From positions 56,325 through 120,324 of the forward strand of contig CAWJJN010000003.1 in NCBI GenBank assembly GCA_963843205.1: a stretch of DNA of 64,000 bases, given 5' to 3'. Below the pieces are notes generated by a model that saw nothing but the letters and a program-made list of their open reading frames with translations, was not told where the DNA came from and did no database searches. Both the position numbers and the translations under genes were made by a program. Below, piece by piece: positions 1 through 64,000 of this stretch. Numbering within the stretch: position 1 is the stretch's first letter; every line of letters begins with the position of its first letter. The DNA comes from an uncultured Candidatus Saccharibacteria bacterium. Its GTDB lineage: Bacteria > Patescibacteriota > Saccharimonadia > Saccharimonadales > UBA4665.

Positions 1-131
1 ACTTCAAACTGCACAAGGTCGTTCAAAAAGCCGGCGTTAAGCACGTTGAGCCAGAGAACACCAGTACTGCCCAAGCAAGCCAGAAGGAATTGGACAAGAA
101 CTCTACCAAGACCGGGGAGGAGAAGGCGTAA
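1..131 (+). CDS. rpsQ: 30S ribosomal protein S17, C-terminal part (5' truncated by window)
   Basis: Frame from nt 3 reads [14 protein letters not shown]...KA*; TAA 129-131 overlaps the rplN ATG; canonical position before rplN. Confidence 0.75.
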
Positions 132-499
132 TGATTCAGCAAGAAAGCCGGTTGCATGTCTGCGACAACTCCGGTGCTAAGGAAATCCTATGCATCCGCG
201 TACTTGGTGGTACTCGCCGCCGTTACGCTGGCGTTGGCGACGTAATTGTTGCCACCGTTAAGGAGGCTAACCCGCAGGGCAACGTAAAAAAGAAGACTGT
301 CGTTAAGGCCGTAGTCGTACGCACTACAAAGGAAATCCGCCGCAAAGACGGTTCAACCATACGCTTTGACGACAATGCCGCTGTGATTATCGGCGACGAC
401 AAACTGCCCAAGGCTACCCGTATCTTCGGGCCGGTGCCGCGTGAATTGCGCGACCTTGGCTACGCTAAGATCATCAGCCTTGCGCCGGAGGTACTGTAA
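131..499 (+). CDS. rplN: 50S ribosomal protein L14
   Basis: [27 protein letters not shown]...IISLAPEVL. Confidence 0.99.
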
Positions 500-831
500 T
501 GGAAAATAAAATCTACAAAATCCGCATCAAGAAGGATGACACCGTAATCGTGCTTGCCGGCAAATACAAAGGCAAGACAGGTAAAGTGCTGACTACTCAT
601 CCGCGCGAGAACAAAGTTACTGTTGAAGGCATAAACATCGTCAAAAAGCATGTTAAGCCCAACCGCGCTAACCCGCAAGGCGGCATCATTGAGATGACCA
701 AGCCGATCTGGGTAAGCAAAGTGGCTATCGTCGAGCCGACAAGCAAGAAGGCCAGCCGCATCGGATACGAAATGGCAAAGGACGGCACAAAAACGCGCGT
801 CTTTAAGAAGACCGGAAAGGAGATCAAGTAA
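499..831 (+). CDS. rplX: 50S ribosomal protein L24
   Basis: IKKDDTVIVLAGKYKGKTGKV KOW motif; operon position. Confidence 0.98.
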   Translation: MENKIYKIRIKKDDTVIVLAGKYKGKTGKVLTTHPRENKVTVEGINIVKKHVKPNRANPQGGIIEMTKPIWVSKVAIVEPTSKKASRIGYEMAKDGTKTRVFKKTGKEIK

Positions 832-1427
832 TGGCTGAAGCTAAAGCAACTAAAACCAAGCAAACCAAGGCTGTTACTACCGCACGTCTCCGCGAGCAAT
901 ACAGCAGCAAGATTGCTGCTGAGCTCAAGAAGGAACTCGAACTGACCAACCCGCATCAGGTGCCTAAGGTAGAAAAGATCACCCTCAACGTCGGCCTCGG
1001 CAAGTCCAAGGACGACAAAAAGATGATCGAAACAGCCTTGAATACCCTGACCAAAATTACCGGTCAGAAGCCAATGGAAACCTATGCCAAAAAGTCCATC
1101 GCTACATTTAAACTGCGCGAAGGCAACAAAATCGGGCTGAAAGTAACTTTACGCGGCGACCGTATGTACGAATTTATGGATCGCTTGATCAACATCGTGC
1201 TGCCCCGTCTGCGTGACTTCCACGGCGTGTCCAATAAAGCATTTGACCGTCAGGGCAACTTCAGCCTGGGCATGACAGACCAGTCTGTCTTCCCGGAACT
1301 TTCTTTCGAAGAAACCACCACATCGCACGGTTTGCAAGCCGTATTCACAATCAAGTGCCAGGAACCGGCACACGCCAAAGCATTACTGCAAAAGTTTGGC
1401 ATGCCATTCGAAAAGGAGGCCAAGTAA
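831..1427 (+). CDS. rplE: 50S ribosomal protein L5
   Basis: [39 protein letters not shown]. Confidence 0.99.
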
Positions 1428-1696
1428 TGGCTAGGAAATCAAACATCGCCCGCGATCTGAAGCGCAAGGCTATGAACGAAAAGTACGCTGCCAAGCGCGC
1501 TGAGCTCAAGGCACTTGGCGACCAAGAAGGACTGGCCAAATTGCCCCGCAACTCCAGCCCGACCCGCCTCAAGAACCGCTGCGTTGAAACCGGCCGTCCG
1601 CATGCTTACATGCGTACCTTCGGCCTATCCCGCATCGCATTTCGTGAACACGCCTCAAAAGGTGAAATCCCGGGTGTAACTAAGGCCAGCTGGTAG
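1427..1696 (+). CDS. rpsN: 30S ribosomal protein S14 (89 aa, zinc-free type)
   Basis: MARKSNIAR...[36 protein letters not shown]...GVTKASW; true start ATG 1427 overlaps the rplE stop. Confidence 0.98.
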
Positions 1697-1713
1697 AAAG
1701 GAAGGATGATAAT

Positions 1714-2112
1714 ATGATGGTATCCACAGATCCAATCGCTGACATGCTGACCCGCATTCGCAACGCTATCAACGTCCGGAAGAACGAGGTTGTCATGCCT
1801 CACTCCAGCGTCAAGCAGGCTGTTGCCGAACTGCTAAAGAACAACGGTTTCGTTACCGACGTAAAAGTTATAGACGCAACTGTCGGCAAGAATATGAAGA
1901 TTGTTATCAATCGCGAGGCTGAGAATGCTCGCATCACCGAAATTGTCCGCTTGAGTAAGCCGGGACGCCGCGAATATGTCGGCAGCAGCAAGATTCCGGT
2001 TGTAATGCGCGGACGCGGTATTGTGATTATTTCCACCTCAAAGGGTGTGATGACCGGTGCCGACGCCAAGAAACAAGGTGTTGGCGGCGAATTAATTTGT
2101 AAGGTTTATTAA
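1714..2112 (+). CDS. rpsH: 30S ribosomal protein S8
   Basis: DPIADMLTRIRNA, SKPGRREY, GGELICKVY. Confidence 0.99.
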   Translation: MMVSTDPIADMLTRIRNAINVRKNEVVMPHSSVKQAVAELLKNNGFVTDVKVIDATVGKNMKIVINREAENARITEIVRLSKPGRREYVGSSKIPVVMRGRGIVIISTSKGVMTGADAKKQGVGGELICKVY

Positions 2113-2124
2113 TAGGAGAAATCG

Positions 2125-2664
2125 ATGAGTCGCATAGGAAAACTGCCCATCCCGATTCCAAGCGGTGTGACAATCACTGTCGACCCCGATTTCGTAACTG
2201 TAGCTGGCTCTAAGGGCACGCTCAAACAGTTTACGATGCCGGGCGTTACCGTAAAGGTCGAGGAAGGCCAAGCAATTGTTACTCGTGACAACGACGAAGC
2301 TGTCAACCGTTCCAAACACGGTCTGATGCGCACACTAGTCAGCAACATGGTAACCGGCGTAAGCCAGGGCTTCGAAAAGAAGCTTGAAATTACCGGTGTA
2401 GGTTACCGTGTCAATATGCAAGGTGCCGACCTTAAATTCAACCTCGGATTCTCACACGATGTAATCTACAAACTGCCTCAAGGCGTTGCAGCTAAGGTTG
2501 AACAGAACAACATCACCGTAAGTGGTATAGATAAACAACAAGTAGGCCAAGTTGCCGCAGAAATTCGCGCCCTCAAGAAACCCGAACCCTACAAGGGTAA
2601 AGGTATCAAGTATGCTGGCGAACGAATTTTGCGCAAGAGTGGTAAGAGCGGGAAGGAGAAGTAG
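2125..2664 (+). CDS. rplF: 50S ribosomal protein L6
   Basis: [29 protein letters not shown]. Confidence 0.99.
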
Positions 2665-2666
2665 CC

Positions 2667-3023
2667 ATGAATACGCTAGCACACAAACTACACAATGCCT
2701 GGCAGCGTAAGCACCGCGTACGCGCCACTGTTTATGGCACGACCGAACGCCCGCGTCTGAGCGTACATATCTCAAACCGGCACATTACTGCCCAGATCAT
2801 TGACGACGACAAGGGCGTGACCTTGGCTTACATTTCTACAGCCGGAAGCAAAGCCGCTAAAGGCTCGATGTCTGAGCGCGCCGTCTGGGTTGGCGAGCAA
2901 CTCGCCAAAAAGGCAAAAACCGCAAAGGTCACAGCTGTTGTCTTCGATCGCGGCAGCCATTTGTATCACGGCCGCATCGCAGCCCTGGCCGAGGCAGCCC
3001 GTAAAGCAGGATTGGAGTTCTAG
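2667..3023 (+). CDS. rplR: 50S ribosomal protein L18
   Basis: [48 protein letters not shown]. Confidence 0.99.
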
Positions 3024-3025
3024 AT

Positions 3026-3643
3026 ATGGCTGAACAACAGAAAGACCAACGAGGCCCACAAGGTCGCGACCACCGCGGACCACGCGGCAGGCGCCCGGAT
3101 ATGGCTCCTGAAGAAAAACAATTTGATGAACGCGTTGTGCACATTGACCGTGTTGCGCGCGTAGTAAAGGGCGGACGCCGCTTCCGTTTCCGCGCGCTTG
3201 TAGTCGTAGGCGACCGCAAGAATTGCGTCGGCGTCGGCACAGCTAAGGGCGCTGACGTAACAGCCGCTGTTACCAAGGCCACAGAGATGGCAAAGAAGCA
3301 CTTCGTTAGCGTTCCTACTCACAACGGTACTATTCCGCACGAGTCGACTGCTAAAGTCAGTGGTGCCTCAATCTTGATCAAGCCAGCCAGCGCCGGTACC
3401 GGTTTAATTGCCGGCGGCGTGGTACGCACCGTTTTGGAAGTTGCCGGTATCAAGAACGCCCTGAGTAAGTCTCTCGGCTCCAGCAATAAAACCAACACGG
3501 CCTACGCAACGATCGCAGCCCTGGAATTTATCGTTCCAGCTGCCAGCTGGGTCACCAGAAAGCACGCCGTAAAAACTGCTGAGAAAAAGGCCGAAACCAA
3601 GCCTGCGGCCAAAAAAGCAGCAGCAAAAAAGAGTGAGGCCTAA
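3026..3643 (+). CDS. rpsE: 30S ribosomal protein S5
   Basis: [30 protein letters not shown]. Confidence 0.99.
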
Positions 3644-3645
3644 CC

Positions 3646-4128
3646 ATGAAGTTTAACCAATTAGACGTAACCTCAAACAAAAAAGGCAAGCGCGTCGGAC
3701 GCGGTATTGCAGCCGGCCAAGGCAAGACCGCCGGCCGTGGTACAAAAGGACAGATGTCACGCACCGGATCCAGCAAAAAGCCCGGATTCGAAGGTGGACA
3801 GAATCCTTTGATGCAGCGCCTGCCGAAATTGTCGGGCTTCCGTTCCTTCAAGACCAAAGCCGAAGTAGTTTACACCAACCAGCTGGATGCGTTCGCTGGT
3901 AAAACTGCTGACGCCGAGGCTTTTGCTAAGGCCGGCCTAATAACTAACGCCTTTGTACGCGTCAAAGTTATTACTAAAGGTGAAGTTACTAAGAAAGTTA
4001 CAGTCAAAGCTCAGGCCATCAGCGCCAGTGCATTGGCAGCAGTGCAAACAGCCGGCGGCAGCTTTGAAAAAGTAGCTATCAACGCTCGCCCGGCATCAGC
4101 CAAAAAAACTGAAAAAAAGCAAAAGTAG
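3646..4128 (+). CDS. rplO: 50S ribosomal protein L15
   Basis: [33 protein letters not shown]; directly follows rpsE with no rpmD between. Confidence 0.99.
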
Positions 4129-4172
4129 TCCCGGCCGCCGTACTGCAGACGTAGCCTTCTGAGTTCTGAAAT

Positions 4173-4301
4173 ATGTCTGACGTACACGAGGTAGGGAATT
4201 CACTATCACAGCACCTGCTAAACGATGAGATAATCGCGGCCGCTAGCCATGCGGCACAAGACATCTTGCGTGCAGCAGGTGCTTTTGCTGCGATGAATAG
4301 C
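4173..4301 (+). pseudogene. Truncated N-terminal remnant of the helical-module family
   Basis: MSDVHEVGNSLSQHLLNDEIIAAASHAAQDILRAAGAF matches family starts (cf. MSLGEVGNSM at 5306); it then runs into the antisense of the convergent gene ending at 4302. Confidence 0.5.
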
Positions 4302-5306
4302 CTAAGACGATTCGGCGCGCACGAAAAACTGCGGGGAATCATAGTAACTGCGACGATAGGAGGGGTCGGGCACAAACCCGTGCCGCGCAAGGGCCCTGAT
4401 AACACCGGGAGTATCAGCGTCATTGACAGTTATCAGCCCTCCAGGCAGCACGCACTTCACAACGTTAGCGACTATAGCGTCCCCTATTTCATTTGTTCCG
4501 GGCTTGACGTGCTGCAAAAGGTTGTTCATCACGACAACGTGTGCCGGGGCCGGGACTTGTCGGCTGGCGTCCAGCACTGCAAACTTCACCCGCTCACGCA
4601 AAGATTGTCTAGGCGCTAATAGCCCGTCTTCGGTTACTTCGAAGTCATATACACACTCTCTGGGTAGCCCCCATAGCTCAAAACGATCGGCGAGCGCCAA
4701 CGGCGAAATATTATAAGGATTTTGCGCCTCACTAACAGCTCGGGGGTTAACGTCGTAGGCATTGATCTGCACCTTATCAAGCACGCCGTTAGCTTTGCAG
4801 CCCGCCAAGATACTAAACGTCTCTTTTCCTCTGCTGCAGGGTAGCTCTACGATCTGGAGCGGCTCATCGTCTCTAAGGCCAAGCCGGGTCCTTATGCCAA
4901 ATATTCTGAAAATCAATTCGCTGCTATTCATATTGCCCGTTCTGCAAAAATCATTGTAAGTTACGATCTTCAGATCATCGATTATGGTTCTGTCAGACCT
5001 GCTGACATTAACAGACCACGCAGGCGCGTCAGACTCAGACGCAACGCCCCACGCAGTCAGTAGCTCCCTGTTGAGCTGCCTCAGTGCCGCCAGATGAGTC
5101 GCAATACCCCTCAGGGTCCTGGCCGCATTGTCTAAATACGCCTGCGCTTCCAAGGCGCTGGAATTTTCCAACCCTCCTAGGGCGTGTCCTAGGCGCCACT
5201 GCATTGTTGCCAGCTTTTCATCAGCGTCGCTGAGCATGACATCTACGTCAGGCGCCTGCTGTTCAAATATGCCGTTCATGGAGTTACCGACTTCACCCAA
5301 GCTCAT
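4302..5306 (-). CDS. Helical module + CheR-like SAM methyltransferase domain
   Basis: N-term ~88 aa amphipathic; then IVELPCSRGKETFSI, INAYDVN, VKF, VVVMNNLLQHV, LPGG resembling CheR motifs. Confidence 0.7.
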   Translation of the reverse strand: MSLGEVGNSMNGIFEQQAPDVDVMLSDADEKLATMQWRLGHALGGLENSSALEAQAYLDNAARTLRGIATHLAALRQLNRELLTAWGVASESDAPAWSVNVSRSDRTIIDDLKIVTYNDFCRTGNMNSSELIFRIFGIRTRLGLRDDEPLQIVELPCSRGKETFSILAGCKANGVLDKVQINAYDVNPRAVSEAQNPYNISPLALADRFELWGLPRECVYDFEVTEDGLLAPRQSLRERVKFAVLDASRQVPAPAHVVVMNNLLQHVKPGTNEIGDAIVANVVKCVLPGGLITVNDADTPGVIRALARHGFVPDPSYRRSYYDSPQFFVRAESS

Positions 5307-5392
5307 CTCATATACTTTATGCCTGACAGGCTATTTTCGCTAGTTGTTCGTTGCAGCTCATGACTGGCAGCTGTTCATGGTATAGTTTTCGT

Positions 5393-7204
5393 ATGACCAA
5401 GCAGGCCGACACCAAACGCGACAAGCAGATCACCCGGGAGATACATAAGCTGTTCTGGAGGGCGACGTTTACGGACAAACCGGGCATAATAATTACATAT
5501 CTGACACGAGTGCCGGCACTGATTCTTTATAACATTTTCATACCGCTGCAAGTGGCCTACGGGTTACAAGCCGTGTTTAACCAGCAGTTCGATAAAGTGC
5601 CGGGGTTTGCCCTGAGCATCGTGGCGCTCGCCGTTGGCTATGCTGTGCTCTGGTCGATTGGCGGCCTTACCATATGTCGCAACGGGCGCATAGCGTCTCA
5701 GTATATCCAGCGGACAGTGTTTGCCAACTATCTGAGCAAAGACTACGAGTTCTATAACAATACATTTTTTGGCGCTTTGGGGTCACAGGCCATCCAATTA
5801 CGCAGTGTATTTAGTGAGTACTCCCAGATCACAACGCTTTTCTTGCCGAACCATCTGATTGTAATTATTGCCGGCATGGCAGTGATCGCTTACCACTCTC
5901 TCATATTAGCCTTACTGACTTTGCTCTCCATGGCAGCCGTTCTAAGCTTCGTTATTGGCTTCAGTGCCTGGAGACTACGCTTGCGCAGATCTCTGAGTGA
6001 GGCGAGTAGTGAATTAGCCGGTGTTGTAGGAGATTCTCTAAGCCACGGGACGACAATCAAGAGTTTTGCCAGTGAGGAATACGAGCAAAAACACCTCACA
6101 AACAGCCTGAGCAGGTGGGCGAATGCTCAATACCGGACTTGGATGTCATCCATCCCGGCAGATTCCGGACGAATGATACTGGCGGCCGTTGCAACCAGCA
6201 TTATGCTCATAATGACCGCCAAGCTATACAAAGATCACAGCATTACTGTCGCCATTGTTGCTCTGGTCCAGCTGTACGTAATCAAAATGATAACGGCCAC
6301 CGAGGCTCTGGCGGCGCTTGTCAAACAATATGAGAATGTTATGGGCAGCGCCTACCAGGCAGTAAAAACTATGCTCGTGCCAACAACCGTCACGGACAAA
6401 TCCGATGTCGAGCACCTTCCCAGGGGAGATAGTTTACAGATAAGTTTCTCTTGTGTCGATTACCGGTATGATGACGCTGCCGAGAGGACTAAGGCCGTGT
6501 CCGGTTTTAGCCTGAACATCGCTCCGGGCGAAAAAATAGGACTTGTCGGCTACTCCGGAAGCGGCAAGACCACCCTAACAAAACTGCTGCTCCGTTTCAT
6601 GGACGTTACGGGCGGATCCATAGCCATCGGCAATATCGACATCCGCAACCTCAGCCAGCATGAGCTGCGAAAGCACATAGCGTACGTACCACAGGAGCCG
6701 CTGCTGTTTCATCGCAGTATTCACGAGAACATCGCCTACGGTAATCCAGGCGCACGAAAAAAGGCGGTTATCGAGGCAGCCCGATCGGCTTACGTGGACG
6801 AATTCGTTGATGATCTTCCCAAAAAATACGAGACATTTGTAGGAGAAAGAGGTGTTAAGCTGTCCGGCGGCCAGCGACAGCGCGTAGCTATTGCCAGGGC
6901 ACTACTAAAGGATGCTCCTGTTCTGGTTCTGGATGAAGCTACAAGTGCGCTCGACAGCCGCAGCGAAAAGTTGATACAGCAAGCATTATGGCGCCTGATG
7001 AAAAATCGTACTACTCTAGTGGTAGCGCACCGTCTAAGCACCATCCAGCGCATGGACCGCATAGTAGTAATGGATAAAGGTCGAATTGTCCAGATCGGTA
7101 CACATGATGAGCTGCTTCGCAAAAAGAATGGCATTTATGCTAAGTTATGGAGGCACCAAAGCGGTGGATATGTCGGCATACCGGCCGAAGAACAAGCCGA
7201 ATAA
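5393..7204 (+). CDS. ABC transporter, fused TM + ATP-binding domain (ABC-B half transporter)
   Basis: TM helices, GYSGSGKT, LSGGQRQR, VLVLDEATSALD, VVAHRLST; start ATG 5393. Confidence 0.95.
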   Translation: MTKQADTKRDKQITREIHKLFWRATFTDKPGIIITYLTRVPALILYNIFIPLQVAYGLQAVFNQQFDKVPGFALSIVALAVGYAVLWSIGGLTICRNGRIASQYIQRTVFANYLSKDYEFYNNTFFGALGSQAIQLRSVFSEYSQITTLFLPNHLIVIIAGMAVIAYHSLILALLTLLSMAAVLSFVIGFSAWRLRLRRSLSEASSELAGVVGDSLSHGTTIKSFASEEYEQKHLTNSLSRWANAQYRTWMSSIPADSGRMILAAVATSIMLIMTAKLYKDHSITVAIVALVQLYVIKMITATEALAALVKQYENVMGSAYQAVKTMLVPTTVTDKSDVEHLPRGDSLQISFSCVDYRYDDAAERTKAVSGFSLNIAPGEKIGLVGYSGSGKTTLTKLLLRFMDVTGGSIAIGNIDIRNLSQHELRKHIAYVPQEPLLFHRSIHENIAYGNPGARKKAVIEAARSAYVDEFVDDLPKKYETFVGERGVKLSGGQRQRVAIARALLKDAPVLVLDEATSALDSRSEKLIQQALWRLMKNRTTLVVAHRLSTIQRMDRIVVMDKGRIVQIGTHDELLRKKNGIYAKLWRHQSGGYVGIPAEEQAE

Positions 7205-7282
7205 GCGGTTAGCTTTACAGCGTAAAGCTGCTATACTATGTTGTAATCAGACAAAAGTGTGCCGGAAGGGGCTAATTATTTC

Positions 7283-8788
7283 GTGAACTGGAAGATCATT
7301 TGGAAATCACTCGGCAATAAAGACATGCGCAAGCGCATACTGGCGGTGGTAGGCATACTGCTAGTCTTTCGCATATTAGCTCATATACCAGTACCTCTGG
7401 CCGACCCCCAAACCCTAAAACAGGTTTTATCCAATCTATTCAGCTCCCAGGACACGCCCCAGCTTCTGAGCTTCATTAATATTCTGTCCGGCGGAGCCCT
7501 TGCCAACTTCTCTATTATGATTGCTGGGCTAGGCCCCTATATTAACGCGTCGATTATCATGCAGCTGCTCACCAAAGCCATACCCAAGCTTGAAGCCTTG
7601 CGCAAAGAAGGTGAGTACGGCCAACGCAAAATCAACCAATACACGCGCCTACTTACGTTCCCGCTGGCAATCTTACAATCCATAGGCGCTATATATCTTG
7701 TCAGGCAAACCGCCAGCCAAATCGGCGGCATGGGCGACATCACCGCCGGGGCGTCATTGATGCAGTGGGTGCTAATGGTCGCCTCCCTAACGGGCGGCTC
7801 AATGCTTTTGATGTGGCTGGGTGAGCAAATAACCGAGCGAAGCATCGGTAATGGTATATCGCTGCTTATCACCGTGGGTATTGTTAGCGGCTTGCCAGCA
7901 ACTATTGGCTCGATGGTAGGGCAGATCTTTGACCACACCAGTAAATGGACTGTGTTCGGCCATACCTATACAATTAACGCCCGCCAACTAGGGTTGAGTG
8001 TAATCATACTGGCGGCCGTAATAGCCACGACATGGATAGTAGTAAAACTAAATGAAGCAGCAAGACGTATAACCATCAACTACGCCAAGCGCGTGCAAGG
8101 AAACCGTACCTATGGCGGCGTAACAACCGTTCTGCCAGTAAAGTTGATTAGCGCAGGTGTGGTGCCGATTATTTTTGCGGTCGCTTTCTTGAGCGTGCCG
8201 AGCTTTGTGGGCCAGCTGATGGTCGGCGCCAGCAGCGCCAGACTCCAACATATAGGCACTAACCTGGTGACCTGGTTCCAGACTCCAACAGCCACCACTT
8301 TTGATACCTATGGCTGGCAGGCCTACATCTACCCAGCCGTCTACTTCCTGCTGGTTTTCGTCTTCACATTCTTCTATACCAGCGTAACCTTTAACAGCAA
8401 GGAGATTGCCGAGAATCTGCAGAAACAAGGCGGATTTATCGAAGGCGTACGCTCCGGCGCTCAAACTGAAAAACATCTGAGTAAAACCGTCAATCGTTTG
8501 ACGCTGTTCGGTGCCTTCAGCCTCGGACTCCTGGCTTTAATGCCAATCATCGCCCAGGTATTCTATGCTGGCAACATCGCGCTTGGCGGCACAAGCGTAC
8601 TTATCCTGGTGTCGGTGTCACTGGAGACCCTGCGTGCAGTCGAATCCCGCGCCTTAATGGTAACTTATGACCAATATGCCCAGCCGGACTTCTTCCACGA
8701 TACCCAGAACAATGACGCGGAGAATGATGACACGTCCGCCGACAAGCATAGGTCCAGAATCTCTTCGCTGTTGCGGAGGAAAAAATAA
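7283..8788 (+). CDS. secY: Preprotein translocase subunit SecY
   Basis: GLGPYINASIIMQLL, GEQITERSIGNGISL, GVVPIIFA, GGFIEGVRSG, GGTSVLILV; likely GTG start 7283. Confidence 0.99.
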   Translation: MNWKIIWKSLGNKDMRKRILAVVGILLVFRILAHIPVPLADPQTLKQVLSNLFSSQDTPQLLSFINILSGGALANFSIMIAGLGPYINASIIMQLLTKAIPKLEALRKEGEYGQRKINQYTRLLTFPLAILQSIGAIYLVRQTASQIGGMGDITAGASLMQWVLMVASLTGGSMLLMWLGEQITERSIGNGISLLITVGIVSGLPATIGSMVGQIFDHTSKWTVFGHTYTINARQLGLSVIILAAVIATTWIVVKLNEAARRITINYAKRVQGNRTYGGVTTVLPVKLISAGVVPIIFAVAFLSVPSFVGQLMVGASSARLQHIGTNLVTWFQTPTATTFDTYGWQAYIYPAVYFLLVFVFTFFYTSVTFNSKEIAENLQKQGGFIEGVRSGAQTEKHLSKTVNRLTLFGAFSLGLLALMPIIAQVFYAGNIALGGTSVLILVSVSLETLRAVESRALMVTYDQYAQPDFFHDTQNNDAENDDTSADKHRSRISSLLRRKK

Positions 8789-9184
8789 ATGGCAGGACTG
8801 AACGAAACGGCTGACAGGATCCGCACATCGGTGTCCGAACAAGGAGACCATCCTGTCGGCGCGCAATTATCTGAGGCGCTAGCTGCCGTAAAGGGTCTTG
8901 GCGGCGACTCTCTGTTGGCCCAGGCATGTACACTCTCCGAGCAAATGTATAATGCCTTTTGCGCTGCTACTCAAGGCGTCAATAACACTGAGGTGACCAT
9001 AGCGGATGAGCGGCTGTTCGAGACACATCTTGCCACCCGCGTAGCCCTTGAAGGTCTTGCCCAAGTGGCAGACCAAATCCAGCATGCCCTGGATTCGCTG
9101 GCCGCTGGGCGCAACCATACAGAACAATACCTGACACAAATAGGCTGCGGAGGCGAAGCCGCAGTGCCTGCGCAAAACGTATAG
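8789..9184 (+). CDS. Stand-alone helical-module protein (131 aa)
   Basis: MAGLNETADRI...ATQGVNNTEV...EQYLTQIG; ATG abuts the secY stop. Confidence 0.7.
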   Translation: MAGLNETADRIRTSVSEQGDHPVGAQLSEALAAVKGLGGDSLLAQACTLSEQMYNAFCAATQGVNNTEVTIADERLFETHLATRVALEGLAQVADQIQHALDSLAAGRNHTEQYLTQIGCGGEAAVPAQNV

Positions 9185-9198
9185 TCGAAACAGGGGTA

Positions 9199-10203
9199 AT
9201 GAATAACTCTTCAGGGACGGGCCATAGTATTAAAGATATCGCCTTAGACCTAGAAGAAATACGCATGACGTTACCGGTCATGGAATCCGAGGAAGCTGCC
9301 TTTGCCATTAGAGGATCATGTGCGGCGCTTGTCTCGCTGGGGCTACCCAATACTAACGAAGCGGGTCAAGTTCTGGGCAGTGTCACTCTCGCCGGCGAGA
9401 AGGTGCAAAAAGCACTGAATCTATTAATTGCAGCCTTCGTGTCAATAGGACATTATTCAGAAGAAATAGGCATAGACCCAGGCTGTTATGAACGCGACCC
9501 CGGGCCAGTCATAAGACAGTATCGTGAATGCATATCAGAGTCCAGAAAAATAGTACATAGCTGGCAGACAAGTGGTGAGCGTAATGGGAAGCCAGCCGAG
9601 CGGGGCTGGGGCTACAACAGGTCGGATACGAGAGATTATGAGGAGACATTTGCCGCCCTGCTTCAAGGAAGGACAATATCAAGCCTTATCGAAGGGCACC
9701 CCTCCCCGCGCATCGTAGATCTCATGGCCTCAACCACTGTGGTAAATGAATTATTACGCCAATCTTCATCAGAAAACAAATGCGGCTACGCCGCAAGGCT
9801 AAGTGATATAAGAACTGAAGAGGAAGTTGAAGCAGATAATATATTGGGCATTGAATTACTGGAAGAAGACCTGGGTCAACTAGCAGCGCTGCGGCGCCTA
9901 AAAGTAAAGGTCGGCGAAGGCGGGGCAAGTTTAGTATTAGCGCGGCCTGTTGCGGGCCTATACAGCCTACCAAGGCATTGGATATTTTTCAGGCGAGCTA
10001 TAAATACAATCTGGGAGATGCTTGATGCAAATAACGGCGTCGCGCTACTGCAAGTGCCCGGATATCATCTGGCAAAAAAATGCGGCTTTAGTATCAGAGA
10101 ATGGGTAGCGAGCACTAAAATGCGGGGGATTGATATAAGGCATGAGGGCGATACCGTAATGCTCATCAAAAGGCCTAACTCTCCGGACTTATTCTCGAGA
10201 TAG
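9199..10203 (+). CDS. Helical module + uncharacterised (possibly degenerate Rossmann/methyltransferase-like) domain
   Basis: SIKDIALDLEEIRMTLPV...IGHYSEEIG followed by ~240 aa alpha/beta domain with RIVDLMAS. Confidence 0.65.
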   Translation: MNNSSGTGHSIKDIALDLEEIRMTLPVMESEEAAFAIRGSCAALVSLGLPNTNEAGQVLGSVTLAGEKVQKALNLLIAAFVSIGHYSEEIGIDPGCYERDPGPVIRQYRECISESRKIVHSWQTSGERNGKPAERGWGYNRSDTRDYEETFAALLQGRTISSLIEGHPSPRIVDLMASTTVVNELLRQSSSENKCGYAARLSDIRTEEEVEADNILGIELLEEDLGQLAALRRLKVKVGEGGASLVLARPVAGLYSLPRHWIFFRRAINTIWEMLDANNGVALLQVPGYHLAKKCGFSIREWVASTKMRGIDIRHEGDTVMLIKRPNSPDLFSR

Positions 10204-10337
10204 ACTTGCCAGCTGCATCCTAGTATCTTCTCGTCCCTGCCTTTTCGAAAAAAGATATCAACCTCTAGCTTGCTGCAATACCTTGTCTATTCTACGGGTT
10301 GTTCGGCTCTAGTTTAATGAACCTCCTCCGCAATATG

Positions 10338-10366
10338 TTGTAATTGGCGCCATAGCCTGTTATAAT
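10338..10366 (+). promoter_or_regulatory. Sigma70 promoter upstream of infA
   Basis: TTGTAA-17 nt-TATAAT with TG extension. Confidence 0.75.
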
Positions 10367-10383
10367 CAATAATTGTTATATTT

Positions 10384-10605
10384 ATGGCAGGTAATAAACA
10401 GGTAATCGAGTTAACAGGGACAATAATTGAGACTCTTCCGGGTACTCAATTTCGCGTCGAACTCGAGAACGGCCATCAAATAATAGCTCATGTCGCCGGT
10501 AAGATGCGGAAACACTACATTCGCATCGTGCCAGGAGACAGCGTGACGGTTGAGTTGACCCCTTACGACCTTACTAAGGGCAGAATCACCTATCGCAAAT
10601 CATAA
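10384..10605 (+). CDS. infA: Translation initiation factor IF-1
   Basis: [37 protein letters not shown]...[12 protein letters not shown]. Confidence 0.99.
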
Positions 10606-10652
10606 TATCAATATAAGCAGTGTGTTATGCACCTGGAAGGAGCATGATCCGC

Positions 10653-10790
10653 ATGAAAGTGCGTGCAAGTGTCAAAAAGATCAGCCCAGACGATAAATTA
10701 GTCTGGCGTAAAGGCCGGGGCAAAAAGTCCAAGGCCAAATTGTATGTGATTAACAAACTTAAGCCGAAGCACAAGCAGAGGCAAGGGTAG
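10653..10790 (+). CDS. rpmJ: 50S ribosomal protein L36 (45 aa, zinc-free, with insertion)
   Basis: Read by hand, not in ORF track: [45 protein letters not shown]. Confidence 0.95.
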
Positions 10791-10794
10791 AATT

Positions 10795-11181
10795 ATGGCA
10801 AGAATTTCCGGGGTTACAATCCCAAGCGAAAAACAAGTGTGGGTTGCTTTGACCTATGTTTACGGTATCGGCCCCAAGACCAGCCAGGACATTCTGGCAT
10901 CAGCCAAAGTTGAGCCGACTGTTCGAGTAAAAGACCTGACCGACGAAGAAATTGGACGCATACAGGACATCATTAACAACAAGTACACTGTTGAGGGCGA
11001 GTTACAGCGCATTATCGTTGGGAACATTAAGCGCCTCAAGGACATCAATTCTTATCGCGGCCTACGTCACCGTGCAAGCTTGCCGTCACGCGGCCAGCGC
11101 ACCAAGACCAACGCCCGAACCCGCCGCGGCAAGAAAATGACAGTCGGCGGTACTGCTAAGAAAGTCGCTTCAAAGACCTAG
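10795..11181 (+). CDS. rpsM: 30S ribosomal protein S13
   Basis: MARISGV, ALTYVYGIG, SYRGLRHR, RGQRTKTNARTRRG. Confidence 0.99.
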   Translation: MARISGVTIPSEKQVWVALTYVYGIGPKTSQDILASAKVEPTVRVKDLTDEEIGRIQDIINNKYTVEGELQRIIVGNIKRLKDINSYRGLRHRASLPSRGQRTKTNARTRRGKKMTVGGTAKKVASKT

Positions 11182-11198
11182 GATGATGGAATAAAGAT

Positions 11199-11594
11199 AT
11201 GGCAGAAACTTCTACAACAACCAAGAAAAAGAAAGCTAAGCGCAGTGTTCCATCAGGGCAAGTGCACATCTTAGCAACATTTAATAACACTATTGTCACC
11301 TTTACTGATTCAAAGGGCGCTGTTCTGACGATTGCCAGTGCAGGCGCCTGCGGTTTCCGCGGTTCTAAAAAAGGTACGGCTTACGCGGCGCAAGTTGCCG
11401 CCGAAAAAGCCGGCAATGCAGCCAAACAACAACACGGCATGAGCAAAGTTGAAGTCTTTTTGAAAGGCGTCGGACTAGGTCGTGACGCTGTTGTCCGCAC
11501 ATTGCAAAACCTGAACATGCAAGTAGAAACAATAACCGACGTTACTGGCGTGCCGCACGGTGGTGTGCGCTCCCGTAAGGCTCGTAGGATTTAG
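11199..11594 (+). CDS. rpsK: 30S ribosomal protein S11
   Basis: ATFNNTIVTFTD, GFRGSKKGTAYAAQ, DVTGVPHGG. Confidence 0.99.
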   Translation: MAETSTTTKKKKAKRSVPSGQVHILATFNNTIVTFTDSKGAVLTIASAGACGFRGSKKGTAYAAQVAAEKAGNAAKQQHGMSKVEVFLKGVGLGRDAVVRTLQNLNMQVETITDVTGVPHGGVRSRKARRI

Positions 11595-11611
11595 GGTGAG
11601 GAGATAAAGAT

Positions 11612-12235
11612 ATGGCAAGAGATACTCACTCAATTGTAAAAATGTCCCGCCGCGAAGGCTACGCGCTGCACCCCAAGGCCCACAAGGCTTTGGTCAAGCG
11701 CCCAACCATCCCGGGTCAGCACGGCAACAGCCGTGGCGGTATGCGCAACAAGGCTAGCCAATATTCCCTGCAACTTCGCGAGAAGCAAAAGGTTAAGCGC
11801 TTGTATGGCCTGCTAGAGAAGCAATTTAGCAACCTGATGAAAGAAGCCTCACGCAGGCAAGGACAATCAGGCCAAATTTTGCTCCAGCTTTTGGAACAGC
11901 GACTTGATAACGCCATCTACCGTGCCGGGTTTGCGCCCAGCCGCCGCGCTGCCCGTCAGCTTGCGACACACGGTCACTTCATGTTGAATGGCACACGCGT
12001 TGACGTTCCCTCAATTCGCTTAAAGATCGGCGATGAGCTGGTCATCCGTGATCACAGCAAAGGTACAGAATATTTCAAGAAACTTGACGATGTAAGCCCG
12101 GCACCAAGCACCACTCCTGAGTGGCTGAAAGTCGACCGCAAGAAGGTAAGTTTCAAAGTTACTGCATTGCCAGTACGCGAAGACGCTGAGCCAGACCTAA
12201 ACGAACAATTAATCGTAGAATACTACTCACGCTAA
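11612..12235 (+). CDS. rpsD: 30S ribosomal protein S4
   Basis: SQYSLQLREKQKVKRLYG, LEQRLDNAIYRAGFA, EQLIVEYYSR. Confidence 0.99.
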   Translation: MARDTHSIVKMSRREGYALHPKAHKALVKRPTIPGQHGNSRGGMRNKASQYSLQLREKQKVKRLYGLLEKQFSNLMKEASRRQGQSGQILLQLLEQRLDNAIYRAGFAPSRRAARQLATHGHFMLNGTRVDVPSIRLKIGDELVIRDHSKGTEYFKKLDDVSPAPSTTPEWLKVDRKKVSFKVTALPVREDAEPDLNEQLIVEYYSR

Positions 12236-12249
12236 GGAGGCTGTGTAAA

Positions 12250-13200
12250 ATGTCAAAAACTATTCACACACCAGGGTTAGTGCAAGTAGACGACCACAGC
12301 GCTTCCAGCGCAACATTTGTCGTCGAGCCGCTGCACAGCGGCTATGGCATGACCCTTGGTAACTCGCTGCGCCGCGTCTTGCTTTCGAGCATTTCGGGTG
12401 CTGCAATCACGAGCTTTAAGATCGAGGGCATTACTCACGAGTTCACAACCGTCAAGGGCGTGAAGGAAGATGTCGTTGACATCATGCTCAACCTAAAGGG
12501 TATCCGTTTCCGCGTATACGGCGACGAGATCCAGCAGGTCCGCATTGTCAAACAGGGCAAGGGCACTGTCACCGCTAAAGACATTCAGGTCAACGCCGAC
12601 GTCGAAGTCGTCAACCCGGAGCACGTTATAGCCACTATTGATGATGACAAGGCGAAACTTGTTATCGATATCGTGGTCGAGACCGGCCGCGGCTACCGCA
12701 CCGTAGAAGAAGGTACAGCCAAGAAATCAAGCGAATACGTTGCATTAGATGCTGTCTTCAGCCCGGTGCTGCGCGTCCGCTACAAGGTTGAGAACACCCG
12801 TGTCGGCCAGATGACCGACCTGGACAAGCTTCTGCTTACCATTGAAACAGACGGCTCGATCACACCTCGCGATGCTTTCGAAGAAGCTTCTGCCATCCTG
12901 GTTAACCAGTACACGGCTTTGGCTGGTAAAACACGCGTGGAAGTTGCCGAAGCTGCACAAACCGGTAACCAAGCAGCCACACGGCTGATGGGTGACGACA
13001 GCGACGAGCCGACTGCCTTAAACACACCGATTGAAGATCTGAGTTTAAGCGCCCGCACTACCAACGCTTTAGTCAACAACGACATCCACACCATCAAGGA
13101 CCTGTTCAGCCTGAGCGATGCAGAGCTGCGCGACCTCAAAGGTTTCGGCAGCAAAGCGCTTGACGAAGTTAAGGAAAAATTAGCGGAGTTGGAGCTGTAA
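12250..13200 (+). CDS. rpoA: RNA polymerase alpha subunit
   Basis: VEPLHSGYGMTLGNSLRRVLLSSI, DAVFSPVLRVRYKVE, LSARTTNAL. Confidence 0.99.
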   Translation: MSKTIHTPGLVQVDDHSASSATFVVEPLHSGYGMTLGNSLRRVLLSSISGAAITSFKIEGITHEFTTVKGVKEDVVDIMLNLKGIRFRVYGDEIQQVRIVKQGKGTVTAKDIQVNADVEVVNPEHVIATIDDDKAKLVIDIVVETGRGYRTVEEGTAKKSSEYVALDAVFSPVLRVRYKVENTRVGQMTDLDKLLLTIETDGSITPRDAFEEASAILVNQYTALAGKTRVEVAEAAQTGNQAATRLMGDDSDEPTALNTPIEDLSLSARTTNALVNNDIHTIKDLFSLSDAELRDLKGFGSKALDEVKEKLAELEL

Positions 13201-13201
13201 C

Positions 13202-13651
13202 ATGCATCGTCACGGATACAAAGGCCGCAAACTGCACCGCGAGCGCGACCAACGGGAAGCGCTGGTCAAGGGTTTGGCCGATTCTTTAGTCAAGTACGAG
13301 AGTATCGAAACCACCTTGCCAAAGGCCAAAGAAGTGGTGCCTTATGTTGAAAAACTAATTACCAAGGCAAAGAAAGGCGACTTACACAATCGCCGTCAAG
13401 TTATTGCCGACCTACAAACCATCGAGAGCGCGCACAAGCTTGTTGACAGCATCGCCCCCAAGCTAAAGGGCCGTGACAGCGGACACCTGCGCGTCGAGAA
13501 GACCCGTATGCGCCGCGGCGACAACGCCCAGATGGCCCGTGTCAGCTTTGTTGACGACCTCAAGGAAGCCCCGGTCGCCAAGCCAGCGGCTAAGAAGAAG
13601 CCAGCCGCAGCTGCCGCTCCTAAAAAAGCGCCTGCAAAGGAGAAGAAATAA
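13202..13651 (+). CDS. rplQ: 50S ribosomal protein L17
   Basis: MHRHGYKGRKLHR, IETTLPKAKE, RRGDNAQMA. Confidence 0.99.
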   Translation: MHRHGYKGRKLHRERDQREALVKGLADSLVKYESIETTLPKAKEVVPYVEKLITKAKKGDLHNRRQVIADLQTIESAHKLVDSIAPKLKGRDSGHLRVEKTRMRRGDNAQMARVSFVDDLKEAPVAKPAAKKKPAAAAAPKKAPAKEKK

Positions 13652-14091
13652 TGAAAACCTATAGCGCCAAGCCGAGCGACGTTACCCGTAAGTGGTACGT
13701 TGTTGATGCTAGCGAGGCTCCTTTGGGCCGCGTGGCCACCAAAATCGCTACTTTGCTAACCGGAAAGGGCAAACCTCAGTTTACCCAGCACATCGACACA
13801 GGCGATTACGTTGTTGTTATCAACGCCGCTAACGTCCAGGTGACCGGCGGCAAAATGGACAAGAAAATGTACTACCGTCACAGCGGATTCCCGGGCGGCC
13901 TTACTGAGCTGACCATGCGCGAGAAGCTCGAAAAGGATCCGACCTCAGCTGTTTTCCAAGCTGTTCGCGGTATGCTGCCGGTAAACAAACTGCGCGACGG
14001 CCGTCTTGAGCGCCTGAAAATTTACGGCGGGGCAGAACACAGCCACGAAGCGCAAAAGCCTGAAGTTATTTCAGTCAAGGAAGGTAAATAA
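13651..14091 (+). CDS. rplM: 50S ribosomal protein L13
   Basis: KWYVVDA, LGRVA, DTGDYVVVINA, YYRHSGFPGG, VRGMLP. Confidence 0.99.
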   Translation: MKTYSAKPSDVTRKWYVVDASEAPLGRVATKIATLLTGKGKPQFTQHIDTGDYVVVINAANVQVTGGKMDKKMYYRHSGFPGGLTELTMREKLEKDPTSAVFQAVRGMLPVNKLRDGRLERLKIYGGAEHSHEAQKPEVISVKEGK

Positions 14092-14093
14092 TC

Positions 14094-14492
14094 ATGGCTA
14101 AGAATGAATATTTCTACGCTCTAGGCCGGCGCAAAAGCGCAACTGCACGTGTACGCCTGCAGGGCGGCAAGGGAAGCATCACAGTCAACGGCAAGCCGGC
14201 GGATGAGTATTTTGCTCAAAGTACCGCGCTGATGACTGAGCTGAACAAGCCTTTTGCCGTGCTAGAGCAAGACAATAAGTTCGACATTAGCGTCGTAGTA
14301 TCTGGCGGCGGTCACGCCGGACAGGTTGACGCTATTCGTCTGGGCATCGCCAAAGCATTGACCCTAATGAACGAAGACTTCAAGGGTACGCTTAAGCGAG
14401 CGGAATTGCTAAGCGGCGATCCCCGCGAGCGCGAACGCAAGAAGTTCGGTCTCAAGGGCGCGCGAAAGCAACGCCAGTTCACCAAGCGTTAA
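14094..14492 (+). CDS. rpsI: 30S ribosomal protein S9
   Basis: GRRKSATARV, VSGGGHAGQ, DPRERERKKFG...RQFTKR. Confidence 0.99.
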   Translation: MAKNEYFYALGRRKSATARVRLQGGKGSITVNGKPADEYFAQSTALMTELNKPFAVLEQDNKFDISVVVSGGGHAGQVDAIRLGIAKALTLMNEDFKGTLKRAELLSGDPRERERKKFGLKGARKQRQFTKR

Positions 14493-14509
14493 TACGCAAG
14501 GAAATCATC

Positions 14510-14537
14510 AAGAGGTGTCATTGCGGCACCTCTTTTT
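14510..14537 (+). terminator. Intrinsic terminator after rpsI
   Basis: AAGAGGTGTC-ATTGC-GGCACCTCTT followed by TTT. Confidence 0.8.
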
Positions 14538-14550
14538 GTATGATCTATAT

Positions 14551-15507
14551 ATGAGCAAAACACCTGAGCAAAAATTAGCAGCCAAACGTCAGGCGTGGCT
14601 TGAGCGGACAATGGGCGCGCTCAACCTGGACCGGGAAACTGCGCTAGACCTACTCAAAGTCGCGCGTCGTCAAGGACTTCGTATAAATACGCTGCTAGCA
14701 GATCAAAATACGGTACCGCAGCTTACGGCCATTGGCTGGGAAGGCGAGCCGTTTGACTGGCTAGCTGACTGTTACTCGATTGACAAAGGCGGGGAGGCGG
14801 TTAGGGACAGCGCATTGGTGGGAGACGGCAAAGTGTATATCCAAAGTCCGGCTAGCTGGTTGCCCGTCCTGGCTCTAGACCCGAAAGGCGGCGAAAACAT
14901 ACTGGATATCTGCGCAGCCCCTGGAGGCAAGACAAGCCACATAGCAGCTCTGGCTGGCAACCAGGCCCATATAACAGCCAATGATAACTCCAGGCCGCGT
15001 CTGGCAAAGCTGCGCGCCAACATGCAGCGACTTGGCGTGGAGAATGTCGACTACACTCTATACGATGCGACGCAGCTGGCCCGTAGGCTCAGGGGCAGGG
15101 AGTTCGACAAGATTTTACTAGATGCACCGTGCAGCGGCGAGGGCATGATGCGCTATGACCGTGATCAAGATTTTGCGACATGGTCTGTGGCTCATATCAA
15201 GAGGTTGCAACAGCTCCAAAAGAAGATCCTGAATCAATCTTGGCCGCTATTGAAACCCGGAGGAATATTAGTATACAGCACATGCACTATGGCTCCCGAA
15301 GAAAACGAGGCCGTGATTAATTACATACTGCGATCTCACGACGATGCCAGCATAGTGCCGTTAAATCTGAAGCTGCCTAACCGTGTGCCTGCCGTTCAAG
15401 TCTGGAACGACAAGACGTACACTAACGACTTGCAGGGCTGTATTCGCCTCAAGCCCAGCGATAAAATTGAAGCCTTTTTTGTCTGCAAACTGAAAAAACT
15501 TGCATAA
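14551..15507 (+). CDS. RsmB/RsmF (NOL1/NOP2) RNA m5C methyltransferase
   Basis: ILDICAAPGGKT, ILLDAPCSGEG, LVYSTCTMAPEENE. Confidence 0.93.
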   Translation: MSKTPEQKLAAKRQAWLERTMGALNLDRETALDLLKVARRQGLRINTLLADQNTVPQLTAIGWEGEPFDWLADCYSIDKGGEAVRDSALVGDGKVYIQSPASWLPVLALDPKGGENILDICAAPGGKTSHIAALAGNQAHITANDNSRPRLAKLRANMQRLGVENVDYTLYDATQLARRLRGREFDKILLDAPCSGEGMMRYDRDQDFATWSVAHIKRLQQLQKKILNQSWPLLKPGGILVYSTCTMAPEENEAVINYILRSHDDASIVPLNLKLPNRVPAVQVWNDKTYTNDLQGCIRLKPSDKIEAFFVCKLKKLA

Positions 15508-15535
15508 ATATAAAACTCTGCTAAATTAGAATACG

Positions 15536-15610
15536 ATGAACGGACAGTTTTTTGGTTATTGGTTTACCAACCCGCAAACGGCGGTCTGTTCTTTACGTTC
15601 TAAAAAATAA
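15536..15610 (+). CDS. Aromatic-amino-acid attenuator leader peptide (24 aa)
   Basis: MNGQFFGYWFTNPQTAVCSLRSKK*; F-F-G-Y-W-F cluster directly upstream of the terminator and DAHP synthase. Confidence 0.8.
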   Translation: MNGQFFGYWFTNPQTAVCSLRSKK

Positions 15611-15632
15611 TTAGATAACAAGCAAACAGCAT

Positions 15633-15660
15633 AACCGCCGAAAGGCGGTTTTTTGCTTTT
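15633..15660 (+). terminator. Attenuator terminator hairpin
   Basis: AACCGCC-GAAA-GGCGGTT + TTTTGCTTTT; 5' arm can alternatively pair with leader CGGCGGT/CTGTT. Confidence 0.85.
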
Positions 15661-15674
15661 AAAGGAGAACTAAT

Positions 15675-16875
15675 ATGTTGCAAACAGCAGAGCTCGTCCG
15701 TTGTCAGACAGCTGAAGAAGTTGTCTCTAACCTCCCGGGCGGAGGCTACTCAGAGCATTACCAGCCCACATACCCCGACACAAATGCGCTGGTTGAAGCC
15801 GTGAGTGATGTGCAATCAACCGGGAAGGTAACAACACCGGAGCAGGTCCAAGACCTGCGTGCACAATTTGCCGATATTGGCAGCGGTAAGGTCAACCGGC
15901 CGATAACTATCACCGGCCGGTGCGCCGAGCCGGTAAATGCCAGACCGCCAATAGAAAGTTTGGTAGATGAGAACTCTGGTCAATATAGAATCTGTTGCCT
16001 GTTCCGGGCTAAAGTCAGCACTCGTGATACTGCGTGACCGTGGGCAAAATACAAAGCCCAGAACCGCAGAACTGTGCGGATTACCCGACGGCAGAACCGT
16101 CTCCTCATACATGGGCGACGCTGTTAATGGAGTAAACCCGGAAGACAGGACGCCTGACCCCCGCCGGATGGTAGCCGCTGCCGCACAGGCCAGGGCTCTG
16201 GAGGTCGGGCTTACAGCGCGCGTCGGGCATCATGTGCCTGCGGCGCACGAGGCATTATTGATCCCTTACGAGCAAGGCTCGATGTGCGTCGACACGACAA
16301 CCGGTAAAAAGTATTTATTGTCTGCCGATCTCCCCTGGATCGGCGTACGCACCAACGCGCCCGACTGCGCTCAAGTCGAGATGCTGACTGGCATAGAGAA
16401 TCCTGTCGGTATCAAGATCGGGCCGAACTCTGACGCAGAGCATATCAGACAGCTAGCGGAAAAGCTCAATCCCGATAATGAAGCCGGCAAGCTGGTCTTC
16501 ATGATACGAGTCGGTGCCGACAGAGAAGCCATGGACCGCATTCTTGGCGCTATAAAGCTATATGCCCCCAACTCAATACATATGTACGATATCCACGGCA
16601 GCACCGTCTCAGGGGCGAACGGCGTCAAAATACGGGCCGCGGACACCATTGCCGAGCATGTAAACCTGCTGTCTGAAGCCTGTGAGGGCCACGGCTTAAA
16701 ACTACACGGAGTGCACTTGGAGACTACGGGTGACAGTTCTGTTACAGAATGCGTTGATGAGGCCGGCCAGATGCCAGGAAACAAAAGCCTTGTAGACCCC
16801 CAACTCAATCCGCGGCAAACAACAAATGTTTTGAATGCTGTCGCCCCATGCTTAACTAAAGGAACGTTACCTTAA
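15675..16875 (+). CDS. Type II DAHP synthase (~399 aa; one +1 frameshift near 15972)
   Basis: TGRCAE, RGQNTKPRT, HEALLIPYE, WIGVRT, NPVGIKIGP, GVHLETTG..VTEC, DPQLN; span 1201 nt = 3n+1. Confidence 0.88.
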
Positions 16876-16891
16876 GCAGGCAAAACATGAA

Positions 16892-18220
16892 ATGGAACAA
16901 GCTACAGAGCTAAATATCAGCGACCTAAGTGACGCCGTATCCGGAATTATCGGCCTATTACCCATAGACACGGCTATGTCTGCGGCCGGACAGCTAAGCT
17001 CAAGCCTGGCAATTCTGCCAGAGGAAGCACCCAAAGGGCAGGCGCTACAGGACATTCATGAGACCGTAGCACTTGCTGCAAACCGCTTGAATACGGCAGC
17101 TGATCATCTGTCGTCTGCCGCCGGCGGAATGGCAGCCTACATCACTGCTATACGCGGCGGCGAAGTCGCGGCAGAAAAAACAGGCGCACATCGTGCTATG
17201 CCAAGAAATGAACGCTATAGCCACCTAAGTCCGGCGCAAAGGCTAAATCTCGCCCGCCTAAGCGCGTTCACAAGCACATTAAATATATATGCAGAAGGCG
17301 ACAAAGTCTGCCCGGGCATGCACATTGACGAACGCACAGAAACTGGAGTAGTGCTTGACGACCCTCAGATGCAAGCACGTTATGACAACTGGCTGGCTGA
17401 GCATGACAACGACCCTGGGGTAGCCGAGCGCGAGAGGCTCTTTGGCGCTTTTGACGAGTTCGCTGACATAGCCCAACAGCTGCGTGAATTCATGAGCAGC
17501 GGTATTCTGCGCGCCGACCTACAGGGCAGCATTGAGGTACTCGGCAACGGCCAGCTGGCTATGGCGTTCTTGTACAGGCACGGTGATGGCACGCGTCACG
17601 CTATACGTCTGTTACACGGCGAAAACTCGCTGTTGGGCAGGCCGCTGCAAGTCCAAACCTACCTTGACGGGCTAACGGGGGTTGACCACCCTCGCCTTGA
17701 GAAACTTCATTCCGCAACCTATGACTACGGCGGAGCGACAGTATCACGATATCACCCTGGCAAGCCTGTAGTATCCAGGACTATCAACGAGCTGCAACAC
17801 GTAACAACACAGCAAGTAGACGATCTGGCTGACGCAGTACGTTATGCGCACTCACAAGGAGTCAGCCTGGACCTTGAGGGTGAGGAGGCCGGGAATTTGC
17901 TATACGACCCGGCAGAGGGCTTTAGTGTTATCGACTTCAATCGATTCCACCCCGACTTCTACCGGCAGCCGAGCCTGGTCAAAGAAATGTCCCGGGTCTG
18001 CGCCCGTATTCTTGGCGTCAGACTGTCCAATCCCGACCCTTTCCCGGGCATGGAACCGGCAGAACTTCGCAGCCGCCTCGGCATCGTCAACCGCATCCTA
18101 GAAACAGCGGATTACGATCTGTATTGGGACATGCGCCAGTGTTTAACGCGCTTCAACTACTCCTGGGACAGACATCTGATCAGACGAAGGCCAGGGCTAA
18201 GCGGCCACAGCCTAGCCTAA
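16892..18220 (+). CDS. Helical module + protein-kinase-like domain
   Basis: NISDLSDAV..LLPID...AAYITAIRG; later LGNGQLA, HSQGVSLDL..GNLL, VIDF. Confidence 0.7.
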   Translation: MEQATELNISDLSDAVSGIIGLLPIDTAMSAAGQLSSSLAILPEEAPKGQALQDIHETVALAANRLNTAADHLSSAAGGMAAYITAIRGGEVAAEKTGAHRAMPRNERYSHLSPAQRLNLARLSAFTSTLNIYAEGDKVCPGMHIDERTETGVVLDDPQMQARYDNWLAEHDNDPGVAERERLFGAFDEFADIAQQLREFMSSGILRADLQGSIEVLGNGQLAMAFLYRHGDGTRHAIRLLHGENSLLGRPLQVQTYLDGLTGVDHPRLEKLHSATYDYGGATVSRYHPGKPVVSRTINELQHVTTQQVDDLADAVRYAHSQGVSLDLEGEEAGNLLYDPAEGFSVIDFNRFHPDFYRQPSLVKEMSRVCARILGVRLSNPDPFPGMEPAELRSRLGIVNRILETADYDLYWDMRQCLTRFNYSWDRHLIRRRPGLSGHSLA

Positions 18221-18280
18221 TGTGCTGGCAGCCCGCTGCCAAACTTGAACAATAACCTAAAATACAGGATACTATAACTA

Positions 18281-19309
18281 ATGAAACCAGTAGTTTTAAC
18301 CGGCTTGCGGGCCAACAACGATCTGCACATCGGCAATTACCTCGGCGCATTGCTGCCGATGGTCGACATGGCTAGGAAGCACGCCGGTAAATATCAGATA
18401 AATTTGTTTATACCGGACCTGCATAGCTTCACCACGCCCATAGATCATTCGCAGCTCATGGCCCAGACCATGCAGAATCTGCGTGTTTACGCGGCGGCCG
18501 GTCTGCCATTTGATCACGATGACGTCTATGTATACAGACAAAGCTACATACCGGCGCACTCCGAGCTGACCTGGATTCTGGATTGCTTTACCGGCTTCGG
18601 TGAGATGTCCCGCATGATCCAGTTCAAAGACAAATCATCAAAGATGCAGGAAGACAGAATTAGCATCGGGTTGTTTAACTATCCTGTTTTGATGGCTTCG
18701 GATATTTTACTGTACGGCGCAAGCTACGTGCCGGTAGGCGAGGACCAGACGCAGCACGTGGAGTTCACTCGCGACATCGGCAACCGCATGAACGCCAAAT
18801 TCGGTGAATTATTTACAGTGCCGTTGCCAGTACCTAAACAGCACGAATTCTTCGGCAAGGACCAAGGCCTGCGCATCAAAGACCTGGCTGACCCGACCAA
18901 AAAGATGAGCAAAAGCGATGAAACCGGCAAAGGAGTGATATTCCTAACTGACAGCCCGGAGGCAGCCTCCAAGAAAATCATGAGTGCAACCACCGACAGC
19001 TTCGGCGAAATCCGGGGCGACTGCAAAGACCGGCCCGGTATCTCCAACTTGCTGCAAATTCTGGCACTTCTTACAGACCGCAGCCAGAACGAAGTTCTTG
19101 CCGAGTGGGAAGGTAAAAACTCTTACGGTGATCTTAAAAAGGCCGCAGCCGAGGCAACCGGCAAGTTCCTGACTGACTTCCAAGCGCGAATGGCCCAAGT
19201 TGACGACAACCAGTTAATCGCCAGACTGGAAGCAAGCGAAGCAGCCATGAATATAGCAGCAAGCGAAACCCTGCTTAAAGTCCAAGGGGCAGTCGGGCTG
19301 CGCCCGTAA
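18281..19309 (+). CDS. trpS: Tryptophan--tRNA ligase
   Basis: HIGN, YPVLMASDILLY, VPVGEDQTQH, KKMSKS. Confidence 0.98.
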   Translation: MKPVVLTGLRANNDLHIGNYLGALLPMVDMARKHAGKYQINLFIPDLHSFTTPIDHSQLMAQTMQNLRVYAAAGLPFDHDDVYVYRQSYIPAHSELTWILDCFTGFGEMSRMIQFKDKSSKMQEDRISIGLFNYPVLMASDILLYGASYVPVGEDQTQHVEFTRDIGNRMNAKFGELFTVPLPVPKQHEFFGKDQGLRIKDLADPTKKMSKSDETGKGVIFLTDSPEAASKKIMSATTDSFGEIRGDCKDRPGISNLLQILALLTDRSQNEVLAEWEGKNSYGDLKKAAAEATGKFLTDFQARMAQVDDNQLIARLEASEAAMNIAASETLLKVQGAVGLRP

Positions 19310-19315
19310 CCAGCT

Positions 19316-20185
19316 ATGCAGATTATTGTCGGCCCGGAATATGAGAAAGTCAGACTAGATATTTTTGTGGTCAGCATAATGCCTGCTCTTAGCCGTGCTT
19401 ATGCCCAAAAGCTCTGCGACCAGGATAAAGTATCGGTCAACGGTAAAATCGTTAAAGCCGGACACAAGCTCCACGAAGGCAACAAAGTCTCGATAGACTA
19501 TGACCCGTCTGAGCTGGACAACATCCCGCAAATTGATCTGCCGGTACTCTACGAGGATGACGACTGCGTTGTTATCAACAAGCCGGCAGGCGTTTTGACG
19601 CACGCCCAAGGCGTATTTAGCAACGAGGCCACAGTTGCCAGCTTCCTGCGCGGACGAATTCACGACAATTTCGGCAAGGATGACGGCAGGACTGGCGTTG
19701 TGCACCGCCTGGACCGGGCGACCAGCGGTGTTATCATCGGGGCTAAGAACCAGGCAGCACTGAGCTGGCTGCAAAAACAATTCGCTCAGCGCAAGGTAAA
19801 AAAATCTTATATAGCAGTTGTACAAGGCAGGCCAAAGCAGGATGAAGCAATCATCGACATGCCTATAGAACGCAATCCTAAGGCTCCGGCTACTTTTCGC
19901 GTTGGCATTAACGGTAAGCCGTCAACCACGCACTACAAAGTGCTGCGGTCCAATGACCGTGAAAGCCTTTTGGAGCTAAAGCCCGAAACCGGCCGAACGC
20001 ACCAGCTGCGTGTGCACATGGCCCAAATCGGCAACCCGATAGTAGGTGACCCGCTCTACGGTGATGGCAAATACGGCGACCGGCTGTTCCTGCACGCCAA
20101 CAGCCTGGAGATTACCTTGCCGAACCGTGAACGCCGGATATTTACAGCACCGGTGCCGGATGAATTCGAGGAACGGCTAAAATAA
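19316..20185 (+). CDS. RluA/RluD-family pseudouridine synthase with S4 domain
   Basis: RLDIF S4 start, INKPAG, HRLDRATSG, TGRTHQLRVH, LFLHA. Confidence 0.96.
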   Translation: MQIIVGPEYEKVRLDIFVVSIMPALSRAYAQKLCDQDKVSVNGKIVKAGHKLHEGNKVSIDYDPSELDNIPQIDLPVLYEDDDCVVINKPAGVLTHAQGVFSNEATVASFLRGRIHDNFGKDDGRTGVVHRLDRATSGVIIGAKNQAALSWLQKQFAQRKVKKSYIAVVQGRPKQDEAIIDMPIERNPKAPATFRVGINGKPSTTHYKVLRSNDRESLLELKPETGRTHQLRVHMAQIGNPIVGDPLYGDGKYGDRLFLHANSLEITLPNRERRIFTAPVPDEFEERLK

Positions 20186-21057
20186 TGGATCGGCTCGTTC
20201 TGCACGACACCACAAAAGCGCAGCTGCGGCAATTTATCTCATCCCCGTCTCACGCGCTGCTGCTGGCCGGACCGGACGGCATTGGCAAGACAGCCATTGC
20301 CGAAGCGCTGATCGCCGCTCTGCTTGAGATAAACGCTGATAAACTACAGTCGCACCCTAACTTTTCAACCGTCCGGGCTTCGGCGGCCGGCAGTATATCC
20401 ATTGATGAAATCCGTAATCTGCAAAAATTTCTGCAGCTCAAAACAATCGGCAACCGCCCGCTGCGCCGGGCTGTGATTATCGAGCACGCCCAAGGCCTGA
20501 CAATAGAGGCCCAGAACGCCTTCTTAAAGCTCCTGGAGGAACCGCCAGCTGACACGATCATGATACTGACCGTAGATAGCCCGCGCTCACTATTGCCGAC
20601 AATAATATCGCGGACTCAAATGATAGCTGTCAGCATCCCGACCGAACAACAGCTGCAACCTCTACTAGAAAAGTCCGGGAAAGATCAAACTGCTTTGCGC
20701 CAGGCATATTTTTTGAGCGGCGGTCTGCCGGGGTTACTGAGCGCGCTAATCAGCGAGGAAACAACTCACCCCCTTCTGGAAAGCGTCTCCCAGGCCAAGG
20801 CAATATTGCAGAAAACGCCCTTCGAACGCCTAGCAATGGCCGACGGCCTTAGTAAACAGAAAGAATTGGCAATAGGCGTTGCCGCAGCACTAGAACGCAT
20901 CGCCGAAACCGGGCTGAGCCAGGCTGCAGCCAGGGCAGACAACAACAAAATCAGGCAGTGGCACAAAATTCGCAAGGCAGCCGTGCAGGCCCGCGAATCC
21001 TTGGAACAAAGTGTAAATGCCAAGTTAACCTTAACCAACTTGTTCTTGCATTTATAG
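20185..21057 (+). CDS. holB: DNA polymerase III delta-prime subunit-like AAA+ protein
   Basis: LLAGPDGIGKT, ISIDEIR, EAQNAFLKLLEEPP, LLPTIISR. Confidence 0.85.
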   Translation: MDRLVLHDTTKAQLRQFISSPSHALLLAGPDGIGKTAIAEALIAALLEINADKLQSHPNFSTVRASAAGSISIDEIRNLQKFLQLKTIGNRPLRRAVIIEHAQGLTIEAQNAFLKLLEEPPADTIMILTVDSPRSLLPTIISRTQMIAVSIPTEQQLQPLLEKSGKDQTALRQAYFLSGGLPGLLSALISEETTHPLLESVSQAKAILQKTPFERLAMADGLSKQKELAIGVAAALERIAETGLSQAAARADNNKIRQWHKIRKAAVQARESLEQSVNAKLTLTNLFLHL

Positions 21058-21085
21058 GTCAATCAGCTATGATTATAAGTAACGT

Positions 21086-21742
21086 ATGTTTGAGTTAGCT
21101 ATAGTAGGTTTCTTTGGAGTACTCGCTTTCCACAACACCAAAATTCACGGTGACGAGTTCTTGGGCGCCTCACGCAGAATCGGTGACAGGCTTGGTAAGC
21201 TATGGGATATCGCCCACCAAGGCATGCGCGAGAACCGCATGCTGCGCGCCGAGAAAGCTCTGCTGACTATCCTGAAGATCGACGAGCGCAACGCCGCAGC
21301 CTATAACCGTTTGGGTATATTATATGCAAAACAGAAAGAATACCGCGACGCCATTGACTGCTTCGAAATCGCCAGCAGCATAGAAGCCAGCCCTTCAAGC
21401 CTTCACAACTTGGGGCTGATTTATTATGAAACCGAAAACTACGCCAAGGCTGCTATCGCTTTCGAGCAAGCCTTGAAGCTCGAGGATAACCTAGCTGCCC
21501 GCCACGTGGCCTATGCCAAAGTCCAGGAAAAGCTAGGCAACGAAAGAATGGTCTTCCAATCGCTCGAAAGAGCAGTTGAGCTTGAGAACAACAAAGAGAC
21601 GCTATCCTTACTGCACAAGGCTTACGCCGACCGCGGCATGCAAGCAGAGGCGGACGAAATAGAGCAAAGGATTAAGAAGCTCATTGTGCCGTCAGGCAAG
21701 CCGAAACGGATGGTTCGCCCTGCGAAGCGAGTCGTTGTCTAA
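21086..21742 (+). CDS. TPR-repeat protein with N-terminal hydrophobic anchor
   Basis: AYNRLGILY, SLHNLGLIYY..NYAKAAIAFEQALKL. Confidence 0.85.
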   Translation: MFELAIVGFFGVLAFHNTKIHGDEFLGASRRIGDRLGKLWDIAHQGMRENRMLRAEKALLTILKIDERNAAAYNRLGILYAKQKEYRDAIDCFEIASSIEASPSSLHNLGLIYYETENYAKAAIAFEQALKLEDNLAARHVAYAKVQEKLGNERMVFQSLERAVELENNKETLSLLHKAYADRGMQAEADEIEQRIKKLIVPSGKPKRMVRPAKRVVV

Positions 21743-21775
21743 TAACCCTAAATTTGCTACAATTACATCTGATTT

Positions 21776-21851
21776 GCCGACATAGCTCAGTGGCCAGAGC
21801 GGCTGTTTTGTAAACAGCGGGTCGTGGGTTCGAATCCCTCTGTCGGCTCCA
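21776..21851 (+). tRNA. tRNA-Thr (TGT)
   Basis: GCCGACA acceptor, GCTGT-TTTGTAA-ACAGC anticodon arm, GTTCGAATC, CCA end. Confidence 0.97.
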
Positions 21852-21897
21852 TAATTATCTTTTCCAAAAACAGGATAATTGGTAAAATAACACTTAC

Positions 21898-21982
21898 GCA
21901 GGGATAGTGAAGCGGTCAAACACGGGTGACTGTAAATCATCTGGCTCAGCCTTCGGGGGTTCGAATCCCTCTCCCTGCACCA
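21898..21982 (+). tRNA. tRNA-Tyr (GTA)
   Basis: GCAGGGA acceptor, CTGTAAA loop, long variable arm, GTTCGAATC, CCA end. Confidence 0.97.
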
Positions 21983-21989
21983 TATAAAG

Positions 21990-22016
21990 GCACTCATCGA
22001 AAAGATGGGTGTTTTT
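21990..22016 (+). terminator. Terminator after tRNA-Tyr
   Basis: GCACTCATC-GAAAA-GATGGGTGT + TTTT. Confidence 0.75.
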
Positions 22017-22094
22017 ATATATTGAAGGATGTCTTAAGGGTTTAAGTAAAGAAGCAGACGTGTTTGTAAGAAATTCTGATATACTCTCTGCACA

Positions 22095-22497
22095 ATGAAA
22101 CGAAAGATAGAAGGCTCAATCATTATTCCGGCAGGCTTGGATGTCTGGGGGCACGAGCTCAGGACGGCGCAAGTCTTTGCTCGTAATGGATACGTCGTGC
22201 AATTCCTTATCGTAAACCAAGGCTATCGCACCAAAACAGCTGATGTGCTTATAAATGATGAGGCCTATGAGATTAAAGCGCCGAAGACAGATAAGCTATC
22301 TGCCGTGGAGCGCAACTTAAAACGAGCGGCCAAACAGTCAGCCAATATCATCATTGATTCACGGCGTATGAGCAAAATACATGATGCCACTATTCAGAAG
22401 TTTCTTGCTCAAAAGCTCAAGCAACAAAAAACAATAAAAAAGACTCCTATTCGTCAATCGGAAGGATCAAGTTATTGACATTAGCACCTTAATTTGA
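22095..22497 (+). CDS. Stand-alone CdiA-C tRNase-like PD-(D/E)XK nuclease (~133 aa; +1 frameshift in A-run near 22435)
   Basis: HELRTA, KTADVLIN..YEIKAP, VERNLKRAAKQSANIIIDSRR; corrected end IKRLLFVNRKDQVIDISTLI*. Confidence 0.7.
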
Positions 22498-22503
22498 TAT
22501 TAT
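22475..22503 (+). promoter_or_regulatory. Sigma70 promoter inside the nuclease 3' end
   Basis: TTGACA-17 nt-TATTAT. Confidence 0.8.
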
Positions 22504-22512
22504 CAAAATATT

Positions 22513-22559
22513 GAAGTCATGCACGGAGCAGTATGTTCCTACCGCAAGGCTTCTTTTTT
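22513..22559 (+). ncRNA. Candidate ~47-nt structured small RNA
   Basis: GAAG..CTTC closing stem, GGAGCA/TGTTCC hairpin, CC-GCAA-GG, U-tract; starts 9 nt after the -10 box. Confidence 0.5.
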
Positions 22560-22823
22560 ATCATCCAAGTACCAGCCCGTTACTTCTAAAGGACATTAAC
22601 GATGAAGGACGAACCCGACATTAACGAGTTTTTGGCAAAGCACTCCAAAGACGCTACACATTTTATCTCAGCACCAGAAACGCTTGAGCAGATCATCAAG
22701 GCCGGTTTGAAGCTGACTGCCTTCAGGTACTCGGTTGAGATGTCCAGCTCTTGGGCAATACCGTTAATTGCCACCATTTGCGCTCCAAATAGTTCAGGTA
22801 TGCGGCACCAAGTTTAAACAAAC

Positions 22824-22846
22824 AAGGCTCTTAGGGGCCTTATTTT
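22824..22846 (+). terminator. Terminator-like hairpin
   Basis: AAGGCTC-TTAG-GGGCCTT-ATTTT. Confidence 0.5.
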
Positions 22847-22920
22847 GATTCTTAAATAATCATGCAGCAAGAGCTATACTTATTATTGGATGAAAAAGCC
22901 TAGCACAGGTAGAGGCTGAC

Positions 22921-24196
22921 GTGTCAGGCTCGCAAGAAGCAGTTCCGCCAGAACCGTACGAGAGTAGTGTTGCCGATTTAGGCGCCTCGCTAGAAGACCT
23001 GGCATTGCAGCTGCCAATCGATCAAGGTGAAATGTCGCTAGCGGCCTTGCGCCGAGCGTCAGAGACTATTGATGCCGCCGCGTTAGGAGACGCAGCGGCC
23101 TTACGCAGGATTCAATCATACCTAGATAAGGCCGCTGCAAGACTTTATGCAGCCCAAGTGGCCGCAGGAGACGCACGTGGCGCGCTTGTGTCTTACCTTG
23201 GCATTATCGGGTACGACGCCTCTTCAACAACTGCGGCGACAACAGAATCCAACCCGACAGCTGCCTGTTCGCTCACAAGGAACTGTATGGACACCAAGGA
23301 GGCAGTCGTTGAAGAAAGAAGGGTCGGTGATGTTGACTTTAAGGTAGCGCTCAGTAAGCACAACCGCGGCAACATGCGGGCAATTGCCGGACTTTTGGAG
23401 GATTGCGATGTTGTTGCAATAGAAACTACCGGTTTATTCGAAGGAGACAGCGACCCCAGAAGAGAAGAGTTCTCTGCTAACGGAGATTATGTCGCACAAC
23501 CCCGACCCGGAAGCTATAAGAATATTCGAGGCGGCTTTTAGGAAGAATAGGCGCGCCGAGCCAGATACGCCGCTAGCCATCTTCCAGCATCTGTGTGGCA
23601 CTGGAAAGAGAGCGGCGATTATTGATATACCTCACGACCCGCCAGGCTGTCCGAGCTTTGAGTTAACGGCCGCGGCAGTTAGCGAATACTATGCCGCCGT
23701 TACCTGTGTCCGGCCAATCGGGGAGGTACGGCAAGCCCTATTGAACACTGCGTCAGCAATTTCAAGAGAGCAGCAGGCGAGAAACCCGCTTTTGGCAGAG
23801 CAAATGAGGCTGATAGCAGAAAGGGTCGGCACCTCCCGCGTCGGGGCTGTGCTAGGCGCACTGCACTATGGAGCGCTGGATGGCTTTGGGTCGTCCTCTG
23901 AAGCTAGCAAACAGGCCCTTACATCAAGAATAGACGGGTTCTTTGGCCCAAAGGCCCAGCTGTACCGGGATGTTGCCAGCGGCGTTACTCCGGACAATAC
24001 TACGCTCGACAGAATAATACTTAACGACTACCGCAAGGACTGGATCTGGAAGAACTTGTTTACAAAGAGCGTCGAGGACATGAGCGACGAAGAAGTCAGC
24101 GCTTTGCTGACAGAAATAGATACCTACAGGCCGCAACCCAAACCAATGCGAGGGCCGTTAAAGGGATTAAGACAATTCCTTAAAGATATGCTCTAG
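22921..24196 (+). CDS. Helical module + TraB/TIKI/EreA-like domain (one +1 frameshift near 23435)
   Basis: SVADLGASL..QLPID...VSYLGIIG; then KHN..CDVVAIE and VGAVLGALH; span 1276 = 3n+1 joins ORFs 22921 and 23489. Confidence 0.6.
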
Positions 24197-24383
24197 TAAA
24201 GCTACAATCAATGAGGTGTCCAAGTACTATTTGCCCGATATTCAAGGCGCGTCAGAGGGCGAAATTCAGTTCGCTAAAAATAATGGACAAATACATATAC
24301 TTTGCTTAAAGTAGAGTCAATAACATGCAGGACAAAATAAGCACGCAAGTTTTTGCACGCATTTACTGAAGGAACGGAACTAT

Positions 24384-24926
24384 ATGGCAGGCATAGAAGA
24401 AGTTGGAGCACAGTTAAGCGAGGCTATGGTGCACGCAGATAAAGGGCTCGGGATTGTCGAAGAAACCAGCGGGCAGCGCCGCGACATCCACACCGCACTA
24501 GGCGAGTTAGTAACTGCAGCCGAAGGCATTCTCAATGGTGCAGCGCTTGTCGAGACGATGTCAGGACAAGTTAGGGAGGGTCTAGGCCAGGGTATGCTTG
24601 AATATACGCAAGCAGCCGACCTCGTAGCGCAAGCTACCAATGGCTCCTCTAGCAGGGACGCCCGGTGGGCGGAAACCCGTTACAGGCAGGCCGGCGGTGA
24701 TGGCTCTGCATTAGAGAACCTTTCTATCAAATATCTGCTACTTAACGACGACCGCATGCCGGCCATACTGGAGGCTGCCGAGGAGCTAAAAAGGCTATTG
24801 AGTATTGCTTTTGACACAAGCCGCAGGGCCGAGCCACACGCCAGAGACGTGGCAGTACTAACCGAGCAAGGGCACGACCATGTGCGCATGTTTGCTCAGG
24901 AGTCGGGCATACCCCTATCTGAGTGA
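24384..24926 (+). CDS. Stand-alone long helical-module protein (180 aa)
   Basis: MAGIEEVGAQL...QATNGSSSRDA...MFAQESG; all-helical, Ala/Glu/Leu rich. Confidence 0.75.
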   Translation: MAGIEEVGAQLSEAMVHADKGLGIVEETSGQRRDIHTALGELVTAAEGILNGAALVETMSGQVREGLGQGMLEYTQAADLVAQATNGSSSRDARWAETRYRQAGGDGSALENLSIKYLLLNDDRMPAILEAAEELKRLLSIAFDTSRRAEPHARDVAVLTEQGHDHVRMFAQESGIPLSE

Positions 24927-25006
24927 GTCAAATAGCCGTCTAACATTTTAACCTTGGTTTAACAGAGGTTTTTTGGTATTATAAGCACTTGAAACAGCTT
25001 GTCATT

Positions 25007-25081
25007 GCCGTTGTAGCTCAGGGGTAGAGCACATCCATGGTAAGGATGGGGTCCGGGGTTCAAATCCCCGCAACGGCTCCA
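25007..25081 (+). tRNA. tRNA-Thr (GGT)
   Basis: GCCGTTG acceptor, CATCC-ATGGTAA-GGATG, GTTCAAATC, CCA end. Confidence 0.97.
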
Positions 25082-25147
25082 GAGCATTTACAAACTGTTT
25101 CATATCTGTTAAAATTATTGCAAAGACTTTACAAAAGGTAAAATTAT

Positions 25148-25355
25148 ATGGCAAAAAAAGGCGACAAGCGTAAACTGATCGGAACTCGTAAGCGAAGAGT
25201 CTGGTGAGCGTATTTATTACACAAGCAAGAATACTATGAACACGCCGGAGAAGCTGTCTTTGCGCAAGTACAGCCCCAAGCTCCGCAAACACGTTGTTTT
25301 CACGGAAACCAAGAAGAACCTCGGTCGTAACGAAGTTAAGCCTCGCAAGAAATAA
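25148..25355 (+). CDS. rpmG: 50S ribosomal protein L33 (zinc-free; +1 frameshift near 25183)
   Basis: Corrected [50 protein letters not shown]; span 208 = 3n+1. Confidence 0.93.
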
Positions 25356-25372
25356 TACAAACCAGCGTATCA

Positions 25373-25403
25373 AAAAAGCCGCCAAAGAGCGGCTTTTTCT
25401 TTT
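25373..25403 (+). terminator. Bidirectional terminator after rpmG
   Basis: AAAAAGCCGC-CAAAGA-GCGGCTTTTT. Confidence 0.85.
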
Positions 25404-25522
25404 GCCTAAATTTTACGCCTTTAACATTAGCTGGGCGCCTCTAGTTAGAAGCGATTGTTTCGTCGCCAACTGCGCTGGTGCCGAAGTTCGGCTTGCCGAT
25501 GCAGGTCGCCGTATGTGCATTA

Positions 25523-27197
25523 TTATTCGGAAGATCGGTAGAGATAGTCAGCGGACGGCTGCGCAGAGAACTCGCTCAGCGTAATACTGTAGGTCCTATA
25601 GAAGACCGGATCGGTATCAGCTTCAGGCTTAGTCACCTGCGGTACGGCTGCGGTAGCGATAAGCTCGGCAGTTGTTGCTGCCAGAGAACCATTATACGGT
25701 TGCGACATCTCTATGTAGAACTCACCCTTATCTGACGAAATTTCACGCATACCTTTCACGCGGCAGTTGAAGTTTGCAGGCAGAGAAGTGCTGACCGTGG
25801 CCTCAGCCCCGTTTTCCGGCTCATGCTTCGTGCCACCATCCTTACCGGTCAGGCCAGAAAGCGCAGCCCAAATAGCTACAAAGGCGAGGGTCGACACAGT
25901 TCCGCCACTAATGGACCAGCCACGAACGTTCGGATTGTGACGCGTGCGTCGGCTGACTGGCGGCGTCTGAGGCTGGGGCGCAGTAACCCGCCGCTGAGTT
26001 CTTGGGCCGTCGCTCGGTGGGCGTACGCTTTCTCGGTCGCCACGTATTGCCAGGGGCGGTTGCGCCTAGTCTGATAGTGCGTTGCCGATCGTGCGCGCCG
26101 ATGGTCGTGCCATCATCGAGTACAGTACCATCTGCCGCTACTTCTCTGAGCGTATGGATAGGCTCATCATCTGCCGAAGCGCTATCGTGGCGGCGGGTGC
26201 GCCCATCATGCAGAGGAGACGTCCTCCTGTCCCGATCCGCTGCTGCACGCAGGTCCATAACAACCCTATACCTACTTTCCCTGGCGACACCCCTCAGGTA
26301 AGCCTCCTTTAGCCTTTCGGCAAATTCTCCAGCTGTCTGAGGGCGCCGTTCAGGTCGAAAATCTACTGCCTGCGCTACGATAGGCTCCATTTCGGCCAGG
26401 ACATCGGTCATTTGTACATGCCTGCTGAACAGCTCGCGGCGCGTCGCCAGTAACCGCCTATAATAATTATCGCCGTGTTCGGTTACCTGTACACCTTCGA
26501 CTACATAAGGAAGGCTGCCGGTCAATGCGCGGGTGGCAACGCCTCCCAGTGAGTATACATCGCTTGGCACTGTAGCCCGGCCCGCGAATTGCTCCAGGGC
26601 AGTGTAGCCTCTCGTACCCGCCAGAAGTTGACGAGTGATAATATTCGTAGTGCGCAAACGGTGGGCAGTGGCTGCAATGCCAAAGTCGGTAAGGGCGCAA
26701 CGCCCGCCATCTTTCAGGTCCTGCCCGCCCAGGATAAGCACGTTAGGCGGTTTAACATCTCTGTGCAGCACGCCTTGGCTATGGGCGCAGTCTAACCCGG
26801 CAGCTATTTGATCTACAGCCGTTACTACGCTTTCGGGCGGCAGCGTGCCGCCATTGCTATTTATCAGATCGTGCAAGGAGCAACTGGCCTGAGGCATAAT
26901 CGAGAAAGGGTACCGCGCTGTTCCGTGAATGGTCTGATCTTCGACCACGCCGGAAGCAATGACAGGTACGATATTTGGATGCTTCAGTCTCTTCTGGATT
27001 GCAACTTCCTGGCCAAAGAGGCCGCCGCCTTCCAGATCTTCACCTAGCAATGCCTCCTTGGCGATTTTAATAGCCACTGCATTACCTGCGGTGTCTACGG
27101 CAGCGCGTACAATCGCAAACCCGCCAGCGCCAAGCTGATCCCCGATCTCGTAACCTGGAATTTGTACATTAAGCTCAAGGCTTTCAACGGCCATCAC
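25523..27197 (-). CDS. Hanks-type Ser/Thr protein kinase with linker, TM helix and extracellular domain (one +1 frameshift between 26070 and 25908)
   Basis: LGAGGFAIV, VAIK, HPNIV, LHRDVKPPNVL, LTDFGIA, SDVYSLG; the +1 frame continues into a Pro-rich linker and TVSTLAFVAIWAALSG. Confidence 0.8.
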
Positions 27198-27334
27198 TAA
27201 GAACCTCGAATAAATTATGTTTTATTTAGAACTTATTGCAGCTATTTAAACACTTTGTAGCTTTATAGTCAACAATATACTAGATACTTTATAGAAGGCA
27301 GTCCTGCCAAGCGGGGGTAAGGCGTAATGCAGAG

Positions 27335-29271
27335 TTACTCTATGTGAGCGATATCAAGGGCGGTATTAATAAATTCGGCGTGACTCCAAACCAAAGGCGT
27401 TACGCTAATGGCGTAGCCGGTATCCGGGTCAAACTGCTCGCTCATCATACCGCTTTGCAGCGCTCTGGCTGAGGCCCAGTTCAGCAGGTCTGTGGCTTGG
27501 TCCTTCTGGCCGGCAGTATTAAAGTATTGGGCCAACCATAGGGTACAGACTATCCAGGGGTTGCCTTGGTAATGTTGCTTGGCAAGGAAATAGTTATCTC
27601 CCGGGTAGCGGATTACGCCGCCGATCGGGCTGGTGCCGGAAAGCCGTTGTTTTACCGCTTCAAAAGTTCCGCTGACGCGCGGGTCGCTAAGCGGTAATTG
27701 AGCGAACATCAGCGGGCCGTAGAGGTTGGAGATATCCAGGGTGTCATCGTAGGACAAGCTGCCATTGTCTTGCAACAAAAAGCCTTTGCGGAAATATCCG
27801 TCAGGATGGTAGAGCGCCTGCAAACCCTCGCGCATTCGTTCGGCGGCCTTCTTCCAGCGCACGGCATCGTCCGGGTGCTTGGCGACCTTGGCGAGCTCGA
27901 CAGCGGTTTCCAGAGCGGCAATGACAACGCAAACCGTGTAGGTTGAGGTCAGGAACTTCTGCTCCCAAAGGTCATAACTGGCGTGCGGCAGGCCGGTTAC
28001 ATCGTCCACGTATCCGGTCATGAACGAAGCGCAGGGAGTGATGAAGTCCTCATAGAAATTTTCTACAAAGGTGCTGTCGCTGCTGGCACGGTAGTATTCG
28101 CCAATCATGAACACTACCAGCGCGGTTTCGTCCTCCTGGATAGCCAGCTCTTTGTGGCGGCCGTGCAGCAAGGGGTGCCAGGTGCTGCCAACGGCCCGGT
28201 CGGGCTGGAACTTGTGGGCCAAATATCCGTCGCGGTGCATGATGCTGCGCGCGAACTCAAAGAAATTGCGGGCTTCTTCGTATATGCCCAGTCTTATCAG
28301 GGGCCAAACCGCATAGGCGGCATCCCGCGGCCAGCAATAGCAATAATAATCGCGCCCAAAGTTAAAGATGCTGGAATCGCCGCTGGCCAGTATGGAGCCG
28401 CGGTCGTCGCAGTGCGCCTTAATGACCAGCAGGCTTTTTTGAGCCTCAATGCGCGTGGCATCCGGCAGCTGAGCCAATTTTTTCTTGGCAGGCTCAAGCC
28501 ACTTTTGCCAAGACTTCGCGGGCTTTTTTGATGCGGTCATCAATAGAATAATATTTGATGTGGGTGTGAATCACCTGGGCGTCCGACTGGCTGTCGGCAG
28601 CTATCACCCAGTAGTCCACGCGAAGTTTATTCTGCGGACCGACTAGCTTGCGAAAGCGCAGCACGCTGTCTACGCCGCCGTGCTCAACGGCGTTGCCGGA
28701 TAATTCGCCGTCTTCAGCGTCACGGAACGTTTCCGGCCTTGCCCTCAATCCCGTAATTGCCGACTGCAAACTGGTCAAAGTCACCGTTGTCCGGCTGCCT
28801 GCCGGCAATCAGCAAACAGCAGCGCCCCTTATAATCCAATATATAATTGTCGTCCGGAACGTAAAGGGAAGTATCGGCCCGGCCGGCGCGCGAGATCTGG
28901 AATACCTGGTGCATAAACAAACGGATATCACGGTCATGATCGACATCGTTGGTTATCTCAATTCTGCGTATCAGCGCGTTGTAGTCAGGGTCGACGAAAT
29001 CCCGGCACTGAAGAGTTACGTTCAGCTGTGAGGAGTGCATCTTGACGTCACTTATTAGGGCATCCTCTTCAAAGCTGATGGTCGTCTCCCACGAGCCGTC
29101 GCCGATCCAGCTAAAAACGCCGTCAACCCAAACGCCTATTTTGTGCTGAGAGTTACGAGCATTGGTCAGGTTGTCCAGGCCGACATATGGATAGTAAAAA
29201 TCGTGCACTAAACCGTTTTCGTCCAGGCCAACGAATAGCTGACCGTTACTAAGTACTACTGGTCTGCCCAT
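27335..29271 (-). CDS. GH15 glucoamylase/trehalase-like glycoside hydrolase (two +1 frameshifts near 28728 and 28527)
   Basis: MGRPVVLSNG, YCWPRDAAY, YDLWE, GGVIRYPGDNY, SEQFDP, PLVWSHAEF; span 1937 = 3n+2. Confidence 0.9.
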
Positions 29272-29288
29272 TTAGCGGTACCTCAGAT

Positions 29289-30497
29289 TCATAAGTTCAC
29301 ACCCTGCAGCGATAAGCGGTAGCGCAGATCGTGGTAGGCGTTCATGAAGGCAATAAATCCGTCATAGGGATTGCTGTAAGGGCTGAAGTAGGCATGAATG
29401 TCACCGTCGTTGAACCATTTGGTACACATGTAATAGAAGTGGTCGGAGGCCTGCAGCTTGCGCCAGTCTTCGATTAGCGAAAGATCACCGGTGCCCTTGA
29501 TGGCGTCTTCAAGCCCATACAATGAATTGATAGCCGTAGACTGCATACTGTTGCCCAGCCAGGCGCTGAGATCGCGCTCAGTGTCGGCCCAGGTCACTGT
29601 ATACGGCACGTCAACCTGATCTACCGGCTGGAAGGTGTCGATGGCCTCAGAAACGGTCATGAATGTATTGCCCGGCTTTTTGAGCCACTGGCTCGGCAAG
29701 TGCTCCAGGAAGTCGAAAATTCCGAACTCGTCCCATTGGTGCTCGCCGAATGTCTCGTAGTCCATAAACAGGTCAAAGTTTGTGGCATCGCCGCTTTCAT
29801 TGAGCCAGTGCGTGAATTTATCGGCGGTCAGAGGCCAGCCCGCCCAGTTATGATCGCCAAAGCGGAAGGCAATGTCATCGCTCAGCTTATAGTTCTTCAT
29901 CAGCAGCCGGATGTTTTCGGTATAAGCCGGGCGATAGACAAAGTTCGGGCTGCGCCAGCCTAATATCGGGTCCCAGCCTTCGGCCAGGATGCCTTTGTAG
30001 CCGGCCTTATCCGCCCAGTAAGCCAGGTCGTTATTGTAGGCCAGCTCGGTGTTGCGCAGAACCTTGGGCGTTTGCCCGAACAGTTCCTGGACCTTTTGGG
30101 TGTGCATCTTGATCTGCGCTTCAAATTCGTTCCTGGAATAGAAGAATGACAGGCTGTGATGGTATGTTTCGCCGACTATTTCGACGCGCCCGGTATCAAC
30201 CAGGTCTTTGAACGATTGAAGAGCATCAGGCGCCCAGGCCTGCATCTGGTCAAGGACCGTACCGGTAATACTTAAGGACAGCTTGAATTCCGGATGATCG
30301 TTCAATAGCTTCAGCAAGCGCCGGTTAGTCGGCCGGTACGACTTTTCGGCCACCTTGTGCATAACGCGTTCGTTGCTGGTCTGGGCGTCGTAAGGGGAGT
30401 CAAAATAATTATGGTCAACGCCTATGTCAAAGATGCTGTAGTGACGCACTCTGTACGGTTGGTGAACGTGCAAGTAAAGTACTATAGCTTTGGTCAT
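29289..30497 (-). CDS. GH57 glycoside hydrolase (alpha-amylase-like)
   Basis: LHVHQPYR, ETYHH, RNTEL, DYETFGEHQ, LQASDHFYYM. Confidence 0.95.
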   Translation of the reverse strand: MTKAIVLYLHVHQPYRVRHYSIFDIGVDHNYFDSPYDAQTSNERVMHKVAEKSYRPTNRRLLKLLNDHPEFKLSLSITGTVLDQMQAWAPDALQSFKDLVDTGRVEIVGETYHHSLSFFYSRNEFEAQIKMHTQKVQELFGQTPKVLRNTELAYNNDLAYWADKAGYKGILAEGWDPILGWRSPNFVYRPAYTENIRLLMKNYKLSDDIAFRFGDHNWAGWPLTADKFTHWLNESGDATNFDLFMDYETFGEHQWDEFGIFDFLEHLPSQWLKKPGNTFMTVSEAIDTFQPVDQVDVPYTVTWADTERDLSAWLGNSMQSTAINSLYGLEDAIKGTGDLSLIEDWRKLQASDHFYYMCTKWFNDGDIHAYFSPYSNPYDGFIAFMNAYHDLRYRLSLQGVNL

Positions 30498-31699
30498 ACG
30501 GTCGCTCCTTGAGTTTGGTGTATATATACGTCCCAGAGTTTATCTGCTGAATCATCCCAGCTGCGGCTGGCGTATTCGCGGTAAGCATTTGCATGCAGCT
30601 CGTCGCGCAGGGCGTCGTTTTGGACTACTCCGACTATCTTGTTGGCCATTTCGTTAATGTCCCAAAAATCAACTTTCAGGCAGTTATGAATGACTTCGGA
30701 CGCGCCGGACTGCTTGCTGACCAGGACGGGCGTTCCGTAGCCGATAGCCTCCAGGGCCACTAACCCGAACGGCTCGGATATGGAGGGCATAACAAACAAA
30801 TCCGCGACTGTGTAAGCGTCGCGGTAGGCTTTGCCCCGCTGGAAACCGGCAAAAAACACATTTGCGCCGATGCCCAGGTCGGCGGCCGTCTCTATGAGCT
30901 CGCGTTTTTGTTCGCCGTCGCCCACGAACAACAAAAAGGTCTTAGGTGCCCGCTGCAATACTTCTTTGAAGGCGTGCAGTAAGTTTGGCAAACCCTTTTG
31001 GATTGTCAGGCGGCCGACGCTCGAAACCACCCGATAGCCAAACTGTTTTGTATGTTCAAGGTAGCGGTAAATGTTGTCGCCGTCAGCCGGCTCTAAACTC
31101 TGCGGGTCAAAATGGTTGTGAACGACTTCGATTTTGTCCTCGGGTATGCCGTATTCGCGCATGATGGTTTGCTTGGTATTGTTACTGATGGCAACGACAC
31201 GGTCGGCCAGGCTCAGGGCCAGAGATTCGATTTCGCGCACATAAGGGCTGCCGCCAAAGGGACGGCCGGCGCGGTCTGATTCAACGGAATGTATGTGGAT
31301 GACCAGAGGTTTTCCGGTAATCATCTTGGCGCGTATTGCCGCCCGGCAGGTTAGCCAGTCGTGGGCGTGGATAACATCGAATTCGGCCAGTTTGACTATC
31401 CGGCCGACCAACTCTTCGTAGGAGGCCAGCACTCCGCCCAGGGCGTGCTCGGAGTTCGGGCCGTCGCCCGGCGCTACAGGGCCGTAGGCGCGGGCCTTGG
31501 CCATAACGGTTTCAGCATCATCTGCGAACACCGAGTTAATACGCATGAAATCGATATGAGAATGGTCGGCGGTGTAGGGAAGGACAAACTCGATGTCTGC
31601 GCCTTTTTTGGACAGGGCTTTGCAGAGCTGATAACAGGCTACGCCAAGTCCACCGCTGTTATGGGGAGGTAACTCCCATCCTAACATCAAGATTCGCAT
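30494..31699 (-). CDS. GT4 glycosyltransferase
   Basis: WELPPHNSGGLG, HAHDW, VMPSISEPFGLVALEA. Confidence 0.95.
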   Translation of the reverse strand: MRILMLGWELPPHNSGGLGVACYQLCKALSKKGADIEFVLPYTADHSHIDFMRINSVFADDAETVMAKARAYGPVAPGDGPNSEHALGGVLASYEELVGRIVKLAEFDVIHAHDWLTCRAAIRAKMITGKPLVIHIHSVESDRAGRPFGGSPYVREIESLALSLADRVVAISNNTKQTIMREYGIPEDKIEVVHNHFDPQSLEPADGDNIYRYLEHTKQFGYRVVSSVGRLTIQKGLPNLLHAFKEVLQRAPKTFLLFVGDGEQKRELIETAADLGIGANVFFAGFQRGKAYRDAYTVADLFVMPSISEPFGLVALEAIGYGTPVLVSKQSGASEVIHNCLKVDFWDINEMANKIVGVVQNDALRDELHANAYREYASRSWDDSADKLWDVYIHQTQGATV

Positions 31700-31810
31700 G
31701 TCTCTGAATTCTTCACCCTATTACAATAATCAAGCTAATTATAGTTCAGGGAATAGCATAAGCACAACCGTTTTTTTGAAAAAACCGTAAATTTTTCGAA
31801 CGTTTTGCTG

Positions 31811-33022
31811 TTAGCCCAAAAGTCTTTCGACTGCCAGCTCCATTGCGGCCTGCTTGTAGCTGATTTGTTTCTTTTTGGCCCGTTTAAAGCACTCCTGGGC
31901 GGCAGGTACTATAATCTCTGCCAGTTTTTTGTTGACCACAGCCTCGGTCCACTTTTCGTCTTCCAGGTTTTGCTGCCATTCCAGGTAGGAAACTATCACG
32001 CCGCCAGCATTGGCGATAACATCTGGCAAAATCTCGACATTCTTGGCCGCCAGCGCAGCTTCGGCCGAGTTGGCAACCGGTCCGTTAGCCATCTCAACAA
32101 TGAGCCGGGCTTTAACGTCTGCTACGTTTTCCTCGGTAACAGCGTTTTCCAGGGCTGCCAGAACCAGGACGTCAGCCTCCACCCCGATGATCGCGCCACT
32201 GGAACGCGGCTTAACACCAGCCAGGTCGCTGAGGTCGTCGGGCCTTGGTGCAGCTGATTTGGTTTCGGTCTTTGTGATGTCGATGCCATCCGGCTGCACC
32301 CAGGTGTTCCGGCTGTTAGCGATAGCCACAAGCTTGGCCTCCGGGCAGAGCTCGCGAAGCACCTCGGCAAAGAAGTAACCGACATTACCAAAGCCTTGAA
32401 GCGCGACAGTAAACGGCTTGCCGGATTGGTTGGTCGCCTTGAGATACTCAACCATGGTAATAACACCCCCGCGCCCGGTAGCGGCCTGGCGGCCCTCCGA
32501 ACCCTTGTTGGACATAGATTTGCCGGTAAAGCTGCCCGGGTCTTTGCGCCCGATTGTTTTTTCGAACTCGTCCACCATCCAGTCAATGATCTTGCCGTTG
32601 GTGTTGACGTCCGGAGCAGGGATGTCTTTGTCAGAGCCGATGTGCGGAGCAAGTTCCCGGGCATAATTGCGCGAAAGTTCTTCCAGCTCGGCTTCGCCAA
32701 GCGCCTTAGGGTCAACAACAATGCCGCCCTTACCGCCGCCCAGCGCCAAACCGGCAGCAGCGCATTTCACGCTCATCAAGGTAGCCAGAGCCCGCACTTC
32801 GTCCAGGGTTACACCGGGATGAAAACGAATTCCGCCCTTATGCGGCCCTAGCTTGCGGTTGTGCTGCACGCGGTAAGCCTGGTACTTTTTGCCCCCGGCG
32901 CTGACCTCGAAAACATGCTCACGATCCGGCTCCAAAAAGCTGTCGATTGTTTTGTCGTCATAGCCAAGATCTTTGGCGGCAGTCCTAATAGCATTCTGCG
33001 CCGTGGCGAGCATAATATTCAT
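31811..33022 (-). CDS. gdhA: Glu/Leu/Phe/Val dehydrogenase (glutamate dehydrogenase-like)
   Basis: GPHKGGIRFHP, GGGKGG, PAPDVNT, QGFGNVG, EMANGP, ANAGGVIVSYLEW. Confidence 0.93.
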   Translation of the reverse strand: MNIMLATAQNAIRTAAKDLGYDDKTIDSFLEPDREHVFEVSAGGKKYQAYRVQHNRKLGPHKGGIRFHPGVTLDEVRALATLMSVKCAAAGLALGGGKGGIVVDPKALGEAELEELSRNYARELAPHIGSDKDIPAPDVNTNGKIIDWMVDEFEKTIGRKDPGSFTGKSMSNKGSEGRQAATGRGGVITMVEYLKATNQSGKPFTVALQGFGNVGYFFAEVLRELCPEAKLVAIANSRNTWVQPDGIDITKTETKSAAPRPDDLSDLAGVKPRSSGAIIGVEADVLVLAALENAVTEENVADVKARLIVEMANGPVANSAEAALAAKNVEILPDVIANAGGVIVSYLEWQQNLEDEKWTEAVVNKKLAEIIVPAAQECFKRAKKKQISYKQAAMELAVERLLG

Positions 33023-33180
33023 GTCAGTCGTTACCTCTCACTTAGTGATTTCAGTATACGCCAACGCCGTTAAACATAGCCATGTGAAAAATCCAACACC
33101 AGATAATTATCTACCGTTAAAAAACGCGGAGCAGGTGACAAACGTGCCTATTTGCAGTATTATATCTCTGTTATCTCCAT

Positions 33181-33256
33181 AGGGGAGTAGCTCAGTTGGT
33201 AGAGCACCGGTCTCCAAAACCGGGTGTCGCAGGTTCAAGTCCTGTCTCCCCTGCCA
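33181..33256 (+). tRNA. tRNA-Trp (CCA)
   Basis: AGGGGAG acceptor, CCGGT-CTCCAAA-ACCGG, GTTCAAGTC, CCA end. Confidence 0.97.
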
Positions 33257-33293
33257 TGAAAATGACACAGGTGCAAATCTGTGTCATTTTCAT
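33256..33293. repeat. Perfect 15-bp inverted repeat directly after tRNA-Trp
   Basis: ATGAAAATGACACAG-8 nt-CTGTGTCATTTTCAT. Confidence 0.9.
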
Positions 33294-33348
33294 TGTTTGG
33301 GAAGCAGGACTTGGTTCTGTGACAGGGATTTGCGAAGCAAAGACCGTA

Positions 33349-33448
33349 GTCGCAGGTTCGTGGAGCGAGGACGCGCACAGAAGCTTGCTTCGAGCACGCC
33401 ACAGCGGAGAAGGGCAACGCCCGCTAGTCCCGTCTCCCCAGACATGAA
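33349..33448 (+). repeat. Interrupted duplicate of the tRNA-Trp 3' half
   Basis: GTCGCAGGTTC (as 33226-33236), 65-nt insert, then AGTCCCGTCTCCCCAGACATGAA (20/23 to 33238-33260). Confidence 0.8.
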
Positions 33449-33647
33449 TGGTTTCTAAGAAGTAAGGACGAGTGAGAGCTCGTTCTTTTTGTTTTTCTCA
33501 CCACTGTTGGAAAGTTTGGATTAATTCAAGTCCTGCCTCTCTAAGTTCCTTCCAAAATGCCTGATATATGCAACATATTTACATAAATGATTGTTTTTGG
33601 ATGATTTATATGCTAGAATGCAAGTGTAATTAAGCGGAAAGTTTGTA

Positions 33648-34819
33648 ATGAGATTAATAAGTTTTAGCGTAAGCAACTATAAATCTTTTTTGGCCGAACA
33701 GACTATAGCTTTTGATACAAATTCAAAGGTTGACATTTTAGTTGGACCAAACGGCTCAGGTAAATCAAACTTGCTCAGAGCAATGCACTTCTACGGTAAG
33801 TTTATCAGAAACTCTACGACCTATAAGGCAAAAGATACAGGCTATGAGCCTTTCCTATTTAATGTAGGTGCTACTGAAATACAGACTGAGTTTAAGGCTG
33901 AGATGCAGACTGACAGGTCTATTTACTATTATTCATTCTCAGTTCAGCGGGGCTTCGTTAAGAGTGAGACTCTTAAGAGAAAAAAGCTTGGCAACAACGA
34001 AGTTTACAGCACGATTTTCAGTAGGTCATCCATCGATAAAAAGAGGTACGAGAAGAACGGTTTCAATGCCCCGATACTCAAATCAACACGTGATGACGCA
34101 CTTATATTGACGAAAGCTTGGGAGAACAACAATAAATACGCGCTAGAGGTGTTTGAGTGGTTGGACCACTTCAAGTTTATGTTTAGCTCTCAGCACTTTA
34201 GAGGCACCGGCACTGCCAAAAAAGTCAAGGAAAGCCCTGAATTCAAATCAAGAAAGTCCTCGACCTCTTGCAGAAAGCTGATCTTTATATCCAGGATCTT
34301 AGCGTAGCTGAAGTAGACATTCCAGAGGTAGTGATTAGTGCCTTCTCGGATGAAGTGAGATCAAAAGTAAATAAAACTACCTACGATGTCACGACAACGC
34401 ATATGGTATATGATGACAGGGGCAACATAGTGAAGGCAGCCCATCTGCCCCTAAGTGCTAAATCAACAGGCACTAGGAGGATATTTGAGTTGGCGTTTCC
34501 AATTCTCGATAGTCTTGAGAACGGAAATATCCTTTGCATTGATGAGTTTGAGGTTAACCTACATCCAAAGGAGTGCACATTCCTCGTAAGCCTTTTTAGC
34601 TCAGACAATAACAAAAAAGGCGCAAGACTGATCATCACCACGCACAATACTCAACTTCTTGATCAAGTGGGAAGAAATAGCGTTCATCTTGTAGGCAAAA
34701 ACCGCCGTGAAGAAACGATATTAGGACAAATATCTAAGAACATCAGGTCTGATGACAAACTTTTAGAGAAGAAATACAACAAGGGTCTATTTGGGGCTAA
34801 CCCAAATATCAGGGGGTAA
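33648..34819 (+). CDS. AAA_21/RloA-like ATPase (one frameshift near 34247)
   Basis: LVGPNGSGKSNLL, STGTRRIF, IDEFEVNLHP, LIITTHN, LEKKYNKGLFGANP. Confidence 0.85.
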
Positions 34820-34826
34820 TGGCGCA

Positions 34827-35507
34827 ATGTTGTTTGTGCTGGTATGTACCGAAGGAGATGTATCCGAACCCGCCTGTATTGATGAACTACACAAGGCTCT
34901 TAAAGGCCAGCGTCCGCAGTCTGGTGATACATTTGTAGAAATCGTGACTATACCGCTAGGCGGAAACCAAGGTCATAAAAAGATTATCTCTAAGGCTGAG
35001 CATGAGATAGAGTTGGCATCCCAAGATTCCGAACGACTCATCTCTTTTGCTGAAGAAGATGACGAAAGGCAGAAATGGCTCATCTGCGATCACGACAAAA
35101 TGGACCAAGCCGGCATAGTCTTGCAAGATTTTCGAAAGCAAGTAGCCGCCGCCGGTTACACACTTGTAATGAATAAGCCCAACTTCGAGTTCTTTGTCGT
35201 AGCCCTGCTTAGCGGCGTTGATGCGGCCCGAGCCGTAAAACAAAAGGACTACGCGGATGTTATTGAGCGTGAGATAGGGGCATTAAACCAGCGAAACCGT
35301 GAGGAAAAAGGATTCTCAGATAATATGATGATTCCGCCGTATTCCAAGAAGAGGTACGTTTCGATTGATTTCTTCGGCAAACTCATGCACTATCATCCCG
35401 AACTTTTACATGGGCTAGCTGAAGTTGAGGCTAGTGACAGTGACAATTTTACGGATATGCCGAAACTGATAAATGCATTGAAAGCCATCTATGGGATCGA
35501 TAATTGA
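34827..35507 (+). CDS. RloB-like (TOPRIM-like) protein
   Basis: LVCTEG..SEP, WLICDHD, NKPNFEFF; follows the AAA ATPase. Confidence 0.75.
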   Translation: MLFVLVCTEGDVSEPACIDELHKALKGQRPQSGDTFVEIVTIPLGGNQGHKKIISKAEHEIELASQDSERLISFAEEDDERQKWLICDHDKMDQAGIVLQDFRKQVAAAGYTLVMNKPNFEFFVVALLSGVDAARAVKQKDYADVIEREIGALNQRNREEKGFSDNMMIPPYSKKRYVSIDFFGKLMHYHPELLHGLAEVEASDSDNFTDMPKLINALKAIYGIDN

Positions 35508-35516
35508 GCTGTACAT

Positions 35517-36149
35517 ATGGACGATCTAAGAAATAAGACTGACCAAGAATTAATGGATCTGATGCGCGCAAGTGTTTCAAACCAATACGTGCCATCTTCT
35601 GTATATCATCGGGCCAAGCAAGAACTTGATTTTAGGAAAATGAATTCTACGCAGCAACATAGCGATGTAACGCCGACAGCGGTAACGATTTTACGCGCCA
35701 TTGCTAACAGCAAAAGAAGTACGGATGCTACAGGTAAATTTATGCCCAAAGAGTTACTCGAGCATCAGTTCGGAAGTAAACGAATACCCAAAGTGCGGGA
35801 GGCACTCGCTGAGCTGATTGATCGTGACTTTGTCGAGGAAATCGAAGGCTACAAAGGTGTATATCACTTAACTCCCTTTGGGGATGATTATTTGATTAGC
35901 CTGGCAACGACTAATGTCACTAGCTATTCACACATTACAAACTCAAATATCGCCCACGAGTCACCCAACGCCCATCAGACAATTGACATTAACAAGCTTC
36001 CACAAGACATACAGGAAAGTTTACGAGACCTCAAGGCGGCCGCCTCTAAGGGCAACTCGTCGGCGATGAAAAAGATATTTGCATATATTGCTGATAAAGC
36101 GGTTGATGTTGCAATAGCTATCGCTCTAGGTCGCTTAAAGCTAGGGTGA
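35517..36149 (+). CDS. Hypothetical protein with probable winged-helix domain
   Basis: ILRAIA...VREALAELIDRDFVE...YHLTPFG. Confidence 0.6.
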   Translation: MDDLRNKTDQELMDLMRASVSNQYVPSSVYHRAKQELDFRKMNSTQQHSDVTPTAVTILRAIANSKRSTDATGKFMPKELLEHQFGSKRIPKVREALAELIDRDFVEEIEGYKGVYHLTPFGDDYLISLATTNVTSYSHITNSNIAHESPNAHQTIDINKLPQDIQESLRDLKAAASKGNSSAMKKIFAYIADKAVDVAIAIALGRLKLG

Positions 36150-36200
36150 CCACCCATCAAGCAGTTCGCGTATTTCCCAAATCTCATCCTCAACCTCCAG

Positions 36201-36263
36201 AAGCTCGTCATCGTCGGCAAGCACATCTCCCAGAGTTATCTTAAACGACGCGAACCCCTGCCA
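36201..36263. repeat. 63-bp direct repeat, copy A (gene remnant on minus strand)
   Basis: 53/63 identical to 38078-38140; minus strand reads WQGFASFKITLGDVLADDDELL. Confidence 0.85.
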
Positions 36264-36364
36264 TGAAATATAGTTATCCGTTACCGTAAATTTGATCGAA
36301 CTGCCGTCTTTGCACTATCTCCTCCTACATACTTTCGGCTTAGCTTGGATTAAAATGTTAAGTT

Positions 36365-37297
36365 GTGATAGTCGAAGTAAGTAATATACCGCAAAAGTTT
36401 GATCGTTATGACGGCCCGGCCGAACTGCTGGAAGCATGCCGGGATACTCACTTGTCAGGATATCCTCCGCCTGAAAATAGATGGCATATCTCCACTCATG
36501 CCTGGGATACTATGGCAAGAACGGGAGTGATTACCGTACCGCCCGGCCTTTGGGTTGTGTCGGGTCACCCCAGCAGAGATGAGGCAGCCGCCGAAGGCAT
36601 TGCGCTAGACCCCGCAAACCCTGGCGCGATAGACGCAGCGCAAAAGACAGCCTGGAGAAAAGAGTATCCACTTGTTACAGACAGTGGTTTGCCCGTGCAT
36701 CCTTTGGCAAGGCTTGGAGTTACTACAAGGGCTACCGACCCAAAAACCGGCATTATTCATAGGCTGGGGATGGCGACTGGGATCGGGCGCGAACGGCACT
36801 ACGGAGCATCAAAAACAGGAGCTTTACTTCTTGCCAGGCTAGGTTTGCATGGTGAAGTCGAATACCCCGTCGTAACCGAGATGCGCGGCAACAGGCTAAG
36901 GAGCTCCTTTCCTGGTGGCTACGCTGCGGCCGGAGAAACAATTGCCGAAACTTGTGTTAGAGAGAGTGTAGAAGAATTGAAGATTGTTGGCGTGTCCGAT
37001 AATACTGAACATACGAATCTGCTGAGGAGCTTAATCCGCCGGCTGCCGCACATATTATGGCGGGTGTCACCGTCGGTTACAGGTCCTTGTACGCTTAATG
37101 CTTGGCTGGCCGAACATTTTCTAGTAGTTGACGCAACCAGCATACTCGATATGCAGGATATCGAGCTCCAGGCAGGCGAAGCGGGAATACAGCAAGCTCA
37201 ATGGTGCTCTGGGCGCGAGCTCATAAAAGACCCGGCATTGCTTGGAAGCCATAGGCGCGCTTTATTGGCGCACATGGAAGTGCTTGGCATCGAATGA
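36365..37297 (+). CDS. Nudix hydrolase, NUDT9/ADP-ribose pyrophosphatase-like
   Basis: Nudix box GGYAAAGETIAETCVRESVEEL; upstream GLPVHP..G..GIGR..HYGA segment. Confidence 0.7.
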   Translation: MIVEVSNIPQKFDRYDGPAELLEACRDTHLSGYPPPENRWHISTHAWDTMARTGVITVPPGLWVVSGHPSRDEAAAEGIALDPANPGAIDAAQKTAWRKEYPLVTDSGLPVHPLARLGVTTRATDPKTGIIHRLGMATGIGRERHYGASKTGALLLARLGLHGEVEYPVVTEMRGNRLRSSFPGGYAAAGETIAETCVRESVEELKIVGVSDNTEHTNLLRSLIRRLPHILWRVSPSVTGPCTLNAWLAEHFLVVDATSILDMQDIELQAGEAGIQQAQWCSGRELIKDPALLGSHRRALLAHMEVLGIE

Positions 37298-38072
37298 TAG
37301 TCGCTTTCCGTCACGGTTTATTTCCACTCAATCAGCGGTCGCATTCGGTCGGTCAAGAAGCCTTTTGTGAGGCTGAGAAAAGTATTCCGCCAGACGCAGA
37401 TGAGACTATGGATTTACTTCCCGAAGGCTATGAACAGGCTCGTCGTCTTCAGCCCGTATTGGCAGAGCGGCGATACGGGCTTGTTTATGTTCTCCGACGC
37501 TAAGGACGCAGACGACAGCCAGACTGGCCTTGGAAGGGCTTGACTTGCCGGACGGAACCCTAATAGTGCCAGAACTGTTAGAACGCAGCCGCGGCAAGCT
37601 CAGCTACGCCCCTGCCGCTTGGACCAACACCCAGCCAGATTATCCAAAGAAAAAGTCCGTACTGGATTGGCAGCCCCCAGGAGTTGACTATAACGGCAAC
37701 CCTGGTGAATCAATACGGCAAGTGCGCGACATAAGAGTATGGCCAGTTCTGCGGGTCGTAGACGAGTTTGAGGCAGGCGAGACAATTGCCTTATCCACTC
37801 ATGCAGAGTGGTTGACGTCGCTACGAGCATATTACCTAGGCTTTGACGATACGCGCTTCAGACAACCGCTGTTCCGTGGCGCTCCCCCGGATAACCGAGC
37901 ACTTACTACAGCCAAAATGATCATTAACGGACAGATCGACATGTACAAATGTACCTGCTCCCCGCCCATTCAAGCCAGCTCCCCAGAAAGACATATGGAC
38001 GCATTCCGCACGATAATCACGGAGCCCGGATTACAATTCGATACTGACTGGATAAATATTAAGGATATGTAA
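37294..38072 (+). CDS. Histidine phosphatase (PGAM) family (one -1 frameshift near 37490)
   Basis: FRHG at N-term; corrected SPTLRTQTTA; ELLERSRG; STHAEW; span 779 = 3n-1. Confidence 0.8.
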
Positions 38073-38077
38073 GGTAA

Positions 38078-38140
38078 AAGCTGTTCATCGTCAGCCAGTA
38101 CATCTTCCAAAGTTATCTTAAACGACGCAAGCTCCTGCCA
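38078..38140. repeat. 63-bp direct repeat, copy B
   Basis: Minus strand reads WQELASFKITLEDVLADDEQLL; similarity stops next to the phosphatase stop codon. Confidence 0.85.
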
Positions 38141-38348
38141 ATGAAAATCGCCCAACACGTTGTGCCAGCATTGATCTTGGGTACAAATTTTGCGATACTT
38201 TATCTATCACCAATAGAAGTTCTCCCCTACAGGGTTCCGTCCTTGCGGGGGTTCTTCTTTTTAGGGCGATGTTAGTGCTTCTTACTAGGATTGCTCACGA
38301 AACGATGGTACGGCTTAAAAATGTCAAATTTAAGGAGCGCCGGAATAT

Positions 38349-38648
38349 TCATAAGTTTTCCAATGGGATGCCAGTTTTTTCAGAAACTCTACGCGCCCAT
38401 TCTAGTAGACGGCTAAACTGATTGTCACGCATAAGCTGTTCAGTCTCATAACGGTCAATCCTGCCGATGAAGCCATCAATTGTATTGAGGAGTCGGTGAT
38501 GAGATTCCCGAAGCTCGGACATGTCTTTCTCAACCTTGTCGAACCGCGTATCAACCTGCTGGGCAAAAGTAGAAATAATCTCAGATAAATCCGTAACTGC
38601 CTTATCTACAATCTCTTGCACTTCTTGTTTTGTGGCATACGCACTCAT
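38349..38648 (-). CDS. Small coiled-coil hypothetical protein
   Basis: 99 aa heptad-rich ORF with GGAG upstream. Confidence 0.75.
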   Translation of the reverse strand: MSAYATKQEVQEIVDKAVTDLSEIISTFAQQVDTRFDKVEKDMSELRESHHRLLNTIDGFIGRIDRYETEQLMRDNQFSRLLEWARRVSEKTGIPLENL

Positions 38649-38759
38649 ACCTACATTATACCTCCTATATTAGGTCAGTCGCTAGGTTAAATGATGTTGT
38701 CAGTAATTGCAATCTCCCGGCCGGGTAATTTTTTATTCTTGTTATAATAACTTACCCTT

Positions 38760-39518
38760 ATGATAAATAACGAAGTCGCCTTGACCATACCAGAGGACTG
38801 TACTGCCGAGCTGGCAAGCCAGAGCGTGCCTTTTCGCAGCCTCGATGAACCCCGGGTAGAGATAAAAGAGCCGTCCTGCGAGCCGTATTATACCTCTAAC
38901 GATGTTTGGCGCGTCACTGCCGCCAGGGGCCTGCTTCGCAGATTGCCCTTGATCGAGCTAGACCCTGATCGGTCCGCGGCGCTTGTAATTGGCGCTGGGA
39001 GCTTGCCCTTTACGCTTGACATGCTGCCGCCCACGGTTGTCGTTGCTGATCTTCACCAGTCGGTCATAGACGGCGTCGCAGACAGGTGCAGGGCGGTCGC
39101 ACAAGGAAGTTCCTGGGATGGCTATGAAGGCAATTACGCCGATAATGGCGCGGTTACCACAGAGCTTTATCTTATGCGCCGGGCAGGATTGGCCCGGGAT
39201 TTTGAGCAAGCAAAATCAGCTGCCCGGAGGGCAAAAATCGTGCCAGCATTGGGCAACGTGATGGCTACAGCTCCAGCACTGTTCAACAACGGCGCCCTAG
39301 GCGACAAACAGCTTACTTTTATAAACTTCACGAATGTAGCGCAATATTTAGAACCTAGCAGAAAGACCGGGACACAAGCACAAAGAGGAGGGCGCGCCGC
39401 GTTAGCTGCGTTGCTCAGTAAGCTGCCAGTCCACGAGCAGGCAGTTATCTGCGACAGCTCATCAGCGCAAGAAGTTATGTTGTATACTCTCGAGCAATAT
39501 TTGAAATTTGCCAGCTAG
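38760..39518 (+). CDS. Hypothetical protein, possible SAM-binding Rossmann fold
   Basis: ALVIGAGSLP, VVVADLH, FINFTNVAQYL. Confidence 0.55.
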   Translation: MINNEVALTIPEDCTAELASQSVPFRSLDEPRVEIKEPSCEPYYTSNDVWRVTAARGLLRRLPLIELDPDRSAALVIGAGSLPFTLDMLPPTVVVADLHQSVIDGVADRCRAVAQGSSWDGYEGNYADNGAVTTELYLMRRAGLARDFEQAKSAARRAKIVPALGNVMATAPALFNNGALGDKQLTFINFTNVAQYLEPSRKTGTQAQRGGRAALAALLSKLPVHEQAVICDSSSAQEVMLYTLEQYLKFAS

Positions 39519-39949
39519 GATTTGTCTGTCTGTTTTGCGAGTTCTTTCAGATCTTCTAGCGTTATGATGGACAAGGGCCGTGGTAACTTATCCATCGCGA
39601 ACCAGCCGATTTTATCGCACTTGTCCGGCTCCATGATTTTAGGCGTTTGGCCCGGCCTAAAGCGTGCTAAGAAAGTTGTTGCTACCCAGTGCTGGCCATC
39701 GGCCGGGATGAGGTGATCGGCTGCCGGAAATTGCTCGATAACTTCAATCTCAGCGCCGTATTCTTCCAGCATCTCGCGCCTGACGGCTTGCTCTAACGTT
39801 TCGCCAAACTCAACGCCGCCGCCGGGCGTTTCCCAATGACCGCGTTCGTTCTTGCAGTTCTGGCTCCGCTTGGATAAAAATAGCTCACCCTTGTCGTTAA
39901 ATACCATCGCTCCGACAGAGACGCCGATGTAGTCTATGCCTTTTTTCAT
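39515..39949 (-). CDS. Nudix hydrolase
   Basis: WETPGGGVEFGETLEQAVRREMLEEYG; likely start MKKGIDY at 39949. Confidence 0.92.
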   Translation of the reverse strand: MKKGIDYIGVSVGAMVFNDKGELFLSKRSQNCKNERGHWETPGGGVEFGETLEQAVRREMLEEYGAEIEVIEQFPAADHLIPADGQHWVATTFLARFRPGQTPKIMEPDKCDKIGWFAMDKLPRPLSIITLEDLKELAKQTDKS

Positions 39950-40095
39950 TCCGGCCTCGAGGCCACTGTCGGGGCTTTGCGGAAAGTGTGAAGTTTCATG
40001 CCCTAATAATACCTCATCTGTTGTGATCAAACCTATTTGCCTGCGGCGAACAGGTCAGCGTAAAGTTACACATATGGAGGCGCCTGAAATCTTTT

Positions 40096-41028
40096 GTGGT
40101 CAGAGGGCATCATGCCAACCAGCTCTGGCAAATGCACTATATAGGCTTTACGCCGGACTATTTAACCAAGGCAGCAGAAGAAGCGGCCGACAATCCCATA
40201 ACCCGCTTTCTTATAGATAAGGGTTACTATGCAGATATATATGGCTGTAGCGAGGAAGAGGCGTCTGCAGCCCGACAGGGCATACATTCTTTCCTGGAGG
40301 GCTTCACCCATCTGGAACCTGATACGCCGGTGGTCTTTACCGCAACGCAAAAGGACGGGATATGTGCTAGCTGCACAATAGGCGCACATTGCGACAAACC
40401 AGAAAATGCCAAGGGTGATTCTAATTGGATCAATGCCTTGGCGAGGACTGCCGCCGCCCTTGGCCTGGAGGCTCAGATTAGTTTGGAAACTGCCGAAAGC
40501 ATAGGCCGTTTTGGCAGAAAAGCCGAGAAGCCGGTTAAGCTAACTGTGGCCGCCGACGTAGCGAGGCTACTGCTCTCGGACAGGTCCTTGCCGATAAGGT
40601 CAGCCAATAACCCCTATATGCGCTTCATAATGAAAACCATAGTCGCTGCCGGTGAAAGCCGCTATCGTGAGGTAAAAGCTGCCGAGGCGAAAAAACCAGC
40701 CGCTCCGGAAGTAGCTCCGTCTCAGCAAAAAACTGTACACCAGGAACACTCATTGCAGGTGCTGGTAACCGAGCTCGCAGAATTGTGCTACAAAGACATA
40801 CCAGCTACCGTGGAAGGTGTGGAATCTCAAATAGCATCCATAAATAGAGCTTGTGAAATTATTCTGGAGAGGACGGACGGAACCGGCCAGTTCAGCGAAA
40901 CTATAGTGGAGATATTGCAGCAGGCCGCTGCAAAGCTACGGCAAGCAGCGGAAGTCCTTGCCGGAGATGATGAGAGTGCCCAGAAAAGTATAAGTACCTA
41001 CATTGGCGCGATTAGTGGGATAACTTAG
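40096..41028 (+). CDS. DUF1284-like N-terminal domain + C-terminal helical module
   Basis: RGHH..., DGICASC..GAHC; C-term SLQVLVTEL..DIPATV...ISTYIGAISG; true start may be ATG 40074 via an indel in a T-run. Confidence 0.65.
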   Translation: MVRGHHANQLWQMHYIGFTPDYLTKAAEEAADNPITRFLIDKGYYADIYGCSEEEASAARQGIHSFLEGFTHLEPDTPVVFTATQKDGICASCTIGAHCDKPENAKGDSNWINALARTAAALGLEAQISLETAESIGRFGRKAEKPVKLTVAADVARLLLSDRSLPIRSANNPYMRFIMKTIVAAGESRYREVKAAEAKKPAAPEVAPSQQKTVHQEHSLQVLVTELAELCYKDIPATVEGVESQIASINRACEIILERTDGTGQFSETIVEILQQAAAKLRQAAEVLAGDDESAQKSISTYIGAISGIT

Positions 41029-41081
41029 CCGGGGGCGACCTGCGCTTACATACTTGCGCAAAAGCAGGTAAAGTAGAGCCT

Positions 41082-42011
41082 ATGGGTATGTGGTTGCATC
41101 ATCTTCGCTATAACCCGATCGACACCTTGCTTGATTCATGCGAGGCTATCTCGGCATACACGAGACGAGACCTATTAGAAGAAGACATCTCACTAACAAA
41201 ATTACAGCAGTTGAACGAACCGCAGAAAATATTGCGGCAGCAACTTCCTGACGGTTCTTGGAAGTCCAGCTTATACGAGACGTTCAGATGTCTTGGCGTA
41301 CTCATCGAAATGTACGGGTTTGACAAAGACCACCCAGCCATAACACGCGCGGCAGATTATGTGTTTAGCACCCAGTCCACGCAGGGCGACTTCAGGGGCG
41401 TCTACGCCAACCAATACAGCCCGAACTACTCCGCTGCGATCGCTGAGTTGCTAATAAAAGCCGGTTACGCAGACGATTCTCACATAGAAAAGAACTTTCA
41501 GTGGCTGTTGTCTATCCGTCAGGAAGATGGCGGCTGGGCGCTGCCGTTCAGGACTAGAGGACACGGCATTACGGTCATAACTGATCATCAAAGTATCATG
41601 CAGCCGGATGCCTCTAAGCCCTATTCCTACATGGTCACCGGAGTAGTTTTGCGAGCCTTTGCCGCCCATCCGAAATATAGAAAAGTGGAGGAAGCGCATG
41701 AGGCTGGCAAACTGTTAGCTTCGAGTATATTCCAGCGGGATAACTACCCCGATAGGGCATCCCCTGAGTTCTGGCTGCGTTTTTCGTTCCCGTTTGACTA
41801 TACGCATCTTGTATCAGTGCTAGACACCTTGTCGCTGCTAAAATTTTCGCCGAATGAGCCGCGAATCCAAGAAGCATTGGATTGGTTTATCAAAAGCCAA
41901 GAAAAAGCCGGCACTTGGAATTTTAGGATAGTTAGAGGAACAAATAGAGACGTCGTAAAGCTATGGCTGACGCTCGCGACTTGCCGGGCATTTAAGAGGT
42001 TTTACGGATAA
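41082..42011 (+). CDS. Prenyltransferase/squalene-cyclase-like alpha-alpha barrel protein
   Basis: Repeated QxxDGxW motifs: QLPDGSW, QSTQGDF, QEDGGW, QEKAGTW. Confidence 0.75.
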   Translation: MGMWLHHLRYNPIDTLLDSCEAISAYTRRDLLEEDISLTKLQQLNEPQKILRQQLPDGSWKSSLYETFRCLGVLIEMYGFDKDHPAITRAADYVFSTQSTQGDFRGVYANQYSPNYSAAIAELLIKAGYADDSHIEKNFQWLLSIRQEDGGWALPFRTRGHGITVITDHQSIMQPDASKPYSYMVTGVVLRAFAAHPKYRKVEEAHEAGKLLASSIFQRDNYPDRASPEFWLRFSFPFDYTHLVSVLDTLSLLKFSPNEPRIQEALDWFIKSQEKAGTWNFRIVRGTNRDVVKLWLTLATCRAFKRFYG

Positions 42012-42127
42012 TCATGCCATGCCTGTGCTGTCGCTATGCCCGGTGTCCAGTCCATGCCCAACCGTATCCTTTACATAAGCGTTATATTATGTTAAACTTA
42101 ATTAAAATTATTGGACTGAGTAAACCC

Positions 42128-42259
42128 ATGATAGACAACACCAACCTATAAACCGTCACACTAGAACACCTGGTTTGTATTTGATGTTTTCTAATAATGT
42201 AACTTTTTAACGAAAAACCGAGCGCCTTTTGTGACCTGTTTACATACGCTCGGTTTTTT
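42128..42259 (+). promoter_or_regulatory. Candidate attenuator leader of the ABC-F gene
   Basis: uORF MIDNTNL* (42128-42151); hairpin AAAAACCGAGCG/CGCTCGGTTTTT (42213-42258) just before the RBS; promoter TTTACA-17-TAAACT at 42070-42098. Confidence 0.6.
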
Positions 42260-42272
42260 GTTGGAGATACAT

Positions 42273-43755
42273 ATGCTTAATTTACATCACATCACTAAGT
42301 CATTTCCGGATAATCTCGTTTTAGATGACGTTAGCTTATCGCTTAATGCAGGCGAGGTTATTGCTCTTATCGGCGAAAATGGCGTCGGCAAGACTACGCT
42401 ACTTAATATTATACTTGGCACGCACCGGCCGGATGCGGGCACTGTTTTGGCCGATCACGAGGCTATCGGCTGCGTGCCCCAAAACGCCGTGATGGACACG
42501 ACTATTGCCAGGACTTTCGGCTCCCAAGTCGAAGCATGGCAACGCGACTACGCTCTGGCACTGGTTGGACTTGAAGGCAAAACGCTTGCCATGCCTGTGA
42601 AAAACCTCAGCGGCGGCGAAAGGACACGCCTGGTGCTCGCTAAAGTATTGGCTGCGGACCCTAAGCCTACGGTGTTGCTTCTTGACGAGCCTACGAATAA
42701 TCTTGATGCAAACGGCCTGGCTTGGCTTAAACAATTTGTGAAGTCGTTTAAGGGCGGGATTATTCTGGTCAGCCATGACCGGACATTTATTAACGCTGTT
42801 GCCACTAAAGTAATTGAGCTGCGGAACGGCAAACTTAAACAGTATGGTGGCAACTATGACTTATACAAACAGCAGAAGGAGGCTGAGCAGCAGGCTAAAC
42901 TCGAGCACTATCAGGCAAGCGTAGAAGAACGAAAACGCATCACCAAAGGAATGCTAGATATTCAAAATCGTGCTCAAAAGGGCTTGCGCCAGAAGAGACC
43001 GAATGACAATGACAAAGCCCAATTTAAGTGGCACCAGAACAATGTACAGCGAACGTTCAGCGGACAGCTCAAGGGCGTCAGGTCTCGGCTGGAGCAACTA
43101 GAAGAGGTTGAACGGCCTGACGTCACTAAGAATTATGCGATAAAGCTTAGCGGAGGGACGCCTTCTGACAAGCTTACCTTGCGGCTTCGGGGCATTCGCA
43201 AACGGTACTCTACTGAGGTCTTGCGGGGCGTAGACCTAGAACTGCGCGGCAATGAGCGTGTTCACCTTGCTGGCGATAACGGCAACGGTAAGACTACCTT
43301 GCTAAAGATTGCGGCCGGTATATTAAAACCGAAGCAGCGGGACATCAACGCTTGGAGTAAACGTTCGCGTCGGCTATTTCTCGCAGGACACCGATGGCCT
43401 TGATCACGCCAAGACAGCACTCGAGAACTTACAGCTGGACGAGCTGAAACCGACAAACATATACCGCGAGGCTAGAAGCTTGGGGCTCACGGAGCAAGAT
43501 TTGAAAAAATGCGTCAGCGAATTGTCACGAGGCCAACAAGCCAAGCTTGGCATCGCCAGGTTGTTATTTGATGCATACCAGTTGCTTATTCTTGACGAGC
43601 CGACTAACCACCTAGACATTCCGGCCCGTGAGCAGATCGAAGCTGCACTGCAAGACTACAATGGCGCGATTTTATTCGCATCTCACGACAATTATCTCGT
43701 TAAGACATTGCGCCCTTCAAAAACACTCAACCTGAAGAATGGAAAATTGCAATAA
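42273..43755 (+). CDS. ABC-F ribosome-associated ATPase, resistance (ARE)-like (one +1 frameshift near 43331)
   Basis: Two NBDs: GENGVGKT/LSGGERTR/LLDEPTNNLD and GDNGNGKT/LSRGQQAK/ILDEPTNHLD; no TM; long interdomain linker. Confidence 0.88.
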
Positions 43756-43813
43756 GGGTGGATTTATTCTGTATCGGGATGGTTGTCTGCGAACACCTGG
43801 TACAATACAAAAC

Positions 43814-44191
43814 ATGCCTGAAGGAAAACCGCCGCTGACTATCAATCCGGAATGTAACGGCTGCCCAGCCGCTGCCAGCATGGAGCTGTGCAGTCTCGCC
43901 AGCCGGCTGGAAAGAGTTTATGTGTCGGAAGCATTCGCAGAATGGCCGCTTGAGGATATGGCATCTGCGGAAGATGCCATACGCCAAAGGGAGATAACCC
44001 CGGATACCATCACTAGCCTCGGGCCGCAAATTGAGGCAGACATCAATCTCTCGCTTACGAGCTGCTTCGCATTTCTGCACGATGGGGCTCGGCATGATCA
44101 ACAAGCGCTTGCAGCGCTTGTTGATGAACAGCGCATAGCAGTCGCTGGGTGCGCAACTCGTCAGTTGCAGCGGACTTGCCAGAACTTGTGA
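43814..44191 (+). CDS. Hypothetical Cys-containing protein
   Basis: ECNGCP..ELC N-term, GC..TC C-term. Confidence 0.5.
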   Translation: MPEGKPPLTINPECNGCPAAASMELCSLASRLERVYVSEAFAEWPLEDMASAEDAIRQREITPDTITSLGPQIEADINLSLTSCFAFLHDGARHDQQALAALVDEQRIAVAGCATRQLQRTCQNL

Positions 44192-44220
44192 GCGGTTTTG
44201 CATAAAGCTATACTGGCCTC

Positions 44221-44679
44221 ATGGCAACCAACAAAGCTTACGATGCAGTTCCTGACGCAACGCTTGCATGTTCGGTTGTCTTGGCATATTTTTTGAACCG
44301 ATATTTTCCGGTGACCCAAATTATTTCGTACCCGGCCAGCCTTGCAGGGTGGTTGATGGTTGCGGCCGAACTTGGTTATGCAATCTACATAATTGCCATG
44401 CTGCGGGCAAAGCATACGTCCTCAGATGCTACTGGCATGCCTTCGGAATTCATCACGAGCGGTTTTTACTCGCACTCCCGCAACCCTTTTTATCTTATGT
44501 ACGTAATCACGGCAACTGGCGCGGCTTTTATTTTCGGGTCTTTAACTGCTTTTGTCGCGCCTGTTATTTGCTTCGCAGTTTTTAATTTCTTTATTGTCCC
44601 GCTAGAGGAAGAAAACTTGCGGGAAAAATTCGGCAAGGATTACGAGCGGTATAAGAGCAAAGTGCGGAGATGGATATAA
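44221..44679 (+). CDS. Isoprenylcysteine carboxyl methyltransferase/PEMT-family membrane protein
   Basis: ITSGFYSHSRNPFY, EEENLREKFGKDYERYKSKVRRWI. Confidence 0.9.
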   Translation: MATNKAYDAVPDATLACSVVLAYFLNRYFPVTQIISYPASLAGWLMVAAELGYAIYIIAMLRAKHTSSDATGMPSEFITSGFYSHSRNPFYLMYVITATGAAFIFGSLTAFVAPVICFAVFNFFIVPLEEENLREKFGKDYERYKSKVRRWI

Positions 44680-44707
44680 AAAGAGCCCGGTTTAGAGGGC
44701 TCTTTTT
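44678..44707. terminator. Bidirectional terminator
   Basis: AAAAAGAGCCC-8 nt-GGGCTCTTTTT between convergent genes. Confidence 0.9.
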
Positions 44708-44723
44708 GCGTTTCGGCTAACAG

Positions 44724-45158
44724 CTATTTTTGAGTGTTAGGCTCACCAGTGTTGGCGTTGATTACAACGTTTACTCCCAATTCTGAAGTCATGTACCACA
44801 TAGGGTCCTTGACCTCCGGGGTCAGGGGTTTGCTAAGTGTCATGCTGGTGAACTTTGATCCCCAGTTTCCCTTGTGGAATATATCTACGGCTTGCTGGTA
44901 GCTTATTTTGTAGTCGTCAATAACTGCAAGCCCTAACGGGCAGGCAACCGGCTCCGGCTTGGTCAGGCCGACCAGCGGTGGATTCGCTGCGTAGTAACCG
45001 TAACACTTACCGCTGCCTGAAACCACGTAGTCAAAGCCGGTAACGTCATCGGCAGTTTCTGCAGGATTCTTTAGGCGAGCGGTTTGCTTTAATAATTTAA
45101 ACGCAACACCCCCGCCGAGTTCTTCGCTTGCTTGTGCTAAATTGTCTTGTAGACTCAT
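44724..45158 (-). CDS. Hypothetical protein
   Basis: 144 aa ORF from MSLQDNL with GGG-rich RBS. Confidence 0.65.
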   Translation of the reverse strand: MSLQDNLAQASEELGGGVAFKLLKQTARLKNPAETADDVTGFDYVVSGSGKCYGYYAANPPLVGLTKPEPVACPLGLAVIDDYKISYQQAVDIFHKGNWGSKFTSMTLSKPLTPEVKDPMWYMTSELGVNVVINANTGEPNTQK

Positions 45159-45291
45159 ATCCCACCCTTTTTTATTATTCGCACTTAGTATTTTCTGCAC
45201 CCATTTTGCAAAAAATGAACGCTCTTAGCATAGTATCAACCCAAATTGGCTTTTGCAAAGTATCAAATTTGTAACATTACTTAGGTATAAC

Positions 45292-45888
45292 CTAGGCGTC
45301 CTTCGGTTTTGATTTACACACGTTAATCATGATAACTGCCCGGTCAAATATTGGTGAAGCGCCGTGGAAGTACTCGCACTGAATCAAGCAAATATTTAGA
45401 GGATATTTTGTCTCCTCGGTGCCTGCCGGCACCAAAAAACTCCGGAACATCTGCTTGGTTTCGCCTGGCTTTAGAATAAGCCCGTCCGATGTCGGGTCAG
45501 AAGATGCCGGCCAGAAAAACGTCTTGCTGTCGGGCATTATTATCTTGGGAAACTGCCTGTCGGTATCCGACAAAAAGCTGACCATGTCCGGGTCGGCAAA
45601 CCCTGTTCCCACCCAGGACATAACGTATAATTTAGTAATCTTGGACGAACTGGGGTTGACCACCACGACACCCTCGTTAAAGTCCTGCCCGGGCACTACA
45701 TAGGTGGAGTGGCTGACACCCCCGATGTACGGGACTGTCGTGCCCTTCAGCTTTTTGACCAGCGTCTGCGGATCGATGATCTTATGGACCAGGTCCTTTG
45801 TTTTTTCGCTGACAGCAGCCTTTTTAATCTCCTGAATTTTTTTGTCTATTTCTGCCGCTGATGGCAGCTGTTTATTCTCACTTGTCAT
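45292..45888 (-). CDS. Hypothetical protein
   Basis: 198 aa ORF with GGGGG RBS. Confidence 0.65.
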   Translation of the reverse strand: MTSENKQLPSAAEIDKKIQEIKKAAVSEKTKDLVHKIIDPQTLVKKLKGTTVPYIGGVSHSTYVVPGQDFNEGVVVVNPSSSKITKLYVMSWVGTGFADPDMVSFLSDTDRQFPKIIMPDSKTFFWPASSDPTSDGLILKPGETKQMFRSFLVPAGTEETKYPLNICLIQCEYFHGASPIFDRAVIMINVCKSKPKDA

Positions 45889-46079
45889 GAGTGCCCCCCT
45901 TATTTTTACCTTACAATATTAATTTCTAAGATAACCGGTGTCAACAAACACGGCGGAGATGGCCGCTATTGGCGCAGCTCCCCGGCACGAACAACCGAGG
46001 CTTAAAAGCATAACCATTTTCTGCAGATTTGGCGTAAACTATTTATATAAGCATTTTATACAAAGGCGGGTTTAAATAT

Positions 46080-46502
46080 ATGGCAAAGGCAAACAAAACT
46101 AAAACCAATTGGGTTGTCGTATCCATAATCGCAGCGGCAATTCTAGTAATTGGCGGGGGTATAATCTGGTACTGCATGGAGCACTCAAAAATTACAGTAT
46201 CCGAGAACCAGACGAGCGTAGAGGTAAAGAAGGGCCAAGAGTTTACTATTAAGTTGACCTCAAACGCTTCTACCGGCTACAGCTGGGCAGTTGACGACGC
46301 TTACGACAAAAACGTTGTTACCAAGGTCAGCAACAGCTATAAGGCAGCCAAGACAGACAGGTCAGGCGCTCCCGGCGAAGAACTGTGGGTATTCAAAGGC
46401 AAGAACACGGGCAGCACTAAGCTCAGCTTCAAATACGCTCAGCCCTGGGAGGGCAGTACGGGACAGGTAAGCACCAAGACATTCAATGTCACGGTAAAGT
46501 AA
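46080..46502 (+). CDS. Chagasin-family (I42) cysteine protease inhibitor with membrane anchor
   Basis: LTSNASTGYSW, GAPG, YAQPWE; N-terminal TM. Confidence 0.88.
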   Translation: MAKANKTKTNWVVVSIIAAAILVIGGGIIWYCMEHSKITVSENQTSVEVKKGQEFTIKLTSNASTGYSWAVDDAYDKNVVTKVSNSYKAAKTDRSGAPGEELWVFKGKNTGSTKLSFKYAQPWEGSTGQVSTKTFNVTVK

Positions 46503-46593
46503 CTCTTCGTTCAAAAAATAGCTAGCAGCAATAAGCGGTAAGGTACTCTCTTGACCACAAGAGTATAGTGGTAATTATAAACGGAGTACGTAC

Positions 46594-47736
46594 ATGAGTG
46601 TTATGGAAGCGCCTGTGCAGCTTGGCTCGTTCGAAGGAACAGTAACCGTCAATAATCCTGTTCTGCGATATCCCTACAACCCGGTCCTTACTTGCCACGA
46701 GGTAAACGAGGCTTGGGCCGACAGCCCGTTACTGCAAACTTACACCGTACATAATGCTGGCATAGCTCAACTAGAGAGCGGTGAAACGGTCATGCTGTTC
46801 CGGTCGCACATCGAAGACGACCGGAGCGTAATCGGCAAGGCTGTTAGCAAAAACGGAATAGACGGCTGGAAAGTATCTCCACGGCCTTTTTTATTGCCTG
46901 CTACCAGCCGCGACGCGTTCTCCCTGGACGCAGACAGTAAAGCTATTATCGAAGCCGAGGGCGGAGGTGTTGAGGATCTGCGCATCAATCCGATAGGGAA
47001 CGGCGAATATCTTTTAACTTATAGCGCCTACCACGAAACCATACCCGATAAAGTTCAGGTTATGATGGCCACGACCACAGACTTTGAGAATATCGTGCGC
47101 CACGGCCCGATATCCGAGCAGGATATGCGCAACGTAGTCATCTTCCCGCAGCCTGACGAAAATGGGCAGTGGTCTGCATTACTGCGCCCCAACGACAAGT
47201 CTGTCGAAGCAGCCGGTGCCGGTCACACTGGCGGTGCATTCGAGGAAATACGCATCGGCCATGCCCCAGACCCCTTAGGGCCTTGGGAGATAGGCAAGGT
47301 TGTAATGCGCAGCGGCCACGGCCCCAGCGCCTTCCAAAGCAAGGTCGGGCCCTGTGCACCGCCGTTATGGACGCCAAAAGGCTGGCTGAACATTTTCCAT
47401 GGCGTCCGGGGCACGATGGACGGCAACCCCTATGTATTAGGCGCGGCCTTTCACAACCATCACGACCTGACGAAGATACGCATGAGCTCCAAACCCTTGC
47501 TACGCCCCAGCGCCAGCGACTGCCGGGTCAGGGAAACCGACTATGTTCATGTACCTAACGTAGTATTTAGCTGCGGTGCGTTAATACTGGGGGACGGCAA
47601 AACCGTAGCCATATATTACGGCGGCAACGACACCGTAATGAACTTGGGGCTGTCCAACGTCGACGTATTAAGTGAGATGTGCAACACGTTCCCGGTGGAC
47701 GCCCTAACAGGCAAGCACCTCACCAGGCTCAACTGA
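46594..47736 (+). CDS. GH130 glycosidase/phosphorylase
   Basis: HNAG, GVEDLRI, LTYSAY, KVGPCAPP, IFHGV, NVVFSCG, IYYGGNDT. Confidence 0.85.
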   Translation: MSVMEAPVQLGSFEGTVTVNNPVLRYPYNPVLTCHEVNEAWADSPLLQTYTVHNAGIAQLESGETVMLFRSHIEDDRSVIGKAVSKNGIDGWKVSPRPFLLPATSRDAFSLDADSKAIIEAEGGGVEDLRINPIGNGEYLLTYSAYHETIPDKVQVMMATTTDFENIVRHGPISEQDMRNVVIFPQPDENGQWSALLRPNDKSVEAAGAGHTGGAFEEIRIGHAPDPLGPWEIGKVVMRSGHGPSAFQSKVGPCAPPLWTPKGWLNIFHGVRGTMDGNPYVLGAAFHNHHDLTKIRMSSKPLLRPSASDCRVRETDYVHVPNVVFSCGALILGDGKTVAIYYGGNDTVMNLGLSNVDVLSEMCNTFPVDALTGKHLTRLN

Positions 47737-47804
47737 CAGCCAGCGCTTCCGCAGACGACCGCTAGTTACGAACAAACGCTTATTATATAATCACTGCTTA
47801 GCAT

Positions 47805-49544
47805 ATGACCCACGATACCCGCATCGCTGTTGCAGCTGAATTTGAGATGACGTTCGCCGAACCAGGCGATGAAATAGAGTGGGATGCCTGCAATCGGCAT
47901 TTTATTCCGATCAATCCGGGTGAGCCGCTTGGCGCGCCTAGCAATCCTTCTGCGATACGTCCCCAAATGGAGCATACTTACCGTTCTCTTCGGCCAACCT
48001 CAGATGAAGAGGCCGAGACTCAAAGACGCTGGCTTGAGTACGCGGCGGGCGACCTATCCCCAAGTGACGTTATTAATTTTAGGATTTACCAGGCACTGTC
48101 CAAACCGCGGCTGGCTTATGCAAAATACCCTCTGGGCAGCACCTACAGTCAGGTCATCAGAGCCGCAGGAGAAGCCGAATTCAGGGGGCCGGGAATATAC
48201 CAGCAAGGCTGGTATGATAATCCCGGATTTAGCGAGGCAAGGCTTTCGCCGGTACCAAGCGAACAGTTCCAAACCAGAAGAGACGAAATGTTGTCTACTA
48301 TCGGTCAGATAGCCGCAAGTGAAGGCCGCATAGCATACCTGGCCTCACAGCACACTAATGCCAGCGCGTTCCGGGGTGAGGTACCAATTCTCGGCGACCC
48401 CAGACAAAATCTAAGGCCTTACCTTGCCGTAGCCACCGGCTTAAGGAGAGTATTCAGAGAAGGGGCACTTCTCAACCCAAAAACGTTCCCCAGGCTGCAT
48501 ACAGGCTTATTTATGGGCTATTGGCGTGATTGCGACATCAGAATGCCAAGCGGCCGAGCCGAGTATCGCGGCCATCGAACGCTGGACGGCCCGGATTACA
48601 AGAATGGTCTACGTTTTTTGTTGACCGGCATGAAATACGGGCTAGACCATGCTACTGAGGATGAAATAGATACTATCCAGACTGCGGCAGTACCGTGTGT
48701 GGCACCACCCAAGGGACGCCCCAAAGAGGAGCACTTATATATAGTGCGTGCCATTGAATCCTGCATAATAGACGAGGACGGAAGCTTGCATATGGCTGGG
48801 GACCAGGGTAATGTTGACGACGCTTTCACGGCCTTGCTGGGCAGAAAGTGCGAGAGAATAAGTTATGATTTTTATAGAAAATTCTTTACAGAGTGTCTGT
48901 CGATTAATGAAGACGGATATATGTATACAGATGAGCAACGGGTAAGCAGACTTTTAAACAACCGCTGTGTCGCTGGTACTATGGACGCGCGTGTCCTTAG
49001 CCTGGCAGATATACCGGCGATAAATGCCCGACTGCGCCAGTTCCCGGTAAAACCAACTGTGGTTGTCGGGCATAAGTTCATCGGTCTGGATATGGAGCAC
49101 GCCCTTCGCGGTCTTGAAGGTGCCACGGCATTCCCGGCCGTAGACCCGGACGGTTACGCCGAGCTGCAAGGTCAGATAGAGCAAATACTCCGCCCGGAGG
49201 CTAAAAGCACACCTGCACAGTCGCGCACTGTCGCAAGCCCCCCGACTCCTCGGCAGCCGGAATCAACACTGGAGCAAGTAATCGGGACCCTGGAAGGGCT
49301 GGCCCTGGATTATATCCCTCCAGCCGTGCAGGGCATCGAGGAGCGGATCGGAGTTATTGCTGCCCGCATTAACGACCTGCTGTCTCTGTCCGGCGGAGCC
49401 AGCACATCGGATATAGAGGTCAAGATATCTGCCTTGCGGCAGGCCATACAAAACCTACAGGGTGCTTCCGAAGCGCTGACCGACGACAAAAACGGCGTTA
49501 CCGGCAACATTGGCGGTTATATTAAAAGCATCGGGGGAGATTAA
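47805..49544 (+). CDS. Glutamine-synthetase-like domain + C-terminal helical module
   Basis: AEFEMTF, SQHTNAS, RAEYR..D...LLTGMKYGL; C-term TLEQVIGTL..YIPPAV...IGGYIKSIGG. Confidence 0.65.
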   Translation: MTHDTRIAVAAEFEMTFAEPGDEIEWDACNRHFIPINPGEPLGAPSNPSAIRPQMEHTYRSLRPTSDEEAETQRRWLEYAAGDLSPSDVINFRIYQALSKPRLAYAKYPLGSTYSQVIRAAGEAEFRGPGIYQQGWYDNPGFSEARLSPVPSEQFQTRRDEMLSTIGQIAASEGRIAYLASQHTNASAFRGEVPILGDPRQNLRPYLAVATGLRRVFREGALLNPKTFPRLHTGLFMGYWRDCDIRMPSGRAEYRGHRTLDGPDYKNGLRFLLTGMKYGLDHATEDEIDTIQTAAVPCVAPPKGRPKEEHLYIVRAIESCIIDEDGSLHMAGDQGNVDDAFTALLGRKCERISYDFYRKFFTECLSINEDGYMYTDEQRVSRLLNNRCVAGTMDARVLSLADIPAINARLRQFPVKPTVVVGHKFIGLDMEHALRGLEGATAFPAVDPDGYAELQGQIEQILRPEAKSTPAQSRTVASPPTPRQPESTLEQVIGTLEGLALDYIPPAVQGIEERIGVIAARINDLLSLSGGASTSDIEVKISALRQAIQNLQGASEALTDDKNGVTGNIGGYIKSIGGD

Positions 49545-49588
49545 AATGTATAACGACCAAGTCAGAAAGTGGCAGCACAAGATAGACT

Positions 49589-50503
49589 ATGGCAAATCCT
49601 GAACTAAATAGACTTATTGTAGAACTCGGCTGCGGGTCTAAGCCATTTTCGACGCGCGTAGCGCACGGGCGCCGCATACTCGGGCCGAACGAACGCTATA
49701 TAGGCGTTGACAACTTCGGCGACAGCCAAAGAAAACTGGAAGACGCGAAGTTGTTAGTCTCCCTGTACGAGCAGACCAATGGTCTGCCGCCACAACGCAG
49801 CATACAGTACGGCAATGCCGACGCACTGCCGTTTGACGATAGAGAAGTAGACGAGATTATCGCTGTCAACTTCTTTGGTGACCACCGGACAAAACTCATT
49901 CACCGAGACATCGCCCATGAGATCGCCCGGGTGCTCAGCCGCAGCGGACGGCTGACCGTAGTAGAAACATACACGCCTGACAGGATTAAGCCTCCGGACT
50001 TGCGCAAGCTTCTAGGACGTTATAGCCTCCAACAGACAAACAATGGCTCCGAGTACAGCCCGAACGATATTGCCCAATATGCCGACCCGCCGCAAAGCAC
50101 AAGGTACGGAGCCTATTGCGCTCATTTTGAGTTCGGAAGGGGTGAGCCAAAGGCAGGCCAAGAAAGATCGGCAGGCGTTGCTTTAGGCGCAGCAGGGGGC
50201 GCTCCATCAACGAACATCGGTGAAATCAATGACCAGCTTTACGGCATCTACCGCACTCTTTCCGCTGCTACATCTGCCGCTCGTGAAGCCTGGCAGCAGA
50301 CATCGCAAAGCTCGCGTGCAGTATCCGAGCTTGCCGCAAGCAGTACCGATAGCACAGCCATAGCGAGCCTGAGCAGTACCTTAGAGAACGCAGCCAGCCT
50401 ACTGTTAAGAGCAGGCGGGTACACTTTGGACGCAGGAGCTTCTCTTTCCCAGTACGCACAAAATATGTGCGGCGAGATGACATGGCACAGCACAGCAGAA
50501 TGA
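49589..50503 (+). CDS. Class I SAM methyltransferase + C-terminal helical module
   Basis: VELGCG, YIGVD, ADALPFDD, IARVLSRSG; C-term NIGEINDQL...LSQYAQNMCG. Confidence 0.75.
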   Translation: MANPELNRLIVELGCGSKPFSTRVAHGRRILGPNERYIGVDNFGDSQRKLEDAKLLVSLYEQTNGLPPQRSIQYGNADALPFDDREVDEIIAVNFFGDHRTKLIHRDIAHEIARVLSRSGRLTVVETYTPDRIKPPDLRKLLGRYSLQQTNNGSEYSPNDIAQYADPPQSTRYGAYCAHFEFGRGEPKAGQERSAGVALGAAGGAPSTNIGEINDQLYGIYRTLSAATSAAREAWQQTSQSSRAVSELAASSTDSTAIASLSSTLENAASLLLRAGGYTLDAGASLSQYAQNMCGEMTWHSTAE

Positions 50504-50507
50504 CTAA

Positions 50508-50900
50508 GCCAGCTATACGGCCGTACTACTGTCAACGCTCAGAAACGTGCAGTGTCTGTCTCTGCGGGTGCCAGCGAGCTACCCCGATGAAGGCTTTGAT
50601 GACCCGCAGCTACCGCAAGCCCATACCAAAGCATTAACGGCCTGGAGGAGGCAGACAACCGATTATCTTCATAACAAGGCATTTAAAGCGCTGTACGACT
50701 TTACCGGAAACATTCAGATTATAGAAGCTGAAAAAGACGAATTTGTTCCGCACCAGGCCGTACAAAACTACGCCGATTCGGTTGCCGACAAGAACAGGCT
50801 AACCCATGTTCTAATGCGCGGCGCGCCTCATCAGCTATTAAATAGCGATTTGTCTACCGAATATGTCAAGCTTCTCAGCAGCTGGGCAAAGCAGCAATAG
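50508..50900 (+). pseudogene. 5'-truncated alpha/beta hydrolase
   Basis: Begins without a start codon at ASYTAVLLS (nucleophile-elbow region), then LRVPA, EAEKDEFVP, APH. Confidence 0.6.
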
Positions 50901-50980
50901 GCGCCCGGCTTCAGATCCCAACCAAGCAAACACAGCTTATGCTATGCTTTTAATAAGTAAGCTTGATGAATTGCAACCGT

Positions 50981-51811
50981 ATGAGATCTGACAACAAAAA
51001 AAGCCTTTTGCTAGCCTCGGTGCTCTGCGCCTTTTCTGTTCTGCTGGCAACACCCCTGGTTTTTTCCGAGCAAAACAACAGCGTAATCGCACAAGGCTTT
51101 AAGGGCGACACTAACAAGGGCGCGATTGTGGCCGGGGCGTTAGTAAGCACCAAAACCGATTCAGCAACTACGGTGGAGTTAGCAACTATTGACACCAGCG
51201 ACCGCATAGCCGGGGTAGTCAACGAGCATCCGGTTATTTCCATCTCCAGCAGTAATAAAGAAATCCAGGTCGTGCTAAGCGGCCTAACCAGAGTATTAGT
51301 AAGCGACATAAACGGCGAGATCCATGCCGGTGACAAAATCACGGCGTCACCGATAGCCGGCGTCGGAATGCGCGCCACAACCGATGCTCAGGTAGTTGGC
51401 ACTGCCCAAAACGATTTTGATATCAAGAAGGCGCAGTCACGAACCATCAAGGATACAGGCGGGGCTTCGCACGATGTTCTGATAGGCGACCTGCCGCTTC
51501 AGGTCAGCGTGACGTACTACCAGGCGCCAATCAGTACTGTCCTGCCGCCATTCCTGCAAGATCTGGCTAACGGTATTGCCGGAAGGCCGGTATCGTTAAT
51601 TCGTATAATTTTGTGCGGGTTTTTGCTGCTATTCGGTTTCATATACATAGGCGTGCTGATCTACTCTTCTGTCCGGTCTGCCGTTACAGCCCTCGGCCGC
51701 AACCCGATGGCAGCCCACGATATACGAAAAAGCCTTTTACAGATGGGCGCCATAGCCATAGCTATACTGGGCGCTACGCTGCTTGCCGCATATTTAACTC
51801 TGACCGTCTAG
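50981..51811 (+). CDS. Exported/membrane protein (signal peptide, beta domain, C-terminal TMs)
   Basis: Hydrophobic N-term; VLVSDINGEIHAGDKITASPIAGVGM; two C-terminal TMs. Confidence 0.75.
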   Translation: MRSDNKKSLLLASVLCAFSVLLATPLVFSEQNNSVIAQGFKGDTNKGAIVAGALVSTKTDSATTVELATIDTSDRIAGVVNEHPVISISSSNKEIQVVLSGLTRVLVSDINGEIHAGDKITASPIAGVGMRATTDAQVVGTAQNDFDIKKAQSRTIKDTGGASHDVLIGDLPLQVSVTYYQAPISTVLPPFLQDLANGIAGRPVSLIRIILCGFLLLFGFIYIGVLIYSSVRSAVTALGRNPMAAHDIRKSLLQMGAIAIAILGATLLAAYLTLTV

Positions 51812-51883
51812 CCGCAACAACTAGGCATCGACAAGCCAACAATGTAGAATTAGCATAACGGCTTTGTTTGATCGAGACACAAT

Positions 51884-54415
51884 ATGGATAATGGGCAGCC
51901 CCCAACGACGACACAAAATGCTAGCACCCAACCAGACCTGAATACTGGCTATGTTGATATACCTAACCAAAACACTAACGAGTTGTCTGGAACGCCTGTT
52001 ATCGGCACTGATTTTACCCTTCAAAAAAAGAAAAAATTCAAGAAACGGATCGTTCTTATAAGTGCGGTGCTGGTGGCGGTCTTGCTGATCTCCAGCCTAA
52101 TACTTTGGGCAATCGGGCGCAGTGACACGGCTGTCCAACAGCGAATTGGCAAGTTCGGCCCGCTAAGTGTACCTCTTCAAACCCTGGCCTCAACTGATAC
52201 TGGCAGTTCTGGAGTCACAGTAACGGTCAATGGCCGGCTGCAAGTCACTGACTCGATCATACTAAGCCCCTCTGCCAAGCCAAACAATCCTGTTGCAGGG
52301 CAGCTTTATTACGACAAAACCACCAACCAGCTGTCTTACTACAATGGTCAGCAATTTGTTGGCATGGGCGGCACCGGCGCTGGTGGCAATATTACCAACA
52401 TTACAACTGGACAGAGTGCCGGCACTGCCGTCCTCCTGCAGTCTGCATCGCCAGGCGAGCAACAAACTGGCAACCTGAACATCTCCGGCAAAGCTAAAGT
52501 CGGAGAGCTAGAGACAACAGTCATAAGGACCGGAGGCAGGGCTTTGATTGTCGGCCCGCTAAACCCAGGTACGATTATTTCACCCGACCCCAAGCCCGGC
52601 ACCAATGTTAACCTGGGGCTGACGACTTTAGGCGCGTATATGACCGGCGATGTACACGGCACATTTATTGCCACGAGAACGACTGTTGGAAATGTAGGCG
52701 GCATTGCAAAAACCATCACTGTTTATATTCAGGGGGGCAGCAGCAGTAAGCATATCCAGCTTGGCCTCTACGATGATGATGGGGATATCCCCAGCAGGCC
52801 GAACGCCTTGCTTGCAGTCAGCGCCAGCACAAACATTAAGCCAAATTCATACAACACACTGACCATACCATCTACATCTTTAAGCGCTAACACAACATAT
52901 TGGATGGCATTTAACACCGACGACCCTACTGCCTTCCGGTCATATGACGGCGGAGCAAAACAATCCTGTTTTTACGGCCTGGGCTATGGCTTCATGCCCA
53001 ACCCCTTTGGAGTTGGAGGATGCTTTTTCTCAAACGAAGTCTACACTATGTATCTGACCTATACAGCCGGCTCAGGCTCAACTGGTACTGCCGGGCAGGC
53101 ACTCTTCACTATAAGCGGCACTGGTCAAGCATTATTCCAGAACTCAGAGGACTCTACATCGGCTTTCCAGGTTCAGAATGCGATCGGCACCAACACGATA
53201 TTTAACGTCGACACCCTGAATGGACGCGTCGGGATAGGAAAGTCCACGCCATCCTACAAGCTCGACATAGCAAGCGGAGATATAAACCTAAACAGTGGCT
53301 ATTCTTTAAGGTTTGGTGGCGTACCGACCCTCTCGGTCACGAACGCCGGGATTAACACCAAGCTGGTCAATCCAGCATCAACTGGGAATGTGCTGATCCA
53401 GGCCAACACTGTAACCGTGCAGGACGCCAGCGGCGATCACAATAACCTGGCATTTGACAGCAGCGGTAAGGCGACCTTTAGCAACCGCACCAACTCAACA
53501 ACCGGCTTTCAGATTCAAAATGCCACAGGCGTCAGTCTGCTGACCGCTGATACTACCAATATGAGCATCAAGATCGGCAGCTCCGCAGGAAGCAGTACGC
53601 CAGTATTACTTTATCTTGCCAACAAAAACACCGCCGGCGACCCTGTAGGGGGAGAAGGAGCACTATACTACAACAGCACGCTTGGCAGCTTCCGGTGCTT
53701 TTATTCCGGGTTCTGGCAAAACTGCGCAGATATCGAGCCGCAGCACAGCTTCTCGCTATATGATGAATTCGTTGGCGGACAAACGTCATTTACCGGAGGC
53801 ATCGGCAACCTTGGATGGAACGCTCTGGCCATCGGAGCCAATGGCGCTCTGGCCCTTAACCCGGCAACGCCTGCGCCGTCAGCCGACCGGCCAGGAGTGC
53901 TTCATCTGCAAACGCCTGCGGTAATCAACCAGGGGTCAACGCTCTTACTGGGAGATTCCAGCGGCGGCTCGCTGATCATCGCCAAAGATAACGACATGAA
54001 AACCGGCGTGGCAGTAGGCAGCACAACAGACCAGGTGCTGCGCGTTGGCTTGCACAACGAGACAACCAGTACATCGCAGCCGCTTTCCGGCATCTGGTGG
54101 GAAGCTGACCCGGCGACCAGTGCGTATTGGCGCTACTGTTACGGCAACGGAGCGGCAGCGTCTTGCGCCGCCTCGACGGTTGCCATAGCCGCCAACACGT
54201 GGGTCACATTAGAAATACGGGTTACAGCCACAGGCAACGGCACCTCGGCGGCATATTTCGTCATTAACAGCACTTCATACCAGGCAACTGCTACTACTAT
54301 AGACACAACGAACCGCGTCTCTCCGGCCTACAGCTGCTACGCCGCTGCTGGCAGCGCTCAAAGCTGCTATTGGGACTACTTCCACCTTACGGGTACAACG
54401 GCCGCAGCGAGATAA
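51884..54415 (+). CDS. Large membrane-anchored beta-rich surface/fibre protein
   Basis: Single TM near residue 55; Gly/Ser/Thr rich; internal repeat FQNSEDSTSAFQVQNA / FSNRTNSTTGFQIQNA. Confidence 0.8.
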   Translation: MDNGQPPTTTQNASTQPDLNTGYVDIPNQNTNELSGTPVIGTDFTLQKKKKFKKRIVLISAVLVAVLLISSLILWAIGRSDTAVQQRIGKFGPLSVPLQTLASTDTGSSGVTVTVNGRLQVTDSIILSPSAKPNNPVAGQLYYDKTTNQLSYYNGQQFVGMGGTGAGGNITNITTGQSAGTAVLLQSASPGEQQTGNLNISGKAKVGELETTVIRTGGRALIVGPLNPGTIISPDPKPGTNVNLGLTTLGAYMTGDVHGTFIATRTTVGNVGGIAKTITVYIQGGSSSKHIQLGLYDDDGDIPSRPNALLAVSASTNIKPNSYNTLTIPSTSLSANTTYWMAFNTDDPTAFRSYDGGAKQSCFYGLGYGFMPNPFGVGGCFFSNEVYTMYLTYTAGSGSTGTAGQALFTISGTGQALFQNSEDSTSAFQVQNAIGTNTIFNVDTLNGRVGIGKSTPSYKLDIASGDINLNSGYSLRFGGVPTLSVTNAGINTKLVNPASTGNVLIQANTVTVQDASGDHNNLAFDSSGKATFSNRTNSTTGFQIQNATGVSLLTADTTNMSIKIGSSAGSSTPVLLYLANKNTAGDPVGGEGALYYNSTLGSFRCFYSGFWQNCADIEPQHSFSLYDEFVGGQTSFTGGIGNLGWNALAIGANGALALNPATPAPSADRPGVLHLQTPAVINQGSTLLLGDSSGGSLIIAKDNDMKTGVAVGSTTDQVLRVGLHNETTSTSQPLSGIWWEADPATSAYWRYCYGNGAAASCAASTVAIAANTWVTLEIRVTATGNGTSAAYFVINSTSYQATATTIDTTNRVSPAYSCYAAAGSAQSCYWDYFHLTGTTAAAR

Positions 54416-54436
54416 ACACAGCCGTCAACGCTTGAG

Positions 54437-54895
54437 CTAAGGTCGCTTGTGATCACAATTTACAACGATATCGAGAGGATATGTACCGCGGGACAGATAA
54501 TGGTCAACTGTCTGGGGCGGAAAAGCGGTAAACAGCCTGCCGGCTTTGGCCATATCGTGCAATTCATCTCTGCTGACCCAAATAGTTTCCGGGTGCTCTG
54601 GCGTCGGTGTAGCTTCTCCGCCTATAATAACCGCGCTAAATATAGGACCCGAAACATTGGTGTGCGGATAGATGGTCTGGTAAATGCCTATCAGACCAGT
54701 CAGCTCAACGTCATAACCGGTTTCTTCCTTTACTTCGCGTATGGCGGCCTGAAATATAGTCTCATGCATATCGAGGTGACCGCCAGGGAAGTTATAGAGT
54801 CCCTCGCGCCCAGGCCTAGTCTCACGCACTAACAAAAAACTGTCGTCGGATACAACCAGCACGCTGGCTATAGCATGGTCAAATTGGTGTGTCAT
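54437..54895 (-). CDS. Nudix hydrolase
   Basis: FPGGHLDMHETIFQAAIREVKEETG. Confidence 0.93.
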   Translation of the reverse strand: MTHQFDHAIASVLVVSDDSFLLVRETRPGREGLYNFPGGHLDMHETIFQAAIREVKEETGYDVELTGLIGIYQTIYPHTNVSGPIFSAVIIGGEATPTPEHPETIWVSRDELHDMAKAGRLFTAFPPQTVDHYLSRGTYPLDIVVNCDHKRP

Positions 54896-55023
54896 AACAT
54901 CCAGTCTAATACAAAAAACCTAAAACTGTGGATTGCTGTTTGCGGCAGCCGCAAAAAACTGACGGCCTACCCCTGATACGACCTTTCCATATCTTGCTCG
55001 ATCTGGTATACCTATTACTACAT

Positions 55024-55686
55024 ATGGCGAAAATAGCACCAACAAAACCAATATTAATACTGCTATACGGATACCCTGGCTCAGGAAAGACCTACTTTGC
55101 ACGCCAGCTTACCGAGCACATCCAGATCGCTCACATCCATGCCGATAGAATACGCGGCGAACTTTTCGAAAAACCGCACTACGACAAAGAAGAGAATGAC
55201 GCTATCGCCCAGCTTATGGACTACATGACAGGCGAGTTCCTAAATGCCGGCTTGAGCGTGATTTACGACACCAACGCCATGCGCGCCAGCCAGCGCCAGG
55301 CGCTTCGCAATATGGCCCGCAAGGCACACGTCCAGCCCTTACTGATTTGGCTACAAATTGATACCGAAAGTTCCTTTGCACGCACCCAAATACGCGACCG
55401 TCGCCGCGCCGATGACAAATACGCCGGTCCGACTGACCGCGCAACTTTCGACCGCATCGCCGGCGGCATGCAAAACCCGCGTAACGAGGAATATATCGTA
55501 ATAAGCGGTAAGCATACTTTTGGAACGCAGCTCAGCGCCATAATGAAGCGACTGCGCGAGCTGGGGCTAGTGCCTGCGGTGCAGGAAGTAAATACCAAAG
55601 TGGTCAAGCCGGGTTTGGTCAACTTAGTTCCTCCGTCCGCAGCCGGACGCGTCGATATGGCCAGACGCAATATTGTTATCAGATAA
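55024..55686 (+). CDS. P-loop kinase (AAA_33-like)
   Basis: LYGYPGSGKT, VIYDTN. Confidence 0.85.
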   Translation: MAKIAPTKPILILLYGYPGSGKTYFARQLTEHIQIAHIHADRIRGELFEKPHYDKEENDAIAQLMDYMTGEFLNAGLSVIYDTNAMRASQRQALRNMARKAHVQPLLIWLQIDTESSFARTQIRDRRRADDKYAGPTDRATFDRIAGGMQNPRNEEYIVISGKHTFGTQLSAIMKRLRELGLVPAVQEVNTKVVKPGLVNLVPPSAAGRVDMARRNIVIR

Positions 55687-55693
55687 GGAATTT

Positions 55694-56404
55694 ATGGCTA
55701 CAAAACAAACCGACATCCCGGGGATTGGAACGGTTGTGTTGTACAAACGGCGGGGCAACCGTTCGTTGAGGCTGAGTATCGCGCCTGACGGCGAAGTGCG
55801 TGTTTCCATGCCCGCCTGGCTGCCTTATAAAGCAGGTGAGCAATTCGTAAAATCAAAGGCGCTGTGGATAGCATCGCACCGCTTGCCGGAACCGGCTGTT
55901 CTGCAGCACGGCCAGCCTATCGGGAAGGCTCACCGGCTATATTTCAACCGGTCGGCAGATGCCGTGAGCATAAGTTCACGACTTAAACAAAACCGGGTAG
56001 AGATTACCCATCCGCCGCAGCTAATACCACAAGACAAATCCTTGCAGCAGGCAGCCCAGCGAGCCAGCATCCGCGCCCTAAGAAAAGAAGCCGAGCAACT
56101 TCTGCCATATAGGCTAAAACAGCTTGCCGACAGCCGGGGCTTCAGTTACCAGAATGTTGCCATCAAGCAACTAAAAGGCCGGTGGGGAAGCTGCAGCTCG
56201 CAGCAAGAAATTATCCTCAACCTATTCCTGATGCAGTTACCCTGGCATCTAATTGACTATGTTTTATTCCACGAATTGACCCATACCAAAGTGATGCAGC
56301 ACGGAACTCCGTTTTGGCAGGAACTTGAGAAGCACGTGCCGAATGCCAAGCTGCTGCGCAAGGAAATCGGCAGCTATCATCCGGTTCTGGCAACCGAAAC
56401 ATAA
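55694..56404 (+). CDS. YgjP/DUF45 SprT-like zinc metalloprotease
   Basis: RWGSCS, IDYVLFHELTH, HGTPFW. Confidence 0.92.
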   Translation: MATKQTDIPGIGTVVLYKRRGNRSLRLSIAPDGEVRVSMPAWLPYKAGEQFVKSKALWIASHRLPEPAVLQHGQPIGKAHRLYFNRSADAVSISSRLKQNRVEITHPPQLIPQDKSLQQAAQRASIRALRKEAEQLLPYRLKQLADSRGFSYQNVAIKQLKGRWGSCSSQQEIILNLFLMQLPWHLIDYVLFHELTHTKVMQHGTPFWQELEKHVPNAKLLRKEIGSYHPVLATET

Positions 56405-56416
56405 CAAATATTAACC

Positions 56417-56555
56417 GCAAACCGACCCACACTACCCTTTCCGGAGAACACTCTTGGCGTAAACCTCCACTGGAGATTTACACCAGCGTTCGGCTGAAAT
56501 CGGTTAGTTAAACCGATTTCACAGTCTCCGGAAAGGGTAGTGTGGGTCGGTTTGC
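56417..56555. repeat. 139-bp element with perfect 31-bp inverted ends and two inner hairpins
   Basis: GCAAACCGACCCACACTACCCTTTCCGGAGA (56417-56447) is the exact reverse complement of 56525-56555. Confidence 0.9.
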
Positions 56556-56580
56556 AATCTTGTATGTCATAATAAAGGTT

Positions 56581-57690
56581 ATGGTAACAGAAATGCTAGC
56601 CCGCCGGATGTCATCCAAGCAGGCAAAGCTCGATCACGAGCGGCTAACCAGCCTGGTCAATAGTATGGCCGATGGCGTATTGGCCGTTGACGAGAGCATG
56701 AAAATCGTACTGAGCAACGGCGCGGCCTTAAACATCCTGGACGTCAACAGCAGTCTTCACGACCGCTATCTACAGGATGTCCTCAAGCTTGAAGACAAAA
56801 ACAACCAACCGATTGACGTCGCCCGCCTTGTGTCCAACATTAAGACCCCGACCAGCGACCGCGACATCCTGATGCCTTGCGACGATGGCAGCAAAATCAA
56901 CTTATATTTGAGTATCGCGCCGGTACACCTTGGCTACCGCAGTCACGGGCAGCACGGATATGTAATACTGTTGCGCGACATAACCCGCGAAAAATCTCTC
57001 GAAGAAGAGCGTGATGAATTCATCAGCGTGGTCAGCCATGAGCTGCGAACGCCGATAGCCATTGCCGAGGGCAATATAAGCAACGCGCAATTTATCGTGA
57101 ATAAGACCGGCGATATCAACCAGGTAAAAACTGCTCTGCGCCAGGCCCACGAACAGATAATGTTCTTAGCCAGTCTAGTCAACGACTTGGCGACTTTATC
57201 CCGGGCCGAACGCGGCAAGCTAGTCGTGGAAGTGGAAACCATTAACGTACTAGAACTGCTGTCCGAGCTGCTGGCGAACTACACACCCGAAGCCAGGTCC
57301 CGGGGTTTGGAACTGAAACTTGAGGCCGGGGATAATATCGGCGAGTTACAATCCAGCAAACTATACGTGCGCGAGATACTGCAAAACTTCATAACAAATG
57401 CCATAAAATACACCGAAAAAGGCAGCGTTACCCTAGGGGCCGAAGCAACCAGAAAAGGCGTTAAGTTTTCAGTCAGCGATACCGGTATAGGCATCAGCCG
57501 TGCAGACCAGGAAAAACTTTTTGACAAGTTCTTCCGCAGCGAGGACTTCAGGACTCGCAAAACTAACGGCACCGGCCTCGGGCTGTACGTCACCCTCAAG
57601 CTGGCCCGCCTGGTTCATGCCGAGCTTGACGTTGAAAGCGAGCTGGACAAGGGCTCGACTTTCACGGTTTTCATCCCAGACCTCAAATAG
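56581..57690 (+). CDS. PAS-domain sensor histidine kinase (cytoplasmic)
   Basis: VSHELRTP, LQNFITNAIKYT, SDTGIGI, GTGLGL, GSTF. Confidence 0.95.
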   Translation: MVTEMLARRMSSKQAKLDHERLTSLVNSMADGVLAVDESMKIVLSNGAALNILDVNSSLHDRYLQDVLKLEDKNNQPIDVARLVSNIKTPTSDRDILMPCDDGSKINLYLSIAPVHLGYRSHGQHGYVILLRDITREKSLEEERDEFISVVSHELRTPIAIAEGNISNAQFIVNKTGDINQVKTALRQAHEQIMFLASLVNDLATLSRAERGKLVVEVETINVLELLSELLANYTPEARSRGLELKLEAGDNIGELQSSKLYVREILQNFITNAIKYTEKGSVTLGAEATRKGVKFSVSDTGIGISRADQEKLFDKFFRSEDFRTRKTNGTGLGLYVTLKLARLVHAELDVESELDKGSTFTVFIPDLK

Positions 57691-57705
57691 CTTAAAGTAA
57701 AGTTT

Positions 57706-59217
57706 TTAATCCAATTTCGGGAGATGCGGAATGGTATGCATGGCCGGGAAGCTGATATTACGCCCCCTCCACTCGACTGTCGAGAACTCATACTGCCACA
57801 TCGAGTAATACAACATCCCCAAATCGTAAAAAGCCATGGCTGGCAGCGCCACAATCGCCAGTGAGCGGCCGCCCAAATTCGCCGCGCTGCTAACTAACAC
57901 ATAAGTGGCACTCAGCAGCACTGCTGCCAGCGCCGCCAAAGCGATAGCTATCAGCCCAGCTCCCAGCCAAAATCCTGCCAGCGCCAGGAAGTAGGGAGAA
58001 ATCAGAAACAATAATTCAAGCAGTGAAGTTAAAAGTACATTTTCCGGCCTGCGGTGCAGCTGGGGATAGCGGGTACGCACCGCCGTGTCGTGTTGCTCCT
58101 GGAGGCTCTTGACGCTTGCGATTCCTGGAGCTTTGCCCGAACGCATGAAACTGTAAGCGTCATTAGCAACGGCCGTACGGGCGAAGTAAGCCTCGGGTAC
58201 GATTGAGCGAGCAACGGCAGAAAACCCGCCGGCTTTTTCTAAAACCTTCTTCTTTATAACCCAGCAGCTGCTTAATACTGGCGGTTTTCGCAGCAAACGG
58301 CGCGGCAGCGCCAATTCCCAGAAATAGCGCATGGCCTGAGCTGGGGCAAAATACTTTCGCTCTGCCGGAGCCAACGCCGGCATGATACTGACCATGTCTT
58401 TCTTCTTGTCCAGCATCATACTCAACATATGACGCAGAGCAGCTGGTGAGAACCGAATATCTACGCCGCAAAACAATATGTAATCACCGCTTGATTCCTT
58501 GGCAAGCCTGTCATAGGCCTGATTCTTCGGCAGCCAAGTCTCGCTTGGTTGCTCTCCTCGCACAAAACGCACCCCATCGTGAGCAAAACTACGGATAATC
58601 TCCGGTGTTCGCCGGGTTTGCGAGCAGTCGTCCAGCACTATTATCTCAAGCTTCGGATAATCGCTGGACACCAGGCTCTCTAGGCACAATCGCAAATCCT
58701 CGGTTTCGTTGCGGGCCGGAATCGCTACCGTCAGCGTAGGCAGGCGGTCATCACTATAATGTCCGTGCCGAGGCGGCCAGGCCGTCCGCTGCAAGCGCCT
58801 AACGGTCGACAACAGCAGCACGATGGCCGCGGCCAGCTGCAAAACAGCCGCAGCAATCCATATATATCTGTTATCCGGCGGCCAGGTATTGCATAGCCAC
58901 CAAGCCGCAGCGATCAAAACCTGAAGGAGCATTAAGGCCAAAGCTGTTCGACGCGTTGACCGGTGCAGGTAAGCCTGATGCATACGGCCCTCGACCACCC
59001 TGATATCGTTAAAGGCGCGGAACAAGCAAGCGACAGCCATACTTATGCTGAAAATTGACGGCTTGGCCATTACAAATCCACCGGCCGAGAAAGAGCACAG
59101 CGATAAAGCAACTGAAGCCAGCGGCTTTCGGATCTTCCAAGCCAATGGCACAAGCTGCAATAACAGCTCAACGACAACTCCGGCCCCGAAAACGTAAAGC
59201 ACAACCATCATATGCAT
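57706..59217 (-). CDS. GT2 glycosyltransferase with membrane domains
   Basis: VAIPARNE, IIVLDDCS, WLPKNQA. Confidence 0.9.
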   Translation of the reverse strand: MHMMVVLYVFGAGVVVELLLQLVPLAWKIRKPLASVALSLCSFSAGGFVMAKPSIFSISMAVACLFRAFNDIRVVEGRMHQAYLHRSTRRTALALMLLQVLIAAAWWLCNTWPPDNRYIWIAAAVLQLAAAIVLLLSTVRRLQRTAWPPRHGHYSDDRLPTLTVAIPARNETEDLRLCLESLVSSDYPKLEIIVLDDCSQTRRTPEIIRSFAHDGVRFVRGEQPSETWLPKNQAYDRLAKESSGDYILFCGVDIRFSPAALRHMLSMMLDKKKDMVSIMPALAPAERKYFAPAQAMRYFWELALPRRLLRKPPVLSSCWVIKKKVLEKAGGFSAVARSIVPEAYFARTAVANDAYSFMRSGKAPGIASVKSLQEQHDTAVRTRYPQLHRRPENVLLTSLLELLFLISPYFLALAGFWLGAGLIAIALAALAAVLLSATYVLVSSAANLGGRSLAIVALPAMAFYDLGMLYYSMWQYEFSTVEWRGRNISFPAMHTIPHLPKLD

Positions 59218-59292
59218 ATACTATAGCGCACCGGCAGGCAATAATTATAAATTCTTATTGCGCTTTCCGCATGTCTATTGTATGAATAAATC

Positions 59293-60058
59293 ATGTGGAT
59301 ATCCCGCGCCGAGGCCAGGCAGGAACTAGCGACCGATATCAAACACAAGTTTTGGAAAGCCGTAGCTGGAATTGGCCTGGCTATTGCCGGAGCCATCGGC
59401 GCGGAAGTTGCCATGACCGCAAGCATGATCAGTAGCGCGGACGCTGCAACCGAGAGGCTAACCGAACACCTGATGCCCGAGAGTGCAAAAAGTCCCTCGT
59501 CCGCACCGACATCTGCGGAACCTGGGGCCTACGAAGCAGTACTGATGGGAGCGACGCGAAATACAAGACAAAAGGGGTGTTTACCCGCCCCAGACGAGCA
59601 CACCATTGCCGGCCTAAGCGAAGACCAAGCTCTTCCGGCCGGTATTTTAGTTATCGGCAGTCTGACCAGCCTGATCGGCCTCTGCGTCAGACGACGGCGA
59701 AGAGACGTCGACAACATGCGCTATGACGACTATGCCGAGCTCGATTTCAGCCGCACGCAACTATGTCCCGCCGGACATCCGGCTAGCAGTAAGGATAACC
59801 GCTCACAGCGCCGCGTTATATGCACGCGCCGAGCGCGCTCAGCCGTTAATGGACCAGGCTGCCGAAAGAGCGGAGCAATGGCTGGACGAAACAGACGCCG
59901 AAGCAAGGTCAACACAGTTGTACGAAGACACCGCAATGACTCACCCGCTCAATGCGGCTCACTACAACGCCCTGATGAGCATCGGTCAGGATACCGCTCC
60001 AGAAGACGCGCGACTTAAAGTATTAAGCTATACTGCGGTGACCGTATTATCACCATAA
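59293..60058 (+). CDS. Membrane hypothetical protein (probably one +1 frameshift near 59755)
   Basis: Two TM segments; ORFs 59293 and 59723 join if one base is removed (span 766 = 3n+1). Confidence 0.5.

Positions 60059-64000: not shown

Follow-up and report, generated by a model that had tools for sequence, protein, structure and literature searches.

The intergenic region ahead of a DAHP synthase (DAHPS) gene in the window, by which we mean the whole 64,000-nt stretch of DNA analysed, probably houses a ribosome-mediated transcription attenuator that would couple read-through into the DAHPS operon to the charging of tRNA-Phe, tRNA-Tyr and tRNA-Trp. We put the probability of this reading at about 0.8. 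The features concerned are collected in Table 1. A preliminary description of the locus had proposed attenuation of this kind, and the parts of that model that can be checked on sequence were found and are largely conserved in orthologues. It had also assigned the DNA to a probable CPR bacterium, in agreement with homology and synteny, by which the organism groups with Saccharibacteria/Saccharimonadales MAGs. The source genome is that of a soil member of the Saccharibacteria (CPR).

Table 1. Features of the attenuator and of the neighbouring genes, in window coordinates.
Feature	Position	Strand	Details
RsmB/F-like methyltransferase (upstream gene)	14515-15507		
Putative sigma-70-type promoter	15500-15527	+	-35 TTGCAT (15500-05), 16-nt spacer, -10 TAAATT (15522-27); read from sequence
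Leader peptide ORF	15536-15610	+	24 codons, MNGQFFGYWFTNPQTAVCSLRSKK
Region 1 (anti-antiterminator arm)	15538-15545	+	GAACGGAC, pairs with GUCUGUUC at 15584-15591 in minimum-energy folds
Control codons F5 F6 (G7) Y8 W9 F10	15548-15565	+	TTT TTT GGT TAT TGG TTT
Weaker local alternative to region 1 pairing	15572-75 with 15581-84	+	CCGC with GCGG, loop AAACG
Region 2 (upstream arm of antiterminator)	15579-15590	+	CGGCGGTCTGTT (CGGCGGT/CTGTT)
Region 3	15625-15640	+	AACAG-CAT-AACCGCCG; common to antiterminator (with region 2) and terminator (with region 4)
Intrinsic terminator	15633-15659	+	AACCGCC-GAAA-GGCGGTT (15633-15650), then TTTTGCTTTT
Shine-Dalgarno and DAHPS start codon	15661-15677	+	AAAGGAGAA, start codon at 15675; not sequestered by terminator
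Class II (short, type IIB-like) DAHPS gene	15675-16875	+	two frames, 15675-16037 and 15967-16875
Orphan 442-aa gene between DAHPS and trpS	16892-18220	+	no terminator ahead
trpS (tryptophan--tRNA ligase)	18281-19309	+	TIGR00233 284.8 bits, cut-off 176.75

As originally described, the leader ORF has 24 codons, of which codons 5-10 read FFGYWF, with five of the six aromatic. At least five aromatic residues in six are found in one of the 544 ATG-initiated ORFs of 15-40 codons in the 64-kb window, and the leader is the sole short aromatic ORF there that is both intergenic and accompanied by a credible terminator. Another hit, at 45784, runs antisense to an ORF and was set aside as apparently spurious. 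Across the 19 orthologous leaders tabulated, F occurs in 19 of the aromatic runs, Y in 18 and W in 17, a pattern that fits a leader reading all three aromatic tRNAs, and TGG-TTT-ACC is the best-conserved block of alignment A2. The control codons across loci mostly end in U (TTT 35 versus TTC 7; TAT 16 versus TAC 3), whereas TTC and TAC are the preferred codons in the window's long genes. The earlier proposal that one leader serves Phe, Tyr and Trp holds as far as the codons go, since all three are present in the leader of the window and orthologues carry mixed runs; that the leader is translated and senses each of the amino acids is what we infer from this arrangement.

The -10 box of the putative promoter ends 8 nt ahead of the leader ATG, so the leader mRNA looks leaderless or nearly so, with a predicted transcription start site. 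This geometry recurs among orthologues. Most tabulated loci have a TTGACA/TTGCAA-like -35 about 17 nt upstream of a TAnnnT -10, and the -10 ends 7-8 nt before the start codon at 13 of the 19 DAHPS loci and in both paralogues. Moreover, a Shine-Dalgarno sequence precedes none of the 19 DAHPS leaders, as against 17 of the 19 DAHPS genes; for the latter gene in the window, the GGAG (15664-67) and ATG noted in the preliminary description are in place. A generic scan of the sequence did not list the promoter at 15500-15527, and a promoter scoring script preferred TAGAAT (15527-32), from which transcription would start inside the ORF. The RNA runs searched for the locus included none containing it.

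The terminator hairpin with its T-run was confirmed, as was the complementarity of region 2 to AACAG (15625-29) and ACCGCCG (15634-40) by which the antiterminator had been defined; since both structures use region 3, they are mutually exclusive. The 161-nt region folds at z = -3.25 relative to shuffles. In the alignment, 90% of terminator cells are paired compared with at most 62% when the partners are slid, and RNAalifold independently gives the terminator helix as the consensus; for the antiterminator, 85% are paired across loci compared with at most 54%. The antiterminator arms co-vary. In particular, a three-way compensatory change at one locus (L094) converts GGCGG/CCGCC/GGCGG to GACGG/CCGTC/GACGG, a similar change is seen at another (L003), and duplexes of region 2 with region 3 average -17.8 kcal/mol for cognate arms versus -14.8 for non-cognate ones, with none of 20000 permutations reaching the cognate mean (p < 5e-5). 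Classical covariation statistics are weak because the core stems are so conserved. Across loci the GGCGG core of region 2 is read in three different frames (TAV, RGG, WR) and is kept in each, so that its conservation is at the RNA level; the aromatic run is conserved as amino acids.

Region 2 also has a partner upstream. The small hairpin CCGC-AAACG-GCGG of the preliminary description is present, but region 2 has a more stable partner than this 4-bp CCGC/GCGG helix offers, as the pairing of 15538-45 with 15584-91 replaces it in the minimum-energy fold. The leader types nearest to that of the window (L088, L089) show the 5'-proximal pairing of region 1 as well, a G-C pair being replaced by A-U in one compensatory change, and the X1 strain variant C15541T, within region 1, is synonymous and retains a G-U pair. 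In folds of nascent transcripts, the core of region 2 pairs with a partner upstream of it in 19 of 19 cases. This partner falls inside the footprint that a ribosome would have at the aromatic codons, or 5' of that footprint, and differs between subgroups; region 1 is not homologous across the family, some loci having it near the 5' end and others immediately downstream of the aromatic run.

Folding of alternative structures had been proposed as a check on the model. When the RNA is masked as by a stalled ribosome, the predicted structure changes from the terminator to the antiterminator, the latter being the minimum-energy structure when region 1 is masked. In ribosome-mask folding of the window, the terminator form is the more stable by 3.8 kcal/mol in unmasked RNA; an A site at F5, F6 or Y8 makes the antiterminator the more stable by 2.6 kcal/mol, and one at W9 leaves the two nearly level. 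The terminator has the advantage again with the A site at F10 (4.2 kcal/mol) or at the stop codon (7.0 kcal/mol). The predicted preference for termination during a stall at F10 in the window is a point against the attenuator model. Equilibrium mask folding switches in the window and at L088, L089, L083, L005, L090 and L082, about half of the loci, and predicts no switch at L004, L081, L085 and L087, where the terminators are much stronger than the antiterminator. Such folding is supportive only and is no universal test; for the loci in the latter group, the argument would rest on kinetic, co-transcriptional formation.

Comparison of orthologous upstream regions, likewise proposed at the outset, revealed the attenuator architecture at all 23 distinct loci of the Saccharibacteria DAHPS clade with upstream DNA. 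Each of the 23 has an ORF of 21-28 codons with an aromatic run and with start and stop intact. At the 19 loci measured, the terminator follows 17-27 nt after the leader stop, and a DAHPS start preceded by a Shine-Dalgarno sequence lies 23-57 nt further. The architecture is independent of the upstream gene (rpsI, ABC transporter, GNAT, PDT or peptidase). In a related strain the leader differs at 6 of 231 positions (2.6%), all of them unpaired and in spacer, bulge or tail, compared with ~13% of the DAHPS coding sequence, and the CAT bulge (15630-32) holds the only clustered differences in a related strain. Judged by this divergence, the leader is under purifying selection.

A covariance model (R1) built from the 19 orthologous leaders gives the window a score of 85.7 bits. 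Neither a motif scan nor model R1 found a match among ~140 class II DAHPS loci of Actinomycetes, Pseudomonas and others, where the terminator criterion demands a T-run and high-GC attenuators could escape it. Among the loci compared, the element is exclusively tied to the Saccharibacteria DAHPS clade. Acquisition of the attenuator together with the gene from actinobacterial hosts was considered and rejected, given that the next-closest DAHPS loci (Actinomyces, Varibaculum and others, 28-33% identity) have no aromatic leader plus terminator and no model match.

The downstream gene encodes a DAHP synthase, as the preliminary description had it, and more precisely one of class II (PF01474). Its C-terminal ORF scores 194.6 bits against PF01474, above the gathering score, and matches to DAHPS entries in the PDB reach E = 5e-42; the equivalog cut-off of TIGR01358 is missed (198 versus 614.7), which points to a divergent subfamily. 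What had been overlooked is that the frame is broken by a 1-nt insertion near 15971. When the two frames are joined, the 399/400-aa protein can be aligned over its full length with 27 homologues, and none of the 52 invariant columns is lost. A related strain without one base at 15971 has the frame restored, and on either side of the frameshift most substitutions between strains are at the third position of codons. The related strains, ~85-97% identical and seen as assembled contigs, have an intact frame and are silent on the reality of the extra base in the window. In this genome the switch may control a pseudogene.

The joined protein aligns in a single stretch to the 405-aa chain 6bmc, which we take to be PhzC (query 30-387 with chain 16-386). 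Compared with the type IIA chain 5uxm, it is ~53 residues shorter between query positions 174 and 189, a gap presumably corresponding to the alpha2a/alpha2b insertion. Type IIB (short, PhzC-like) DAH7PS enzymes are without this insertion, which forms the aromatic amino-acid allosteric sites (PMC6435475, which our assignment of the gap also follows). The Saccharibacteria DAHPS may be without these allosteric sites.

A closer inspection of the genes beyond DAHPS reveals trpS, which the preliminary description had missed. In most loci holding both genes, trpS lies within ~85 nt of the DAHPS stop or overlaps it, and on this positional evidence it is the conserved downstream partner of the putatively attenuator-controlled DAHPS; we take the two to be co-transcribed. 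In addition, -10-like boxes occur just before trpS start codons, which suggests that trpS also has a promoter of its own. In the window the two genes are separated by a 442-aa ORF, probably on the same transcript since no terminator precedes it. This ORF matched nothing in Pfam, NCBIfam, PADLOC, a PDB sequence search or a search of 5.8 billion proteins, and is absent from all related loci, having so far been seen only in this lineage; 24 of the 39 listed substitutions relative to related strains are at codon position 3. No other shikimate genes were found among the 30 larger ORFs of the window that were scanned. In relatives, tyrA, CM-PDT, aminotransferase and chorismate mutase genes adjoin the same DAHPS. 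The presence of these genes, together with the precedent for a mixed aromatic leader, weakens the framing of the preliminary description, in which such regulation was unexpected for the lineage.

These observations can be combined into a mechanism. The leader would probably be translated from a leaderless mRNA started at the promoter just upstream of its AUG. When aromatic aminoacyl-tRNAs are plentiful, the ribosome would pass codons 5-10 and region 2, and after its release region 1 would re-pair with region 2. Region 3 would then pair with region 4, and the AACCGCC/GGCGGTT hairpin with its U-tract would stop transcription 24 nt short of the DAHPS start codon. Poor charging of any aromatic tRNA would make the ribosome stall at F5, F6, Y8 or W9 and cover region 1, leaving region 2 (15579-90) to pair with the emerging region 3 (15625-40); no terminator would form, and the polymerase would read on into DAHPS and probably on to the orphan gene and trpS.

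The hairpin lies 126 nt past the stop codon of the methyltransferase gene in an AT-rich intergenic region (36% GC), and shuffling of this T-rich region gives at least five aromatic codons in six in 0.4% of shuffles. It might thus be merely the intrinsic terminator of that gene, with the aromatic ORF a chance product of the spacer. However, we find this hardly credible, as DAHPS is preceded by the ORF, region 2 and terminator under varied upstream genes, and several loci (L088, L089, L162) have a separate terminator for the upstream gene followed by a promoter before the leader. Moreover, regions 2 and 3 co-vary and the leader is better conserved than the flanking coding sequence. A different possibility is a genuine switch governed by a trans-acting factor or ligand (a TRAP-type protein, uncharged tRNA or a metabolite) and not by a translating ribosome, the ORF being incidental or having another role. 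Aromatic genes and trpS are under T-box or TRAP control in Firmicutes, which provides a precedent, and translation of the leader, which has no Shine-Dalgarno sequence, is something we infer. Control of this type nevertheless appears quite improbable. No T-box or other riboswitch matched at E up to 10 (for the T-box, RF00230, in 15300-15900), and the element is ~120 nt long without a specifier-loop-like structure. It also has no GAG/UAG repeat array in its sequence, and TRAP-type control was rejected on that count. The 5' half is conserved as an ORF with aromatic codons, its start and stop intact in 23 of 23 and its codons changing with the regulated gene, and the promoter geometry is of the kind typical for leaderless mRNAs, in keeping with the missing Shine-Dalgarno.

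The broken DAHPS frame, intact in a related strain and in all homologues, and the homologue-less 442-aa gene between DAHPS and trpS raise the further possibility that the attenuator is a relic here, DAHPS being a fresh pseudogene and the switch perhaps only modulating trpS or the inserted orphan gene. This is rather unlikely. Third-position substitutions on both sides of the break mean that any inactivation is very recent or else an assembly error, the catalytic and invariant residues are all retained in the joined protein, and the leader itself is intact and under constraint. Moreover, such decay would touch the current use of the switch and not its nature.

No Rfam family reaches its gathering score in the attenuator region. 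The best match, full-length, is to Phe_leader (RF01859) at 26.2 bits (E = 0.038), compared with a gathering threshold of 55. Like E. coli pheL-pheA (RF01859) and pheM-pheST, the window has a leader ORF with Phe codons, a predicted set of alternative 1:2, 2:3 and 3:4 pairings and an intrinsic terminator; the pheST case illustrates that aminoacyl-tRNA synthetase genes can be attenuator-controlled (PMC11802643). In contrast to pheL with its run of Phe, the Saccharibacteria codons are mixed F/Y/W, the downstream gene is a different one, and the leader is without a Shine-Dalgarno and probably leaderless. E. coli trpL-trpEDCBA (RF00513) shares the model in which a stalled ribosome masks region 1, 2:3 forms and 3:4 is prevented. 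However, trpL has Trp codons only, acts on the Trp branch and gives no sequence or model match here, and region 1 in several Saccharibacteria loci is at the very 5' end of the ORF instead of at the control codons. T-boxes of Firmicutes likewise take tRNA charging as input and give terminator versus antiterminator as output, for trpS and aromatic genes, but they bind uncharged tRNA through a specifier codon and the T-box sequence, are at least 200 nt long and need no translation.

The closest parallel in target is aroR of Corynebacterium glutamicum, whose leader has Phe-Tyr-Phe ahead of aroF (PMC4046766, PMC3890552, PMC11802643). As in the window, a short mixed-aromatic leader stands upstream of a DAHPS operon (aroF, cg1129), with the same logic and the same target step, and read-through is reported to rise upon ribosome stalling at the aromatic codons, with only Phe limitation effective (Neshat et al. 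2014, as cited in PMC11802643). A mixed-aromatic leader ahead of a DAHPS gene is therefore already known. The Saccharibacteria cases differ in belonging to another phylum, in mostly adding Trp to the leader (17/19), and in that the enzyme is a short class II (type IIB-like) DAHPS usually followed by trpS.

Paralogous attenuators with other control codons (WW, WY or F/Y only) precede other genes in relatives. An F/Y-only leader lies before a chorismate mutase operon (L168), while WW and WY leaders occur in the paralogues L005 and L001, with the WY copy upstream of trpS. The L168 paralogues keep the logic with entirely different stems (GGGAG/CTCCC, GGAGG/CCTCC). On the codon content of these leaders, control codons track the regulated gene, with F+Y+W before DAHPS, the common step. 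Saccharibacteria might accordingly run their whole aromatic regulon through one modular family of leaderless attenuators with codons tuned to each branch, a reading we offer tentatively and hold at somewhat less than even odds. The scheme would be F+Y+W for DAHPS (often with trpS), F/Y for chorismate mutase, and WW/WY for Trp-linked or unknown genes. Because the short type IIB-like DAHPS is probably without allosteric sites, attenuation might be the main or only feedback on pathway entry, in ultrasmall episymbionts that would monitor the charging of the three aromatic tRNAs and keep at least part of aromatic synthesis.

Leader-peptide attenuation is textbook material for Proteobacteria and is documented in Actinobacteria. 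Our literature search found no description of it in CPR/Patescibacteria, and nothing relevant on Saccharibacteria with DAHP or shikimate, so this seems to be a classical attenuator in a lineage where none has been described before. Knowledge of the mechanism itself is unchanged by the finding. If the attenuator reading is correct, the element captured by model R1 would be a compact and readily recognisable marker for annotating regulation and small ORFs in these genomes, and DAHPS and trpS would form a conserved, probably co-regulated pair. Reduced-genome Saccharibacteria would retain coupled transcription-translation control that reads tRNA charging. Moreover, their soil and rhizosphere members would keep and regulate DAHPS, tyrA, CM-PDT and chorismate mutase, which would refine the picture of a lineage that obtains its amino acids by scavenging only.

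The leader ORF of the putative attenuator, described from the sequence alone as carrying five aromatic codons among six, is present upstream of the class II DAHP synthase (DAHPS) gene, and the antiterminator pairing, terminator, GGAG and ATG all read exactly as in the preliminary description. This pattern is not due to chance. Among the window's 544 short ATG-ORFs, only this one has at least 5/6 aromatic residues, as do 0.4% of shuffles of the T-rich spacer, and the attenuator region folds better than 200/200 shuffles (z = -3.25). The leader ORF is also the sole short aromatic ORF in the window with both a credible terminator and an intergenic position; another match, at 45784, runs opposite to an ORF on the other strand and looks spurious.

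Features of the window (window positions) and of related Saccharibacteria-clade loci (L numbers, positions within the locus)
Feature	Location	Strand	Remarks
Leader ORF	15536-15610	+	24 codons, encodes MNGQFFGYWFTNPQTAVCSLRSKK
Control codons 5-10	15548-15565		TTT TTT GGT TAT TGG TTT
Antiterminator upstream arm, CGGCGGTCTGTT	15579-90		Complementary to AACAG (15625-29) and ACCGCCG (15634-40)
Terminator AACCGCC-GAAA-GGCGGTT	15633-50		Followed by TTTTGCTTTT
GGAG	15664-67		Ahead of DAHPS ATG at 15675
Orphan 442-aa ORF	16892-18220	+	Between DAHPS and trpS
tRNA-Thr genes	21776; 25007
tRNA-Tyr(GTA)	21898-21982
tRNA-Trp(CCA)	33181-33256
GH15 - GH57 - GT4/starch-synthase-like cluster	27335-31699	-	Syntenic with L166 17078-21212
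AAA_21 and RloB-like ORFs	33648-35507	+	AAA_21 parts 33648-34307, 34268-34819
WY paralogue	L001 5175-5322		Before unknown 301-aa gene, racemase-like gene, trpS
WW paralogue	L005 7910-8037		Before GNAT-like gene
Two tandem F/Y-only leaders	L168 15208-15496	-	Before Hydrolase_3 + chorismate mutase operon
~500-aa Ldh_1_N protein	L085 387-1925	-
~500-aa Ldh_1_N protein	L168 15512-17035	-
~500-aa Ldh_1_N protein	L169 11497-13002	+

Loci of the window's DAHPS clade were gathered from genome contigs, metagenome contigs and contigs encoding eight homologues, and their upstream regions were compared. A common layout, with the aromatic leader ORF kept, was found in 23/23 distinct loci that include upstream DNA: a promoter-like site, a 21-28-codon ORF with an aromatic run and an internal GGCGG-type segment, a stop, a terminator and a DAHPS start preceded by a Shine-Dalgarno sequence. 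In the 19 loci measured, the terminator lies 17-27 nt past the leader stop and the DAHPS start codon 23-57 nt past the terminator. The aromatic runs of the 19 tabulated leaders contain F in 19/19, Y in 18/19 and W in 17/19. The gene 5′ of the leader differs by locus (rpsI, methyltransferase, ABC transporter, GNAT, PDT or peptidase). Nothing comparable was found in ~140 other class II DAHPS loci (Actinomycetes, Pseudomonas and others), either by a motif scan or with a covariance model built from the 19 leaders (R1), and the element is specific to the window's DAHPS clade. In a related strain with ~13% DAHPS coding divergence, the 231-nt leader region differs at five bases and one extra T, all in the peptide tail, spacer or CAT bulge (15630-32). 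A second strain carries C15541T, which is synonymous and retains a G-U pair in region 1, the anti-antiterminator arm.

Within the 19-sequence leader alignment, 90% of cells in the terminator helix (regions 3 and 4) are paired, compared to at most 62% with partners slid, and the RNAalifold consensus is the terminator helix too. For the antiterminator helix (region 2, 15579-90, with region 3, 15625-40) the figures are 85% and at most 54%. Formal covariation is thin because the stem cores are nearly invariant. Core changes are coordinated, as in L094 (GACGG / CCGTC / GACGG in regions 2 / 3 / 4) and similarly in L003, and the core-flanking bases co-vary (T-A, A-T or C-G). The covariation looked for between the antiterminator arms is seen, and their cognate duplexes are stronger than non-cognate ones (mean -17.8 vs -14.8 kcal/mol), with the cognate mean reached by 0/20000 permutations. 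Moreover, the reading frame of the GGCGG core varies by locus over all three possibilities (coding TAV, RGG or WR), so that its conservation is at the RNA level; that of the aromatic run is at the codon level.

The leader RNA was folded with a ribosome footprint masked from -15 to +11 nt around the A-site codon. Free RNA favours the terminator by 3.8 kcal/mol. Masking with the A site at F5, F6 or Y8 flips this to the antiterminator (2.6 kcal/mol), as expected of the alternative structures proposed; at W9 neither form is favoured (~0 kcal/mol), and at F10 and the stop codon the terminator is favoured by 4.2 and 7.0 kcal/mol, respectively. In the nascent transcript fold, the ORF 5′ end (15538-45) pairs with 15584-91, holding region 2, and this pairing is common to the closest leader types (L088, L089) with one compensatory change. 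The CCGC/GCGG hairpin originally proposed does exist as an alternative, but is weaker than this pairing in the folds. Across the family, the predicted region 1 is either a 5′-proximal site or the ACC-GGC codons immediately 3′ of the aromatic run, and a ribosome positioned on the control codons could reach both. Equilibrium folding gives no switch where terminators are very strong (L004, L081, L085, L087), and for these the model would rely on co-transcriptional kinetics. Classical attenuators likewise depend on such kinetics.

The scaffold recurs as paralogues with other control codons, and the tandem F/Y-only leaders of L168 use different stems (GGGAG/CTCCC and GGAGG/CCTCC). The control-codon set tracks the regulated gene, and this argues strongly that sensing is ribosome-mediated. 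In L005 and L167, tyrA, CM-PDT (pheA) and an aminotransferase gene come after the DAHPS under attenuator control, and in L085, L168 and L169 DAHPS has PDT, chorismate mutase or tyrS nearby; genes for aromatic amino acids therefore do occur in this lineage. A ~500-aa protein with an Ldh_1_N / weak Shikimate_DH-like NAD-binding domain repeatedly adjoins prephenate dehydratase genes in Saccharibacteria and may be an uncharacterised aromatic-pathway dehydrogenase. U-ending control codons dominate across leaders (TTT 35 vs TTC 7; TAT 16 vs TAC 3), opposite to the TTC and TAC preferred in long window genes; slower wobble decoding or RNA-structure constraints could be the cause. The genes for tRNA-Tyr and tRNA-Trp, whose charging the attenuator would sense, are no more than 18 kb away from it, and the window also has tRNA-Thr genes.

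The ORF from 15675 ends after 120 codons, and another ORF, shifted to the +1 frame (15967-16875), contains the class II DAHP synthase domain PF01474 by profile search. Joined near 15971, they give a ~400-aa protein which aligns over its full length with 27 homologues, likewise ~400 aa long, keeps every invariant residue of that alignment and matches solved DAHPS structures, bearing out the original naming of the gene. The frame is split by a 1-nt insertion (15967-15975, extra base near 15971) and is intact in a related-strain contig (one base fewer at 15971) and in all homologues. Both 5′ and 3′ of the shift, most differences from the related strain affect the third codon position, which suggests that the extra base either arose very recently or is an assembly error. 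The protein aligns as a single stretch with the 405-aa chain 6bmc and, from query position 174 to 189, has ~53 residues fewer than a type IIA enzyme. We infer a resemblance to the short type IIB class, which is reported to be without aromatic amino-acid allosteric sites (PMC6435475).

A Shine-Dalgarno sequence precedes the leader ORF in 0/19 tabulated DAHPS leaders and the DAHPS gene in 17/19. Most loci have a TTGACA/TTGCAA-like hexamer ~17 nt 5′ of a TAnnnT hexamer, the end of which lies 7-8 nt from the leader start in 13/19 DAHPS loci and both paralogues, and 9-11 nt in four further loci. The putative window promoter, by homology, is TTGCAT-16-TAAATT-8-ATG; the scoring script chose another -10 hexamer, TAGAAT (15527-32). 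This -10-to-ATG geometry argues for a leaderless or near-leaderless leader mRNA. In the window-type context trpS (TIGR00233) is found 3′ of DAHPS, within ~85 nt or overlapping, succeeded by rluD-like, holB and TPR genes. Given this adjacency and no terminator between DAHPS and trpS, the attenuator probably modulates trpS as well. TATAAT/TACAAT-like boxes a few nt 5′ of the trpS start, without a Shine-Dalgarno sequence (window 18221-18280; DAHPS-trpS gaps of L081, L161, L162, L082), suggest an additional internal promoter giving a leaderless trpS mRNA besides attenuator read-through.

For the orphan 442-aa ORF, searches for families, structures and homologues gave no match, including among 5.8 billion proteins, and it is missing from all related loci compared. 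Related soil strains do carry it, at ~85% identity and with 24/39 substitutions at the third codon position; this codon periodicity marks it as a real, fast-evolving, lineage-specific gene. A GNLLYDP...VIDFNRF-like motif hints at a kinase-like fold.

The nearest DAHPS proteins share only 53% identity, and the named records among them are Candidatus Saccharibacteria/Saccharimonadales MAGs. The neighbours rpsI, trpS, rluD-like, holB and TPR protein have syntenic counterparts in those MAG loci at 50-88% identity, in agreement with the earlier assignment to a probable CPR bacterium. Soil metagenomes contain strains related to the window organism. Elsewhere, a GH15 - GH57 - GT4/starch-synthase-like cluster is shared in synteny with the 1.25-Mb Saccharibacteria contig of L166, which suggests that alpha-glucan metabolism is conserved. 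An AAA_21 (AbiEii/OLD-like ATPase) ORF, seemingly short or split, adjoins an RloB-like ORF as a possible defence gene pair.

Taken together, the comparative and structural evidence supports the attenuator interpretation. The mechanism would be classical trp/phe/his-type attenuation and is not itself new. The closest functional precedent is the Corynebacterium glutamicum aroR leader (Phe-Tyr-Phe) before the DAHPS gene aroF, where Phe limitation raises read-through (PMC4046766, PMC3890552, PMC11802643). The best Rfam match, Phe_leader, reaches 26.2 bits where the threshold is 55, so the window element is not a member, and the Rfam search gave no T-box match there. An incomplete literature search turned up no description of leader-peptide attenuation in CPR/Patescibacteria and no study of Saccharibacteria that deals with DAHPS or shikimate genes. 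The element represents a small family within a well-known class of regulators, in a lineage from which such regulators do not seem to have been described. The covariance model is usable for annotation, and the family adds detail to the picture of metabolism and regulation in CPR bacteria.
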